DNA from: Chiloscyllium plagiosum
Taxonomy: Eukaryota
Direction of reading: 5' to 3'
DNA: 53,763 nt
NCBI RefSeq assembly: GCF_004010195.1
Contig: NC_057757.1
Coordinates: 6,386,879-6,440,641, forward strand
How positions within the stretch are numbered: position 1 is the first letter of the stretch; the number at the start of each line of letters is the position of its first letter. Below the pieces are notes generated by a model. That model saw nothing but the letters and a program-made list of their open reading frames with translations. It was not told where the DNA came from and did not search any database. This document shows, in pieces, positions 1 to 53,763 of this stretch. The translations under genes were made by a program, and so were the position numbers.

Positions 1-905
1 ACAAACAATAACAGGCCCATCACTGACCCCTGAGGCACTCCACTAGTCACAGGCCTCCAGTCCGAGAAGCATCCTTCCATTATTAACCTCTGCTTCCTAC
101 CATTAAGCCAATTGTGTAACCAGTTTGCCAGCTCATCCTGGATTCCATGAGATTTAATCTTCCAGAGCAGCCTACCATGTGGAACCTTATCAAAGGCCTT
201 ACTGAAGTCCATATAGACTATGTCTACCGCTCTGCCCTCATCAACCTTTCTGGTCACTTCATCAAAGAACTCTTAACAAATTTGTGAGAGAGGATCTCCC
301 ACTCATAAAGCCATGCTGATTATTCTTAATCAAACCCTGTCTTTCCAAATGTATGTATATCTTATCCCTCAGAATCTTCTCAAATAACTTGCCCACCATA
401 GATGTTAAGCTTACTGTTCTACAGTTCTCAGGCTTTTGTTTGCACCCTGCTTGAATAAGGGCACAACATTCACTACCCTCTAGTCATCCGGGACCTCACC
501 TGTAGCTAACAATGATGCAAAAATATCAGCCAGGGCCCCCCGCAATTTCTTCCCTAGCCTCTTGCAGTATTCTTAGATATAACTGGCCAGGACCAGGAGA
601 TTTATCCGCCTTCGTATATTCTAATACACCCAACACCTCCTCCATTGTGATATGGATTGTCCCCAAGATATCACCACTAACTTTCCCAAATCGTCATGTT
701 TTTCTCCACGGTAAACCCAGAGGAGAAATACTCATTGAGCACCTTGCCATCTCCTGCGGTTCTACACATATATGTCCACTTTGGTACTTAAGGGACCCTA
801 TTCTCTTTCTAATAATTCATTTTCCTTTAATACACTTAAAGTACCTCTTTGGATTCACCCTAATCTTCTCAGCCAAGGCCATCATATATCCCCTTTTAGC
901 CCTCC
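1..905 (-). mobile_element. CR1-clade LINE reverse-transcriptase remnant
   Basis: Reverse strand around 165-230 reads AVDIVYMDFSKAFDKVPHGRLL; homologous to the + strand CR1 at 6023-6766; disrupted. Confidence 0.85.
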
Positions 906-929
906 TGACTTCCTTCTTCAATAAGAATA

Positions 930-1408
930 TTGCGTGTAATTCTGATCTCCCTGCTATAGGAAGGGTGTTGTGGAACTTGAAAGGATTGAGAAAAGATTTA
1001 CAAGAATGTTGCCAGGCTTGATATGTTTGAGCTACAGAGAGAGGCTGAGTTTTCCCTGGAGAATCGGAGGCTGGGGGTAACCTTATAGAATTTTATCAAA
1101 TCTTTTTACCAAGATAGGGGAGACCAAACGGTTTAATGTGAGAAGGGAAAGATTTAAAATGGACCTAAGGGGCAACTTTTTCACACTGAAGATGGTGCAT
1201 GTATGGAATACGCTGGCAGAGGAAGTGGTGGAGGCTGTACAATTACAACATTTAAAAGGCATCTGGATGGATATATGAATAGGAAGGGTTTAGAGGGATA
1301 TGGAACAAATGCTGGCAAATGGGAATAGGTTAATTTAAGATATTTAGATGGCATGGACAAGTTGGACTGAAGAGTCTGCTTCTGTGCTATACATCTGTAT
1401 AACTATGA
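930..1408 (+). mobile_element. CR1/HER1 LINE 3' fragment
   Basis: Decayed KLER.QKRFTRML motif and the 3' UTR shared with many copies in the window. Confidence 0.8.
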
Positions 1409-1596
1409 GATTTAATTGAAGTGTAAAGGTTATAGGTGATTGACCAAGTAGATGTAGAGTGGATATTTCCCCTTGTGGGACAATCTCGAAGGAAACATCA
1501 TAGTTTTAGGATAAGGGGTGGCAGATATAAAACAGATGAAGGGGAATTACTTATCTCAAAGGGTCATGAACCTGTGGAATTTATTGCCCTAGAGCG

Positions 1597-1910
1597 GTGG
1601 TACAGTGGCTCAGTGCTTAGCACTGCTGAGTCAATGCACCAGGGACCAGGGTTCAATTCCACCCTTGATTATCTGTGTGGAGTTTGCACTTTCTCCCTGT
1701 GTCTGCGTGCGTTTCCTTCCACAGTCCAAAGATGTGCAGGTTAGGGTGGATTGGCCATGCTACGTTCCCCCACAGTACCCAGGTGGTCTACCAATGGGAA
1801 GTGCATGGTTACGGGGAGGGGGTTCAAGTCTGGGTGGGAGATGGTGTTTGAGAGTTTTGTGGACTTGATGGGCTGAATGGCCTGCTTCCACACTCTAGAG
1901 ATTCTATGAT
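1597..1910 (+). mobile_element. HE1-type tRNA-derived SINE inserted in a CR1 remnant
   Basis: A-box TGGCTCAGTGCTTAG, B-box GGTTCAATTCC, body homologous to 38348-38676, CR1-like tail. Confidence 0.75.
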
Positions 1911-2775
1911 ACAGATTGCATTGGACACTGAATAAATTTAAGGAGGAGATGGATTTTTAATTAGTTATAGGTTGAAGAAACAGGAGAGCGCACAGGAAAG
2001 TGGTGTTGAGGCCGAGATGAGATCAGCTATGATCATAATTGATGAAGGAGCATGCTCGAGGGGCTGAACTGCTTACTCCTGCTGCTCATTACTAAATTTG
2101 CATTTTTTTTCATTACAAACCTGAACCGTCTGCTTCTAATAATACCCCTTAGTCTTAAACGCTGCCCCCCTCCCCCAACTAGCAGAAATAGTTTCTCCCT
2201 ATCTGTTTCTCTTAATGTCTTGAAAGCTTTAATCAAATCACCCCTTACTTAACAGGTTAAGGACTGGGCAAAATCACTTTGACTGTTTAACAACATATAA
2301 CATAATTGCAAAAAGCACGGATCAAATATTAGACACCCCCTTTTATAGAGGAAAATATTCGGTTAATGTTCTGTAGAACACAGAAATATTCAGGACCTTC
2401 CTGACCTCCAGTAGATTCTATGTTCTATGATCTATTTCCAGTACTTTTCTGGCCTTTATAGATTGAGACAGAGTGTACCAGCAAGGCTCTGGTCAATCTT
2501 CACAAAACACTGGATCATACTCAGCTGGAGTAATCTACGAGGTAAAAACAGAGGGAGTAATCTATCCCATTCTGAAGACATTAGAATGCAGAAAGGATTT
2601 ACAAGAATTGTTCAAAAGGGATTTCATTTTGAGAACAGATGAGAGAATGTTTGATGGAGTAAGAGGTCTGAATAGAGTGAATAAAGACCATTCTAAATGG
2701 CAGAAGAGTTAAGATATGTTGAGTGGCAAAAGAACCAATGGCGATATGAGGAAAAGTCTTTTATGCAGGGATCAC

Positions 2776-3258
2776 TTAGAGTCGCAGAGCTGCACAGCAT
2801 GGAAACAGATCCTTCGGTTCAACTCGTCCATGACAGATACCCGAAATGAATCTAGTCCCATTTGCCCCATATCCCTCTAAACTCTTCCTAGTCATGTACC
2901 CATTCCGATGCCTTTTAACTGTAATTGTATCAACCTCCACCACTTCCTCTGGCAGCTCATTCCACACAGACACACACCACCCTCTGCGTGAAAAAGTTGC
3001 CCCTCAAGTCTTTTAAATGTTCACCTTAAACCCATGCCCCCCAGTTTTGAACTCCCCCACCCCGGGGAAAAGACCTCATCCATTTACCACATTTGTGTCC
3101 CTCATAAACTTCTATAATGTCACCCCTTAGCCTCTGATGCTCCAGGGAATATAGCCCCAGCCTATTCAGCCTCTCCCGATAGCTAAAACCCTCCAACACT
3201 GGCAACATCCTTGTAAATCTTGTCTGAACCCTTTCAAGTTTCACATCTTTCCTACAGA
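2776..3258 (-). mobile_element. CR1 LINE 3' fragment
   Basis: ORF 3026-3244 KLERVQTRFTRMLPVLEGFSYRERLNRLGLYSLE. Confidence 0.85.
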
Positions 3259-3260
3259 CC

Positions 3261-3855
3261 TGAATTTTTCTTTTACGAAGAAAGGTAGAGACAGATTGGT
3301 TTACTCAGAGGCCAATAAAGTAAACAGTTTATGAAGCCTTGGATTTCTTTTTAAAGGTGGAACAATAGAAGCAGCCTGACTGGGTGTGTTAACCTCCCAC
3401 AAACCAGAATTTTTAGTTTTAGTTTTTCAATCACAGTTGCAGGGTTTTGGAGCTGCAGTACATCTCTCCCTGCTACTCTCTCTCTCAGAATTTTCTCTTG
3501 ATGTTTTTCCCTCCTGGATTGGAGAATTGCCTGTGAGACAATCTGTTTTACTGAATTAGCCTTTGTCAGGGGTGTGTTTAAGGAATGTTATTATATTGGA
3601 CCAGTTATTGCTTAGTAGCAAAATAATCTATTATTCTGTTAAGTTTTCCAATTGAGTTGTTATTCCAATTCTTTATCTTGTTGTATTATATCTATAGTTC
3701 TTGAATAAAGGGTGCTGTGCTTCAAGACTGGTAGTTTGACCAATCGAGTTGCATCTGGAATATAATGCCTTGCACTTGCTTTTGAAATTAAAAAAAGACA
3801 GTGTCTAGGCTGTCCTCTTGACATATTTTGAAAGGGTTTGGTCTGGTCCATAATA
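3261..3855 (+). mobile_element. Probable partial LTR (Gypsy-like, 5'-truncated)
   Basis: AATAAA at ~3704 and terminus GGTCTGGTCCATAATA resembling an LTR end; no 5' TG or TSD located. Confidence 0.35.
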
Positions 3856-4464
3856 TACGTGCAAAGTTGTTGATGCTTCTCAACAATGATGGTCCTGTGA
3901 ATTCTTAACCCTCATCAGTGAGTTTCTGATGGGAATTATTGATTTTGAGTGGATTTCAGTACAGTTTTAAGTTGGTCTGTAGTTCATTTAGCAGACTTAA
4001 TCCTCACAGCAGGACTCCAGTTTGGTGCTAAAATCTGAACTGGCTTGCATTGGTATTTTCAGATGAACATTTGGAGGGATCTGATTAATTTCTCCATCTC
4101 TCACAGGTACATTTTATGTTGAATTCATTGTTTTGGAGAATTGCTGACAGATCGTTTTGCTCATGATTAATGCGACTGCAGCTGTAATTTGCTGCAACAC
4201 TGTTGTAATGAATCTTCTGCCGGTTAAGTGCAAAGTAAATCTGCAAACATAGCAGGGCAACAGATCTTGTGGTGCAGTGGTAGCATTCTTACCTTCTAGG
4301 CTAGGAGGTCTGGGTTCAAATCTCGACTATCCTGGTGGGGTATCATACACACCTAAACAGGTTGATTCACAATGATTAACCAGTGTAGTAGGTAAAACAT
4401 GCCGGAAACAAGAGTTTGTTTTTAGCAGTGGCTGTTCTGAAATGGGCAAGAACATTAAACTGCG

Positions 4465-4855
4465 TGAAAAAGAGATCTCATATTTTCAATGAGAGTCCAA
4501 GTCGCGGGCCAAATTCAGGTAACCTTTATTGAGATTTACAGCTCAGTTACAGCACACAGCAAAAAGACACACGCTTAGCTTCAGAATGTCTTACCTTATA
4601 CAGAGCGGACACGCCCACGCTCCTTTGATTACTATTGGTCAGCCGAGCCAAGTTATCTCTTTGTAATTGGCTCTCTGGTACAGCATCTTATACAGTTCCA
4701 GCTTGCCAAAGATGGACAGACATATGGTCCCCCCCCCAAGTCCTTCAGGATATCTCCCTTTTTGAGGCTTTTCCCAATGGATACTACATACAAATAACAT
4801 TTGCCAGCTGCACCGTGTTAATTGCCAATTAATTACGTACTTGCCTATCACTTCA
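4465..4855 (-). mobile_element. Candidate solo LTR
   Basis: Minus strand shows ordered CCAAT (~4634), TATAAG (~4597), AATAAA (~4527) between TG...CA-compatible ends; no clean TSD. Confidence 0.4.
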
Positions 4856-4934
4856 GGAACCTTCTAAATTTCTCATTATAGGAAATACAAAAGAATATTG
4901 ATTTTTGATCAAAGTTATGTGATTACACCTAACG

Positions 4935-5330
4935 TTGTTGTGGAGGTGCCAGTGTTGGACTGGGGTGGTCAAGGTCAGAAGTCATACAATACCAGGTTAT
5001 AGTCCAACAGGTTTATTTGAAATCACAAGCCTTCACAGTGTAGCCCCTTCATCAGGTGAAGTGAAGAGAAGCATACGTACACAGAATTTATCGGCAGAGA
5101 GATCAAGGGTAGATCAAAAGGTATGAGTGGAGTGTCGAATAAGAAGCCTCTGCAGGTGTGAGTAACACATCCACAGCTGAATGACAAGCAAAGGGATGAC
5201 CTTGTATCCAATTAAATTGGGAAGACAGATAATAAAAAAAATAAAAATGAGGTGGTGCTGGAGACAAACCAAATGACTGGAACAACATGGTAGGTATAAG
5301 AGTCGCATGCCGAGAATCTCACTAAAGTAA
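4935..5330 (-). mobile_element. Penelope-like element terminal (pLTR) remnant with degenerate hammerhead core
   Basis: Shares ACCAGGTTATAGTCCAACAGGTTTATTTG with 50081-50278; minus strand CTGATGAAGGGGCTACACTGTGAAGGCT at ~5028-5055. Confidence 0.65.
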
Positions 5331-7154
5331 TAAGTAGTGGCTCAGGGATGGACAGGACTGGCAGCTTCATGTTCCAGGATACAAATGCTATAGGACTGAA
5401 AGAAAGGGGAGCAAAACAGGAGGTTCAGTAACATTTTTGATAAGAGGTAATTGCCATAGTGTTAAGGGTTTAGATGGAGTTTGTACAAGAAAATTTTCTG
5501 ATTCAGTATGTGGATGTACCTGCTAGAGAAGGTGCAAACTTGACCTGCTTTTGGGAAATAAGGCAGGGCAGGTGACTGAGATGTCAGTGGGGACAGCACT
5601 TCGGGGCCAGCGACCATAATTCTATTAGTTTTAAAATAGTGATAGTAAAGGATAGACCGGATCTAAACGTTAAAGTTTTAAATTGGAAGAGGCCAATTTT
5701 GACGGTACTAGGCAAGAATGTTCAAAAGCTGATTGCGGGCGGATGTTCGTAGGTAAAGGGACGGCTGGAAAGTGAGAAGCCTTCAGAAATGAGACAACGA
5801 GAGTCCAGAGACAGTGTGTTCCTGTCAGAGTGAAAGGCAAGGCTGGTGGGTGTAGGGAATGCTGGATAACTAGAGAAATTGAAGTTTTGGTTAAACAAAA
5901 GAAGGAAGCATATGTCAGGTATAGACAGCAGAGATCGAGTGAATCCTTAGAAGAGTATTTAGGCAAGAGGAGTATACTTAAGAGGGAAGTCAGGAGGGCA
6001 AAAAGGAGACATGCGATAAGCTTTGGCAAATAGAGTTAAGGAGAATCCGAAGGGTTTTTACAAATACATTAAGGACAAAAGGCTAACGAGGGAGAGAATA
6101 GGGCCCCTCAAAGATCAGCAAGGCAGCCTATGCGTGGAGTTGCAGGAGATGGGGGAGATATTAAACAAGTATTTTGCATCAGTGTTTACTGTGGACAAGG
6201 ACATGGAAGATATAGAATGTGAGGAAATCTTGAAAAATGTCCATATTATAGAGGAGGAAGTGCTGGATGTCTTAAACCACATAAAGGTGAATAAATTCCC
6301 AGGACCTGATCAGGTGTACCCTCAAACTCTGTGGGAAGCCAGGGAAGTGATTGCTGAGCCCCTTGCTGAGATATTTGTATCACTGATAGTCACAGGTGAG
6401 GTGCTGGAAGACTGGAGGTTGGCTAATGTGGTGCCACTGTTTAAGAAGGGTGGTAAGGACAAGTCAGGGAACTATAGACCAGTGAGCCTGACGTCAGTGG
6501 TGGGCAAGTTGTTGGAGGGAATCCTGTGGGATAGGATGTACATGTATTTGGAAAGGCAAGGGCTGATTAGGGATAGTCAACATGGTTTTGTGCGTGGGAA
6601 ATCATGTCTCACAAACTTGATTGAACTTTTTGAAGAAGTAACAAAGAGGATTGATGAGGGTGCAGCGGTAGATGTGATCTATATGGACTTCATAAGGTGT
6701 TCAACAAAGTTTCTCATGGTAGACTGGTTAGCAAGGTTAGACCATATGGAATACGTGGAGAACTAGCCATTTGGATACAGAACTCGCCCAAAGGTAGAAG
6801 ACGGGGTGGTGGTGGTGGAGGGTTGCTTTTCAGACTAGAGGCCTGTGACCAGTGGTTTGCCACAAAGTATTGAGTCCAATGCTTTTTGTCATTTATATAA
6901 ATGATTTGGATGTGAATATAGGAGGTATAGTTAATAAGTCTGCAGATGACACCAAATTTGGAAGTATAGTGGACAGTGAAGAAGCTTATCTCAGAGTGCA
7001 ACAGGATCTTGATCAGATGGGCTAATAGGCCGAAGAGTGGCTGATGATAGTTTAATTTAGATAAATGTGAGGAGCTGCATTTTGGAAAGGCAAATCAGGG
7101 CAGGAGTTATACACTAAATGATAAGGGCCTGGGAAGTGTTGCTGAACAAAGAGA

Positions 7155-7801
7155 TGTATGCTCCATACATCAGGAGCATTTCAGAACTGACAGCCAGACT
7201 ACTGCGACCACTAGGACTTATAACAGCACACAAACCAACAGCCACACTCAGACAACAACTCACCAGAACAAAGGACCCTATACCCAGCATGAGCAAAACT
7301 AATGTAGTGTACAAAATCCCATGCAAGGACTGCACAAAACACTATATAGGACAAGCAGGAAGACAGCTAACGATCCGCATCCATGAACATCAACTCGCCA
7401 CGAAACGCCACGACCAACTATCCTTAGTAGCCACACACGCAGACGACAAGCAACATAAATTCGACTGGGACAACACTACCATTATAGGGCAAGCCAAACA
7501 AAGAACAGCCAGGGAATTCCTAGAAGCAGGGCACACATCCACAAACTCCATCAACAAACACATCGACCTGGACCCAATATACCGGCCACTACAGCGGACA
7601 GCTGAAACTGACAACCGGAAGTGGCAGGGACAGGCCACTATAAATGCCGGAGGAAACACCACAGAAGCGCTTCACAGGAGGCTCCCAAGCACTGAGGATG
7701 TCACCTAGACAGGGGACGAAACGTTCGCAACAAAAATTTCCAGCTCGGCGAACAGAACCACAGCAACGAGCACCCGAGCTACAAATCTTCACCCAAACTT
7801 T
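7155..7801 (+). mobile_element. Penelope-like element 3' fragment encoding a GIY-YIG endonuclease
   Basis: ORF 7118-7708: NVVYKIPCKDCTKHYIGQAGRQLTIRIHEH...REFLEA...SINK. Confidence 0.92.
7688..7729 (+). ncRNA. Minimal type I hammerhead ribozyme motif of the Penelope pLTR
   Basis: CTGAGGA (7692-7698), imperfect stem GTCACC/GGGGAC, then GAAAC-GTT (7718-7725). Confidence 0.7.
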
Positions 7802-8589
7802 GGTTCATAGCTCCTTGAAAGTGGAGTTACAGGTAGATGGATAGTGAAGAAGACGTTTGGTATGTTTTCCTTTATTGGTCAGTGCATTGAGTACAGGAGT
7901 TGGGAGGACATGTTTCAGCTGTACAGTACATTGGTTAGGCCACTTTTGGAATATTGTCTGCAATTCTGGTCTCTCTCCAAGAGGAAGGATGTTGTGAAAC
8001 TTGAAAGTATTCAGAAAAGATTTACAAGGATGTTGCCAGAGTTGGAGAGTTTGAGCTATAAGGAGAGACTGAATATGCTGGTGCTACTTTCCCTGGATGG
8101 TCAGAAACTGAGGGCTGACCTTATAGAGATTTATAAAATCATGAGGAGCAAGGATAGGGTAAATAGACAAACCCTAGGGTAGGGGAGTCCAGTACTAGAG
8201 GTCATGGGTATAAGATGAGGGGGGGATAATTTTAAAGGGACCTAAGGGGCAACCTTTTCATGCAGAGATGGTGCCTGTATGGAATGAGCTGCCAAAGGAA
8301 GTGGTGGCGGCTTGTACAATTACAACATTTAAAAGGCATCTAGATGGATACATGAACAGGAAGGATTTAGAGGGAGATGGGCCAAGTGCTTGCAAATGGG
8401 ATTAGATTAGTTTAGGATATCTGGTTGGCACGGACAAATTGGACTAAAAGGGTCTGTTTCCATGCTGTACACCTCTATGACTCTATAAACCAAAACTGTA
8501 CAAATTAATTAAGGTGGAGAGAGAATAATAATTTATCAAGGCAATGGTATCAAAACAGAACAGTAAGGAAGACCCATCCCTGTAACCCA

Positions 8590-9265
8590 CATACATGAGG
8601 TATGGGCATCACTAGCAAGGCCAACAATTGTTGCCCATCTCTGATTATCCCTGAATCAAGTCATTCGGTCCATTGAGTCCACATTGCCCCTCCAAATTCC
8701 ACCAATACCCACCCCACCAACGCTGCATTTCCCATGGCTCATCCACTAAGCCTGCACACCCCTGGACACTATGGGCAATTAAGCATGGCCGATTCACCTA
8801 ACCCGACTGTGGGAGGAAACCGGAGTGCCTGGAGGAAACCGAAACAGACAGGGGGAGAATTTGTAAACTCCACATAGACAATCGCCCAAGGCCGGAATCA
8901 AACTCAGGTCCCTGGCACTGAGGCAGCAGTGCTAACCACTGAGCAGCCCGTGGAGCACCAATCTTGAACTATGTGGCCTGCTAGGGCCATTTCAGAGGGT
9001 AGTTAAGGGTTAATCACATTACTGTGGGTCTGGAGTCTCACATAGGCCAGACCAGGCAAGGAATTCCCTCCATGAAGGAAGTTAGTGAAGCAAGTTTTAC
9101 AACAGTCATTGATAGTTTCACAGTCACCATTACAAACAGTCTAACTTGCAATTCCAGATTCTTTTCTTTTAAATAAAAACTATTTTACATTCCATTGTTT
9201 GCTCAAATGAGAGGTGAACTCCCATCTCCAGAGTTAACATCAATTACTGGACTAGTGGTATTAAC
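8590..9265 (-). mobile_element. Second tRNA-derived SINE family, with nested HE1 SINE (~8660-8950)
   Basis: Homologous to 10133-10500, 16640-16975, 36690-36840 and 49425-49730. Confidence 0.65.
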
Positions 9266-9559
9266 ACAATCCCATCATTTGCCTCTCTCTTCTGTAACCT
9301 GTGATGAAATAAATAACCAGGAATAAATCTAATCGATTAATATTAGTCAACAGGTGAATGTTGGCAGAACAACCCCCCTGCTCTTCAATCTCAAGTGGGA
9401 GAACTTTATTATCTATCTGACAGTGCAGACAGGGCCTTGGTTTAACATTGAATCGGAAGACAGCTGCTATGACAGTGTAGCACTCCACTGGGTGCTGTGT
9501 GCCAATGACTCTATCCACGCTCTTACAATTCAGATGCAACAAAGCTACAAGTGAGCCAT

Positions 9560-10780
9560 GACTTATATTTAAAATATGGATGTAGGATATATACAACTAA
9601 TCACAGGGCCCTGTGTAGTGTTGTAGAACAGAGAGACCGAGATGTTCAGGAACATAATTCTTTGAAATTTGGGTCAAAGGCAGACAGTGTGGTTAAGAAG
9701 GTGTTTGTGACACTTGCCTTCATTGCTCAAGCCTTTGAATAAATGAGTTGGGATACCATTTTGAGGTTGTACAGGATGTTGGTGAGGCATCTTCTGGACT
9801 ACTGTGGGAATTCTGGTTGCCCTGTTATAGGAAGGATTTTATTAAGATGGAGAGGGTTCAGAAGAGATTTACCAGGATGTTTCTGGGACCAGAAGGTTTG
9901 AGTTATAAAGAGAGGCTGGACAGGCTGGGACTTCCTTCACTGCAGCGTAAGAGATTGAGGTTTATCAAATCATGAGGTAAGGTGAATAGCAAGGGTCTTT
10001 TCCCTAAGAGGGGTGGGGGTGGGGAGTCCAATACTAGGGAGCAAAGTTTTGAGGTGAGAGGAGAAAGAATTAAAAAGGACATGAGGGGCAACATTGTTTT
10101 ACACAAAGAGTGGCTAGTGTGTGGAATGAACTTTTGTTTCATTCATTCACGAGACAAAGGGCATCGTTGGCTAGGCCAGCATTTATTGTTCATCCCTAAT
10201 TGCCCCGAGAGTATTTAAATGTCAATCACATTGCTGTGGCTCTGGAGTCACTTGTAGGCTAGACCAGGTAAGGATGGCAGATTTCCTTCCCTAAAGGATA
10301 TTAGTAAACCCATGAGTTTTTCCAACAATTGACAATGGATTAATGGCCATTATTAGACTCTTAATTGCAGATTTCTTTTTCTATTTCAATTCAAATTCCA
10401 CAATCTGCCATGGCAGGAATTGAACGCAGGTCACCAGAACATTACCTAGCTCTCTGGATTAACAGTCCAGCAATAATACCAGTAGGCCATCAGCTCCCCT
10501 AAGACAGAGGAAGTGGTGGTACATTAGATTAGAGGAGCACCCGGAGGAAACCCACGCAGACACGGGGAGAATGTGTAAACTCCACACAGTCAGTCGCCTG
10601 AGTCGGGAATTGAACACTTACAGTATTTTAAAGAGATTTGGATAAGTACATGAATAGGAAAGGTTTGGAGGGCTATGGGCCCAACACAGGCAGGTGGGAC
10701 TAGTTTAGTTTGGGAACATGGTTGGCATGGATTGGTTGGACTGAAGGTTCTGTTTCCATGTAGTTTCCACTCTGTGACTA
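9560..10780 (+). mobile_element. CR1 3' fragment with nested SINE (10133-10500, minus strand) and an HE1 piece
   Basis: [29 protein letters not shown]; 3' UTR resumes at ~10616. Confidence 0.75.
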
Positions 10781-11094
10781 GTGTTGTTAAATAAACAGCA
10801 CAGTTTAGGTAACTGCTGAATTGAGACACTGCGGAAATTTTGACTACAGCAGCATTCTGTACTCTTTGTGACCCTTCATTCCTTATTTGAACAATGGCAA
10901 ACAAGTGTCTGTTAGATGTTAGTATAATCAGAAGAGTTGGTTCGAAGAAATTAAAGGATGCATTTTGCTAAAATCAGGGACAGGTATACCATATAAGTTA
11001 AATTGTATACGATGATCACATAAGTGAAATTGTCCATAGAGAAGGCATTGAGAAATTGTCTTGGTCATTGGACATTGGGTTTGGCTCCTTTTGG

Positions 11095-12084
11095 AATTCT
11101 GTGTTCAATTCTGATCTCCCTGCTATAGGGAAGATGTTGTTAAACTTGAAAGGGTTCAGAAAAGGAAATTGCCGGGGTTGGAGGGTTTGAGCTGTGAGAG
11201 AGGCTGAATAGGCTGGGGCTATTTTCCCTGGAGCATTGGAGGCTGAAGGGTGACCTTATAGAGGTTTATAAAACCATGAGGGGCATGGATATGGTGAATA
11301 GCCAAGGTCATTTTCTCAGGGTAGGGGAGTCCAAAACTAGGGGGTATAGGTTTAAGGTGAGAGTGGAAAGATTTAAAAGGAACTAAGGGGCAACATTTTC
11401 ATGCAGAGGATGGTGTGTGTATGGAATGAGGCGACAGAGGAAGTGATGGAGGCTGGTACAATTGCAACATTTAAAAAGCATCTGGATGGGTATATGAATA
11501 GGAAGGGTTTAGAGGGATTTGGGCCAAATGCTGGCAAATGGGACTACATTAATGGAAGGTGCTAGCTGTGAAGAGAGGTTGAGGAGGTTGGGTTTATTTT
11601 CATTAGAAAAAAGGAGATGCAGGGGGGACCTGATTGAGGTTTACAAAACCATGAAGGGTATAGACAGGGTGGATAGAGACAAGCTTTATTCCCAGGGTGA
11701 AGGATTCAATAACGAAAGGTCACACTTTCAAGGTGAGAGGTGGAAAGTTTAAGGGGGATACACGAGGCAAGTAATTCACGCAGAGGGTGGTGGGCGTTTG
11801 GAACGCGTTGCCAGCAGAGGTGGTAGAGGCAGGCATGGTAGATTCAGTTAAGATGCGTCTGAACAGATGTATGAGTAGGTGGAGAGTAGAAGGATACAGA
11901 TGCTTAGGAATTGACCGACAGGTTTAGACAGTACATTTGGATCGACTGAGGCTTGGAGGGCAGAAGGGCCTATTCCTGGGCTGTAAATTTTGTCTGTTCT
12001 TCTTTATTAATTTAGGATATTGGGATGACCTGGATGAATTGGACAGATAGGTCTGTTTCCGTGCTGTACACCTCTATGACTCTA
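11095..12084 (+). mobile_element. CR1 3' fragment with a second CR1 subfamily nested at 11554-12005
   Basis: Nested copy flanked by direct repeat ATTAAT (11548-11553 and 12006-12011); ORF 11519-11752 EERLRRLGLFSLEKRR. Confidence 0.8.
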
Positions 12085-12684
12085 CTGAGTTCAGAGCTGT
12101 GTGACAGCTAACTTCATTGGCTCAACTACATAGTATTTAATCCCCACCTCAACACTGGGTGCTCAATTGGTTAGGTGATGAGTTGTCATGCAGAATAAAA
12201 CCAACAGTGTGGGTTTGATCCCTTGTAACAGCTGCGGTAGTTCATGGAGGATTCACATGCTGTTGGATCCCTCAGCAATGGGAAGAAGCTACTGACCAGG
12301 AGCTGTTGCTGCTTCAGATTGAGACCCAAGCTGTTCTCTAGCTGTGGAAGTGCATCTTACATAAAACCCATTCAAATGCTTCAAAGGACTTTGGGAAAAA
12401 CAACAGATTGCTTGAATGCCATGGACACTCAGAGCATGCCTCACTTCAGGCAAATAGTCAAGTGCTTCACTTCACTGTGGATAAGTTTCCCTAATACTGC
12501 ATTCAAGAAGTCTTCTAGTGACTGATACCTCAGCTGTGCCTCATGCTTATTCATATTCATCAGAGAATGAATCATTGAAATCTCAGAGTGTTGTAAGGTT
12601 GGAGCAGGTTAAGGAGATTTGAAATGGTGTTATCAGGAAAGAGATTGAAAACAAGTATTAAGGTTTATAAATTAAGGAAAGACC

Positions 12685-13180
12685 ATAAGAAACAGGAACA
12701 GGGGTAGGCCATTTGGCACCTCTGGCCTGCTCCACCATTCAATAGGATCATGGTTGATCCAATATTCCTGCCCTTTTCCTGTAACCTTTGATTTCCCTTC
12801 TGACAACGAATCTACCCATTTCATCCTTAAATATACACAAGAACTCTGCCCCCACAGCTCCCTGAGGCAAGGAGTTCCAAAGTTTCACAACTCTCTCAGA
12901 GAAGAAATTCCTCCTCATGTCAGTCTTAAATTGGCGTCCCTTTATTTTTGAGACTGTTACCTCTGGTCCTAGACTCTCCCATGAGGGTAAACATTCTCTC
13001 AGCATTTACCCTCTCTAGCCCAATGAGAATCCTATGCTTCAACGAGATCACCTCCCATTCTTCTAAACTCCAACTAGAGGAGTCTCAAATTATTCAGGCT
13101 TTGCTCACATGACAATCCTTCTATACCACAGAGCATACAAAGTGAATCCTCTCTGAGCTGCCTCCAATATATTTCCTTAA
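12685..13180 (-). mobile_element. CR1 3' fragment
   Basis: ORF 12748-13005 MRRNFFSERVVKLWNSLPQ. Confidence 0.8.
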
Positions 13181-13987
13181 AGACAAAAGGCTGCTGAGCT
13201 GGGAGCTGTTATCAGTGAGCATAGGGGGCTGGACAATGGGATGCAGTGAGTCAGTACATGTGCAACAGAGGTTTGGTCGATTTCAAGCCCGAGGAGAATA
13301 TAAGGTGAGAGGCCAGGTGGGAGACAATCAAATGGTCAAGTCTAGAGGTGGTAAATGCATGGATAAGGGGTTCAACTGCAGATGAATTAAAGCAGAGGAA
13401 TGGGCAACTTATTTTTTTCTCAGTGACAATGCTAACCTTTCAAGAAGCCTTCTGCTCTCTCTCTCTGATGGGTTCTGACAAACTGTTGAACCCTCTATTC
13501 TCTCATCCCTCATGTGCTTGTTAAGTTTTCCCTAAAGTGCAGTTATAGATTTGTTCCAACCACTGCCTGCGATAGGAAGTTCCACATTTTGACCACTCTT
13601 TGGCTTTCTTGGTGACAACCTTGTACTGATGGACTCTAGCTATAACATTCTCCGCAATCTATAGCCACTCTGTCAAAACTGTTCATCATTTTAAAATCCT
13701 CTAATAGTTATCTACCACTGCCTTCTTTTACCAAAAGAGATTCAACTTGTTCATCCTTTCTTGCAATGTAAGCCCGTCCTTTGTAAATCTTCTGTGCACC
13801 CTCTCCAGAGGCTGTATTTCCTATTTACTAATACAGCTAGCAGAACTGCAACCCCAAAATCTAAATGTGGTCTAACCAAGGTTCAATATAATTTGAGCAC
13901 AACTTCACTGTTTTTCAATTCCATCCCTCTCAAAATGAAGCTTAATTTTATATGCTCTCACTAATCAATAAGCAACTTCTAGAGACC

Positions 13988-14941
13988 TGAAATAACTGCA
14001 CCGAGCCAATATTCCAGCACCAAGTCACCCATTATTTACGAGTGCACTGTACATGGGCTGTGACCAGCCGGATCAAAGCCAGTCCCTAAACCGAGGAGAC
14101 CTTCTGAATCTCCTGTTCATATTTTTTTAACACACTGACTATAGCACCAGCCAGCACAGAGCCAGTGCTCTAAACTGAGGAGACTCTAAATCTTCTGGTT
14201 ATTTTTTTTTTGAAAAATAAAACACAAACAAGAAAGAAACCCAAACGAAAAAGAAACAACTATCTTTCCTAAACAAGGTCGGGGGGGGGGGGGAGACAGA
14301 GACAAAGAAACTCCTCTTCTCCTCCTCAGTACCAGCAGTAACACACTGACTGTAGCATCTCCTGTTTATTTTGTTTTTTTTTAACATGTGAGACACAGTG
14401 AAAGACAACAAGTGTACGAATCTTTATTCAATTTCCACCACCAGGAAGAAAGGAAACACTCAAGTGGCCAGTGACAAGCAGTGCCCTCCTTAGAGGGCAA
14501 TGCTGTGTGATCGAAGAGTAAGGGATAGAGCACGGGTTAAATCATCTCCTGTTTATTTTTTTTCCTTTCCACACACTACCGCCTAACTGCGGTAGTGTTA
14601 TTTTTTTCCCCAGCACCCATGTTGTGTGTGTGCAAGTCTTTATTCAATATCCACCACCAGGAAGCAAAGAAACACCTGAGTGGCCAGTGACAAGCAGTGC
14701 CCTTCACATCAAATGGCAATGCTGCGTGGTCAAACAGTGAAGGGCAGGGCAGGGGTTAAATCAAAATAGAGTTGGAGGGGGAAATAATGCACTCCACTCC
14801 TTGCGGCACCCACCTCTCACTGAACACCTCATCTCCTGTTTATATCTGACAGCCAGGGCTCCCTGTTGGCCCAGGTTAACAAGCCCAATCGGGGAACTCA
14901 TAATTAATGAGATCCACTTGGCTATGATTCCAATTACTACA
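13988..14941 (-). mobile_element. Solo LTR carrying multiple insertions at its TATA box
   Basis: Minus strand TGTAGTAATT...GTTATTTCA (TG...CA), TATAAA at ~14839-14844, degenerate poly(A) signal near 14032; no clean TSD. Confidence 0.65.
14370..14829 (-). mobile_element. Two tandem 3' fragments of a Tx1-clade non-LTR retrotransposon
   Basis: Homologous segments ~14421-14543 and ~14637-14762, each with AATAAA and an A-tail on the minus strand; 14757-14829 translates VFSERWVPQGVECIISPSNSILI*, resembling a Tx1 ORF2 C-terminus. Confidence 0.7.
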
Positions 14942-16074
14942 TGATCAATGTATTTGTCCTCAAGATTCCTTTGTTCATCCACCTCACCTTTGACTTAATT
15001 TCCAATTTGTGCTACCAAAATGTATGAACTCACATTTATTTGCACTGATGCTTATTTACCGATTATGTGCCCATTCTATAAATAAGTAATTTGCTGCAAC
15101 CTTCCCCAGTATTGGCTATGACCACAACCACAAACAATTATGTTCTGGATTCCAAGTATAACTAGTTAATGTAAATTGTGAACAGCACTGGCTCCAGCAC
15201 ATCCATGTGGAACACCGCCTCTCATTTTCTGCCCCTCTAAATAATTGCTCGTAACTCCCAAGTTCTACTGTCTGCACTGAAGCCAGCCATTCTAATATTT
15301 GACCCCATCTCTGAATTCTCTGGTCTTATTCATTCATCTATTAAGGTGCGTTAAATACTATGGGCTGTGTTACCCAGACGCTCTCCCCTTTTGCTTCTTT
15401 TATCTGCTTGCCATTACTGGGTTCAATAGTAAATCTTCCCTTGTTGAACTTTTTACAAATGGTTTAGATAACATCCTGTGCACATAGTCGGAACTTCATT
15501 TCTTTTTCCCTGTTGCCTATCTCACTGGTTCAATGGATAACAAAGTAGTTCAGGGCTTCCTAAGCTACAGGTCCTGGTCCCTGTTTGGTTGAAGTTGAGA
15601 TTCTGGCTGTTGCTCCAAAAATGGCTGAAAGAGCTCAGACTGAATGTTGACAACTTTAAAACCTCTCATGTTTTTACTGATGGGGGTTGCGTGACCTAAT
15701 GAATCTTTAGGCTTGATCACTGCTACAATCTTTCACCTACTCTCAACCAATGAAAGCCACTTATTTCCTAGTAATCCCTATCATGACAGGTTCCTCCCAA
15801 CACATAATGCCTGCATCATTACAGACAGTGTGTGAATTAGTGTATAAACCCATTTTTAGTAAGATTTCCTCTCACTTTATGCTTAACCATCTCTTTAGAT
15901 TCCAATCCCATTATTTTAATTATCCCGTTCCCATCAACAACCGTTTTTGATTTTTTACTTTCCTATGATATCTTGCCCTTTCCAGTTAGGCTGCTTCTGT
16001 TTCCTGTAGACTCCTCCCCTCTCCCTTACCAACTTAAACTAACGAAATTCGGGGCAGGTTTATCCAAGATTATT

Positions 16075-16995
16075 GAGTCATTCAGCACAGGAACAGACCC
16101 TTCAGTTCAACCATTCCATGCTGAACATATACTAAACTAGTCCCACCTGCCTGCGCTTGGCCCATATCCCTCCAAACCTTTCCTATTCAGGTACTTATCT
16201 AAGTGTCTTTTAAACATTGTAATTGTGCCCACATTGAGTGCACTAATCAGGGGTAAATAGAGGATAATAAAGGAGGGGAATGGGCCTGGGTAGGTTACTC
16301 TTCAGAGGGTCAGTGTGGACTTGTTGGACTGAAGGGCCTGTTTCCACACTGTAGGGATTCTATGATCCACCACTTCCTCAGGAAATTCATTCCACATGTG
16401 AACCGCTCTCCATGTAAAAATTTTGTCCCTCATTTCTTTTAAATCTCTCTCCTCTCACTGCTTAGCCTTGAAATCCCCCATCCTATAGAAAAGACACCTA
16501 CCTATCTATACCCCTCATGATTTAAAAAACGTCCATAAGATCACATCTCGACCTCTTATGCTCCAGTGAAAAAGTCCCAGCCTTTCTTTACAACTCAAAC
16601 CTTTTGTACCCAGCAACATCCCGGTAAATTTTAAAAATTTCATTCATAGGACATGGATGTCACTGGGTAGGCCTGCATTTATTGCCCATCTCTAACTGCC
16701 CAAAGGGCAGTTAAGGGTCAACCACATTGGCTATGGAGTCACATGTAGGCCAGGCAATATAAGGATGGGAGTTTCCTTCCCTAATTGAGATTAGTGAACA
16801 GGATGGGTTTTTAACAGTAATCATTTCATGGTCGTCATGGGACACTTAATTCCAGATTTTTATTGAAGTCAAATTCCACCATTTGCCATGGTGTGATTCA
16901 AACCTCAGTCTCAGAATGTTAACTAGGTCTCTAGATTAACAATCCAGTGCCAATACCACTGGCCATTGCCTCCCCATAAATCTCTTCTGAATCCT
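16075..16995 (-). mobile_element. CR1 3' fragment with nested HE1 tail and SINE (16640-16975)
   Basis: Reverse complement of the CR1 3' region seen elsewhere in the window. Confidence 0.7.
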
Positions 16996-17136
16996 GAAAG
17001 GAATTCAACTCAAAGGCAAAGGAAATCCAAAATTTATTGTTGGTGACTACCAGACAGCGTTAGGATATCACAGATAATGACTGTGTTTTGCAGAAACTAT
17101 GACTGAGGGGTCTGATCAAATAATTTGCATGAACAA

Positions 17137-18419
17137 ACAGCTAATATGCAAATACATCAGCATGCAAAAATATCCAAGATATATTCAGAGTCTCCCATTT
17201 TAGTGAGGAACTCTCTTCCACAGAAATTAGTCACTATTGGGTCATTGAATTTATTCAAGGCAGAGTTAAAAAGATTTTTGATTGACAAAGGATTTGAGGA
17301 AAAGTGGTTAAAGCCACAATCAGATGAGCCATGATTTTACTGAACTTGCTGAGCAGGATTGTGAGGCTGAATAACCTTCTGATCCTACTTCTTATGCACC
17401 ACTTCCAACCTGATATCTACTGGGAAACCACAGAAAGGTCACAGCATAGAGGAAACTATTCAGCTCATTACATCCGTGCTGTCTCCCCGAAGCAGCATTT
17501 CACCAAGTGTCACTTGCTCACCTTCTGGCCCTGCACACCCTTCCTTTTCAGATACGGGTATCCCCTGCTTTTCGAATGTTCGCTTTACACAATTTCACTT
17601 TTACGAAAGACCTACATTAGTACTTGTTTTCACGAATCTGAAGAGGATTTTCGCTTTTACAAAACACAGCAATTCTTTTTCCCATATAAATCTTGCACAT
17701 TTACTTTATGCCATTTTTGGTTTCTGAAAGGTTCCCTAGGTACGCTCTATTTTTGGATAGCGGGGGGTATATGTAATAATCATGGGTACCAATGTGAATC
17801 AAAGACAGCAAACGTGGAACTGCTGCAGATCCATTAACTGATCGAATGTCAGAAACAGGGTCTAAAAAGCTGTATGGCCTACTCCTGATGCTGTTGCAAC
17901 AGCTCCCAAGTATCTAGAATTAATGTCATCTGTTTGAGTTGTCATGCATTATATCTTTTTTTTATAAACACCACTAGTCTGGTTGTAAGCCTGAATGGAA
18001 TGGCATGTAATGTGCTGTCAAAATTATGGCGAGGCTATCTGTCAACACTTGGATAGCCAGATGGTGAAGAAAAGAACTGCAGCTGAATCTTTTTTTTTCA
18101 CTTGCAAGCTTTTGTTTACAGAGAACACATTACAAATCATATACCTCTAACTGATGCCTCTTCCTGACTGCTCATTTTATTCCCCTCTCTATCCAGGAAT
18201 GGAGGGTTTGAGTTGTGGGGAGAGGCTGAGAAGTCTTTCACAGCTAATATGCAAATGCATCAGCATGCAAAAATATCCAAGGAATATTCAGAGTTTCCCA
18301 TTTTAGTGAGGAATTCTCTTCCAACAGAAATTAGTCAATATTGGGTCACTGGGTTTATTCAAGGCAGAGTTAAATAGATTTTTGATTGACACAGGTTTTG
18401 AGGATGACAGAAAAGTGGA
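17137..18419 (+). repeat. Dispersed ~165-180 bp duplication (17137-17300 and 18240-18419)
   Basis: Both copies start ACAGCTAATATGCAAAT.CATCAGCATGCAAAAATATCCAAG and align throughout. Confidence 0.85.
17555..17773. mobile_element. Degenerate Tc1/Tigger-like MITE
   Basis: TA-flanked, with imperfect TIRs CGGGTATCCCCTGCTTTTCGAA / TTTGGATAGCGGGGGGTATATG. Confidence 0.4.
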
Positions 18420-18830
18420 GTTGAAGGGTGACTTTATAGAGGTTTATAAAATCATGAGGGGCATGCTTAGGGTGAATAGGCAAGGTCCTTTCCCTTGACC
18501 ATATAGAGATTTTTAAATTATAAAGTATACATAAGGTGAATAACAGATGTATTTTCCTAGGGTGGGGGATTTCAAGACTCGGGGGGGACATTCTTAAGAT
18601 GCGAGGAGAAAGATTTTAAAAAGACACGAGAGGCATTTTTTTTTACACAGAGTGGTTCATGTGTGGAATGAACTTCCAGAGGAAGTTGTGGATGTGGGCA
18701 CAGTTACAATGTTTAAAAGACATTGGATAAGTACATGAAGAAGAAATGTTTGGAAGGATATGAACCAAGCATAGGCAGGTGGAACTAGTTTAATTTGGGA
18801 TTAAGGTCAGCATGGACTGGTTGGACCAAA
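18190..18830 (+). mobile_element. CR1 3' fragment interrupted by the duplicated segment
   Basis: GGAGGGTTTGAGTT...GAGAGGCTG, then GGTGACTTTATAGAGGTTTATAAAATCATGAGGGG after the insert. Confidence 0.75.
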
Positions 18831-20544
18831 GTGAACGTGCTTTTATTTCAACACCAAGTCTCCTGTGCTTTTTTGCATCTATTAACTACCACCACCAGTA
18901 AATCACCTGTATTTTCCAACTGATTAATTTACATGCAAAGCACACTGACAAGTTCAGCATGCTCATAAATATGTAAGCATTGATGAGTTTCATTAACCAA
19001 CACATAAATAACAAATAATGGATATTATATGACGTGTGATTATTTATGGACCCATACACAGCAACTTCAGGCAAAGGCCAATGCAAGAATAAATACAGAA
19101 ATCCAAACTGATAGCAAAATTTTGTGGGTTTACTAGTCGCTTAGCAAAAATGGTATCTCATGCCCACTTCACCATTGAAATGCATTCAGCTGTGCAAATA
19201 TAGATAAGAATTAAATCTCTCAATCAGAAAACTGGAGCTGGTTTGAAGTGATACAGAGATTCATTTCAGGTTTTGATACATTTAAATGACCTTGGACAAG
19301 CTGTCAGAGGTTCATTCAATAATTGTTAATTACGACCAATGTATCCCTCCGACATCAAAGACTAACTCTTAACATGTTTGCAATCTCATTCCTTCAAGTA
19401 CTAATTGTTGGTTATGTTAGAAGTGCATTTTTTCTGTTGATTTTGTTCCCAATGCAAACTTTATTTCCCTCCTTCTGCACCTATTTTGATAAATCAAGAT
19501 AACTAATTCCTTTTGAGTTCATGCATGGATTAGTTCTTTCAATGATATTAGCCTAGTACACAGCTCCTCAGATCCCAAATGCTGCATTTTCATTTCATCA
19601 GAGCAGATTCAGCTATCACTAAAGGTGAGGCCAATATTTCACATATATATATATTGCCTTTGATGTAAGATTTTACTCTCCTGTCCAAACTTTTATCAGA
19701 AGTAGGAAAAGCTCTTGGAAAAGTATTATGATGTTGAAGGAGGTAGTGGAGAAGCCAAGAGGTGGTGCAGTGCTGCTGTCAGTGTATAGTGGAAGCTTGT
19801 GCATGATCACACCTGTACATAGTGTCTGACAGCCAGAAATACTCCAAAATGCTTGGAAGCAATATTAAGTTAATTTGTCAGGCAATGGTTTAGATACGAT
19901 CCATTAGCTTAATAGATAGGAAATCCACATAATCCACGATGTGAAGGTGGCTCATTGATACAAGATGAAGAGACAGTTGGCAGAGAATGTGTTAATCCCG
20001 ATAGGTTATGGTAACAACACAGAATGTGTTAATCTCAGTTGTTTGTGAAACCATGTTGTTCTTGGGTTAAAGTGTTGAGAAACCTTTCCTTTGGTCATTT
20101 TTAAGTTTTCCTGATCCATCCTCCACTTAAAGGTGGTAGCTGCCAGATGAGGACTGACCCCATTCTCTGACGACTAGGTGAATTGGCCATACTAAATTGC
20201 CCGTAGTGTTAGGTAAGGGGTAAATGTAGGGGTATGGGTGGGTTTCGCTTCGGCGGGTCGGTGTGGACTTGTTGGGCCGAAGGGCCTGTTTCCACACTGT
20301 AATCTAATCTAAATCTAAATCTAAACCACTTTTCAAAGTTGTTTGAATACAGGTAAGGTGCCCAAGATGTCCACCGTTTAGTCTACTTCAGGGTGATTTC
20401 CCAAACACTTGCATAGATAGATGCAAGTCCAGCAATACAGTGACCTCAGAAGAGGTACACTTTATGTGATCTTTATCTTGTCTTGGTCTCTCACCGCTTA
20501 GAACTGCTTTATGCCTTTCCAGAGAGAGAATTTCAATTCTGCAC

Positions 20545-20710
20545 AAATAAAATGACAAAAAAAACTGCAGATGCTGGAATTCAAGGTAGACAAGCAGGAG
20601 GCTGGAAGAACACAGCAAGTCAAGCAGCATCAGGAGGTGGAGAAGTTTAATGTTTCAGATGTAACCCTTCTTCAGGACTAAGGGTTTCACCCAAAATGTT
20701 AACTTCTCTA
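20545..20710 (-). mobile_element. Penelope pLTR remnant with degenerate hammerhead core
   Basis: Homologous to 24292-24417; minus strand CTGAAGA-AGGGTTACATCT-GAAAC. Confidence 0.6.
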
Positions 20711-20897
20711 CAATATGGAAACAGGTCATTTGGCCCAACAAATCCACACTTACCCTCTGAAGAGTAACCCACCCAGACCCATTATCCTACCCTATATTTA
20801 CCCCGGGCTAATGCACCTAACAATATGGTCAATTTACCTAACCTGCACATCTTTCAACTGTGGGAGGAAACCCACACAGACACAGGGAGAACGTGCA

Positions 20898-21770
20898 AAT
20901 GCAACACAGACAATTGCCTGAGGCAGGGATTGAACCCAGGTTCCTGGCACTGTGAGGCAGCAGTGCTAAACACTGAGCTACTGTGCTATCCCTGTATTAA
21001 GGTGCTTTTTTTTTACCTACCAAAAGACAAATTGATGACGAGGCACAAAGGCCAAAGATTATTCTGGGGAGCTAGGTGAAATTGATCCTGGAGATGCTGT
21101 AGTTACGTTTAGATGAGAAATCTATTTGATTTGATTTATTGTCACATCTTCATCAGTACGGTGAAATGTTTTGTTTTGCAAGTAGTACAGACAAACAAGA
21201 CAATGCACATCATAGGGTGTTTAAACAAAGCGAGGTGCATAAAAGCACGATCAACATTTGATTGAAATTGAAATTAGAGGTGCATTCAGCAGCCTTAGCT
21301 GGGAAGAAACTGTTGATGTGTGTTGTGTCTGTGAATGCAACACAGACAATTGCCTGAGGCAGGGATTGAACCCAGGTTCCTGGCACTGTGAGGCAGCAGT
21401 GCTAAACACTGAGCTACTGTGCTATCCCTGTATTAAGGTGCTTTTTTTTTACCTACCAAAAGACAAATTGATGACGAGGCACAAAGGCCAAAGATTACTC
21501 TGGGGAGCTAGGTGAAATTGATCCTGGAGATGCTGTAGTTATGTTTAGATGAGAAATCTATTTGATTTGATTTATTGTCACATCTTCATAAGTACGGTGA
21601 AATGTTTTGTTTTGCAAGCAGTACAGACAAATAAGACAATGCACATCATAGGGTGTTTAAACAAAGCGAGGTGCATAAAAGCAAGATCAACATTTGATTG
21701 AAATTGAAATTAGAGAGGTGCATTCAGCAGCCTTAGCTGGGAAGAAACTGTTGATGTGTGTGTGTCTGTG
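20898..21770 (+). repeat. Near-identical ~436 bp tandem duplication (20898-21333 and 21334-21770)
   Basis: Both copies start AATGCAACACAGACAATTGCCTGAGG and end TGTGTCTGTG; only a few differences. Confidence 0.92.
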
Positions 21771-22045
21771 TGTTCAAGCTTCTGAATCTTCTGCCTGATG
21801 GAAGAGGTTGGAAGACTGTATTACCGGGGTGGGAGGGGTCTTTGATGGTGTTGACAGTCTTTCCGCGGCAACGAGAAGTGTAAATGGAGTCTGTGGATGG
21901 GAGGTTGGCTTCAGTGATGGTCTGGGCTATGCACACAACCTTCTGTAGTTTTCTTACCATCTTGGGCAGAGTAGTATAACGCTGTTATACACTTGGACAA
22001 AATGCTTTCTATTACCCATTTGTAAAGGATTGTGAGGGTCATAAC
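21560..22045 (-). mobile_element. Rex1/Babar-type LINE 3' fragment
   Basis: ORF 21733-21960 KLQKVV.IAQTI...IKDPSHPG...FQPLPSGRRFRSL. Confidence 0.8.
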
Positions 22046-22605
22046 CTCAAGGGGACTGTCAATCAAACAGAACAAGAACACAAATTTCAGCTCTCTCAAG
22101 TCAGCCAATTAGTCCCACTCACTGCCCAATTCTTTCCCCACAGCCCTGAAAACTTTGCTTTTGCAAGCGAAAGTTACTGTTCAACCTGGTTCCATCCACT
22201 GCCCTTTCAGGCAACACATTTCACTCCAATAAACGTAAGTTCCGATTGTTTGGTTTCAGTGTTTAGAGACATTCTCCAGGACGAGTACAAAGAAGTGAGA
22301 GAAACAGCAGACGTGGTTGAGATAAAGTCTGGACCAGTGTTGGGTTGAAAAGAGGAACCTGCAGCTGAATTTGGAGAAATCCTTCAAAGTGCACATGCTC
22401 ACTTTCTCTTCTGTAAGGAAATGAAGCCTTCAGCTTTTGAGGAAGGCATAAGCATTGAACTTCAATGGAAACACAAACAGGGTGCTTATTAGTAAATTAG
22501 CATGACTCTATGACTGAAGTCCTATTTCAGAAGTGAAAAATTACAATTACTGATGGGGTAAAAGTCTGAATCATTTGTGTTTGTCCCATCAATATTCTCT
22601 ACCGG

Positions 22606-22935
22606 TTAGAACCATAGAATCCCTAGTGTGGTAGCAGGCCATTTGGCCCATCAAGTCCACACAGCATTCCACTCAGACACCCCCTCCCTTCCTATAACTG
22701 TACATTTCCCATGGCTAATCCACCTTGGATACTGTGGGTAATTTAGCATGGCTAATTCACCTAACCTGCACATCTTAGCGACTGTGGAAGGAAACCAGAG
22801 CACCTGGAGGAAACCCACGCAGACATGGAGAATGTGCAAACTCCACACAGACACTTGTCCCAAGGGTGGAATTGAACCCGGGTCCCTAACGCTGTGAGGC
22901 AGCAGCGCTAACTACTGAGCCATCATGCTGCCCTT
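22606..22935 (-). mobile_element. HE1-type SINE
   Basis: Reverse complement of the A/B-box head and HE1 body. Confidence 0.8.
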
Positions 22936-23189
22936 GTCCAGGATTCCATATGGCCTCAAGGCTCTTAGCCATTTCCCCAACTTTGACTGATTATTTCCTC
23001 CCACCTGGGTCTGGGCATAATACTCTTTGAAGGGTAAGTGCAGACTTGATGGGCTGAATGACGTCTGTCTGCACTGCAGGGATTTTATGATTCTGCCAAG
23101 TCTTCTAAGTCAAAGTGCTTCTGCAGGAAGTGCTTTCTCAGGGAATCAAAGAATTATAGAGAGCATATAGGAAAGTGGAGGTGAAGCCA

Positions 23190-23730
23190 ATGAGGCCTCT
23201 TCTGGAGTGCTGTGCCCAGTTCTGATTGCCCTATTATAGGAAGGATATTAACATTCTGAGAGGTTTCAGAAGAGATTTACCAGGATGTTGTCAGGAATGA
23301 AGGGTTTGAATTATATGAAGAGGCTGGTTAGACTAGGACATTTTCCACTGGAGCATAGGAGGTTGAGGGGTGACATTAAGGAAGTTTATAAATTAATGAG
23401 GGGTATAGATAGGGTGAATGGCTGGCAGGTCTCCTTTTCCTAGAGTGGGGCATTTCAAGACTAGGGAGCATACTTTTAAGGTGAGAGGAGAAAGATTTAA
23501 AAAAGGTATGAGAGGCAACTTTTTTAAACACAGAGTGGTTCGTGTGTGGAATGAACTAACTGCTAAAGAAAGTGGTGGAGGCGGGTACAGTTACAACATT
23601 TAAAAGACTTTTGGATAAGTACATGAGTAAGAAATGTTTGGTGGGATATGGGCCAAGCACAGGCATGTGGGACTAGTTTGCGATTACGGTCAGCATGGAT
23701 TGGTTGGATCAAAGGGTCTGTTTCCACACG
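23190..23730 (+). mobile_element. CR1 3' fragment
   Basis: KTREHTFKVRGERFKKGMRGNFF..RVVRVWNEL. Confidence 0.8.
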
Positions 23731-24291
23731 GTACGGTCTATCACTGGACTGAATGGTGCAGCAGGTTCAACGAGTCATATAATCAACACCAGCTCCTATT
23801 TCTTGTGAAGATGAGGGAGACAGGCACGGGTAGGTACTTACTATATGGTTTAGCAGCACTAGGTGAATGTACTCCAGTGTGACAACACGAAGATGGTTCT
23901 GGCGAGGGTGAAGGCAGTATTTGCCCTGAGCGGTAGTGGCCCATTGTTAAACGGCAGCTTAGAATTTGGCAATGATGCAGCAATGATGGAACTCCAGGGA
24001 TAGAGGCATTGAAACTTTGGGAGGACACTCTTGGCTTTTTTTTGCAGCACGGTGCATCAACCATGTTTTGGTTGAAATGGAAGAGAGGTCACTGTGGATG
24101 GAAAAAAAGTGGAGTGGAGAGGGTATCATAATCCTGGTGGGAACGATAAAGTCTTTAGTCTGTGAAAGTGAGGTATAGAGTATCTAGAGGATGGGACAAT
24201 GAAATAGGAAAGAATTTTATTTATACAGTACTTTTCACAAACCCATTACATTTACGCCGGACAGACTATGAAGTGCTTTTCATCATTGTTG

Positions 24292-24417
24292 CTGATGAAG
24301 GGGCTTATTCCCGAAACGTCGCCTCTCCTGCTCCTGGATGCTGCCTGACCTGCTGTGCTTTTCCAGCACCACCCTTTTCGACTCTGACTCTCCAGGATCC
24401 GTAGTCCTCACTTTCTC
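24292..24417 (+). mobile_element. Short Penelope pLTR insertion beginning at a hammerhead core, with 12-bp TSD
   Basis: CTGATGA-AG-GGG-CTTATT-CCC-GAAAC-GTC; flanked by CATCATTGTTGC at 24281-24292 and 24418-24429. Confidence 0.8.
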
Positions 24418-24749
24418 CATCATTGTTGCAGTGTGGGAAACAGAGCAGTGAAATCACACATAGCTAGCTTCCAGAAACAGCAACGAGCCAATGAACTGAT
24501 CAACTGCTGTGGTGACACTAGTTTTGAGTAAAGATCAGGTCGAGTTGGTTCTTGATTACAGGAGCGTGGCAGTCAGAGTACCAGGGTCTTTAGTATAACA
24601 GAAATGACCTTGCAGCATCTGAGATTTTTAAGATGGCCCGAGGTGTGAAGAGCAGGGAGTTCAAGGGCAGTAGAGTTCAGGTAAAGCCTGGAGTCAGGTA
24701 GATAAGGGATGAGTATCTCAACAGGTTGGATTGTGATAAAGAGCAAAGA

Positions 24750-25285
24750 ACAGTGCAGCATAGGAAAAGGCCCTTCAGCTCACTAATACTGTGCTGACAC
24801 AGATGCCTTTCTAAACTAAAGGTCTTTTGTCTCTATGTGGTCCGTATTGCTCTATTTTCTGTCTATTTGTATATCTGTCAAGATGCCTCTTAAATGTTGT
24901 TACTGTATCCACTTTCACCATCTCCTCTGGCAACACATTCCAGGCACTTACCATCCTCTGCGTTAAAAAAAACTTGCTTCTCATATCTCCACCTGTCCAC
25001 ACCAGACAACATCCTGCTAAACTGTTTCTCTACCCTCACCAAAGCCTGCATTTCCTTCTTATAGTGCAGCGACCAGAATTGTACACAACATTCCAAATGT
25101 GACCTAACTAAATGTTCTATACAGCTGCAACATGATTTGCTAATTCTTATACGCCATGCCCGACTGATGCTATATCCCTTCTTGACCATTTGTGTTGGCA
25201 CTTTCAGGGAACTGGGGACCTGTACGCCTAGATCCCTCTGTACGTTGTTGCTACTAAGGGTTCTGCCATTGACTGTACCATTCCC
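24750..25285 (-). mobile_element. CR1 3' fragment
   Basis: LVRSHLECCVQFWS...VEKQFSRML; FFLTQRMVSAWNVLPEE. Confidence 0.8.
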
Positions 25286-25804
25286 CAGGTTGTTTTGGTT
25301 TGAATGGAAATCCTACCCCTTTAAGGTTCCAAATTAGGCCCTGTCTCATTAAAGACGGACTTAACATTTTAGAGTTAACAAAGAGAATGTGTCATTTGTT
25401 GACCATGGCTTCTACCAAGTCACTGTTCTGAACAGGTCCAAGATGGATTGGGGAGAGAGGTGATGGATCAAACAGCAGAGCGGGTAGGGAAAGCATCAGT
25501 TGCTGCAGAGGTGGAACGGAAAGTTGTGTTTTGAGAAGTGGGTGTAGGAGAGCAGATTTTCCCTAGACTCAAATAGTAGCCCCATGGAGAAATGGCCAGA
25601 GACAACCACATTGAAGATGGAGCACCAAACCGTACATACCTCTTTGACATGGCAGGAACACCATGTACTAGAATGTTAATAATATTACAGAATAAAAGAA
25701 ATAATCAAGTGGTTGTGTATGTTGTAGCATCTCAGAAGTGGTATTTATTTAAGCAAAATAGTGATTAATATGCTTGTTAAGACATAGCAAATGCCTCCTC
25801 ACAT

Positions 25805-26406
25805 TGTAATGTTAAAAGATTAAATGGGAATATCTCTCTAGACATTAATGTAATATTAAAGGGTTAAACTACCCTGAGTGAACATTCTAGAAGTAGATGG
25901 GGATAACAGTCAGGCAAGAATGCGATGGATCCCCACTCCAATTAGACAGTCATTTGCTACTACTCCCCCTACTATTATCAAATTAAACTATCATTCAATC
26001 TCTTCCATTCAGAAATGCTTTCTAGCCATTCCCTGAAGCTAGGTATGTCACACCTGCATTGTCTTGGGGACTCACTGAGTCAGGAAATGGTCTGCGTAAC
26101 GATTCCCCAGGATTAGGACATTTACATTTTCTCTGCGGATGATCTCATCCTACATTATACCTGGGGTAACATGTGACTATGAAGATGTGACTGGGGGTTG
26201 TCTTGAGTGGCATGTGACGATGGGGGGTGGGGGGAGTGGCCAGAGTCTCTGTGAGCATGACCAATTGACCTGTATAAAGGAGGTGCGTTTTCTTTGTTCA
26301 GTGCCTCTTTTGACTCAACCTCACATGCCAGGGGAGGGGGTCACCTAGCTTGTACAAACTTTTGCAGAAGTTGGTGTGTGTGAGCCCTTGGGAAAAGAAC
26401 CTATCA
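25805..26406 (+). repeat. 5' LTR
   Basis: TG...CA ends; CCAAT (~26261) and TATAAA (~26273); homologous to 35050-35661. Confidence 0.9.
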
Positions 26407-26408
26407 TA

Positions 26409-26428
26409 TGGTGGCAGCAGTGGGATTC
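26409..26428 (+). promoter_or_regulatory. Primer-binding site complementary to tRNA-Leu (AAG/TAG type)
   Basis: TGGTGGCAGCAGTGGGATTC, 2 nt after the LTR; one mismatch to the recalled complement of the vertebrate tRNA-Leu 3' end (TGGTGGCAGCGGTGGGATTC). Confidence 0.85.
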
Positions 26429-28149
26429 CAACATAAATGGAGCTTCCAGTTAGACTGAGCAAGCGATTGTCTGAACGTTGGTTGCATGAGACAGATGGGC
26501 ACACAAGGTAAGCTTCACCTTGATCTCTCTCTCTAAATTTAACACTCAGTCAACCTCTTGTCTCCTGTGAATTGCTGGTGATGGAATCTTTGAGGTAACG
26601 TGCAGTTGCACACCGAGTCGCTTTGTGTGAAGCTGGGTTTTAAAAGGGTTAAGAGTCCCCAGGGTTAAATCAGGGTTTGAGTCCTTGTGGGAGGTAAAGC
26701 GAAAAAGGGGTTAAAGTCCTCCCGGGAAAAAGGAATTTAAAGTCCTCTATAGACACAAGTTTGAGGCTCCAGAGCGTTAAAAAAAAGTTAGAATTTGGTG
26801 CTTCTTAAAATTGTTGCCTTTGTCTCCCATACCTCCCCTTAGAAGTACTTTTAGGACAGCATGGCATCACTGGGAATTGGGGGAGAAAGTGTAGCTGGTC
26901 TGCGGAGTCCCGACAGTAAAGTGCATTGACTGCCAGGGAAGCTTTGTCTGGGTTTTTGTGCTGTGAACTCAACTCTGTGAATCCTTCTTCTGGGGAAGGG
27001 GAGTGGCTTGGACTGTGGCACCATGTGGTCCGCTGCGAGGCTTTTCTCTTTTTATGGGTGTGATTTTGTCGTGAAGTACAGCTGGTCTTTCTTTCCTACG
27101 TGGCCTCGTCCGGTTTCCACTGAGGTGAGGATATTTTAGTGAGTGCGTGCCAGGTGCTGTGGGGTTGCGGAGCTTTGGGAATCTTGGACCAATGCTTGTG
27201 TTTTTTTTTTCTGTGCCGTGGTGTTTGTGGGCATGATTTATTCTTATCCGACTCTGGTGTGAATCTTTTGAGGCCTCTTTTTGACTCCTTGTTTTCCATT
27301 TTGTGGATCATTACTGGATGAACTGAGGGGGGTCTCAAATGTGGGTGTTTTTCTCCCATATTAAAATGAGAAGATTTCTGATCAGAGGCTCTTAAAAAAA
27401 AACAGAAACGCTAACATTAAGGTTGTACTCCTACTTGGATCAAGGGGGGAGTTTCAATGCAAATTGTGCCATGCTGAGAGTGTTTGATATTTAAATATTT
27501 TGGTTTGTTAAAATACTGGTTCACAAAATCCTTTTAAGTAACTGTTTTGTCTTGTTGAATCAAGACCTCAATTCAATGTGTTATGTGGCCTATGTAGTAG
27601 GGCAGATTTTGTTTTTACATTGAATTTGTTCAGCATTATGTCCTTTTTAAAATGATCAAACTTGTAACCTTAAAACAAATTGATTGAGGACCTTGAGCCC
27701 CTGATTTGTTTGAAATTCTACAATGCCTGATTCAAAAAACCATTGTCAGTGGTCATGCTTTAGCCAGATGAGAGTATTGTATTATAAAAAAAAGCAGCAA
27801 AGATATTATAATATATTTTTATTAAGAAAAAGTTTGATTTTTAAATATTACAACAAATACAAAACAATGCATTTCAAAACAGTACAAAAATAGTACAAAA
27901 CTAAACCCAAATAATAAAAAGAATTTGCCAACTCACCCTCCTATACGAATGTATAAACATATATAGAGAAGTATAAATTTTTTAAAAAACTAAACTAGCT
28001 ATTTAACTAAATAAATATATACCTAACAACAAACAAATAAATAGTAATAACTCAGCCCTGCCAAACAAAACACTCATACATCCACAGTTCCTCCTCCCTG
28101 GATATTGGACTCATGAAACACAATCGTTACGGCTATATAAAAGCCCTTG

Positions 28150-31100
28150 TTAGTGTGGCAGATCTGTGTCCAGGTATTTCAAAAAGGGTTGCCATGTCTT
28201 GTAAAAATTCTCAGTTTTGTGATGTACCATATTTGTGAGAAAATCCAGGGGAATATGCTCCATAACAATCCACCAACCCGACAGGACTGGGGTTTTTTCG
28301 GATATCCAACCTAGCAAGATATTCTTCCTTGCACAGAATGTAAGAATATTGAAAAGTTTTTTTCTTATGCGCGTCTGCATGAAATACAATGGGTAGGCCC
28401 AAATGGAGAGAAATAGGGTCCTTCTCCACCCTACACCTAAAATCCTCTCCATTGCACCCACTACAGCGCTCCAATATGTTTGGATCCTGTCACAAGACCA
28501 AAGACAATGGGTAAGAGTGCCTAAGTGGACCCTGTGGAGAATCTTCAACTGTAAAGCATGGGTCCTATTGCAAATTGATATCTTCCTTGTATTCTCCCAA
28601 ATATCCTCCCATGCCTCTGAAGAAACTTCAACACCCAGCTCTCTTTCCACAACTTGCAGAGTTGATCAGACTCATCTGAGGTGGCACCCCCCCAATTGGT
28701 GATATAAAGTACTGACAGAGAGTGTACTCTTAGCCCTTAGTACCCCTCTTTCTATGTCAGATTTGTAGGGATCAGTCAAAAGTGTGTTTTTTTTAAAAAT
28801 AAAATCCCTAACTTGAAAAAAATGAAAGAGGTCTCTATTAGGTAACTCGTACTTCCGTACTAACTGATCGAAGGACATCATTACGTCTCCCTCAAATAAA
28901 TCACCCCTGCAAGATATACCCCTAGCTGCCCAACGTTTAAATCCTGAATCTATCATACCTGGTCGAAAACCCGGCATACCCAGTAAAGGTGTAAACAAAG
29001 ATACTTTGCCAATATTACCGTCCCTCTGCCGAATTGCCCTCCATGCTTTAACAGTGTTGATGACTATTGGGTTATGGCAATATTTCCTAACTGTCCTCAC
29101 CTTGTCCAAAAACAGCAAACTGGTAAGGGGGCATCTTGCCTGGGAGGCTTCGATATCTAGCCATATTGAAAGAGGGTCCTCACAAACCCAATCATTCACG
29201 TAGGTCAAAAGCGAGCTTAATTGGTAATTTTTAATGTCCAGAAGGTCTACTCCCCCAATCTGTGAGGCAACTGCAGTTTGGCTAATTTAATGATGGGCCG
29301 TATACGGTGCCAGATAAAGGAGCTGAACCAACCGTTCAGTCTCCTGAGTGTTTGTTTATTGAAAATCAGGGGGAGCATCTATATAGGGTATAGCAAACGA
29401 GGGAGAATATTCATCTTAATAAGCGCTATCCGACCCAACCACGAGACTGGAAGTGCCTCCCATCTTTGGAGATCTTGTTTCATTTTTTCAAATAATTGAG
29501 TAAAATTGGCTTTAAACAGCCAATCCAGAACTGGAGTAATGAATATGCCCAAATACACAAAACCCCTCTGTGACCACCTAAATGGGAATCTATAGTCACT
29601 CTCAAGAGCCAACTCTTTCATAAGACCACCCATAGGCATAGCCTCTGATTTAGCAAAATTAATCTTGTACACTGAAAAAGCGCCAAACGCATGAATGCAT
29701 TGTATCAGACAAGGCACTGAGACTGTTGGATTTGTCAAGAAAATTAGAACATCGTCTGCATACAGCGAGATCTTATGCAATTTTGACCCCACTTCTGGAG
29801 CTGATATATTGAGATCCCCATGAATGGCCTCTGCCAACGGTTCAATCACCAACGTAAAAAGTAATGGTGAAAGGGGACAGCCCTGCTGGCTGCCCCTAGG
29901 AATATTAAAATTGCTTGATCGTAGCCCGTTGGTAATGACTGCCGCGAGAGGTACACTGTAGAGAACCTTTACCCATCTTATGAAAACTTCACCCAGACCA
30001 AACCGGTCTAGAGTATAGAAAAAGTACGGCCACTCAACTCGGTCAAATGCCTTCTCTGCACCTAAAGAAATCACCAATCCCTGTATTGACTGATGTTGGC
30101 ATACTTGAATTACGTTAAGCAGCCTCCTAAAATTATTGGAGGATCTGCAACCCTTTATGAAGCCCGCCTGATCCTCTTTAATAATAGAGGGTAACACAGT
30201 CTCCAGCCTTAACGCGAGAACCTTAGAGAGGATCTTAAAGTCACATTTAAAAGCGAGATAGGCCTGTATGAAGCACAGTCTTCCGGATCCTTCCCTTTTT
30301 TAAGGATAAGTGAGATATTGGCCTCTCTCAGAGATGGTGGTAGACAATCATGACTGTATGAATCATTAAACATATTCAGCATCGGGCCTGACAGTATACT
30401 TATAAATTCCTTATAGAATTCACTGGGAAGTCCGTCAGGACCAGGCGCCTTTCCACTCTGAAGCTGCCTCACAGCTTCCTGCACTTCTTGCTCTGATAAT
30501 GAAGCATTGAGAAAGGACTGTTGTTCGGGAGTCACACCCGGGAGCTTCAGATCTCTAAAAAAGGATTCCATTTTGGCCTGCCCTTCCTCACAATTCTCAG
30601 ACTGATATAACTTAGAGTAGAATCTCTGGAACGCCACATTAATCTTTTTAGAACACATGTTAGGTTCCCAGACCCTTCCCTAATCGCTGTAATGGTTTGT
30701 GAGGCACTTCTCTTTCTGGTAAGGTATGCTAAGTATTTGCCTGGCTTGTCACCATGCTCGTATAACCTTTGCTTTGCAAAAACCAGCTCCTTCTTTGCCG
30801 TCTATGTGAGCACGGAATTTAGCGCAGACCGCAGTGCCGTAATCCTCTGTAGCTTGACCAACGAGGGTCTGTCAAAATAGGCCTTCTCGGTTGCCTTCAA
30901 CCGTGCTTCAAAGAGACGTTGTTGCTCACCCTTCTGCCACTTCCTACTGGTGGAATATGAAATAACTAACCCCTGGCATAAGCTTTGGCAGTTTCCCAGA
31001 GAACAGGTGAGCTATCAACCGAGCCTATGTTGATGTCTAGGAATACCCAAAATTCCCAAGAGAAATACTCCACAAACTTACTGTACATGAGAATAAAGGG

Positions 31101-31844
31101 GTCCATTTGCCAGTACCTTGAATCCTCTGCAACATCCTTAATCTTAACCATGAGGTACACTGGAGCATGATCAGAGATGGCAATATTACCAATCATACAG
31201 GATGCTACCAGATCCAGGGTTACCGCAGGGGTCAGAAAAAATCAATCCTCGTGTGGCATCTATGTGGATTGGAGAAAAACGTGAAATCCCTGCCTGTAGA
31301 GTGGAGACACCTCCAGACGTCCACCAACACTAATTTCCCACACAAACCCAATAAGTGTTTAGTTTGTGCAGAGGGTATCGAGGGACCTTAAGGCAACCTG
31401 TCTACTGTGGGGTCCATGAGGCAGTTAAAATCTCCCCCTATAATGATGTGCTGACACTTGAGTCTAATCAGTTTAGAAAAAGCATCTACCAAGAATTTAA
31501 GAGGATGAGCTGGGCGACAATAAACATTTAAAATACCATATTTTGCCCCATTTATCAAGGCTTTAAGAATTACAAACCTCCCGTATGTGTCTTAAACATA
31601 TTCCAACAATTTAGAGATTTTTCCTAACCAATATAGCCACTCCCCTACTTCTGGTATTAAATGATGAAAAATAAACTCGGTCAAAGCCATTCTGCTGTAA
31701 TTTCAGATGCTCCTTGTCATCCAAATGTGTCTCCTGTAACAAAGCAATATCCACCCTCTCCTTTCTAAGGCTCAAGAGTACCTTCTTCCTCTTAATTGGT
31801 GAGTGACTTCCCTAGGTACACCATTTAATCAAATCGTTAGCCAT
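28150..31844 (-). pseudogene. L1 ORF2p (APE endonuclease and RT), multiple frameshifts and stops
   Basis: MANDLIKWCT*..IKRKKVL..DIALLQETHL; SDHAPV; KAPGPDGLPSEFYK; AFDRVEW; QGCPLSPLLF; LYADDVL. Confidence 0.92.
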
Positions 31845-32449
31845 AATCTTCTGCAATTACATTTAAATTCCAGAGAGGAGGAACCCGAACCACAAATTGC
31901 TGAGCCTTAGTGTCGCATGGTCCTCCAAATATAAAAACTACATAAACTAAAACCACTACATTTAACAAACACACAAAATTCTTAAAAATAAAAAACAACA
32001 AAAACCAGAAAACAAACCAACATATAAAGCGCCAATAGCGCTGAGTAGGGGAACTCACCCCCTGCCCGGAGGGGGCAATTACCCATCCTGAACTGCCCAT
32101 AAATAGGCATCTAACCATCTCAACCACCTTCACTTCTCCCAGCTACAGCCGCATCGCAAGCACAAGCTAAAAAGAATAAACACCCCATAGAATATCAATA
32201 TGAATAAAAAAACATTCTTTTAAAACAAAAAAGGAATAAATACCCCACACATCCTTTGGTATGTCCTAACTTAGAAATTTAAAATGTACATCTTAACCAC
32301 TGCCAGACATAGTTTGAACCAAATAATTATCAATAGAGGAAAAATAAAGGGGAAAAAACAAAGCTCCAACCGGATTTCCTCCATTTCTTTTACAGAATGA
32401 TAAACGCATACCCAAGCAACAATATTTATACATACTACAATCGTTTAAA

Positions 32450-33262
32450 TTAGGTTAGTTTGTCCACAAAGTCTCTTGCCTTCTCCGATGTGTCAAAGAG
32501 ATGCATGGATCCATCTAAGATGATCCGAAGCACTGCTGGATATCTCGGAGTACAGAATCCCAAGCTCCTTCAGTCTTCGCTTGACACCATCGTACGATTT
32601 TCGTTTCTGGATCACTGCTGCTGAAAAGTCCTGAAAAAACATGATCTTAGACCCCTCGTAAATTAGGGCCTTCGGATCCTTTCCTTGGAGTCTGGAAGCC
32701 TCCATAACTCTCTCCTTAACCCGGTAATGATGGAACCGCACCAGAAAAGGATGAGGGCGTTGACCCAGACCCGAACTCCATGCTGCGACCCGGTGAGCCC
32801 TCTCTATCTTCAATCCTCTCATGCCAGCCTCCAAGTCAAGGAATTTCGGAAGCCAATCTTCAACAAATTCCGCAGGTCGCTCACCTTCCTTACCTTCAGG
32901 CAGACCGATGAGCTGAATGTTTTTTCTCCTGTCCCAGTTTTAAAGATCATCCACTTGGTCACACAAGTTACGACCTGCGTCTTCAGGGCTTGGATCTCAT
33001 CCTTGAATGAACTGGCATCAGCTTCCAGCATTGTGACCCTGTGCTCCACCTCATCCGTCCTCTTCTCCAGGTCTCCCAGCTGCTGCTCATGCTTCTGCAG
33101 CATGAGAGAGACTGGAGCCAGCTTCTCTTCAATCTGTTTCCCCAGAATCTTGCAAGATTTCGAGAGCTGGTTCACCAGGTCCTGGAGTGTAATCGGCTCC
33201 GAGGCTGCTGCAGGCTGAGCTGCAGACCCGGCCTCGGATGTTCCTCCTCCCTTTTTAGGCAT
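32450..33262 (-). pseudogene. L1 ORF1p (coiled coil, RRM, CTD), frameshifted
   Basis: ORFs 32819-33262 (heptad repeats) and 32493-32834 (IERAHRV...FLVRFHHYRVKE...IMFFQDFS); shifted end RYPAVLRII...F..SEKARDFV. Confidence 0.88.
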
Positions 33263-34829
33263 TTCTGGACAGCTGAAAATACAGGTAAGTCAATTTTTAA
33301 ATGTTTCTTGGGGCTCCACAATCTTTCCAACGCCCCAAGAAATCCTGATGACCTGGGTTGGGCAGGTTAAAGGACTGTCCTGCAACTGCTGCGATGCAAA
33401 GCTCTGCAGTGTGATCTTCTCAGATTGCCGCCATCTTAGATTCCCCAGCATTTCCTTTTAATAAAGAGATCAGTGCTGGAGATGATGAGGGGAGAAACTC
33501 TCTCCCAGATCCCCCTCCCTCCATGTCCCCGGTTGGGAGACACTGACAGTAAGTACCTGCAGCTCCTTTCCCGGGAATGGGACTCTTGCTGCTTTTTTTA
33601 ATGCAGTGTGTTCACAAAAAGTTTGAGGTTTTGTTAAGATGTTAGAGAATATTAAAACTTGAAGGTGAGCTGTTTAAGTTCTGTCAATTATTGTTAAGAC
33701 TGCATTAGCCTTCTTCATATTGCAAATTCAAAGAATGTTGATCTCTACCAAAATTGCCACGTAATTCCGACTGTTTTATTTGGAAAGTTTCATTTGGAGA
33801 ACATATTTTAATATATTCTGCATTTGTTTCCCATAAACATTTGAGATTTAAATCTGAACTGAAATTGCCTCTTCAATGGCTAGAGCACAGGAAACATTTG
33901 GTTGTTTCATGGCTGTTCCAGAGTTTTGAAATACTTTTCCTGACAGCGTTCATATTAGCTAAGTATTAATCTGTTAAAGGAAAATAATTTTTGAATAACC
34001 TGAAATGGGTCCCCCGAGGGTTTGATTTTAGGACCATTGATTGTTGTTTATAATTGACTGAATTGTTCAGATAGTACAGAATAGAAGTTTATGGATTGCA
34101 TAAAATTTAATAATGTCATAAATAGTGAATAGAGTAACAGACTTCAAGATGACTGAGAATATTGAAATAGGTAGACACAATTTAGTGTAGTTAAATATGT
34201 GACTGTCTTCATACTGATAACCACCTTGGCAAGGAAGGAATGAGAGAGGAAATGCAAGATACTTTCAGCAGTTAACATCGTCTCTGGAGTTTCTCCATTC
34301 ACAGGTAAAGCACGCCTTCGGACCACCGCCCACCCCTCCACAACCTGACGGAACAGATTCAATCAGCTCCCTAGTGATGAGCATGAAAAAAAAGTGAAGA
34401 AGTTAACAACAAAGAGAAGGTTGGTACGATTTTTGTCAGTGCCCTTCCTATGGACATTAAACCACGTGAGCTTTACCTAGTCTTTTGATCATTTAAGGGA
34501 TATGATGGTTCACTAATCAAGCGAACATCAAAACAGCCAGTTGGCTTTGTTACATTTAACAGGAGAGCTGGAGCAGAAGCAGCAAAGAATACTGTGCTCA
34601 CTTAGCCTGCTGCTGCACACTCAGATGCGCTGGTATCTTCCATCTTAAGCATCTCCGGAAAAATGGAAGTCTCATCAGTTTGTTAAGTATTTAACTGCCC
34701 TTATCCAAGAAATCAGATTTCTCTGTGGAGCGATGCAGAAGGACAGACTGAATTTTGTTTTCAGGTTAGCTTTATTGAAGGAGATTTTGGATAACTTGAC
34801 TCTTTTCCATTCCACTTGGAGGAGGTGGA

Positions 34830-35018
34830 ATGGTCACTAAGGATTGCAGATTTAAGAACTTTACTGGTGAACTTTTTTCTCAAATGGGAGAATTCTGCAA
34901 ATTCTATTTACTGTATGGAATTGTACTTTTTTTTGTTATAATCATTGCATGTTGTGTATCAATAACTTGCTTAAATACTGGCAGTAAGATTCTTATGAAA
35001 GCTGGTAGTGTCATCTAG
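34830..35018 (+). pseudogene. Possible env transmembrane/cytoplasmic-tail remnant of the LTR element
   Basis: FYLLYGIVLFFVIIIACCVSITCL hydrophobic helix plus Cys cluster; stop ~20 nt before the PPT. Confidence 0.4.
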
Positions 35019-35037
35019 GTAGTCATCATGGAATAAT

Positions 35038-35049
35038 AAAAGGAAGGAA
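35038..35049 (+). promoter_or_regulatory. Polypurine tract
   Basis: AAAAGGAAGGAA immediately before the TG of the 3' LTR. Confidence 0.8.
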
Positions 35050-35661
35050 TGTAATGTTAAAAGATTAAATAGGAATAACTATCTGGACATTAATGTAATA
35101 TTAAAGGGTTAAACTACACTATGTAAATATGCTAGAAGTGGTTGGGGATGACAGTCAGGCAAGAATGCGAATGACCCCCACCCCAATTTGCTACTACTCC
35201 CCTGACTATTATCAAATTAAACTATTGTTCAATCTTTTCCATTCAAAAATGCTTTCTAGTCATCCCCTGAAGCTAGGTATGTTGCATCTACATTGTCTTG
35301 GGGAATCACTGAGTCAAGAAATTGCATAACAATTCCCCATGATTAGGGCATTTACATTATCTCTGAGGATGGTCTCATCTTACCATTATACCTGAAGTAA
35401 CATGTGACTGTGGGTTGTCTTGAGTGGCATGTGACTATGGGGGAGGAGTGGCCAGAGTATTTGTGAGCATGACCAATTGACCTGTATAAAGGAGGTGTGT
35501 TTTCTTTGTTCAGTGCCTCTTTTGACTTGACCTCGCACGCCTGCGAGGGAGATTAAAGGGGGTCACCTAGCTTTTACAACTTATTAAACTTTATCTGTTT
35601 GCAGAAGTTGGTGTGCGCGAATTATATCTTGTGTGTGAAACCTCAGGAAAAGAACCTAACA
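35050..35661 (+). repeat. 3' LTR
   Basis: TGTAATG...CCTAACA; TATAAA at ~35485, ATTAAA at ~35583. Confidence 0.9.
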
Positions 35662-36522
35662 ACACTGGATCAGTTTAATCAGCCAGGGAACAAATAATCA
35701 CTAGATGATCAGTAAGGTACAAGAACTCAATTTACTTAATGCCTCTAGACAGACAACAGGATGCTGTTAACAAAGTTGTGACAGCACAATGGAGCAGTTG
35801 AACAATTTGCAATTAAGTGACAAATCAAGCTCATATGTTTAAAAACTTCTATGGATCTGGCTTAAAAAAAACCCAACGTAAGTGGCTCCCCAGTTCTTGT
35901 TGATTTCTCATAGCACCGCCCTTGGAGTTCTCATTCTCAATACACAGCCATCCAAGACAGACCTGCTTCTGAAATTAAATGATTTATTGCGCAGCACCTC
36001 AGCTCCTGGCTCATCTTGCAGACCACAGGGAGTTTATCTATTAATCATCTGGTGTAGGAGCCACAGAAAAGGTTAGAATAAAAAGTGTTTGTAGTTTCAT
36101 TGATACGTTATTTGTTCAAACCACTGAGGCTTTCACAGCGTCATTGTCTATCAATTTAAGGCAGAAAATATATTGGTTCAAAGGACCTTGATGCTGTGGA
36201 ATTATCTCATAAAGAGTCCCAACGGATGTGGATCTGGACCTTGAAATGACATCTTACTGGTTACAGAGTGAAAGGAAGAAGCTGAGTGCAGCAGCTTTAA
36301 TTCAGTGTTTAATCTGGGACTACCTGCTGCCGAAAACATCAACCACACCATCGAACTGCATCGATATTCATTATGTTAACAAACCCATAATTTACTCTAA
36401 GATAACGAAAGGGAAGGAAAATCGAGGGCATGTTACTTTCTCTATTTCACTGTTTAAAAAAATGTTTCCCGTATCAATCCTTCAAGTCGCAATCATAATT
36501 CTTCAGTACAATCGCAAGTACC

Positions 36523-36609
36523 TCAAGTCTGAGGAAACTCTGACTGTTCGGTTACAGTTGTCACTGTGCTCTTGAGGGTTGCCAGTCTATTCTGAAACAT
36601 ACTCCACAC
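36523..36609 (-). CDS. Terminal coding exon of a DASH-complex Dad1-like protein (VWSMFQNRLATLKSTVTTVTEQSEFPQT*)
   Basis: Acceptor cctcaccttctttcctgtcAG; phase 0, in frame with exon 41336-41428; TGA at 36523-36525; AATAAA on minus strand at ~35983. Confidence 0.7.
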   Translation of the reverse strand: MWSMFQNRLATLKSTVTTVTEQSEFPQT

Positions 36610-36889
36610 CTGACAGGAAAGAAGGTGAGGTTAACAAACACTTAGAATTCAGAGCTGTGTATTCCGAGCTGACAGCTACAATTTTAAAGAACTATTCAGA
36701 TTCAACCACATGGCTGTAGGTCTGGTGTCCTATGTAAGCCAGACCAGTTAAGGACAGCAGTTTCCTTTCTTAAAAGGACATCAGTGAACTAGTTGGCTTT
36801 TTCCCAACAATGGTTTCATTGTCATCATTATACTCTTGGACCAGAGAGCTGCTCTGACTTTGTTAAAAACACTATAATTCTATATTTCG

Positions 36890-37220
36890 TAGAATCCCTA
36901 CAGTGTGGGAGCAGGCCATTTGGCCCACCTATTCCACACTGACCCACACTCCAAGAGCATCCCACCCAGACCCACCTTGTATCTTATCCCTGCGTTCCCT
37001 ATGGTCAATCCACCCAATCCACACATCCCTGGATACTAGGGGCAATGTACCATGGTCAATCCACCCTAACCTGCACATCTTTGGACTGCGGGAGGAAACC
37101 CATGCAGACAAGAGGAGAACGTGCAAACTCCAATCAGACCATCGTCCAAGGTTGGAATCAAACCCAGGTCCCTGGTGCTGTGAGGCAGCAGTGCTAACCA
37201 CTGAACCACCATGACACCCC
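36890..37220 (-). mobile_element. HE1-type SINE
   Basis: Reverse complement of the HE1 head and body. Confidence 0.8.
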
Positions 37221-37514
37221 CTGGTTGTATTGTTTCAGGATGGTGCAATACTGGATGTTGTTATTCAAATGTTCGAGCCTCTACATAAAAGTTATCACAA
37301 GGCTTTTTCTGATGCATTCCTGAATAAAGTATTAAGCTATTCGGTTTCAGAAAGCAAATGGCAAATTTGATCCAAGTTGAGAATGCTCACCTCAACACTG
37401 CAGCTGCCCTCTGAAATTTACTGCTGCATGGTGTTTAGGAGAATCTCACATGAATTCCTTGTAGTTCAAAAGCAAGTTACTTGTGAAATTCTCTAACTTT
37501 TGTCAGCATACCAC

Positions 37515-39165
37515 TTTTCATGACACATAGGAACAAGCAGGAATAGGCAGTCCTTTGAACACATTCCGCCATTTAACATGATCTAGAGTCATAGTCACAG
37601 AGATGTACAGCATGGAAACAGACCCTTTGATCCAACTTCGTCCATGGCTGATCTTATGAACTCCACTCTCCAGCCAGTCTCCCCATTGCTCTTTATCCCG
37701 CTTTTCATCAGAAACATATCTATTCCTTTCTTGAATCTGTTGACTGATTCTGCTTCCATTGCACTCTGAGGCTAAGACCTCCACAAATTCACAACCCTCT
37801 GAGAGAAACAGTTTCTCCTCCTCTCATTCTATATCTATGCCCTTTTGTTCAAGACTGACCCACAATGGGGAAACATCTGTTCAACATCCACCTTATTATT
37901 TTATATACCTCAATCAGATTCTCCTTCATTCTTCTGAACTCCAGGAAGTACAAGCCCAAGCTATTCAGCCAGTCCTTGTATGACAGCTTTTTCATCCCTG
38001 GAATCGACCTGGTGAACGTTTTCTGAATTGCCTCCAGTGCTGCCACCTCCTTCCTCAAATAAGGAGACCAAAACTGGACACCATATTCCAGATGTGGTCT
38101 CACCAACACCCTATAAAATTGTCTCAACACTTCTTCACTTTTATAATCCAGTCCTTTTGCAATAAATGACAGGATTGTATTTGTCTTTCTTATTATATGC
38201 TGCAACTGCATACCCACTTTCTGCAACTCATGCACAAAGATGCCCAGATCTCTCTGCACTGACACACTTTGAATCTGTTTCCCATTTAAATAATAATTTG
38301 GTCTTTTTATTTTTCTGGGCAAAATGCGACAACCTCACACTTATCTGGGGGTGGCACCATGGCTCAGTGGTTAGCACTGCTGCCTCACAGCGCCAGGGAC
38401 ACAGGTTCGATTCCAGCCTCAAGCGACTGTCTGTATGGAGATTGCACATTCTCGCAGTGTCTGTGTGGGTTTCCTTTGGGTGCTCCGGTTTCCTCCCACA
38501 GTCCAAAGACGTGCAAGTCAGGTGAATTGGCCATGCTAAATTCCCCATAATGTTAGGTGCATTAGTTAGGGGTAAATGGAGAGGAATGGGTCTGGGTGGA
38601 TTACTCTTCAGAGGGTCGGTGTAGACTTGTTGGGCCGAATGGCCTGTTTCCATACTGCAGGGAATCTAATCTAATCAATTTAACTCCGTCTGTCAAATTC
38701 TGGCCCAAACTCCTGGCCTATCAATATTTATTTGTAAACTCTTTATCAGTGTCTGCTTTCCCATCTATTTCACTATCATCCGTGAACTTTGCTACGTTAC
38801 ACTCTGTCCCTGCTTGCAGATCATTTATAAAGATTGGAAATAGATCAGATCCAAGAACTAAACCCTGCAGCACCCCACGAGTTACAGTTCGCCATCAGAG
38901 AAGGACCCATTTATCCCGACCATCTGCTTTCTGTTGGTCAGCCAATCCTCTATCCAAGTCAATACTCTACCTGTCACTCCCTGGGATGAAACCTTCTGGA
39001 AATCTAGATGCGCAACATCCACTGGATCCCTTTATCTACCTTCCTGGTTATGTCCTCAAAGAACTCCAGCAATTTTGTCAAGCAAGACTTGTCCTTCATG
39101 AAATCGTGCAGATATTGGTGAATTGAGCTTTGTTTTTCCAAGTGTTCAGTTATGTCCTCCTTTGT
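37515..39165 (-). mobile_element. CR1 RT/3' remnant with nested HE1 SINE (38348-38676, + strand)
   Basis: ORF 37849-38322 QRDLGIFVH...LVRPHLEYGVQFWSPYLRK; SINE has A/B boxes and an AATCT tail. Confidence 0.85.
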
Positions 39166-39243
39166 GATTTGGAGGAGCTGGTGTTGGACTGGGTGAATCA
39201 AGTTAAAAATCACACAACACCAGGTGATCGTCCAACAGGTTTG

Positions 39244-40998
39244 TAACAAAGAGGATTGATGAGAGCAAAGTGGTGGACGTTACCTATATGGACCTCAGTA
39301 AGGCGTTCGATAAGGTTCCCCTTGGGAAAACTGATTAGCAAGGTTAGATCTCATGGAATACAGGGAGAACTAGCCATTTGGATACAGAACTGGCTCAAAG
39401 GTAGAAAACACAGGGTAGTGGTGGAGGGTTGTTTTTCAGACTGGAGGCCTATGACCAGTGGAGTGCCACAAGGATCGGTGCTGGGTCCACTACTTTTTGT
39501 CATTTATATAAATGATTTGGATATGAATATAGGAGGTACAGTTAGTAAATTTGCAGATTACACCAAAATTGGAGGTGTAGTGGACAGCAAAGAAGGTTAC
39601 CTCAGATTACAATGGGATCTTGATCAGATGGGAAAATGGGCTGAGGAGTGACAGATGGAGTTTAATTTAGATAAATGTGAGATGCCGCATTTTGGGAAAG
39701 CAAATCTTAACAGGACTTATACACTTATAGTAAGGTCTGAGGGAGCGTTGCTGAACAAAGAGACCTCAAAGTGCAGATTCATAGCTCCTTGAAAGTGGAG
39801 TTACAGATAGATTGGATAGTGAAGACAACATTTGGTATGCTTTCCTTTATTGGTCACAGCACTGATTACAGGAGTTGGGAGGTCATGTGCAACTGTACAG
39901 GATTTTGGTTAGGCTAGTTTTGGAATATTGCGTGCAATTCTGGTCTCCTTTCTATCGGAAGGATGTTGTGAAACTTGAAAGGGTTCAGAAAAGATTTACA
40001 AGTTAAAGGATTTGAGCTACAGGGATGAGAATGCGTATAGGGTATGAGCAGATAGGGAAAGAGTTAAGTTTTGAGTTTTGTGAAACAAGAGGTTCAGCTA
40101 AGCATGACTCAGATCAGATAAGAATTTACAGTTAATATTGGAATGCTGGGAGGCAAGAGTAATGGGTTAATAAGGTGGAAAAGCATTCATTATGTAGAGC
40201 CATTTAACAATATTGGAAGCATTCAGTATGAAAGGTCAGTTTAACAAGTATTCATTATGTGAAGCTAGTTAACGTTAAGAACATTCATTGTGTAACAGCA
40301 AATGGCTTAATCTTTACTATTGACACTTGCTGATTGTAATTGTCACCCAATCAATATGTATGTTGCCTTATCTGGATGCTCCTCACTGTAAAGTGACTAT
40401 ATAACTCATTAAGAATCTATTGTTCCAAAGAGAAGACCAAGAACTCATGTACCTGTGCACATGGCTGATCGTTCTCTCTCTCCCTCCAGGGCCTGAAATA
40501 AAGATCGAGGAGGTAAAACTATACTGTGTCTCTGAGCATTTTGCTTCGACTGAGGGAGGGAAACGGGACGACAATAGGGAGAGGCTGAATAGGCTGGGGC
40601 TGTTTTCTCTGGAGCGTCCAAGACTGAGAGTTGAGCTCATAGAGGTTTATAAAATCATGAGGGGCATGGATAGGATAAATAAATAAGATCTTTTTCCTGT
40701 GATGGGGGAGTCCAGAACTAGAGGGCATAGGTTTAGGGTGAGAGGGGCAAGATATAAAAGGGAGCTAAGGGGCAACTTTTTCATGCAGAAGGTGGTATGT
40801 GTATGGATTGACCAGCCAGAGGAAGTGGTGGAGGCTGGTACAGTTGCAACATTTAAAAAGCATCTGGATGGGTATACGAATAGGAAATGGGATATGGGCT
40901 GGGTGCTGACAAATGGGACTAGATTAGGTTGGGATATCTGGTCAGCATGGACGAGTTGGACCGAATGGTTTGTTTCTGTGCTATACGTTTCTATGACT
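39244..40998 (+). mobile_element. CR1 RT-to-3' fragment
   Basis: ORF 39256-39651 SGVPQGSVLGPLLFVIYINDLD...KFADYTK. Confidence 0.9.
40026..40576 (+). mobile_element. Solo LTR inserted in CR1, with 4-bp TSD GGGA
   Basis: CR1 sequence GAGCTACAGGGA|GAGGCTG is split; TG start, TA end (decayed CA); CCAAT ~40347, TATATAA ~40398, AATAAA ~40497. Confidence 0.8.
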
Positions 40999-41335
40999 CG
41001 CTTTTGAAGCACTGCTTCTTCATCAGGTGGTTGTGAAGCAGGACTATAACACAGAATTTATAGCAAAAGATTACAGTGTCATCTTACAGTACAATGTCCA
41101 TTTCAGCTGCATCACACTGTAATCTTTTGCTATAAATTGTGTGTTATGATCCTGCTTCACAACCACCTGATGAAAAAGCAGTGCTGCGAAAGCTAGTGCC
41201 TCCAAATAAACCTATTGGACTATAACTTGATGTTGTTTGATTTTTTAACATTCTCCTCCTTTATGATTGACTAAAAAGATCAAAGCATGACGCACTTGAA
41301 TGAATCTACAACAGAAAGCATCTCAAATCACTGAC

Positions 41336-41428
41336 CTTGGCCATCTTTTCAATTTCCCCAGTCTTCTCAGCCCAGTAGGAGAGGTTCTTGTTCAGCTCAC
41401 CCATTAGTATTACAGCTTCCTCCAGCTC
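41336..41428 (-). CDS. Internal 93-bp exon of a DASH-complex Dad1-like protein (ELEEAVILMGELNKNLSYWAEKTGEIEKMAK)
   Basis: Acceptor ttccctgtccttttgcAG, donor AAG|GTcagt, phase 0-0, open frame, unique sequence. Confidence 0.75.
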
Positions 41429-41589
41429 CTGCAAAAGGACAGGGAACATGGCAAATTCACCTAAAGATAAAACCATATCCTGTCCCTGTCACAAGTTAGT
41501 GCTCTAAGACATTAAGCCCATATCTCTTGGAATCCTGTCTAGAACAGTGTCCCATAGTCAGTTAAGGATCAAATTTGGTGCCCCTCTCT

Positions 41590-44051
41590 CTTTGTTCCGG
41601 GTTTATTTCTCCCGCTCAGCATTTATCCCGGGTTTACTTCTCCCTCTGGGTATCTATCCCAGGTGTATTTCTCCCTCTGGGTATCTTCGCCGAGTGTATT
41701 TCTGCCTCTGGATATCTATCCGGGGTTTACTTCAGCCTCACAGCATTTACCAATGGTTTATTTCAGCCTCACAGCATTTACCACTAGTTTATTTCAGCCT
41801 CACAGCATTTATCATGGATCGATTTCTGTCTTTGGGTATTTATCATGGATTTATTTCTGCCTCTGGGCATTTATCCCGGGTGCATTTCTGCCTCTGGGTA
41901 TTTATCCCAGGTGTATTTTTCCCTCTCAGTATTTATCCCAGGTTTATTTCTCCCTCTGGGTATTTATCCCGGATGTATTTCTCCCTCTTGGTAATTATCC
42001 CGGGTTTATTTCTCCCTCTAGGTATCTATCCCGGGTGTATTTCTCCTTCTCGGTATCTATACTGGATGTTTTTCTCCCTCTTGGCATTTATCCCTTGTTT
42101 ATTTCACCCTCGCTGTAATTATCCTGGGGTTATTTCTACCTCATTCTATTTAAGCCGAGTTTATTTCCCCCTCTCTGTATTTATCCCGGGCTTATTTCTC
42201 CTCCTCGGTATTTATCCCAGGTGTATTTCTCCCTCTAGGTATTTATCCCAGGTGTATTTCTCCCTCTCGGTATTTATCCTGGGTTTATTTCCCCCTCTCG
42301 GTATTTATCCCACGTTTACTTCTCCCTCTCTGTATTTATCCCGGGTTTATTTCACCCTCTCGGTATTTATCCCGGGTGTATTTCTCCCTCCCTGTATTTA
42401 TCCCCGGTGTATTTCTCCCTCTTGGGATCTATCCCGGGTTTATTTCTCCCTCTCGGTATTTATCCCGGGTGTATTTCTTCCTCTTGATATTCACCCCGGG
42501 TTTATTTCTTCCTCTCGGTATTTATCCTGGGTTTAAATCCCCCGCTGGGTATTTATCCCGGGTGTATTTCTCCCTCTCTGGGTATTTATCCCAGGTGTAT
42601 TTCTCCCTCTCGGTATCTATCCCGGGTTTATTTCTCCCTCTCAGAATTTATCCCGGGTGTATTTCTCCCTCTCGGTATCTATCCCGGGTTTATTTCTCCC
42701 TCTCGGTATTTATCCCGGGTGTATTTCTCCCCCTCGGTATTTATCCCGGGTGTATTTCTCCCTCTCGGTATTTATCCCAGGTGTATGTCTCCCCCTCAAT
42801 ATTTATCCCGGGTGATTTCCCCCTCTCGGTATTTATCCCGGGTTTATTTCCTGTCTCGGTATTTATCCCGGGTTTATTTCTCCCTCTCTGTATTTATCCC
42901 AGGTGTATTTCTCCCTCTCGGTATTTATCCTGGGTTTATTTCCCCCTCTCGGTATTTATCCCACGTTTACTTCTCCCTCTCTGTATTTATCCCGGGTGTA
43001 TTTCTTCCTCTCGGTATTTATCCCGGGCTTATTTCCCCTCTCGGTATTTATCCCGGGTGTATTTCTCCCTCTCTGCATTTATCCTGGGTGTATTTCTCCC
43101 TCTCTGTATTTATCCCGGGTGTATTTCTCCCCGTCGGTATTTATCCCGGGTGTATTTCTTCCTCTCGGTATTTATCCCGGGCTTATTTCCCCTCCCTGTA
43201 TTTATCCCGGGTGTATTTCTCCCTCCCTGAATTTATCCCGGGTGTATTTCTCCCTCCCTGTATTTATCCCGGGTGTATTTCTCCCTCCCTGTATTTATCC
43301 TGGGTTTATTTCTCCCTCCCTGTATTTATCCCGGGTGTATTTCTCCCTCCCTGTATTTATCCCGGGTTTATTTCTCCCTCACCGTATTTATCCCCGGTGT
43401 ATTTCTCCCACTGGGTATTTATTACGGGTGTATTTCTCTCTCTCGGGATCTATCCCGGGTTTATTTCTCCCTCTCGGTATTTATCCCGGGCGTAATATCT
43501 TCCTCTAGGTATTTATCCCGGGTTTATTTCTTCCTCTAGGTATTTATCCCGGGTTTATTTCTTCCTCTTGGTATTTATCCTGGGTTTATTTCCCCCTCTC
43601 AGTATATATCCCGGGTGTATTTCTTCCTCTTGGTATTTATCCTGGGTTTATTTCCCCCTCTCAGTATATATCCCGGGTGTATTTCTTTCTCTTGGTATTT
43701 ATCCCGGGTGTATTCCTCCCCCTCGGTATTTATCCCGGTGTATTTCTCCCCCTCGGTATTTATCCTGGGTGTATTTCTCCCCCTCGGTATTTATCCCGGT
43801 TGTATTTCTCCCTCTCGGTATTTATCCCAGGTGTATTTCTCCCACTGGGTATTTATCCCGGGTGTATTCCTCCCCCTCGGTATTTATCCCGGGTGTATTT
43901 CTCCCCCTCGGTATTTATCCCGGTTGTATTTCTCCCTCTCGGTATTTATCCCGGGTGTATTTCTCCCCCTCGGTATTTATCCCGTGTTTATTTCCCCTTT
44001 CGGTATTTATCCTGGGTTTATTTCTCCCCCTCGGTATTTATCCCGGTTGTA
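41590..44051. repeat. Satellite/minisatellite with 31-bp unit TATTTATCCCGGGTGTATTTCTCCCTCTCGG
   Basis: Dozens of tandem units, each made of 15+16 bp related subunits; runs into the gap. Confidence 0.97.
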
Positions 44052-44551
44052 NNNNNNNNNNNNNNNNNNNNNNNNNNNNNNNNNNNNNNNNNNNNNNNNN
44101 NNNNNNNNNNNNNNNNNNNNNNNNNNNNNNNNNNNNNNNNNNNNNNNNNNNNNNNNNNNNNNNNNNNNNNNNNNNNNNNNNNNNNNNNNNNNNNNNNNNN
44201 NNNNNNNNNNNNNNNNNNNNNNNNNNNNNNNNNNNNNNNNNNNNNNNNNNNNNNNNNNNNNNNNNNNNNNNNNNNNNNNNNNNNNNNNNNNNNNNNNNNN
44301 NNNNNNNNNNNNNNNNNNNNNNNNNNNNNNNNNNNNNNNNNNNNNNNNNNNNNNNNNNNNNNNNNNNNNNNNNNNNNNNNNNNNNNNNNNNNNNNNNNNN
44401 NNNNNNNNNNNNNNNNNNNNNNNNNNNNNNNNNNNNNNNNNNNNNNNNNNNNNNNNNNNNNNNNNNNNNNNNNNNNNNNNNNNNNNNNNNNNNNNNNNNN
44501 NNNNNNNNNNNNNNNNNNNNNNNNNNNNNNNNNNNNNNNNNNNNNNNNNNN
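44052..44551. other. Assembly gap (500 N)
   Basis: Run of N. Confidence 0.99.
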
Positions 44552-45057
44552 AATCGAACCTGGTTCCGAATCACTGAGCTACCATGTAAACCCAGGAGGA
44601 GGCGCTAACTCACTGAGTTGCGCCTTGCTGTGATATTCTGAGGATGATTTGAAGGAAGCGTTGGCATGAAATACTTCTGTGTGCCCTCCGTGTTGTGGTT
44701 TAGGGGCACTGGTGTAGCAGGGCATCATTAGCGATAGTGCTGTGTCAGGGAGCAGGGTTAGACACAATCACACCTTGGTGTTTGTGAGTCAGAGCGGGGA
44801 GGAAATTGGCCAGTGATCTCGTTGGTGTTTCCTGTTCTGGGACTCCTTGGTGTTTGTGCTGCTGAGCAGTGACGTCGCTAAACCTTTAGCAAGGTACATG
44901 GGCATTCTGAGCAGGGTTGGGGGTTGGGGTGGAGTTACCTGAAGAAAAGTGCAACAGCATTTCACTTCTGTTGTGGGGGAAAACACCAGTCTCGGAGCCA
45001 GAACCGGGGTTCAATGACAGAGTTCATTGCACAAGGAAATCTTGGGGAGAGAAAGAC

Positions 45058-45276
45058 TTTTTTTTATTTCAAAAATATACTTTATTCATAAAATACTTTG
45101 ATCGTCCCTCAACATGTAATTCTGGACCTTGGAATGTGCCAGTCTGCAGCACTCAGTCGGGGTCAACTCCTTCAGCTGGAAGATCAGCAGGTTTCGGACC
45201 ACCCAGAGAGCGCCCTTCACCGAGTTGATGACCCTCCAGGCACAGTTGATGTTCGTCTCGGTGTGCGTCCCGGGGT
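45058..45276 (-). mobile_element. Tx1-like LINE 3' fragment
   Basis: Minus strand PGTHTETNINCAWRVINSVKGALWVVRNLLIFQLKELTPTECCRLAHSKVQNYMLRD, followed by AATAAA and an A-tail. Confidence 0.7.
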
Positions 45277-45511
45277 GACACCAACAGCAGAGTGGTCAGC
45301 AGCGAGTCCTCTCTCGACCCGGAGCACACGTCAAGAAACTTTTATCCATCTTGTGATACAATAGGTCAGCGATGTGATTATTGTCTTTGTGACGTGGTTT
45401 GGTTCTGGCAATCATTGCAGAATCATTGGTAGTTTCGATCCAGTCTTTGTCAGTTCCAGCGCAGCCTTTGTTAATTTCCACGTGGTCATTGTCAGCTTCA
45501 GTGTAGACATT

Positions 45512-45694
45512 GCTGAAAATGTGTTGCTGGAAAAGCACAGCAGGTCAGGCAGCATCCAGGGAACAGGAGAATCGACTTATGCCCGAAACGTCGATTCTCC
45601 TGTTCCCTGGATGCTGCCTGACCTGCTGCGCTTTTCCAGCAACACATTTTCAGCTCTGATCTCCAGCATCTGCAGCCCTCACTTTCTCCTCCTT
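45512..45694. mobile_element. Penelope pLTR insertion forming a 65-bp-arm hairpin, with 13-bp TSD
   Basis: Arms 45512-45576 and 45590-45654 (one mismatch); AGTGTAGACATTG at 45500-45512 and 45695-45707. Confidence 0.85.
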
Positions 45695-46599
45695 AGTGTA
45701 GACATTGTCAGTTTCAATGTCTGTGTGGAAGTCCATTGCTGTAGTAATGGGCACTAATCACTCTTCCTGAGGAGGACGATTACTGCAGCCCTGGCTGTTA
45801 GCAATTTGTATTGAGGCTGTATCAAACTGTTAGCATTTCTCTAAGAGGTGTTGGCTGGACCCAGACACTTTGGGGGCAATGTTCGTTACTCTTGTGTATT
45901 CTCTCCCCCACCCGCCTTAAACTAATCAGCGAGGTTGTGAGCGCATTGTGCTGGCAATCTGGTGGCCACAGGCAGTGTCTGTATCTGCTCTGCTGTGTGT
46001 CTCCATATTGTGATCCAGCGGCCATCTTGGGTGTCACGTTGGCCAACTGATGACTCAGCAGCCATCTTGGGTGTCCGTATGCCTCGTGTCACCCTGCCCT
46101 GTGCCATCTCCCTCTTCACCTCCTACCTCCCGCAGAGAGGGCAAAAGGGGGAATGGATGACTTATAGAATCCACGTGCTGGGGTTTACTGCTTACCAGAA
46201 ACTGAACTGGGCTTGCTGTGTGAACGCTGTGGCTACAAGAGCAGGTCGAAAGCTGGGAATCCTGCAGCAAGTAGCTCCTCGACTAGACAGGAGGGTGAGG
46301 GAATACTCTCCATCCAGGACACCATCCAGGACAAAGCAGCCCCCGCTTGATTGATGTCACATCCATAAGTGTCCACCACTGACGCTCAGGGGCAGCAGTG
46401 GATGCTGTCTACAAGATGCACTGCAGCAAATCAGCAAGGCTGCTTAGAGAGTATCCTAACCCTTTGGCACAGAGCTGAAGCAATACTGAGACACAGAGAA
46501 TCGTGGTCAGAACCATAAGACCACCAAGGGACCCCGCCCCCAGTGTGGAATTCTCTGCCGATAACCTAATCACAGGCCACGACTGAACAAGCCCTGGGA

Positions 46600-47072
46600 G
46601 TCCGGTTTCCTCCCACAATCCAGAGATGAACTAGAGAGTATAGGTTTAGGGTGAGAGGAAAAAGATTTAAAAGGGACCTAAGGGGCAACGTTTTCACGCA
46701 GAGGGTGGTATGTGTATGGAATGAGCTGCCAGAGGAAGTGGTGGAGGCTGGTACAATTGCAACATTTAAAAGGCACCTGGATGGGTATATGAATAGGAAG
46801 GGTTTGGAGGGATATGGGCCAGGTGCTGGCAAGTGGGACTAGACTGGGTTGGGATATCTGGACGGGTTGGACCGAAGAGTCTGTTTCTGTGCTGTACATC
46901 TCTATGACTGTATGTGCAGATTCGGGTGGATTGGCCATGCTGAGTTGCCCCGTAGTGTTCAGGGAAGTGTGGGTTAGGTGCATTCGTCAGGAGTATATGT
47001 AGAGTGTTAGGGGAATGGGTCCGAGTGGACTGGTTGGGCCAAGTGGCCTGTTTCCACACTGTAGGGATTCTG
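46600..47072 (+). mobile_element. HE1 SINE fragment with nested CR1 3' end (~46627-46909)
   Basis: TCCGGTTTCCTCCCACAATCC start; ORF 46651-46842 RGNVFTQRVVCVWNELPEEVV; SINE resumes at ATGTGCAG. Confidence 0.75.
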
Positions 47073-48704
47073 TGAGCTGTGGCTGGGCGAATTGACGAGA
47101 CTCCTCCTTCAGATGCTGGAGGCTCCCAGTGACCCTCGTTGAGGCCTCTTCCATTTGTAGGTTTCACTGTGATTTTGGGACACTTCCCCCTAACCCCGGA
47201 TGATGCTGACAGAAAATGAAATCCAAGCCCCACCCTCCCTCCTCCGTTCTCACTGGCAGGGCTGTGCGGGAGGTAGGGAGGGAGAGGGGAGTTGTGGCAG
47301 AGTTTCATAGATGGTTCCCTGTATGGTTCTGGCAGTGCCACACGACGTTACTTCATCACACCGAAACACAGAGCTTCCACCCTCCACTTCGAGCCTAGCC
47401 AGAGATAGCGAGATGGATCTGTTGAACTGGCCAGAGGGTGTGGAGACAGATTGTTTTTTTTACAACAAACCGGAAGCAGAGTGGGTCACGGGGCCCCAGT
47501 GACGTTTCGAAACGTGGAGGAATTGAGGAGCAACGAGTACAGGCCGAAATCAGGCCGGCAGCAGTGCGCTGGTTACATCATCCCGATGTCCTCATCATCC
47601 CCATGTTTAGACCCCGACATGGAGTTACGGAATGGACCTAGCCCCGAAAGAGGCCATTCAGCCCAGCCGATCTGCGCCAGTAGGTGGCTGGCCATCAGCT
47701 GGTCAGGGGCAATTAGGGATGGGCACTCAACACTCGCCAGCCATGCCCGTGTCCCACGTCTGGGCGGATCTTCCAGATTCCTCCCGCTCTAGAGAGTCTC
47801 CCCCCACATCCGGGTAGGGAGGCCTGTGGCTAACCTCAAAATGGCTTCCATAGCGAGGGAACCGCAATAGCCTTGTGTCTGGTCGGAAATGCCCCCCAAC
47901 TCTCTTTGCTTTTACCAACAGTGCATTTTGGGAGGGCAAAGGGTTTACACGGTGAATAGTCAGGCTGGAGGAAGTGGAGACGATCCGAGGAGATTAGTGT
48001 GTATATGTACACATTGTGGGATGCCACAGAGCTGTTGGCTAAGGTAGTACTGAAGGCATGTGGAATACTTGCCTTTGTCCTTCAGAGCAAGGAGGTAATT
48101 GGTCAGTTGTTTATATTCCGGAAGTTTCCGGGAGGTTGTTTCCTCCCGCAGCGAGATGGCGGTCACCAGGTTTTGGAGCGAGGGATTAGATGTCAGGGAC
48201 TAGCCCAGCTGCTCCTCCCAGCGGTGGGGGAGGTCTCGCTAGCGCCTCCCAACAACAGTGCAGCATTCCCTCCGTACAAGCACGGGCAGCGCCAGCCTGC
48301 TTTCATATGGCACTCGGAGGCAGAGCTCAAACCTCGGGCCTTCTGACTCCGCTCTGAGGCGAAGGTGTGCACGCCCTGAGCGTCGCCACAGTGTGGGAGC
48401 AAGCCGTTCAGCCCATCGAGCCCACGCCAACCCTCCAAAGAGTGATGGGAGCCAGGCCATTGGATCTGTCGGCTCAGGAAGGGGTGGGAGCTTCTCCTAG
48501 CGATGCTGCCTTACCCACCCCCCACCTTCAGGTGTGTGTGGGTGGGTGGCTGATTCACACAGCGTCTTTAACAATAGTCAGACGGGGAGATGTCAGTCCC
48601 ACTCGTCTGAGGGGTTGGTTTCGGGATCGAGCAGCAGCTGAGGTTTCGGGGCCGTGGGGTGGTGGGTGTGGAGTCCAGACCTCGGGGACTGGGCAGCTCA
48701 AAGC

Positions 48705-49188
48705 ACAGAAGATGTTGTGAAACTTGAAAGGGTTCAGAAAAGATTTACAAGGATGTTGCCAAGGTTGGAGGGTTTGAGCTACAGGGAGAGGCTGAACAGG
48801 CTGGGGCTGTTTTCCCTGGAGCGTCGGAGGCTGAGGGGTGACCTTGTAGAGGTTTACAAAATCATGAGAGGCATGAATAGGATAAATAGACAAAGTCTTT
48901 TCCCTGGGATGGGGGAGTGCAGAACTAGCAGGCATCGGTTTAGGGTGGGAGGGGAAAGATATAAGAGACCTAAGGGGTAACGTTTTCACACAGAGGGTGG
49001 TATGTGTATGGAATGAGCTGCCAGAGGAAGTGGAGGCTGGTACAATTACAGCATTTAAAATGAATAGGAAGGGTTTGGAGGGGTATGGGTCGGGTGCTGG
49101 CAGGTGGGACTAGTTTGGGTTGGGATATCTGGTCGGCATGGACGGGTTGGACCGAATGGTCTGTTTCTGTGCTGTACATCTCAATGAC
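48705..49188 (+). mobile_element. Well-preserved CR1 3' fragment
   Basis: [45 protein letters not shown]. Confidence 0.9.
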
Positions 49189-49355
49189 TGTTTAACTGTG
49201 GAGTGATGGGAGTCAGGCCAGGCAAGACTCCAGGACTGGAGCAGAACCGAGATCTCTCAGGGTCAGTCGGACTGGAGGAGGCTGCCGAGACAGGGAGGGG
49301 AATTGGGGGCCTGAGGAGGGTAGCTGAGGAAGATAAGGCAGAACACTGTGCTGTG

Positions 49356-49386
<31 letters not shown>

Positions 49387-50080
49387 CCTCCCTCTCAGCG
49401 CTGCCTTGTGTAACCCGCTTTCCGTAATTCATTCACTGAATATGTGGGCCCAGCCATCAGTACTCTCTAGGTCTGGCCAAGTGACTCCCTGGGCAGTTGA
49501 GCCGCAGTGGTCTGGAGTCACGTGTAGGCCAGACTGGGTAAGAGTGGCTGTTTCCCTCCTTAAAGGATGTTGGTGAACCAGGTGGGGTTTTCACAGGAGT
49601 CTTGTGGTCACTATCATCCCAGGCTGACACATTACCTTTTGGATTTATCCGCAGAACTGAATCAGCAATCCCCCTTACACGGCTGCAGTGGGATTCCAAT
49701 CCCCATTACCTGCACCATTTACGAGTAACACCCCCACCCTGATGACGGCACACGTCTTGCTGTTCTGTTCATAGCACCATTTTAAAAGGCTGAGTGATGA
49801 GGGCCTTTGCTACTCCGAGTCCTCAGTGTCTCAGTCAGAGCTGCCTTGTGCAGAATCCTTTGTAACCCCATCGGGGAGCAGTATTGGCCCTCTGATTTGA
49901 GACTACTCGCTTGCCCGCTCAGTCAGAGTTACACTGTAACCTGCTGGGAAAATGGGCTGGCAACAGAGAAATGTCTGAGCTGGACCAGAGCTGGAAGTGT
50001 GCTAGTACCTCGGGAGGTCAGTACGCACGGAGCCGTGGACCAACCTGAAAGCCAGAGAGAGTTTCCGTTCATATAATTAC

Positions 50081-50278
50081 AAATCACACACCACCAGGTT
50101 ATAGTCCAACAGGTTTATTTGGAAGCACTAGCTTTCAGAGCGCCGCTCCTCCATCAGGTGGTTGTGGAGCAGCGCTCAGAAAGCCAGTGCTTCCAAATAA
50201 ACCTGTTGGACTATAATCTGGTGGTGTGTGATTTTTAACTTTGTCCACCCCAGTCCAACACTGGCTCCTCCATATCAT
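50081..50278. mobile_element. Penelope-derived inverted repeat with ~69 bp arms
   Basis: Arms 50081-50149 and 50166-50234; minus strand CTGATGG-AGGAGCGGCGCTCT-GAAAGCTA. Confidence 0.8.
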
Positions 50279-50929
50279 CACTTCCATTCACATAGTGCCT
50301 CAGGATGTTAGTGAAGTACTTCTAAAATGCAGAACTGGCCAAAGAGAGGCAGTGGGGTGTCTTTCACGCACTGGAGAGGGTGACTGGGCTTTAGTTACCA
50401 TCCCATTGACGGCACTGCCAGTCCTGCCCTGGTCATGTGACTTAGGAGTTGGCCATTTGACCCCTCTGCCTTTCAGTAAGGTCATGCTGATCTAACTTCA
50501 GCTTCATTCCGTTTTACTCCTGATCAGTGTTGGACTCCTTCGTCAGTCTGTTCTCTCCCAGAAGGGGATGGATATATCCTCTAAGCCCACCCAGTCAGGT
50601 CTCCTATCTCTCCCTTACTTTCTCCTGTGAGAGTGGTGCCACTGAGCTAGACCTTTGCATGAACAGCAGCAGGCCCTGTTCAATGGCTGCTCTGTATCTG
50701 AACTCGCATCAATCTCCCTTGAGTCCACATCCTTTGTTATTGCTTTATCTAAGTAAGTATATCTCTGATTTGAAATGACTAACTGAGCTGCAGCCTCATG
50801 CCTTTTCACGAGAGTGAGTTCCTCAATTCTACCACCCAAAGAAGTGTTTTCTAACTTTCCTGCTGTACAGGGGCATGGATTTTAAAACAGGGGGGAGTCC
50901 CCGGAAACTTTCACGCCATTGTGCATATT

Positions 50930-51555
50930 GCCTTGTTCTCTCTGTCTCTCTCTCTCGATCTGTGTCTCGCTTGTGCTCTCACTGTCTGACTTGCTCTCTC
51001 TTATCTGTCTCTCACTCACACTCTCTATCTCACTCGTGCATTCTCTCTGTCTAACTCGCTCGCGCTCCCTCTCTGTCTCTTGTTTGCTCTGTCTCTTGCT
51101 GCAATTCTGTCAGTCGCTTGCACTCTCTGTCTCTTGCTCTGTCTGTCTCTCGCCCTCTGTCTCTTGCCCTCTGTCTCTCTTGCTCTCTCTCTGTCTTTCT
51201 CACTCCCTCTCTGTCTGTCTCTCTCTCCCTCTCTCTCTCACTCACTCACTCCTTCCCTCTCTGTCTCTCTCGCTGTCTCTCTCTCACTCCCTCTCTCTCT
51301 GTCTGTCTCTCTCACTTCCTCTCTGTCTCTCACTCCCTTTCTGTCACTCTCTCACTCTCTGTCTCTCGCTCTCTCACTCTGTCTGTCTCTCTCACTCCCT
51401 CTCTGTCTCTCTCTCGCTCTCTCCCTGTCTGTCTCTCTCTCACTCCCTCTCTGTCTCTTACTCCCTCTCTGTCTCTCACTCTCTGTCTCTCTCTCACTCC
51501 CTCTCAGTCTCTCTCTCACTCTCTCTGTCTCTTGCTCTCTCTCTGTCTCTCTGTG
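50930..51555. repeat. CT-rich compound microsatellite
   Basis: CTCT/CTGT/CTCA repeats. Confidence 0.95.
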
Positions 51556-51671
51556 ACTGAGTGATGGAGTTTTAATGCCCCATTGTACAATGGTGGTGGC
51601 TTGTGTTCAGTTGGAGGGGGGATGAACGGCCGTGGGACTTGGCTAACCCAGTGCTCAAAGCACTAAGTAAC

Positions 51672-52120
51672 TTGGATTTGATTTATCATTGTCCCATGTA
51701 TCGAGGTACAGTGAAAGGCTTGGTTCTGTGTGCAGTACAGGCAGCTCATACCATACAGAGTGTATTAGGGTGATAGAACAGAGCGAGGAATACAATGTTA
51801 TGGCTGCAGAGAAAGTGCACAGAGACCGAGGGCAACATTAAAATTAACATCTGAGAGGTCAATTCAGAAGTCTAATAACAGTGAGGAAGAAGCTGTTCTT
51901 GAATCTGTTGGTACGTGTTTTGTACCTTCTGTCTGACAGAAGCGGTTGGAATGGATTATAACCGGGGCTGGAAGGGGTCATTGATGATGTTGGCTGCAGT
52001 CCCGAGGCAGTGGGATTTACAGATGCGGTCAGTGAATGGGAGGCTGGCTTGTGTTCTCGGGATGTGGGGGGAGTGCCATGCAGAACTGTGCTCTGGGTTC
52101 CAGCCGTGGGCTGCCGGCAA
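51672..52120 (-). mobile_element. Rex1/Babar-type LINE 3' fragment
   Basis: PGYNPFQPLLSDRRYKTRTNRFKNSFFLTVIRLLN; homologous to 21560-22045. Confidence 0.75.
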
Positions 52121-52204
52121 TTTGCAGCTCTGCTAATCTCCGTGTCCCCCACCCCCGCCTCATTACTCCAAGCCCTAGGTGGTTACCCGCAGCATTGCAG
52201 GAAG

Positions 52205-52521
52205 TGTGTGTGTCTGTAAATCTGTGTGTGTGTGTGTCTGTGTGTGTGAGAGAGAGAGTGTGTGGGTGGGTGTGTTTGTGTGAGAGTGTGTGTGCATGTC
52301 GGTGCGTGTGGTGTGTGTCTGTGTGTGAGAGTGTCTCTGTATCTGTGTATGGGTGTTCAGTGAGTGTGCACCTGTAAGTCTGTGTTTGTGTCTTTGAGTG
52401 AATGTCTGTGAGTGTGCGTCTATGTATGTGTTTGTGAGTGTCTTTGTGAGTGTGTTTCTGTGTGTGTGTGTTTCTGTGTATGTGTGTGTTTCTGTGTATG
52501 TGCGTGTGTGTCTGTGTGTGT
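52205..52521. repeat. GT-rich compound microsatellite
   Basis: (GT)n with interruptions. Confidence 0.95.
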
Positions 52522-52633
52522 AAAGGGGGTAGGTTTCCAGCTCCCCTCTCCCTGGTGTGTGTCCCGTTCTGTTCTGCTCCCACTGACGTGTCCCTGTTTC
52601 TTGTCTCTCTTCCCCCTCCACCCCCACCCGCAG

Positions 52634-52685
52634 TGGTTCCAGCAGCAGCATGGTCGCCATCGACAACAAGATCGAACAGGCCATG
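52634..52685 (+). CDS. TSC22D: Internal exon of a TSC22 domain family gene (TSC22D4-like): (S)GSSSMVAIDNKIEQAM
   Basis: Polypyrimidine tract ending ccgcAG, donor ATG|GTaaga, 52 bp; VAIDNKIEQAM is the start of the TSC box; paralog not certain. Confidence 0.93.
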
Positions 52686-53614
52686 GTAAGATGGCTGAGC
52701 CATTCCTCATGGGTTTTATCCTGTCCCCCCTGGGGCATGGCTGGGACGAGACCACTTCTGCTGCCCGTCCCTAGTTGCCCCTTGAACCGAGTGGCTCTCC
52801 TGGCCTGTTTCAGAGGGCAGTGTGGAGTCAGGTGTAGGGTAGACCCGGGTGAGGGCAGCAGATTCCTTCCCGGCACGGGGCACCAGCCAATCGGATAGGT
52901 TTTCCTGACGACCAACCGCATCACGGTCTCTCAGTCCCACTGGTTTGTTTTATTTGTTCAAATGTCCGTTCCCCCCCCAGCCTCCGTGCTGGGGTCGCTC
53001 GTCCGACCTCGGCTACCTGCACCTCCCCGGTGGCAGGGTGAACTTTGCATTGAGGTGGCGCCTTGCTCATCCTGAAGTGGGCTGTGTGTCGCCGTGCAGT
53101 CAGGCCCAGCAGTTTGACGTCAGCCTGGAGCTTGTTCCCCCCCGGCCTGTGTGCGCCTCAGGCCAGGCTGCAGGAAGCCTGAGGCCCGAGGAGTCAGGCC
53201 TGTGTGGGCCCCAGTGCCCACTCCAGTTCCCTGAGCCCCGGTGCCGTCACTCAGAGAAGGCCTGCCTCTTTGTTGAGCTGCGTTGGGCAGGTGGATCGAA
53301 GCAGGAGTAGACCATTCAACCCCTCGAGCCTGTTCCACCACGTAGTGGCTGATCTGCGGCCTACCTCCGTCAACCTGCCTTTGGCCTGTAGGCCTTCATT
53401 TCCTCACTGATCTGAAGCTCCTCAGCCTCCGATTTTGAAATCTGGCCTTTGTGTGTGAGGATTGGTTCCTAACGTCTCTCCTGAGTGGGCTGGGCCCAAT
53501 ACTGAATGTGCCCCCTCGTTCCCGAGACTCCCATCTGAGTGGGAAAGGGTTTCTCTATTTGCCCTTTCCCGTTCTTGTATGTCATTCCAGGGTGTCTGAG
53601 AGAGACATGGTCCT

Positions 53615-53763
53615 TCCTCCCTCTCACACCCCACATCGTTCCCCCCTCCTTTCTCTCTCCCCATGGTCCCTCGCTCTCACTGTCCTCCAGTCTCCCCCTT
53701 CGTCCCTCCTCTCTCTCTCCCCCCAATCATCCCTCCTCTCTCTCTCTCCCCCATCATCCCTCC
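53615..53763. repeat. Pyrimidine-rich low-complexity tract
   Basis: CCCT/CTCT repeats to the window end. Confidence 0.85.

Follow-up and report, generated by a model that had tools for sequence, protein, structure and literature searches.

Chiloscyllium plagiosum carries a LINE family of the Tx1 clade which is probably inserted by target-primed reverse transcription (TPRT) at one site, within a predicted TATA box in the LTR of a Ty3/Gypsy element, where a duplication of ~14 bp rebuilds the site and where the LTR promoter is likely used for the LINE's own transcription. We assign this reading a probability of roughly three in four. That the family targets one site in the Gypsy LTR is very nearly certain, while promoter borrowing, taken alone and judged from sequence features, is evenly balanced.

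Insertion stack in a solo LTR

The window (the whole stretch of 53,763 nucleotides that was analysed) contains, on the minus strand at 13988-14941, a solo LTR interrupted by a series of insertions. The initial annotation had rightly recognised a solo LTR as the host, although its true extent is wider than was then supposed. In minus-strand order, the 5' (U3) part of the LTR (14844-14941) starts with TGT at 14941, bears CCAAT/ATTGG boxes and leads into the first copy of the 14-bp target (14830-14843), which lies in the predicted TATA box. There follow a Tx1 3' end of 273 bp (14557-14829), comprising an ORF2 C-terminus, 3' UTR, AATAAA signal (14639-14644), hairpin and A-tail; a target copy identical to the first (14543-14556); a second Tx1 3' end of 173 bp (14370-14542), which consists of 3' UTR alone, was polyadenylated upstream of the hairpin and is 81% identical to the first; and a further identical target copy (14356-14369). 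Beyond these lie insert B (14203-14355; 153 bp, 5'-truncated and A-tailed), which is a piece of a type-a Tx1 head and 5' UTR and is homologous to the 5' UTR of the long copy L108 and its relatives; a variant target copy (14189-14202) of the form that precedes type-a heads; insert A (14121-14188; 68 bp), a type-a head that ends in an A-tail and resembles, by homology, the R region of the LTR; and the last target copy (14107-14120), which runs on into R. The R-U5 part of the host (13988-14106) contains an initiator-like word and a decayed poly(A) signal, and ends with TCA at 13988.

Most of what had been described from the letters alone survived closer inspection. The motif does occur five times, at 14108, 14190 (with two mismatches), 14357, 14544 and 14831, and each of the first four copies is followed on the plus strand by a T-run and an insert, such that every insert terminates in an A-run when read on the minus strand. 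The ORF2 C-terminus is present (the frame ends ERWVPQGVECIISPSNSILI, with its stop codon at 14756-14758), as are the two homologous 3' ends and the hairpin near the tail of the first. The latter (14573-14598, minus strand) folds as a 10-bp stem with a z-score of -3.5 in an 81-nt piece and would form the 3'-terminal stem-loop of the Tx1 RNA; the word spanning its 3' arm occurs 5,510 times in the genome. Inserts were correctly placed after the first four copies, but the two at 14121-14188 and 14203-14355, then left anonymous, are A-tailed pieces of the head and 5' UTR of the Tx1 family. At a tolerance of two mismatches the window contains eight motif matches against 2.17 expected, a number attained in 0/100 shuffles, and five of the eight are packed into 740 bp.

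The number of events recorded here may be three instead of four, since the copy at 14189 matches the variant usual before type-a heads. This degenerate copy may have been brought in together with inserts A and B, which perhaps represent one read-through or transduction event. Insert A aligns to the R region of another locus, L171, with a score of 76, which is better than its score of 61 against the local R region.

Another sample of this organism yielded contigs that match 13700-14157 and 14789-15300, and thus both ends of the stack, which argues against an assembly error. In a second organism, contigs bridge the junctions between LTR and insert A and between the variant target and insert B, and contigs of a third organism have the LTR end in place; each of these records covers part of the stack. 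Judged from these contigs, the stack is genuine and, in part at least, predates the split between two organisms.

Other features of the window include a 436-bp unit in two tandem copies, 97% alike (20898-21770), a 31-bp minisatellite of ~79 copies with strong strand bias (41597-44051), and a segment of 52-56% GC (46000-50000), possibly a CpG island or gene start, in a window of otherwise 40-44% GC. Many dispersed repeats, 60-90% alike and in both orientations, occupy 10000-19000; we take them to resemble the 3' ends of CR1-type LINEs.

Identity of the LINE and its host

The 273-bp insert returned 2,964 first-look candidates across the 3.56-Gb genome, and walking upstream from such 3' ends led to long copies with ORF1, endonuclease and reverse transcriptase (RT). 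ORF2 of the long copy L110 matches the Pfam families RVT_1 (4.8e-30) and Exo_endo_phos (6.2e-13), and shares 50% identity with ORF2 of Xenopus Tx1 over 892 aligned residues which include the APE endonuclease and RT (50-51% across comparisons). The match to human L1 ORF2 is much weaker (E 1.5e-59), a rough contrast only, as this value comes from a different program. The highest identities among the named protein matches were to stingray (66%) and horn shark (64%), over part of the query; the nearest relatives include sturgeon and turtle proteins as well. Upstream of ORF2, one of the seven frames scanned gave a zf-CCHC match (E 0.0019) too weak to reach the curated cut-off. Poly(A) tails, target site duplications (TSDs) and 5' truncation, the hallmarks of Tx1-type elements, are all found, and the 5' UTR is long, GC-rich and internally repeated. 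By protein comparison the family thus belongs to the Tx1 clade, in agreement with the initial assignment.

The host LTR is ~230 bp long (empty copies measure 218-237 bp) and has TG...CA ends. Twelve LTRs were examined for 5-bp flanking duplications; both ends were found for 10, with four perfect duplications and four matching at 4 of 5 positions, while the 5-mers flanking the window's own LTR match at 3/5. An exact 22-mer from the U3-TATA part occurs 1,512 times in the genome. At L065, two LTRs flank an interior of ~4.8 kb in which a match to RT_RNaseH_2 (1.2e-17) is followed by one to rve (1.5e-4, below cut-off), and L183 contains a match to Integrase_H2C2 (1.8e-8); Pfam matches to the Gypsy interior came from 3/55 fragments scanned. 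With RNase H lying before integrase inside a pair of LTRs, the order is that of Ty3/Gypsy elements, which, together with the TG...CA ends, bears out the claim that the host is an LTR. No env was seen in the decayed ~4.8-kb interior of L065, where the integrase end reaches the purine tract.

The target word contains TATAAA, CCAAT/ATTGG boxes lie upstream of it at -46 or -26, and an initiator-like A is found at +30 from the TATA start in 10/15 empty LTRs. On these grounds we predict that the target word is the working TATA box of the LTR.

Genome-wide target specificity

The target word preceded by A7 has 1,284 exact occurrences in the genome, as against 19 for a permuted word of the same composition. 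Similarly, 1,055 of the 5,510 exact copies of the Tx1 3'-end word have the exact target word 5-35 nt beyond them, while a permuted word of the same composition is so placed in 25; the resulting fraction of 19% is a lower bound, because tails are long and sites have decayed. The 29 nearest other copies of the window's 3' end were scored with a weight matrix, using the 95th percentile of shuffles as threshold. Sixteen exceeded it, 19 had LTR sequence on the proper side, 22 had one or the other and seven had neither; A-runs elsewhere in the window exceeded the same threshold in 2/79 cases, and an earlier matrix had given 16/29 versus 8/79. The 3' end is visible in 16 of 20 endonuclease-bearing copies, and 11/16 of these are on target by matrix. 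Tx1 ends chosen by position, the first 30 on contig C1, form 17 clusters; LTR sequence lies on the proper side of 23/30, and 17 match the motif with at most one mismatch, against 1.1 in shuffles. We place no weight on the count at up to two mismatches (28/30), given its high background of 10.5 in shuffles.

Kojima (2015) regards a family as target-specific when one sequence type makes up >20% of its flanks; LTR sequence makes up 19/29 and 23/30 here. The initial annotation had proposed a Tx1 family directed at the promoter of an LTR retroelement, a proposal which unrelated flanks around other copies would have undermined. Its targeting part is upheld by the sharing of target word or LTR by 22/29 nearest copies and by the genome-wide counts (1,055 versus 25), and its promoter part is a prediction from sequence motifs. 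Targeting is strong, yet not absolute, in that 7/29 of the nearest copies have neither motif nor LTR nearby.

Occupancy and independence of insertions

Among the first 30 exact LTR matches on contig C1, 21 were called empty by script and two more, with small deletions, by eye. The remaining seven are occupied, all at the same site and with duplications of 11-16 bp. Of the 29 LTRs nearest to that of the window, 14 are interrupted just past the target and 15 continue into R. Tx1 and passenger alignments in loci picked by their LTRs lie without exception on the LTR strand (51/51). Measured over 419 junctions, the length shared with empty-LTR sequence is most often 14 bp and tails off towards ~30 bp, and the stack in the window holds three identical 14-bp copies, in keeping with the suggestion that a TSD of this size rebuilds the target at each insertion. 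Micro-units at L188, L209, L016, L004 and L252 consist of the target and 24-30 bp of R, with an A-run immediately behind; they are either very short transcripts of R or insertions that are almost empty and flanked by long duplications.

Several observations bear on whether these insertions arose separately. The two Tx1 ends of the window are differently truncated, each has a relative of ~94% identity elsewhere in the genome, and at 81% mutual identity they did not arise by local duplication, the alternative that the initial annotation had raised. Public contigs display many truncation points, all joined at target base 14833. At L065 the stacks differ between the two LTRs, and at L180 the 5' LTR is empty while the 3' LTR is occupied, which indicates that Tx1 insertion came after Gypsy integration. 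Counts of units nevertheless overstate the number of events, since read-through moves neighbouring units together; at L103, for example, transduced R-U5 and ~55 bp of donor flank precede the A-tail and duplication.

5' heads, leader and passengers

Full-length Tx1 copies begin with sequence homologous to the R region of the LTR. Heads at L048 and L103 align over ~85 bp to one LTR subtype and type-a heads over ~72 bp to another, and at L264, L267 and L268 the head of one subtype stands in front of the cut-down head of the other. Typed heads reside in LTRs of their own subtype in 15 cases and of the other in one, with 18 undetermined; in at least one case, L276, a full-length head begins at ~+12 inside an LTR of the other subtype. 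Full-length heads in general begin at ~+12, upstream of the start predicted at +30. Rfam searches of six head-bearing loci gave no match at the gathering score, and hence no U1 or U2 snRNA in these heads.

In one subfamily, every one of the 30 copies that were found by means of a 5' UTR query, which favours that subfamily, carries a leader, namely the element's own ORF2 end and 3' UTR placed before a shortened head. The leader stops ~20 nt before AATAAA, and so is without a poly(A) signal, and begins 73-651 nt upstream of the unique 5' UTR. Since each of these copies carries sequence upstream of its head, their RNAs began upstream of it as well.

A passenger of 1.8-2.0 kb, which we label TY, has a type-a head, internal tandem repeats and ~2,450 candidates. 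Seven full-length copies of 20 were measured (L276, L278, L279, L288, L290, L291 and L293); they start at the target with an R head and contain no ATG frame longer than 146 codons. The target word follows the TY tail in 13/20. By these sequence characters TY is a separate non-coding retroposon. Its identification as the inter-ORF region of Tx1 was rejected, there being no alignment there. Some ~6.5 kb to the left of the window there is another LTR copy that bears a TY end (L184:3061-3436, within G000:C48:6376900-6386878), and at L109:6370-7190 a Tx1 RT region is joined directly to a TY tail, possibly as a hybrid non-autonomous element. An A-tailed SINE with extra 3' flank occupies the Tx1 target at L059:1613-1960 and probably at L037:1620-1960, implying mobilisation in trans. 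Rfam and ARAGORN did not recognise this SINE, which we take to be of tRNA type and similar to shark HE1.

Mechanism and alternative readings

In the mechanism that we propose, the APE endonuclease would read the sequence and place a nick in the bottom strand where the duplication has its left edge, and the A-tail would prime synthesis there. The top strand would be cut ~14 bp downstream, sometimes up to ~30 bp, between the TATA box and the predicted start, so that the target word is rebuilt on both sides of the insert and stacks can grow. Transcription would begin at, or upstream of, the rebuilt TATA box, while the R-derived head would restore the initiator and supply homology for a clean 5' junction. 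A full-length copy with an R-like head, lying behind U3 in the same orientation, would thereby have a complete core promoter ahead of it. The leader, having no poly(A) signal, might let a transcript started upstream, from the LTR, run into the full-length copy, and could be lost piecemeal. Heads at ~+12 precede the predicted start at +30, and a simple model of starts at the initiator consequently needs either long duplications or RNA starts further upstream. From a poly(A) single-cell run, of which ~2% was sampled, 424 reads fell on 3' ends of the family, 90% of them continuing unlike the locus; such reads represent 3' ends only, may be internally primed and speak for the family rather than for the copy in the window.

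An extended form of this reading describes a promoter parasite, which cuts the TATA box of the LTR, takes over its promoter, has repeatedly captured R as its 5' end, has made itself an expendable leader out of its own 3' end without the poly(A) signal, sustains a 1.9-kb non-coding passenger bearing the same head and disables any Gypsy copy that it enters. We offer it tentatively, at a little under even odds.

The foremost competitor of the proposed mechanism accepts the targeting but places the promoter within the element, with R heads and leader as by-products of read-through which contribute, at most, homology at the 5' junction. This we consider a real contender, if a less probable one. Heads do begin upstream of the predicted initiator, read-through and 3' transduction do occur, and the long, GC-rich and repetitive 5' UTR could house such a promoter; in addition, target sequence in R1 transcripts has been proposed to anneal and so to yield precise junctions (PMC2718515). 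Such a promoter is harder to reconcile with the 30/30 leader-bearing copies, whose RNA began upstream of the 5' UTR, and with heads drawn from at least two LTR subtypes, whose stacking in L264, L267 and L268 suggests repeated gain.

The proposed reading of sequence by the endonuclease must also be set against tethering, in which the site would be chosen through a host factor bound at the LTR promoter, such as a TATA-binding complex. The coincidence of the site with the predicted TATA box, the location of most matches within LTRs and the tolerance of the cut position for several mismatches in the word would all fit. We nonetheless think tethering unlikely, given that stacks of many units go on using duplicated sites further downstream, well away from U3, and that the endonuclease of the related Xenopus Tx1L nicks its target specifically in vitro (PMC1950540). 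At L280 (1-1500, oriented), moreover, Tx1 and TY have inserted one after another at a word resembling the target, in a locus where no LTR was detected, which suggests that it is the sequence which is read, and not the LTR context.

A loose, L1-like preference for T-rich nick sites, of which the LTR TATA box would be just one, is very improbable. The inferred nick does fall at a T-rich/A junction, as in L1, and about a quarter of the near copies are off target, but the bases beyond the A-run matter, as the permuted-word counts given above (1,284 versus 19 and 1,055 versus 25) largely refute such a preference, and A-runs elsewhere in the window score at just 2/79 and 8/79. More improbable still is the spread of one old insertion in a master LTR by Gypsy replication, or growth of the stack by local tandem duplication, which the duplicated blocks in a few stacks (L139/L132 and L204/L205, sharing junctions) would fit, but which is refuted as a general explanation by the differing LTRs of single elements, the variation of contents and truncation points between loci, the occupation of several LTR subtypes, and the closer relatives that the window's two 81%-alike ends have elsewhere.

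Comparison with known systems

Insertion of Tx1 elements into another transposon, LTR elements included, is a known phenomenon. The nearest parallel, which is absent from the Tx1 targets named in the initial annotation, is found in crocodilians, where the families Tx1-8_Crp and Tx1-4_AMi favour particular LTR retrotransposons, tandem copies of SINEU-3 on either side of a TSD record sequential insertions, and non-autonomous passengers share the target, with transcription from flanking target sequence having been proposed (Kojima 2015, PMC4494074). The shark family resembles these in its LTR preference, its sequential insertion around a TSD and its passengers on the same target (PMC4494074). The likeness is one of description, as the main text of that account gives no position inside the LTR element, whereas the shark site is defined to the base pair (PMC4494074). 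The 5' heads differ as well, being derived from U1/U2 snRNA in the crocodilian Tx1-4_AMi and from R of the target LTR in the shark (PMC4494074). Tx1L of Xenopus laevis, with its 50% identity in ORF2, likewise inserts site-specifically into another transposon (PMC6719617, PMC1950540); its target is the DNA transposon Tx1D, unlike the predicted LTR promoter site of the shark family.

R1 and R2 also use a fixed site in a multicopy transcribed target and rely on target-derived sequence and read-through (PMC2718515, PMC4494074). Ancestral R1 had a 14-bp TSD (PMC2718515), and R2 is co-transcribed with its 28S rRNA gene target (cited in PMC4494074). Both belong to other clades, and their target is a host 28S rRNA gene in an RNA polymerase I unit, as opposed to the predicted polymerase II-type promoter of a retroelement. 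The HeT-A and TART elements of Drosophila are Jockey-type elements. Their arrays run head to tail, with the 3' sequence of one element standing before the 5' end of the next and buffering it, and the non-terminal repeats of TART are comparable to the leader of the shark Tx1 (PMC5537684). As they reside at chromosome ends and carry a promoter in their own 3' UTR, the parallel is limited to a similar way of working (PMC5537684).

The shark family goes beyond this known kind in its exact site within a predicted promoter, in having heads derived from the LTR, and in its leader and its non-coding passenger. The literature covered describes neither a LINE in the TATA box of an LTR, nor heads derived from R, nor a Tx1 family of this sort in sharks, and offers only the account of Kojima (2015) on crocodilians; with Repbase Reports and most subscription journals outside this coverage, that is weak evidence of absence.

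Implications

The family adds a target defined to the base pair to the short list of those for APE-type LINEs. With more than 1,000 natural junctions, the position of the nick and the mismatches tolerated can be read off, which makes sequence recognition by the endonuclease directly testable and may be of use in targeted insertion. If promoter borrowing is true, it would answer, for one family, the question posed by Kojima (2015) about the transcription of target-specific Tx1 elements and of the passengers that go with them. In these LTRs one transposon is seen colonising, and probably silencing, another.

Follow-up and report, generated by a model that had tools for sequence, protein, structure and literature searches.

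Does the genome of a shark encode a subunit of the Dam1/DASH complex, the fungal heterodecamer that couples kinetochores to microtubules as a ring? The Ska complex carries out microtubule coupling in animals as DASH does in fungi, and the pair is a standard example of non-homologous replacement, with near-exclusive distributions that drive a debate on whether both complexes were present in the last eukaryotic common ancestor or DASH spread by gene transfer. Excerpts of two surveys, from 2017 (PMC5439489) and 2023 (PMC9998035), report no DASH subunit from Metazoa; those of the 2023 survey also state that gene prediction readily overlooks genes this short, and its sequence files include Xenopus tropicalis, Danio rerio, Homo sapiens and Callorhinchus milii entries. 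The original prediction placed a spliced gene fragment resembling the DASH subunit Dad1 in Chiloscyllium plagiosum, within a window of 53,763 nucleotides (the whole stretch of DNA that was analysed, to which the positions below refer unless stated otherwise). Our analyses indicate that the locus is a real spliced three-exon gene that probably encodes a divergent member of the Dad1 family, a probable orphan DASH relic, and whose exon 1 was likely misplaced by scaffolding.

Gene structure, transcripts and the displaced first exon

The two minus-strand exons of the original prediction were recovered exactly, both in coordinates and in translation, and their splice sites were canonical. Exon 2 (41336..41428, 31 codons, phase 0-0) lies between ...ttttgcAG and GTcagt on the minus strand, translates to ELEEAVILMGELNKNLSYWAEKTGEIEKMAK and showed 97% identity to residues 27-59 of the orthologous protein P0004 in a tblastn search. 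The coding part of exon 3 (36523..36609), also located by tblastn with P0004, comprises 28 codons and a TGA stop (36525-36523), is preceded by ...cctgtcAG and translates to VWSMFQNRLATLKSTVTTVTEQSEFPQT. Between them lies intron 2 (36610..41335, minus strand, 4726 bp), with its GT at 41335-41334 and its AG at 36611-36610. This intron was indeed filled with repeats, as had been anticipated: interspersed repeats including reverse-transcriptase fragments occurred throughout it, the summed repeat depth was very high across most of its bins and an ORF inside it (39247-39648) matched RVT_1. Upstream of exon 2, the window contains the 3′ part of intron 1 (41429..44051, minus strand, acceptor at 41430-41429), in which Tandem Repeats Finder identified a 31-bp minisatellite of about 79 copies (41597-44051) that directly reaches a scaffold gap of 500 N (44052..44551). 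This gap parts exons 2 and 3 from the remainder of the gene, which in full consists of three exons and two phase-0 spliceosomal introns and encodes an 86-aa protein. The description of the locus as a gene fragment was thus right in that both exons are real, but they are not free-standing: they form the 3′ two-thirds of a three-exon gene whose exon 1 lies elsewhere on the scaffold.

Splicing across the 41336/36609 junction, also foreseen by the original prediction, was found in RNA. An RNA-type contig of the public run X6 (record 18, 736 nt) joined both exons exactly, with its positions 85-182 on 41334-41431 and its positions 183-736 on 36054-36607, a placement that allows 2-3 nt to fit on either side. 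Contigs from X1 and X10 also broke at 36607, and the depth in a unique bin of the intron (37328-37518) was 0 in X1, 0 in X6 and 13.8 in X10. Unbroken coverage of 35800-36607 by X1 record 1 and X10 record 9 delimited a 3′UTR of at least 723 nt (35800..36522, minus strand), which presents candidate poly(A) signals and beyond whose 35800 end the contigs continue. Raw reads from the X19 poly(A) single-cell RNA covered 36182-36563 in a single orientation (depth of 9.6-12.7 with the first mate on the plus strand and 0 with the first mate on the minus strand). Altogether, the gene was transcribed and spliced in RNA runs that carry three species labels. Comparison of the window with the X6 contig revealed 2 differences in 180 coding nucleotides and 18 differences in 469 nucleotides of 3′UTR, a contrast that is only suggestive (Fisher p=0.08). 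The coding difference with a listed position, T>C at 36547 (X6 and X10), was synonymous (GAA>GAG).

Exon 1 was located outside the window, on the plus strand of the same scaffold (G000:C48:6333645-6333725), where it shows an ATG and a GT donor and is preceded by GC-rich sequence. It is thus about 94 kb away from exons 2 and 3 and on the opposite strand, and it ends 165 bp ahead of a second 500-N gap. Its displacement is likely to reflect a scaffolding error originating from the minisatellite in intron 1, which is the simplest reading because both gene parts adjoin N gaps and the minisatellite runs into one of them. The same arrangement would also be expected if the locus were decaying or non-functional, transcribed without giving a working protein and broken by a true rearrangement that separated exon 1, and the NCBI model of Chiloscyllium punctatum is likewise partial. 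We consider this explanation highly improbable. Apart from the gaps flanking both gene parts, the frame is open, the splice sites are canonical and residues that are invariant in the family are retained from sharks to turtles. Moreover, the X6 contig carries 84 additional nucleotides 5′ of exon 2, a segment known by its length only, which is the size expected of exon 1, and the full-length orthologue of the sister genus, P0004 from Hemiscyllium ocellatum, is an intact 86-aa protein with 4 different residues.

Distribution among jawed vertebrates

The original prediction expected the reading frame to be kept in other chondrichthyans, and relatives were found well beyond this shark. The joined 59-aa peptide was identical, letter by letter, to P0003, which is the NCBI 'hypothetical protein chiPu_0021689, partial' of C. 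punctatum. A phmmer search against 1.84 billion representatives retrieved 17 matches at E<=1e-3, 11 of which belonged to the Dad1-like family while the remaining six were repeat-protein false positives; within the family, the shark-to-ray match reached an E value of 2e-23. Members came from carpet sharks, an electric ray, tarpon, sturgeon, frogs, a newt and turtles, so that the named sources comprise Chondrichthyes, Actinopterygii, Amphibia and Testudines. The sturgeon record carries the source label UNVERIFIED_CONTAM, and the Rana orthologue has already received the automatic NCBI name 'DASH complex subunit dad1-like'. An alignment of 10 sequences contained six invariant columns (N42, L43, G51, V59, W60 and F63), and exon 3 contains the invariant V-W-x-x-F-Q motif. 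The family tree presented no strongly supported fork, and its coarse grouping of ray-finned fishes, frogs and turtles agrees with taxonomy. The proposal that the gene is native to a cartilaginous fish was supported, but by its orthologues the gene is gnathostome-wide rather than restricted to sharks. The members found included none from mammals, birds, squamates or invertebrates. Host repeats with reverse-transcriptase fragments in the intron, spliced transcripts and orthologues across jawed vertebrates also agree with the earlier argument against fungal contamination.

This distribution bears on whether the gene entered an early jawed vertebrate by horizontal transfer from a fungus or from a unicellular holozoan, for instance an ichthyosporean parasite of fish. 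Vertical descent requires many independent losses in animals, none of the 17 phmmer matches was a family member from an invertebrate, a lamprey or another metazoan, and excerpts of the 2023 survey (PMC9998035) report Dam1-complex subunits from Ichthyosporea and Capsaspora and not from Metazoa. Nevertheless, we regard such a transfer as quite improbable, as the gene has a GC-rich promoter region, host repeats and two spliceosomal introns in phase 0, it is present in every major gnathostome branch that was sampled with a tree that coarsely follows taxonomy, and no close relative resembling a donor was seen. Absence elsewhere is, in addition, a weak argument because tiny genes often escape annotation, a point made in the excerpts of the same survey (PMC9998035).

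Relationship to the Dad1 family

The reading as a Dad1-family gene was supported by Pfam profiles, by a family profile searched against the PDB and by a protein-language-model search. PF08649 (DASH_Dad1) was the top Pfam family in 12 out of 13 family proteins, the exception being a 57-aa partial sturgeon protein, and the match was always co-linear, spanning positions 2-53 or 2-55 of the 55 profile positions in full-length proteins. Exon 2 corresponds approximately to positions 16-46 of this profile and carries the conserved L-N-x-N-L ... W ... G segment. E values were below 1e-3 in 8 of the 13 proteins, the best being 7.5e-8. The curated gathering cut-off of PF08649 is 31 bits and only one of the 13 proteins, the ray orthologue P0005, which also gave the best E value, scored above it (32.9 bits); the Rana orthologue, for which a precomputed PF08649.16 match is on record, reached 29 bits, and P0004, the full-length orthologue from a shark, 22.2 bits. 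The 59-aa peptide itself, for which the original prediction had proposed this affinity, scored 13.6 bits, below the cut-off. Single exons gave no match to Pfam, and a six-frame search of the genome with the Dad1 profile missed the Dad1-like locus. The membership of the shark protein therefore rests on transitivity, the vertebrate proteins being clear mutual homologues.

When the family profile (alignment A1) was compared with 177,635 PDB sequences, the best match was Dad1 (6cfz_F, E 3.9e-4, 23.6 bits), which aligned without gaps over 56 residues (profile 13-68 on chain 3-58), and the runner-up had an E value of 0.047. In the ESM Atlas feature search, the nearest clusters were Dad1 clusters, at 0.92 and 0.91 and with 206 out of 256 features in common; mixed Dad1/Dad4 clusters were among the nearest, and the ten best named matches all fell within one family or clan. 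At the structural level, the AlphaFold2 model of the 86-aa protein (mean pLDDT 81.8) contains helices at 6-50 and 53-81. The predicted two-helix build and length resemble those of Dad1 (92 aa in 6cfz chain F) and fit a small all-helical protein of about 70-110 aa with two long helices, which we take to be the usual architecture of Dad1 proteins. Foldseek returned no match with this model. The top VIA-align match was SYCE3 (PDB 4r3q), a helical-hairpin subunit of the synaptonemal complex, with a Z of 8.1, a value that the tool describes as common among helical models, and the structure search was thus non-specific. SYCE3 is similar in size and hairpin shape (rmsd 1.9 over 69 residues), but sequence identity in the structural alignment was 3% and the SYCE3 family was absent from the Pfam tables.

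Two other assignments were rejected. Dad4 (PF08650), the only DASH family besides Dad1 to appear, matched 2 of the 13 proteins with E values of 0.018 and 0.062, each far below the Dad1 score of the same protein. WD40 repeat proteins, which also appeared in exon-only searches, matched only residues ~50-80 of the query, through numerous short segments of long, repeat-containing proteins; the query is an 86-aa protein predicted to be all-helical, and no WD40 family was present in the Pfam tables.

Short coiled-coil sequences are prone to chance similarity, and the gene could be real while its likeness to Dad1 is convergent, with two amphipathic helices of like length and composition mimicking the profile. 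The modest Pfam scores of 15-33 bits, the coiled-coil-like false positives in the same searches, a fold search that gave generic helical hairpins only and the excerpts of the surveys without a Dam1-complex subunit in Metazoa (PMC9998035, PMC5439489) are all compatible with convergence. However, we consider it unlikely. A single family ranked first in 12 out of 13 proteins and matched them end to end, while other coiled-coil families recurred in at most two proteins each; the reverse search picked Dad1 from the whole PDB set with a 100-fold gap in E value to the runner-up; and the second-best DASH family was Dad4, its known paralogue. The alignment-free ESM Atlas search agreed, and a generic coiled-coil exon (from golgin-45) gave scattered unrelated families there. 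In addition, the common positions go beyond heptad hydrophobics and include F-E near the start, L-N-x-N-L, G and W-x-x-F. Judged by these sequence comparisons, the vertebrate proteins are true, though divergent, members of the Dad1 family, nearest to Dad1 itself and adjacent to its paralogue Dad4. Dad1 and Dad4 occupy different arms of DASH and are described as superposable paralogues in excerpts of the 2023 survey (PMC9998035), and the label of Dad1 family is meant to span Dad1 orthology, an origin before the duplication or a Dad4-like origin alike, any of which would fit. What is new is the recognition of the family, of how widely it occurs and of its disagreement with the literature, and not the kind of protein, since one automatic NCBI name of a frog protein already reflects the Dad1 likeness.

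A Dad1-like protein beside Ska

Along with scores mostly below the curated cut-off, the vertebrate proteins differ from known Dad1 in their setting: they belong to hosts in which Dam1-complex subunits are reported as undetected in excerpts of the 2023 survey (PMC9998035), and in the shark genome the gene coexists with SKA1, whose exons were found with E values of 1e-18 and 7e-16. The Ska complex (SKA1-3) is the functional analogue of DASH in animals and is unrelated to it in sequence. Nine other DASH profiles (Dad2, Dad3, Dad4, Dam1, Duo1, Ask1, Spc19, Spc34 and Hsk3) were run on the genome, and seven of them gave no match at E<=1 with an exon-by-exon method that also missed the Dad1-like locus, its positive control. 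The Duo1 match was a minisatellite artefact. The only strong match among the nine, that of Hsk3 (40 bits), was an exon of golgin-45 (BLZF1) and no sign of a DASH complex. Golgin-45, which contains a Pfam 'DASH_Hsk3 like' segment, is a precedent for a helix resembling a DASH subunit in a vertebrate protein, but it has about 400 aa, is present in all vertebrates including human, is a golgin according to its sources and is not a stand-alone small subunit.

Since SKA1 is present and other DASH subunits went undetected in the exon-by-exon search of this genome, the Dad1-like protein is most likely, on sequence grounds, an orphan DASH relic that would have been kept for a role other than the fungal-type ring. 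The presence of SKA1 would make a DASH-type coupling role unnecessary for this protein, which argues for repurposing. Like Dad1 in DASH, the protein appears to be without a catalytic or autonomous domain, and it would most likely act as a small structural subunit whose helices contribute to a parallel helical bundle made up of several proteins. It seems doubtful that jawed vertebrates keep the Dad1-family subunit, possibly with further small subunits that escaped annotation through divergence or brevity, in a helical-bundle complex beside Ska, and that mammals and birds subsequently lost it; such a complex might, for instance, act at microtubule ends in the germline, in meiosis or in another setting. 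If true, it would constitute a living case of a second role of Dam1-C, outside the kinetochore, which excerpts of both surveys propose to explain how an early eukaryote could have held both couplers (PMC9998035, PMC5439489).

The wider meaning of the gene follows from its being a conserved and expressed Dad1-family gene beside SKA1. If this is true across jawed vertebrates, animals would join the lineages with parts of both systems, the case for long vertical retention and for a second function of DASH parts would be strengthened, and tractable models, such as Xenopus, would be available for studying the role of a lone DASH subunit.

Exon structure and assembly of the locus

The original prediction placed two minus-strand exons of a Dad1-like gene in the window, and both, together with their translations, were reproduced exactly from the window sequence. 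Exon 2 (41428-41336, flanked by ...ttttgcAG and GTcagt) encodes 31 residues, and the coding part of exon 3 (36609-36523, upstream flank ...cctgtcAG) encodes 28 residues followed by TGA. When searched singly, the exons had no match in Pfam, because each of them is too short, and gave only weak WD40-type/ATG16 chance matches in the PDB. A protein homologue search, for which the 60-codon open frame around exon 2 served as query, returned two proteins. The first, P0003 ('hypothetical protein chiPu_0021689, partial') from Chiloscyllium punctatum, has 59 aa and is identical to the joined exons 2 and 3. The second, P0004 ('uncharacterized protein LOC132835275') from Hemiscyllium ocellatum, has 86 aa and carries an extra N-terminus of 27 residues when compared to P0003. 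In a tblastn comparison with the window, P0004 matched exons 2 and 3 and nothing else. Its 27 N-terminal residues had a single match in the whole assembly, with 93% identity, on the plus strand of the same scaffold (G000:C48:6333645-6333725). This tblastn match and the underlying sequence defined exon 1, which spans 81 nt, has its ATG in a GC-rich region and ends at its 3' side with ...CAG/GTaacc.

Exon 1 was located about 94 kb below exon 2 and on the opposite strand. A 500-N gap begins 165 bp past exon 1, exons 2 and 3 lie on a 44-kb piece that has N runs at both ends, and more N runs separate this piece from exon 1. The scaffold has N runs at 6333890-6334389, 6361506-6362005, 6363177-6363613 and 6383654-6386878. 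A contig has probably been placed at the wrong site or the wrong way round during scaffolding. The 3' part of intron 1 is filled by about 79 copies of a 31-bp minisatellite with 84% matches (41597-44051). This array reaches up to the first N of a 500-N scaffold gap (44052-44551) and probably caused the assembly break at 44052. The simplest reading would be that the minisatellite broke the assembly within intron 1 and that the piece with exons 2 and 3 was then joined to the scaffold at a wrong site or in the wrong direction.

Of the 90 ORFs of at least 90 aa in the window, 73 were scanned against Pfam, the 17 located in minisatellite or microsatellite tracts being left out. Apart from reverse-transcriptase fragments and a single CD52 match below the threshold, the scan found nothing, and no neighbouring host gene was recognised among these 73 ORFs. 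The RVT_1 retroelement fragments occur on both strands, at 3-272, 6020-6763, 29382-30299 (93.8 bits) and 39247-39648. Long CT/GT-rich simple-sequence tracts occupy approximately 50880-52700 (for example 51123-51554, with periods of 4 to 22) and give rise to long open frames that are spurious and in which S/L/C or T/H/R residues abound.

Transcription and splicing of the gene

The locus is a real gene, whose conserved, spliced and polyadenylated transcript encodes a Dad1-family protein of about 86 aa with two predicted helices. Four public sequencing runs (X1, X6, X10 and X19) were mapped on positions 35800-41500. A 736-nt contig of X6 (record 18, depth 35) aligned with its positions 85-182 on 41334-41431 and with its positions 183-736 on 36054-36607. 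Since 2-3 nt at each edge fit either side, the break corresponds to the predicted junction between exons 2 and 3. The first 84 nt of the same contig had no placement in 35800-41500, and their length is what exon 1 (81 nt) with a few additional bases would give. Contigs from X1 (1137 nt) and X10 (1696 nt) also ended at 36607 and continued below 35800, so that the 3'UTR measures at least about 720 nt. No run containing the 3' part of the gene was recorded as RNA; that X1, X6 and X10 represent RNA was deduced from missing coverage of the unique part of the intron: the depth in the unique intron bin 37328-37518 was 0, 0 and 13.8, respectively, and the three assemblies therefore behave as RNA. They carry three distinct organism codes and study codes. 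In addition, X19, a poly(A) single-cell RNA run, had raw reads over 36182-36563, all of them in the same orientation. The window and the X6 contig differed at 2 of 180 coding nucleotides, the sole listed difference (36547) being synonymous, and at 18 of 469 nucleotides of the 3'UTR; this disparity between coding sequence and 3'UTR was only suggestive (Fisher p=0.08).

Relation to Dad1 and distribution in vertebrates

The original prediction of a Dad1-family gene in a cartilaginous fish was supported by profile searches. DASH_Dad1 (PF08649) ranked first among the Pfam families for 12 of the 13 members that were scanned. In full-length proteins the match always started at profile position 2 and ended at position 52-55 of 55. 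The ray protein (E 7.5e-8, 32.9 bits) exceeded the curated cut-off of 31 bits, and the Rana protein reached E 1.2e-6 and 29 bits against the same cut-off. Six further proteins gave E values from 2.6e-5 to 2.5e-4, shark P0004 among them (22.2 bits; cut-off 31), and were followed by three turtle proteins (E 0.004-0.03) and by the 59 aa encoded in the window itself (E 0.076). The partial sturgeon protein had no Pfam match. Dad4, described as the paralogue of Dad1 in a 2023 survey (PMC9998035), was the sole other DASH family matched, in two of the 13 proteins. When a profile of the 10-sequence family alignment (A1) was compared with all PDB sequences, the best match was Dad1 itself (6cfz chain F, E 3.9e-4, 56 residues ungapped) and the second match had an E of 0.047. 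Similarly, a feature search of the ESM Atlas ranked Dad1 clusters first (0.92 and 0.91, 206 of 256 features shared) and mixed Dad1/Dad4 clusters next, with all ten of the ten best named matches in one family or clan, a score that one third of shuffled proteins also attain. The same search with a golgin-45 exon, taken as a generic coiled coil, returned scattered coiled-coil families and 1 of 10 concordant matches. The AlphaFold2 model consisted of two helices (6-50 and 53-81, mean pLDDT 81.8). On this model, the fold searches did not discriminate: Foldseek found no match in the PDB, and VIA-align in wide mode returned generic helical hairpins, SYCE3 being first (Z 8.1) and the Dam1-complex chain 8q84_K (Z 5.8) standing among many ties. 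The Pfam, reverse PDB, Atlas and model evidence combined makes it highly probable that the vertebrate family is homologous to the Dad1/Dad4 family.

With P0004 as query, phmmer recovered 17 matches at E<=1e-3 from 1.84 billion representative proteins; 11 of them formed one family, mostly of 57-106 aa. The other six were long proteins, each with 2 to 10 short matching segments; the three that were inspected proved to be two WD40-type repeat proteins and one other tandem-repeat protein and were rejected as relatives. WD40 units of the type ...TAK[LV]WN...L[IA]TL... (in P0006 and P0014) resemble the Dad1-like protein over its C-terminal third and, summed over many repeats, reach a phmmer E of 1e-11, a trap for searches of this family. 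According to source names, members occur in the ray Narcine bancroftii, the tarpon Megalops atlanticus, the sturgeon Acipenser sinensis (a record labelled UNVERIFIED_CONTAM), the frogs Xenopus tropicalis and Rana temporaria, the newt Lissotriton helveticus and six turtles (Caretta, Eretmochelys, Natator, two Lepidochelys species and Gopherus). The member from Gopherus evgoodei (P0032, 143 aa) bears the name 'protein diaphanous-like', which looks like a misnomer of automatic annotation. No mammal, bird, squamate or invertebrate member was found among the database matches of the phmmer and profile searches. The A1 profile retrieved 11 proteins from a 5.8-billion-protein index, in a search limited by shared 5-residue words; all were vertebrate, and neither a Dad1 from fungi nor any further lineage appeared. 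Six columns of A1 were invariant (N42, L43, G51, V59, W60 and F63). A 12-row family tree grouped ray-finned fishes, frogs and turtles as in taxonomy, with no strongly supported fork; not included were P0003, which is partial, P0007, P0008, P0010, P0019 and P0024, which are duplicates (isoforms, extended or frameshifted forms), further members of the turtle cluster, and P0011.

Other DASH subunits and the proposed role

Six-frame profile searches of the genome for Dad4, Dad2, Dam1, Ask1, Dad3, Spc34 and Spc19 found nothing at E<=1. With the Pfam Dad1 profile, the same method gave four weak matches elsewhere (E 4-9) and none at the Dad1-like locus; it is thus blind to genes split into small exons, and the negatives for the other subunits carry little weight. 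A Duo1 match above the cut-off (G000:C24:25078518-25078634) was a false positive, a translated minisatellite with LESVTE-type repeats in several frames. A 40-bit DASH_Hsk3 match (G000:C12:42859031-42859156) corresponded to an exon of golgin-45/BLZF1, 99% identical to shark golgin-45 proteins. The Hsk3-like Pfam family was precomputed on every match listed, including all those named golgin-45/BLZF1 and the human protein, and no literature linking Hsk3 to golgin-45/BLZF1 was found among the papers listed. SKA1 was present in the same genome as two exons (E 1e-18 and 7e-16).

By analogy with Dad1, the Dad1-like protein would most likely be a structural subunit that contributes helices to a multi-protein bundle. 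Because SKA1 is present and no partners were detectable, it would probably be an orphan relic that serves some purpose different from the fungal ring. A homodimer prediction with two copies scored 0.00 ('no answer'), which speaks neither for nor against self-association.

Both comparative surveys (PMC5439489; PMC9998035) state or imply that DASH is absent from animals. The supplementary sequence files of the 2023 survey contain Xenopus tropicalis, Danio rerio, Homo sapiens and Callorhinchus milii, and its authors remark that short DASH genes are easily overlooked by gene prediction (PMC9998035). Our literature searches found no published account of a vertebrate Dad1 among the papers listed, nor any use of the phrase 'DASH complex subunit dad1-like', the name that the NCBI pipeline gave to the Rana protein. 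The Dad1-like gene is a new member of a known family in an unexpected phyletic position, and it is clearly interesting for the evolution of the kinetochore.
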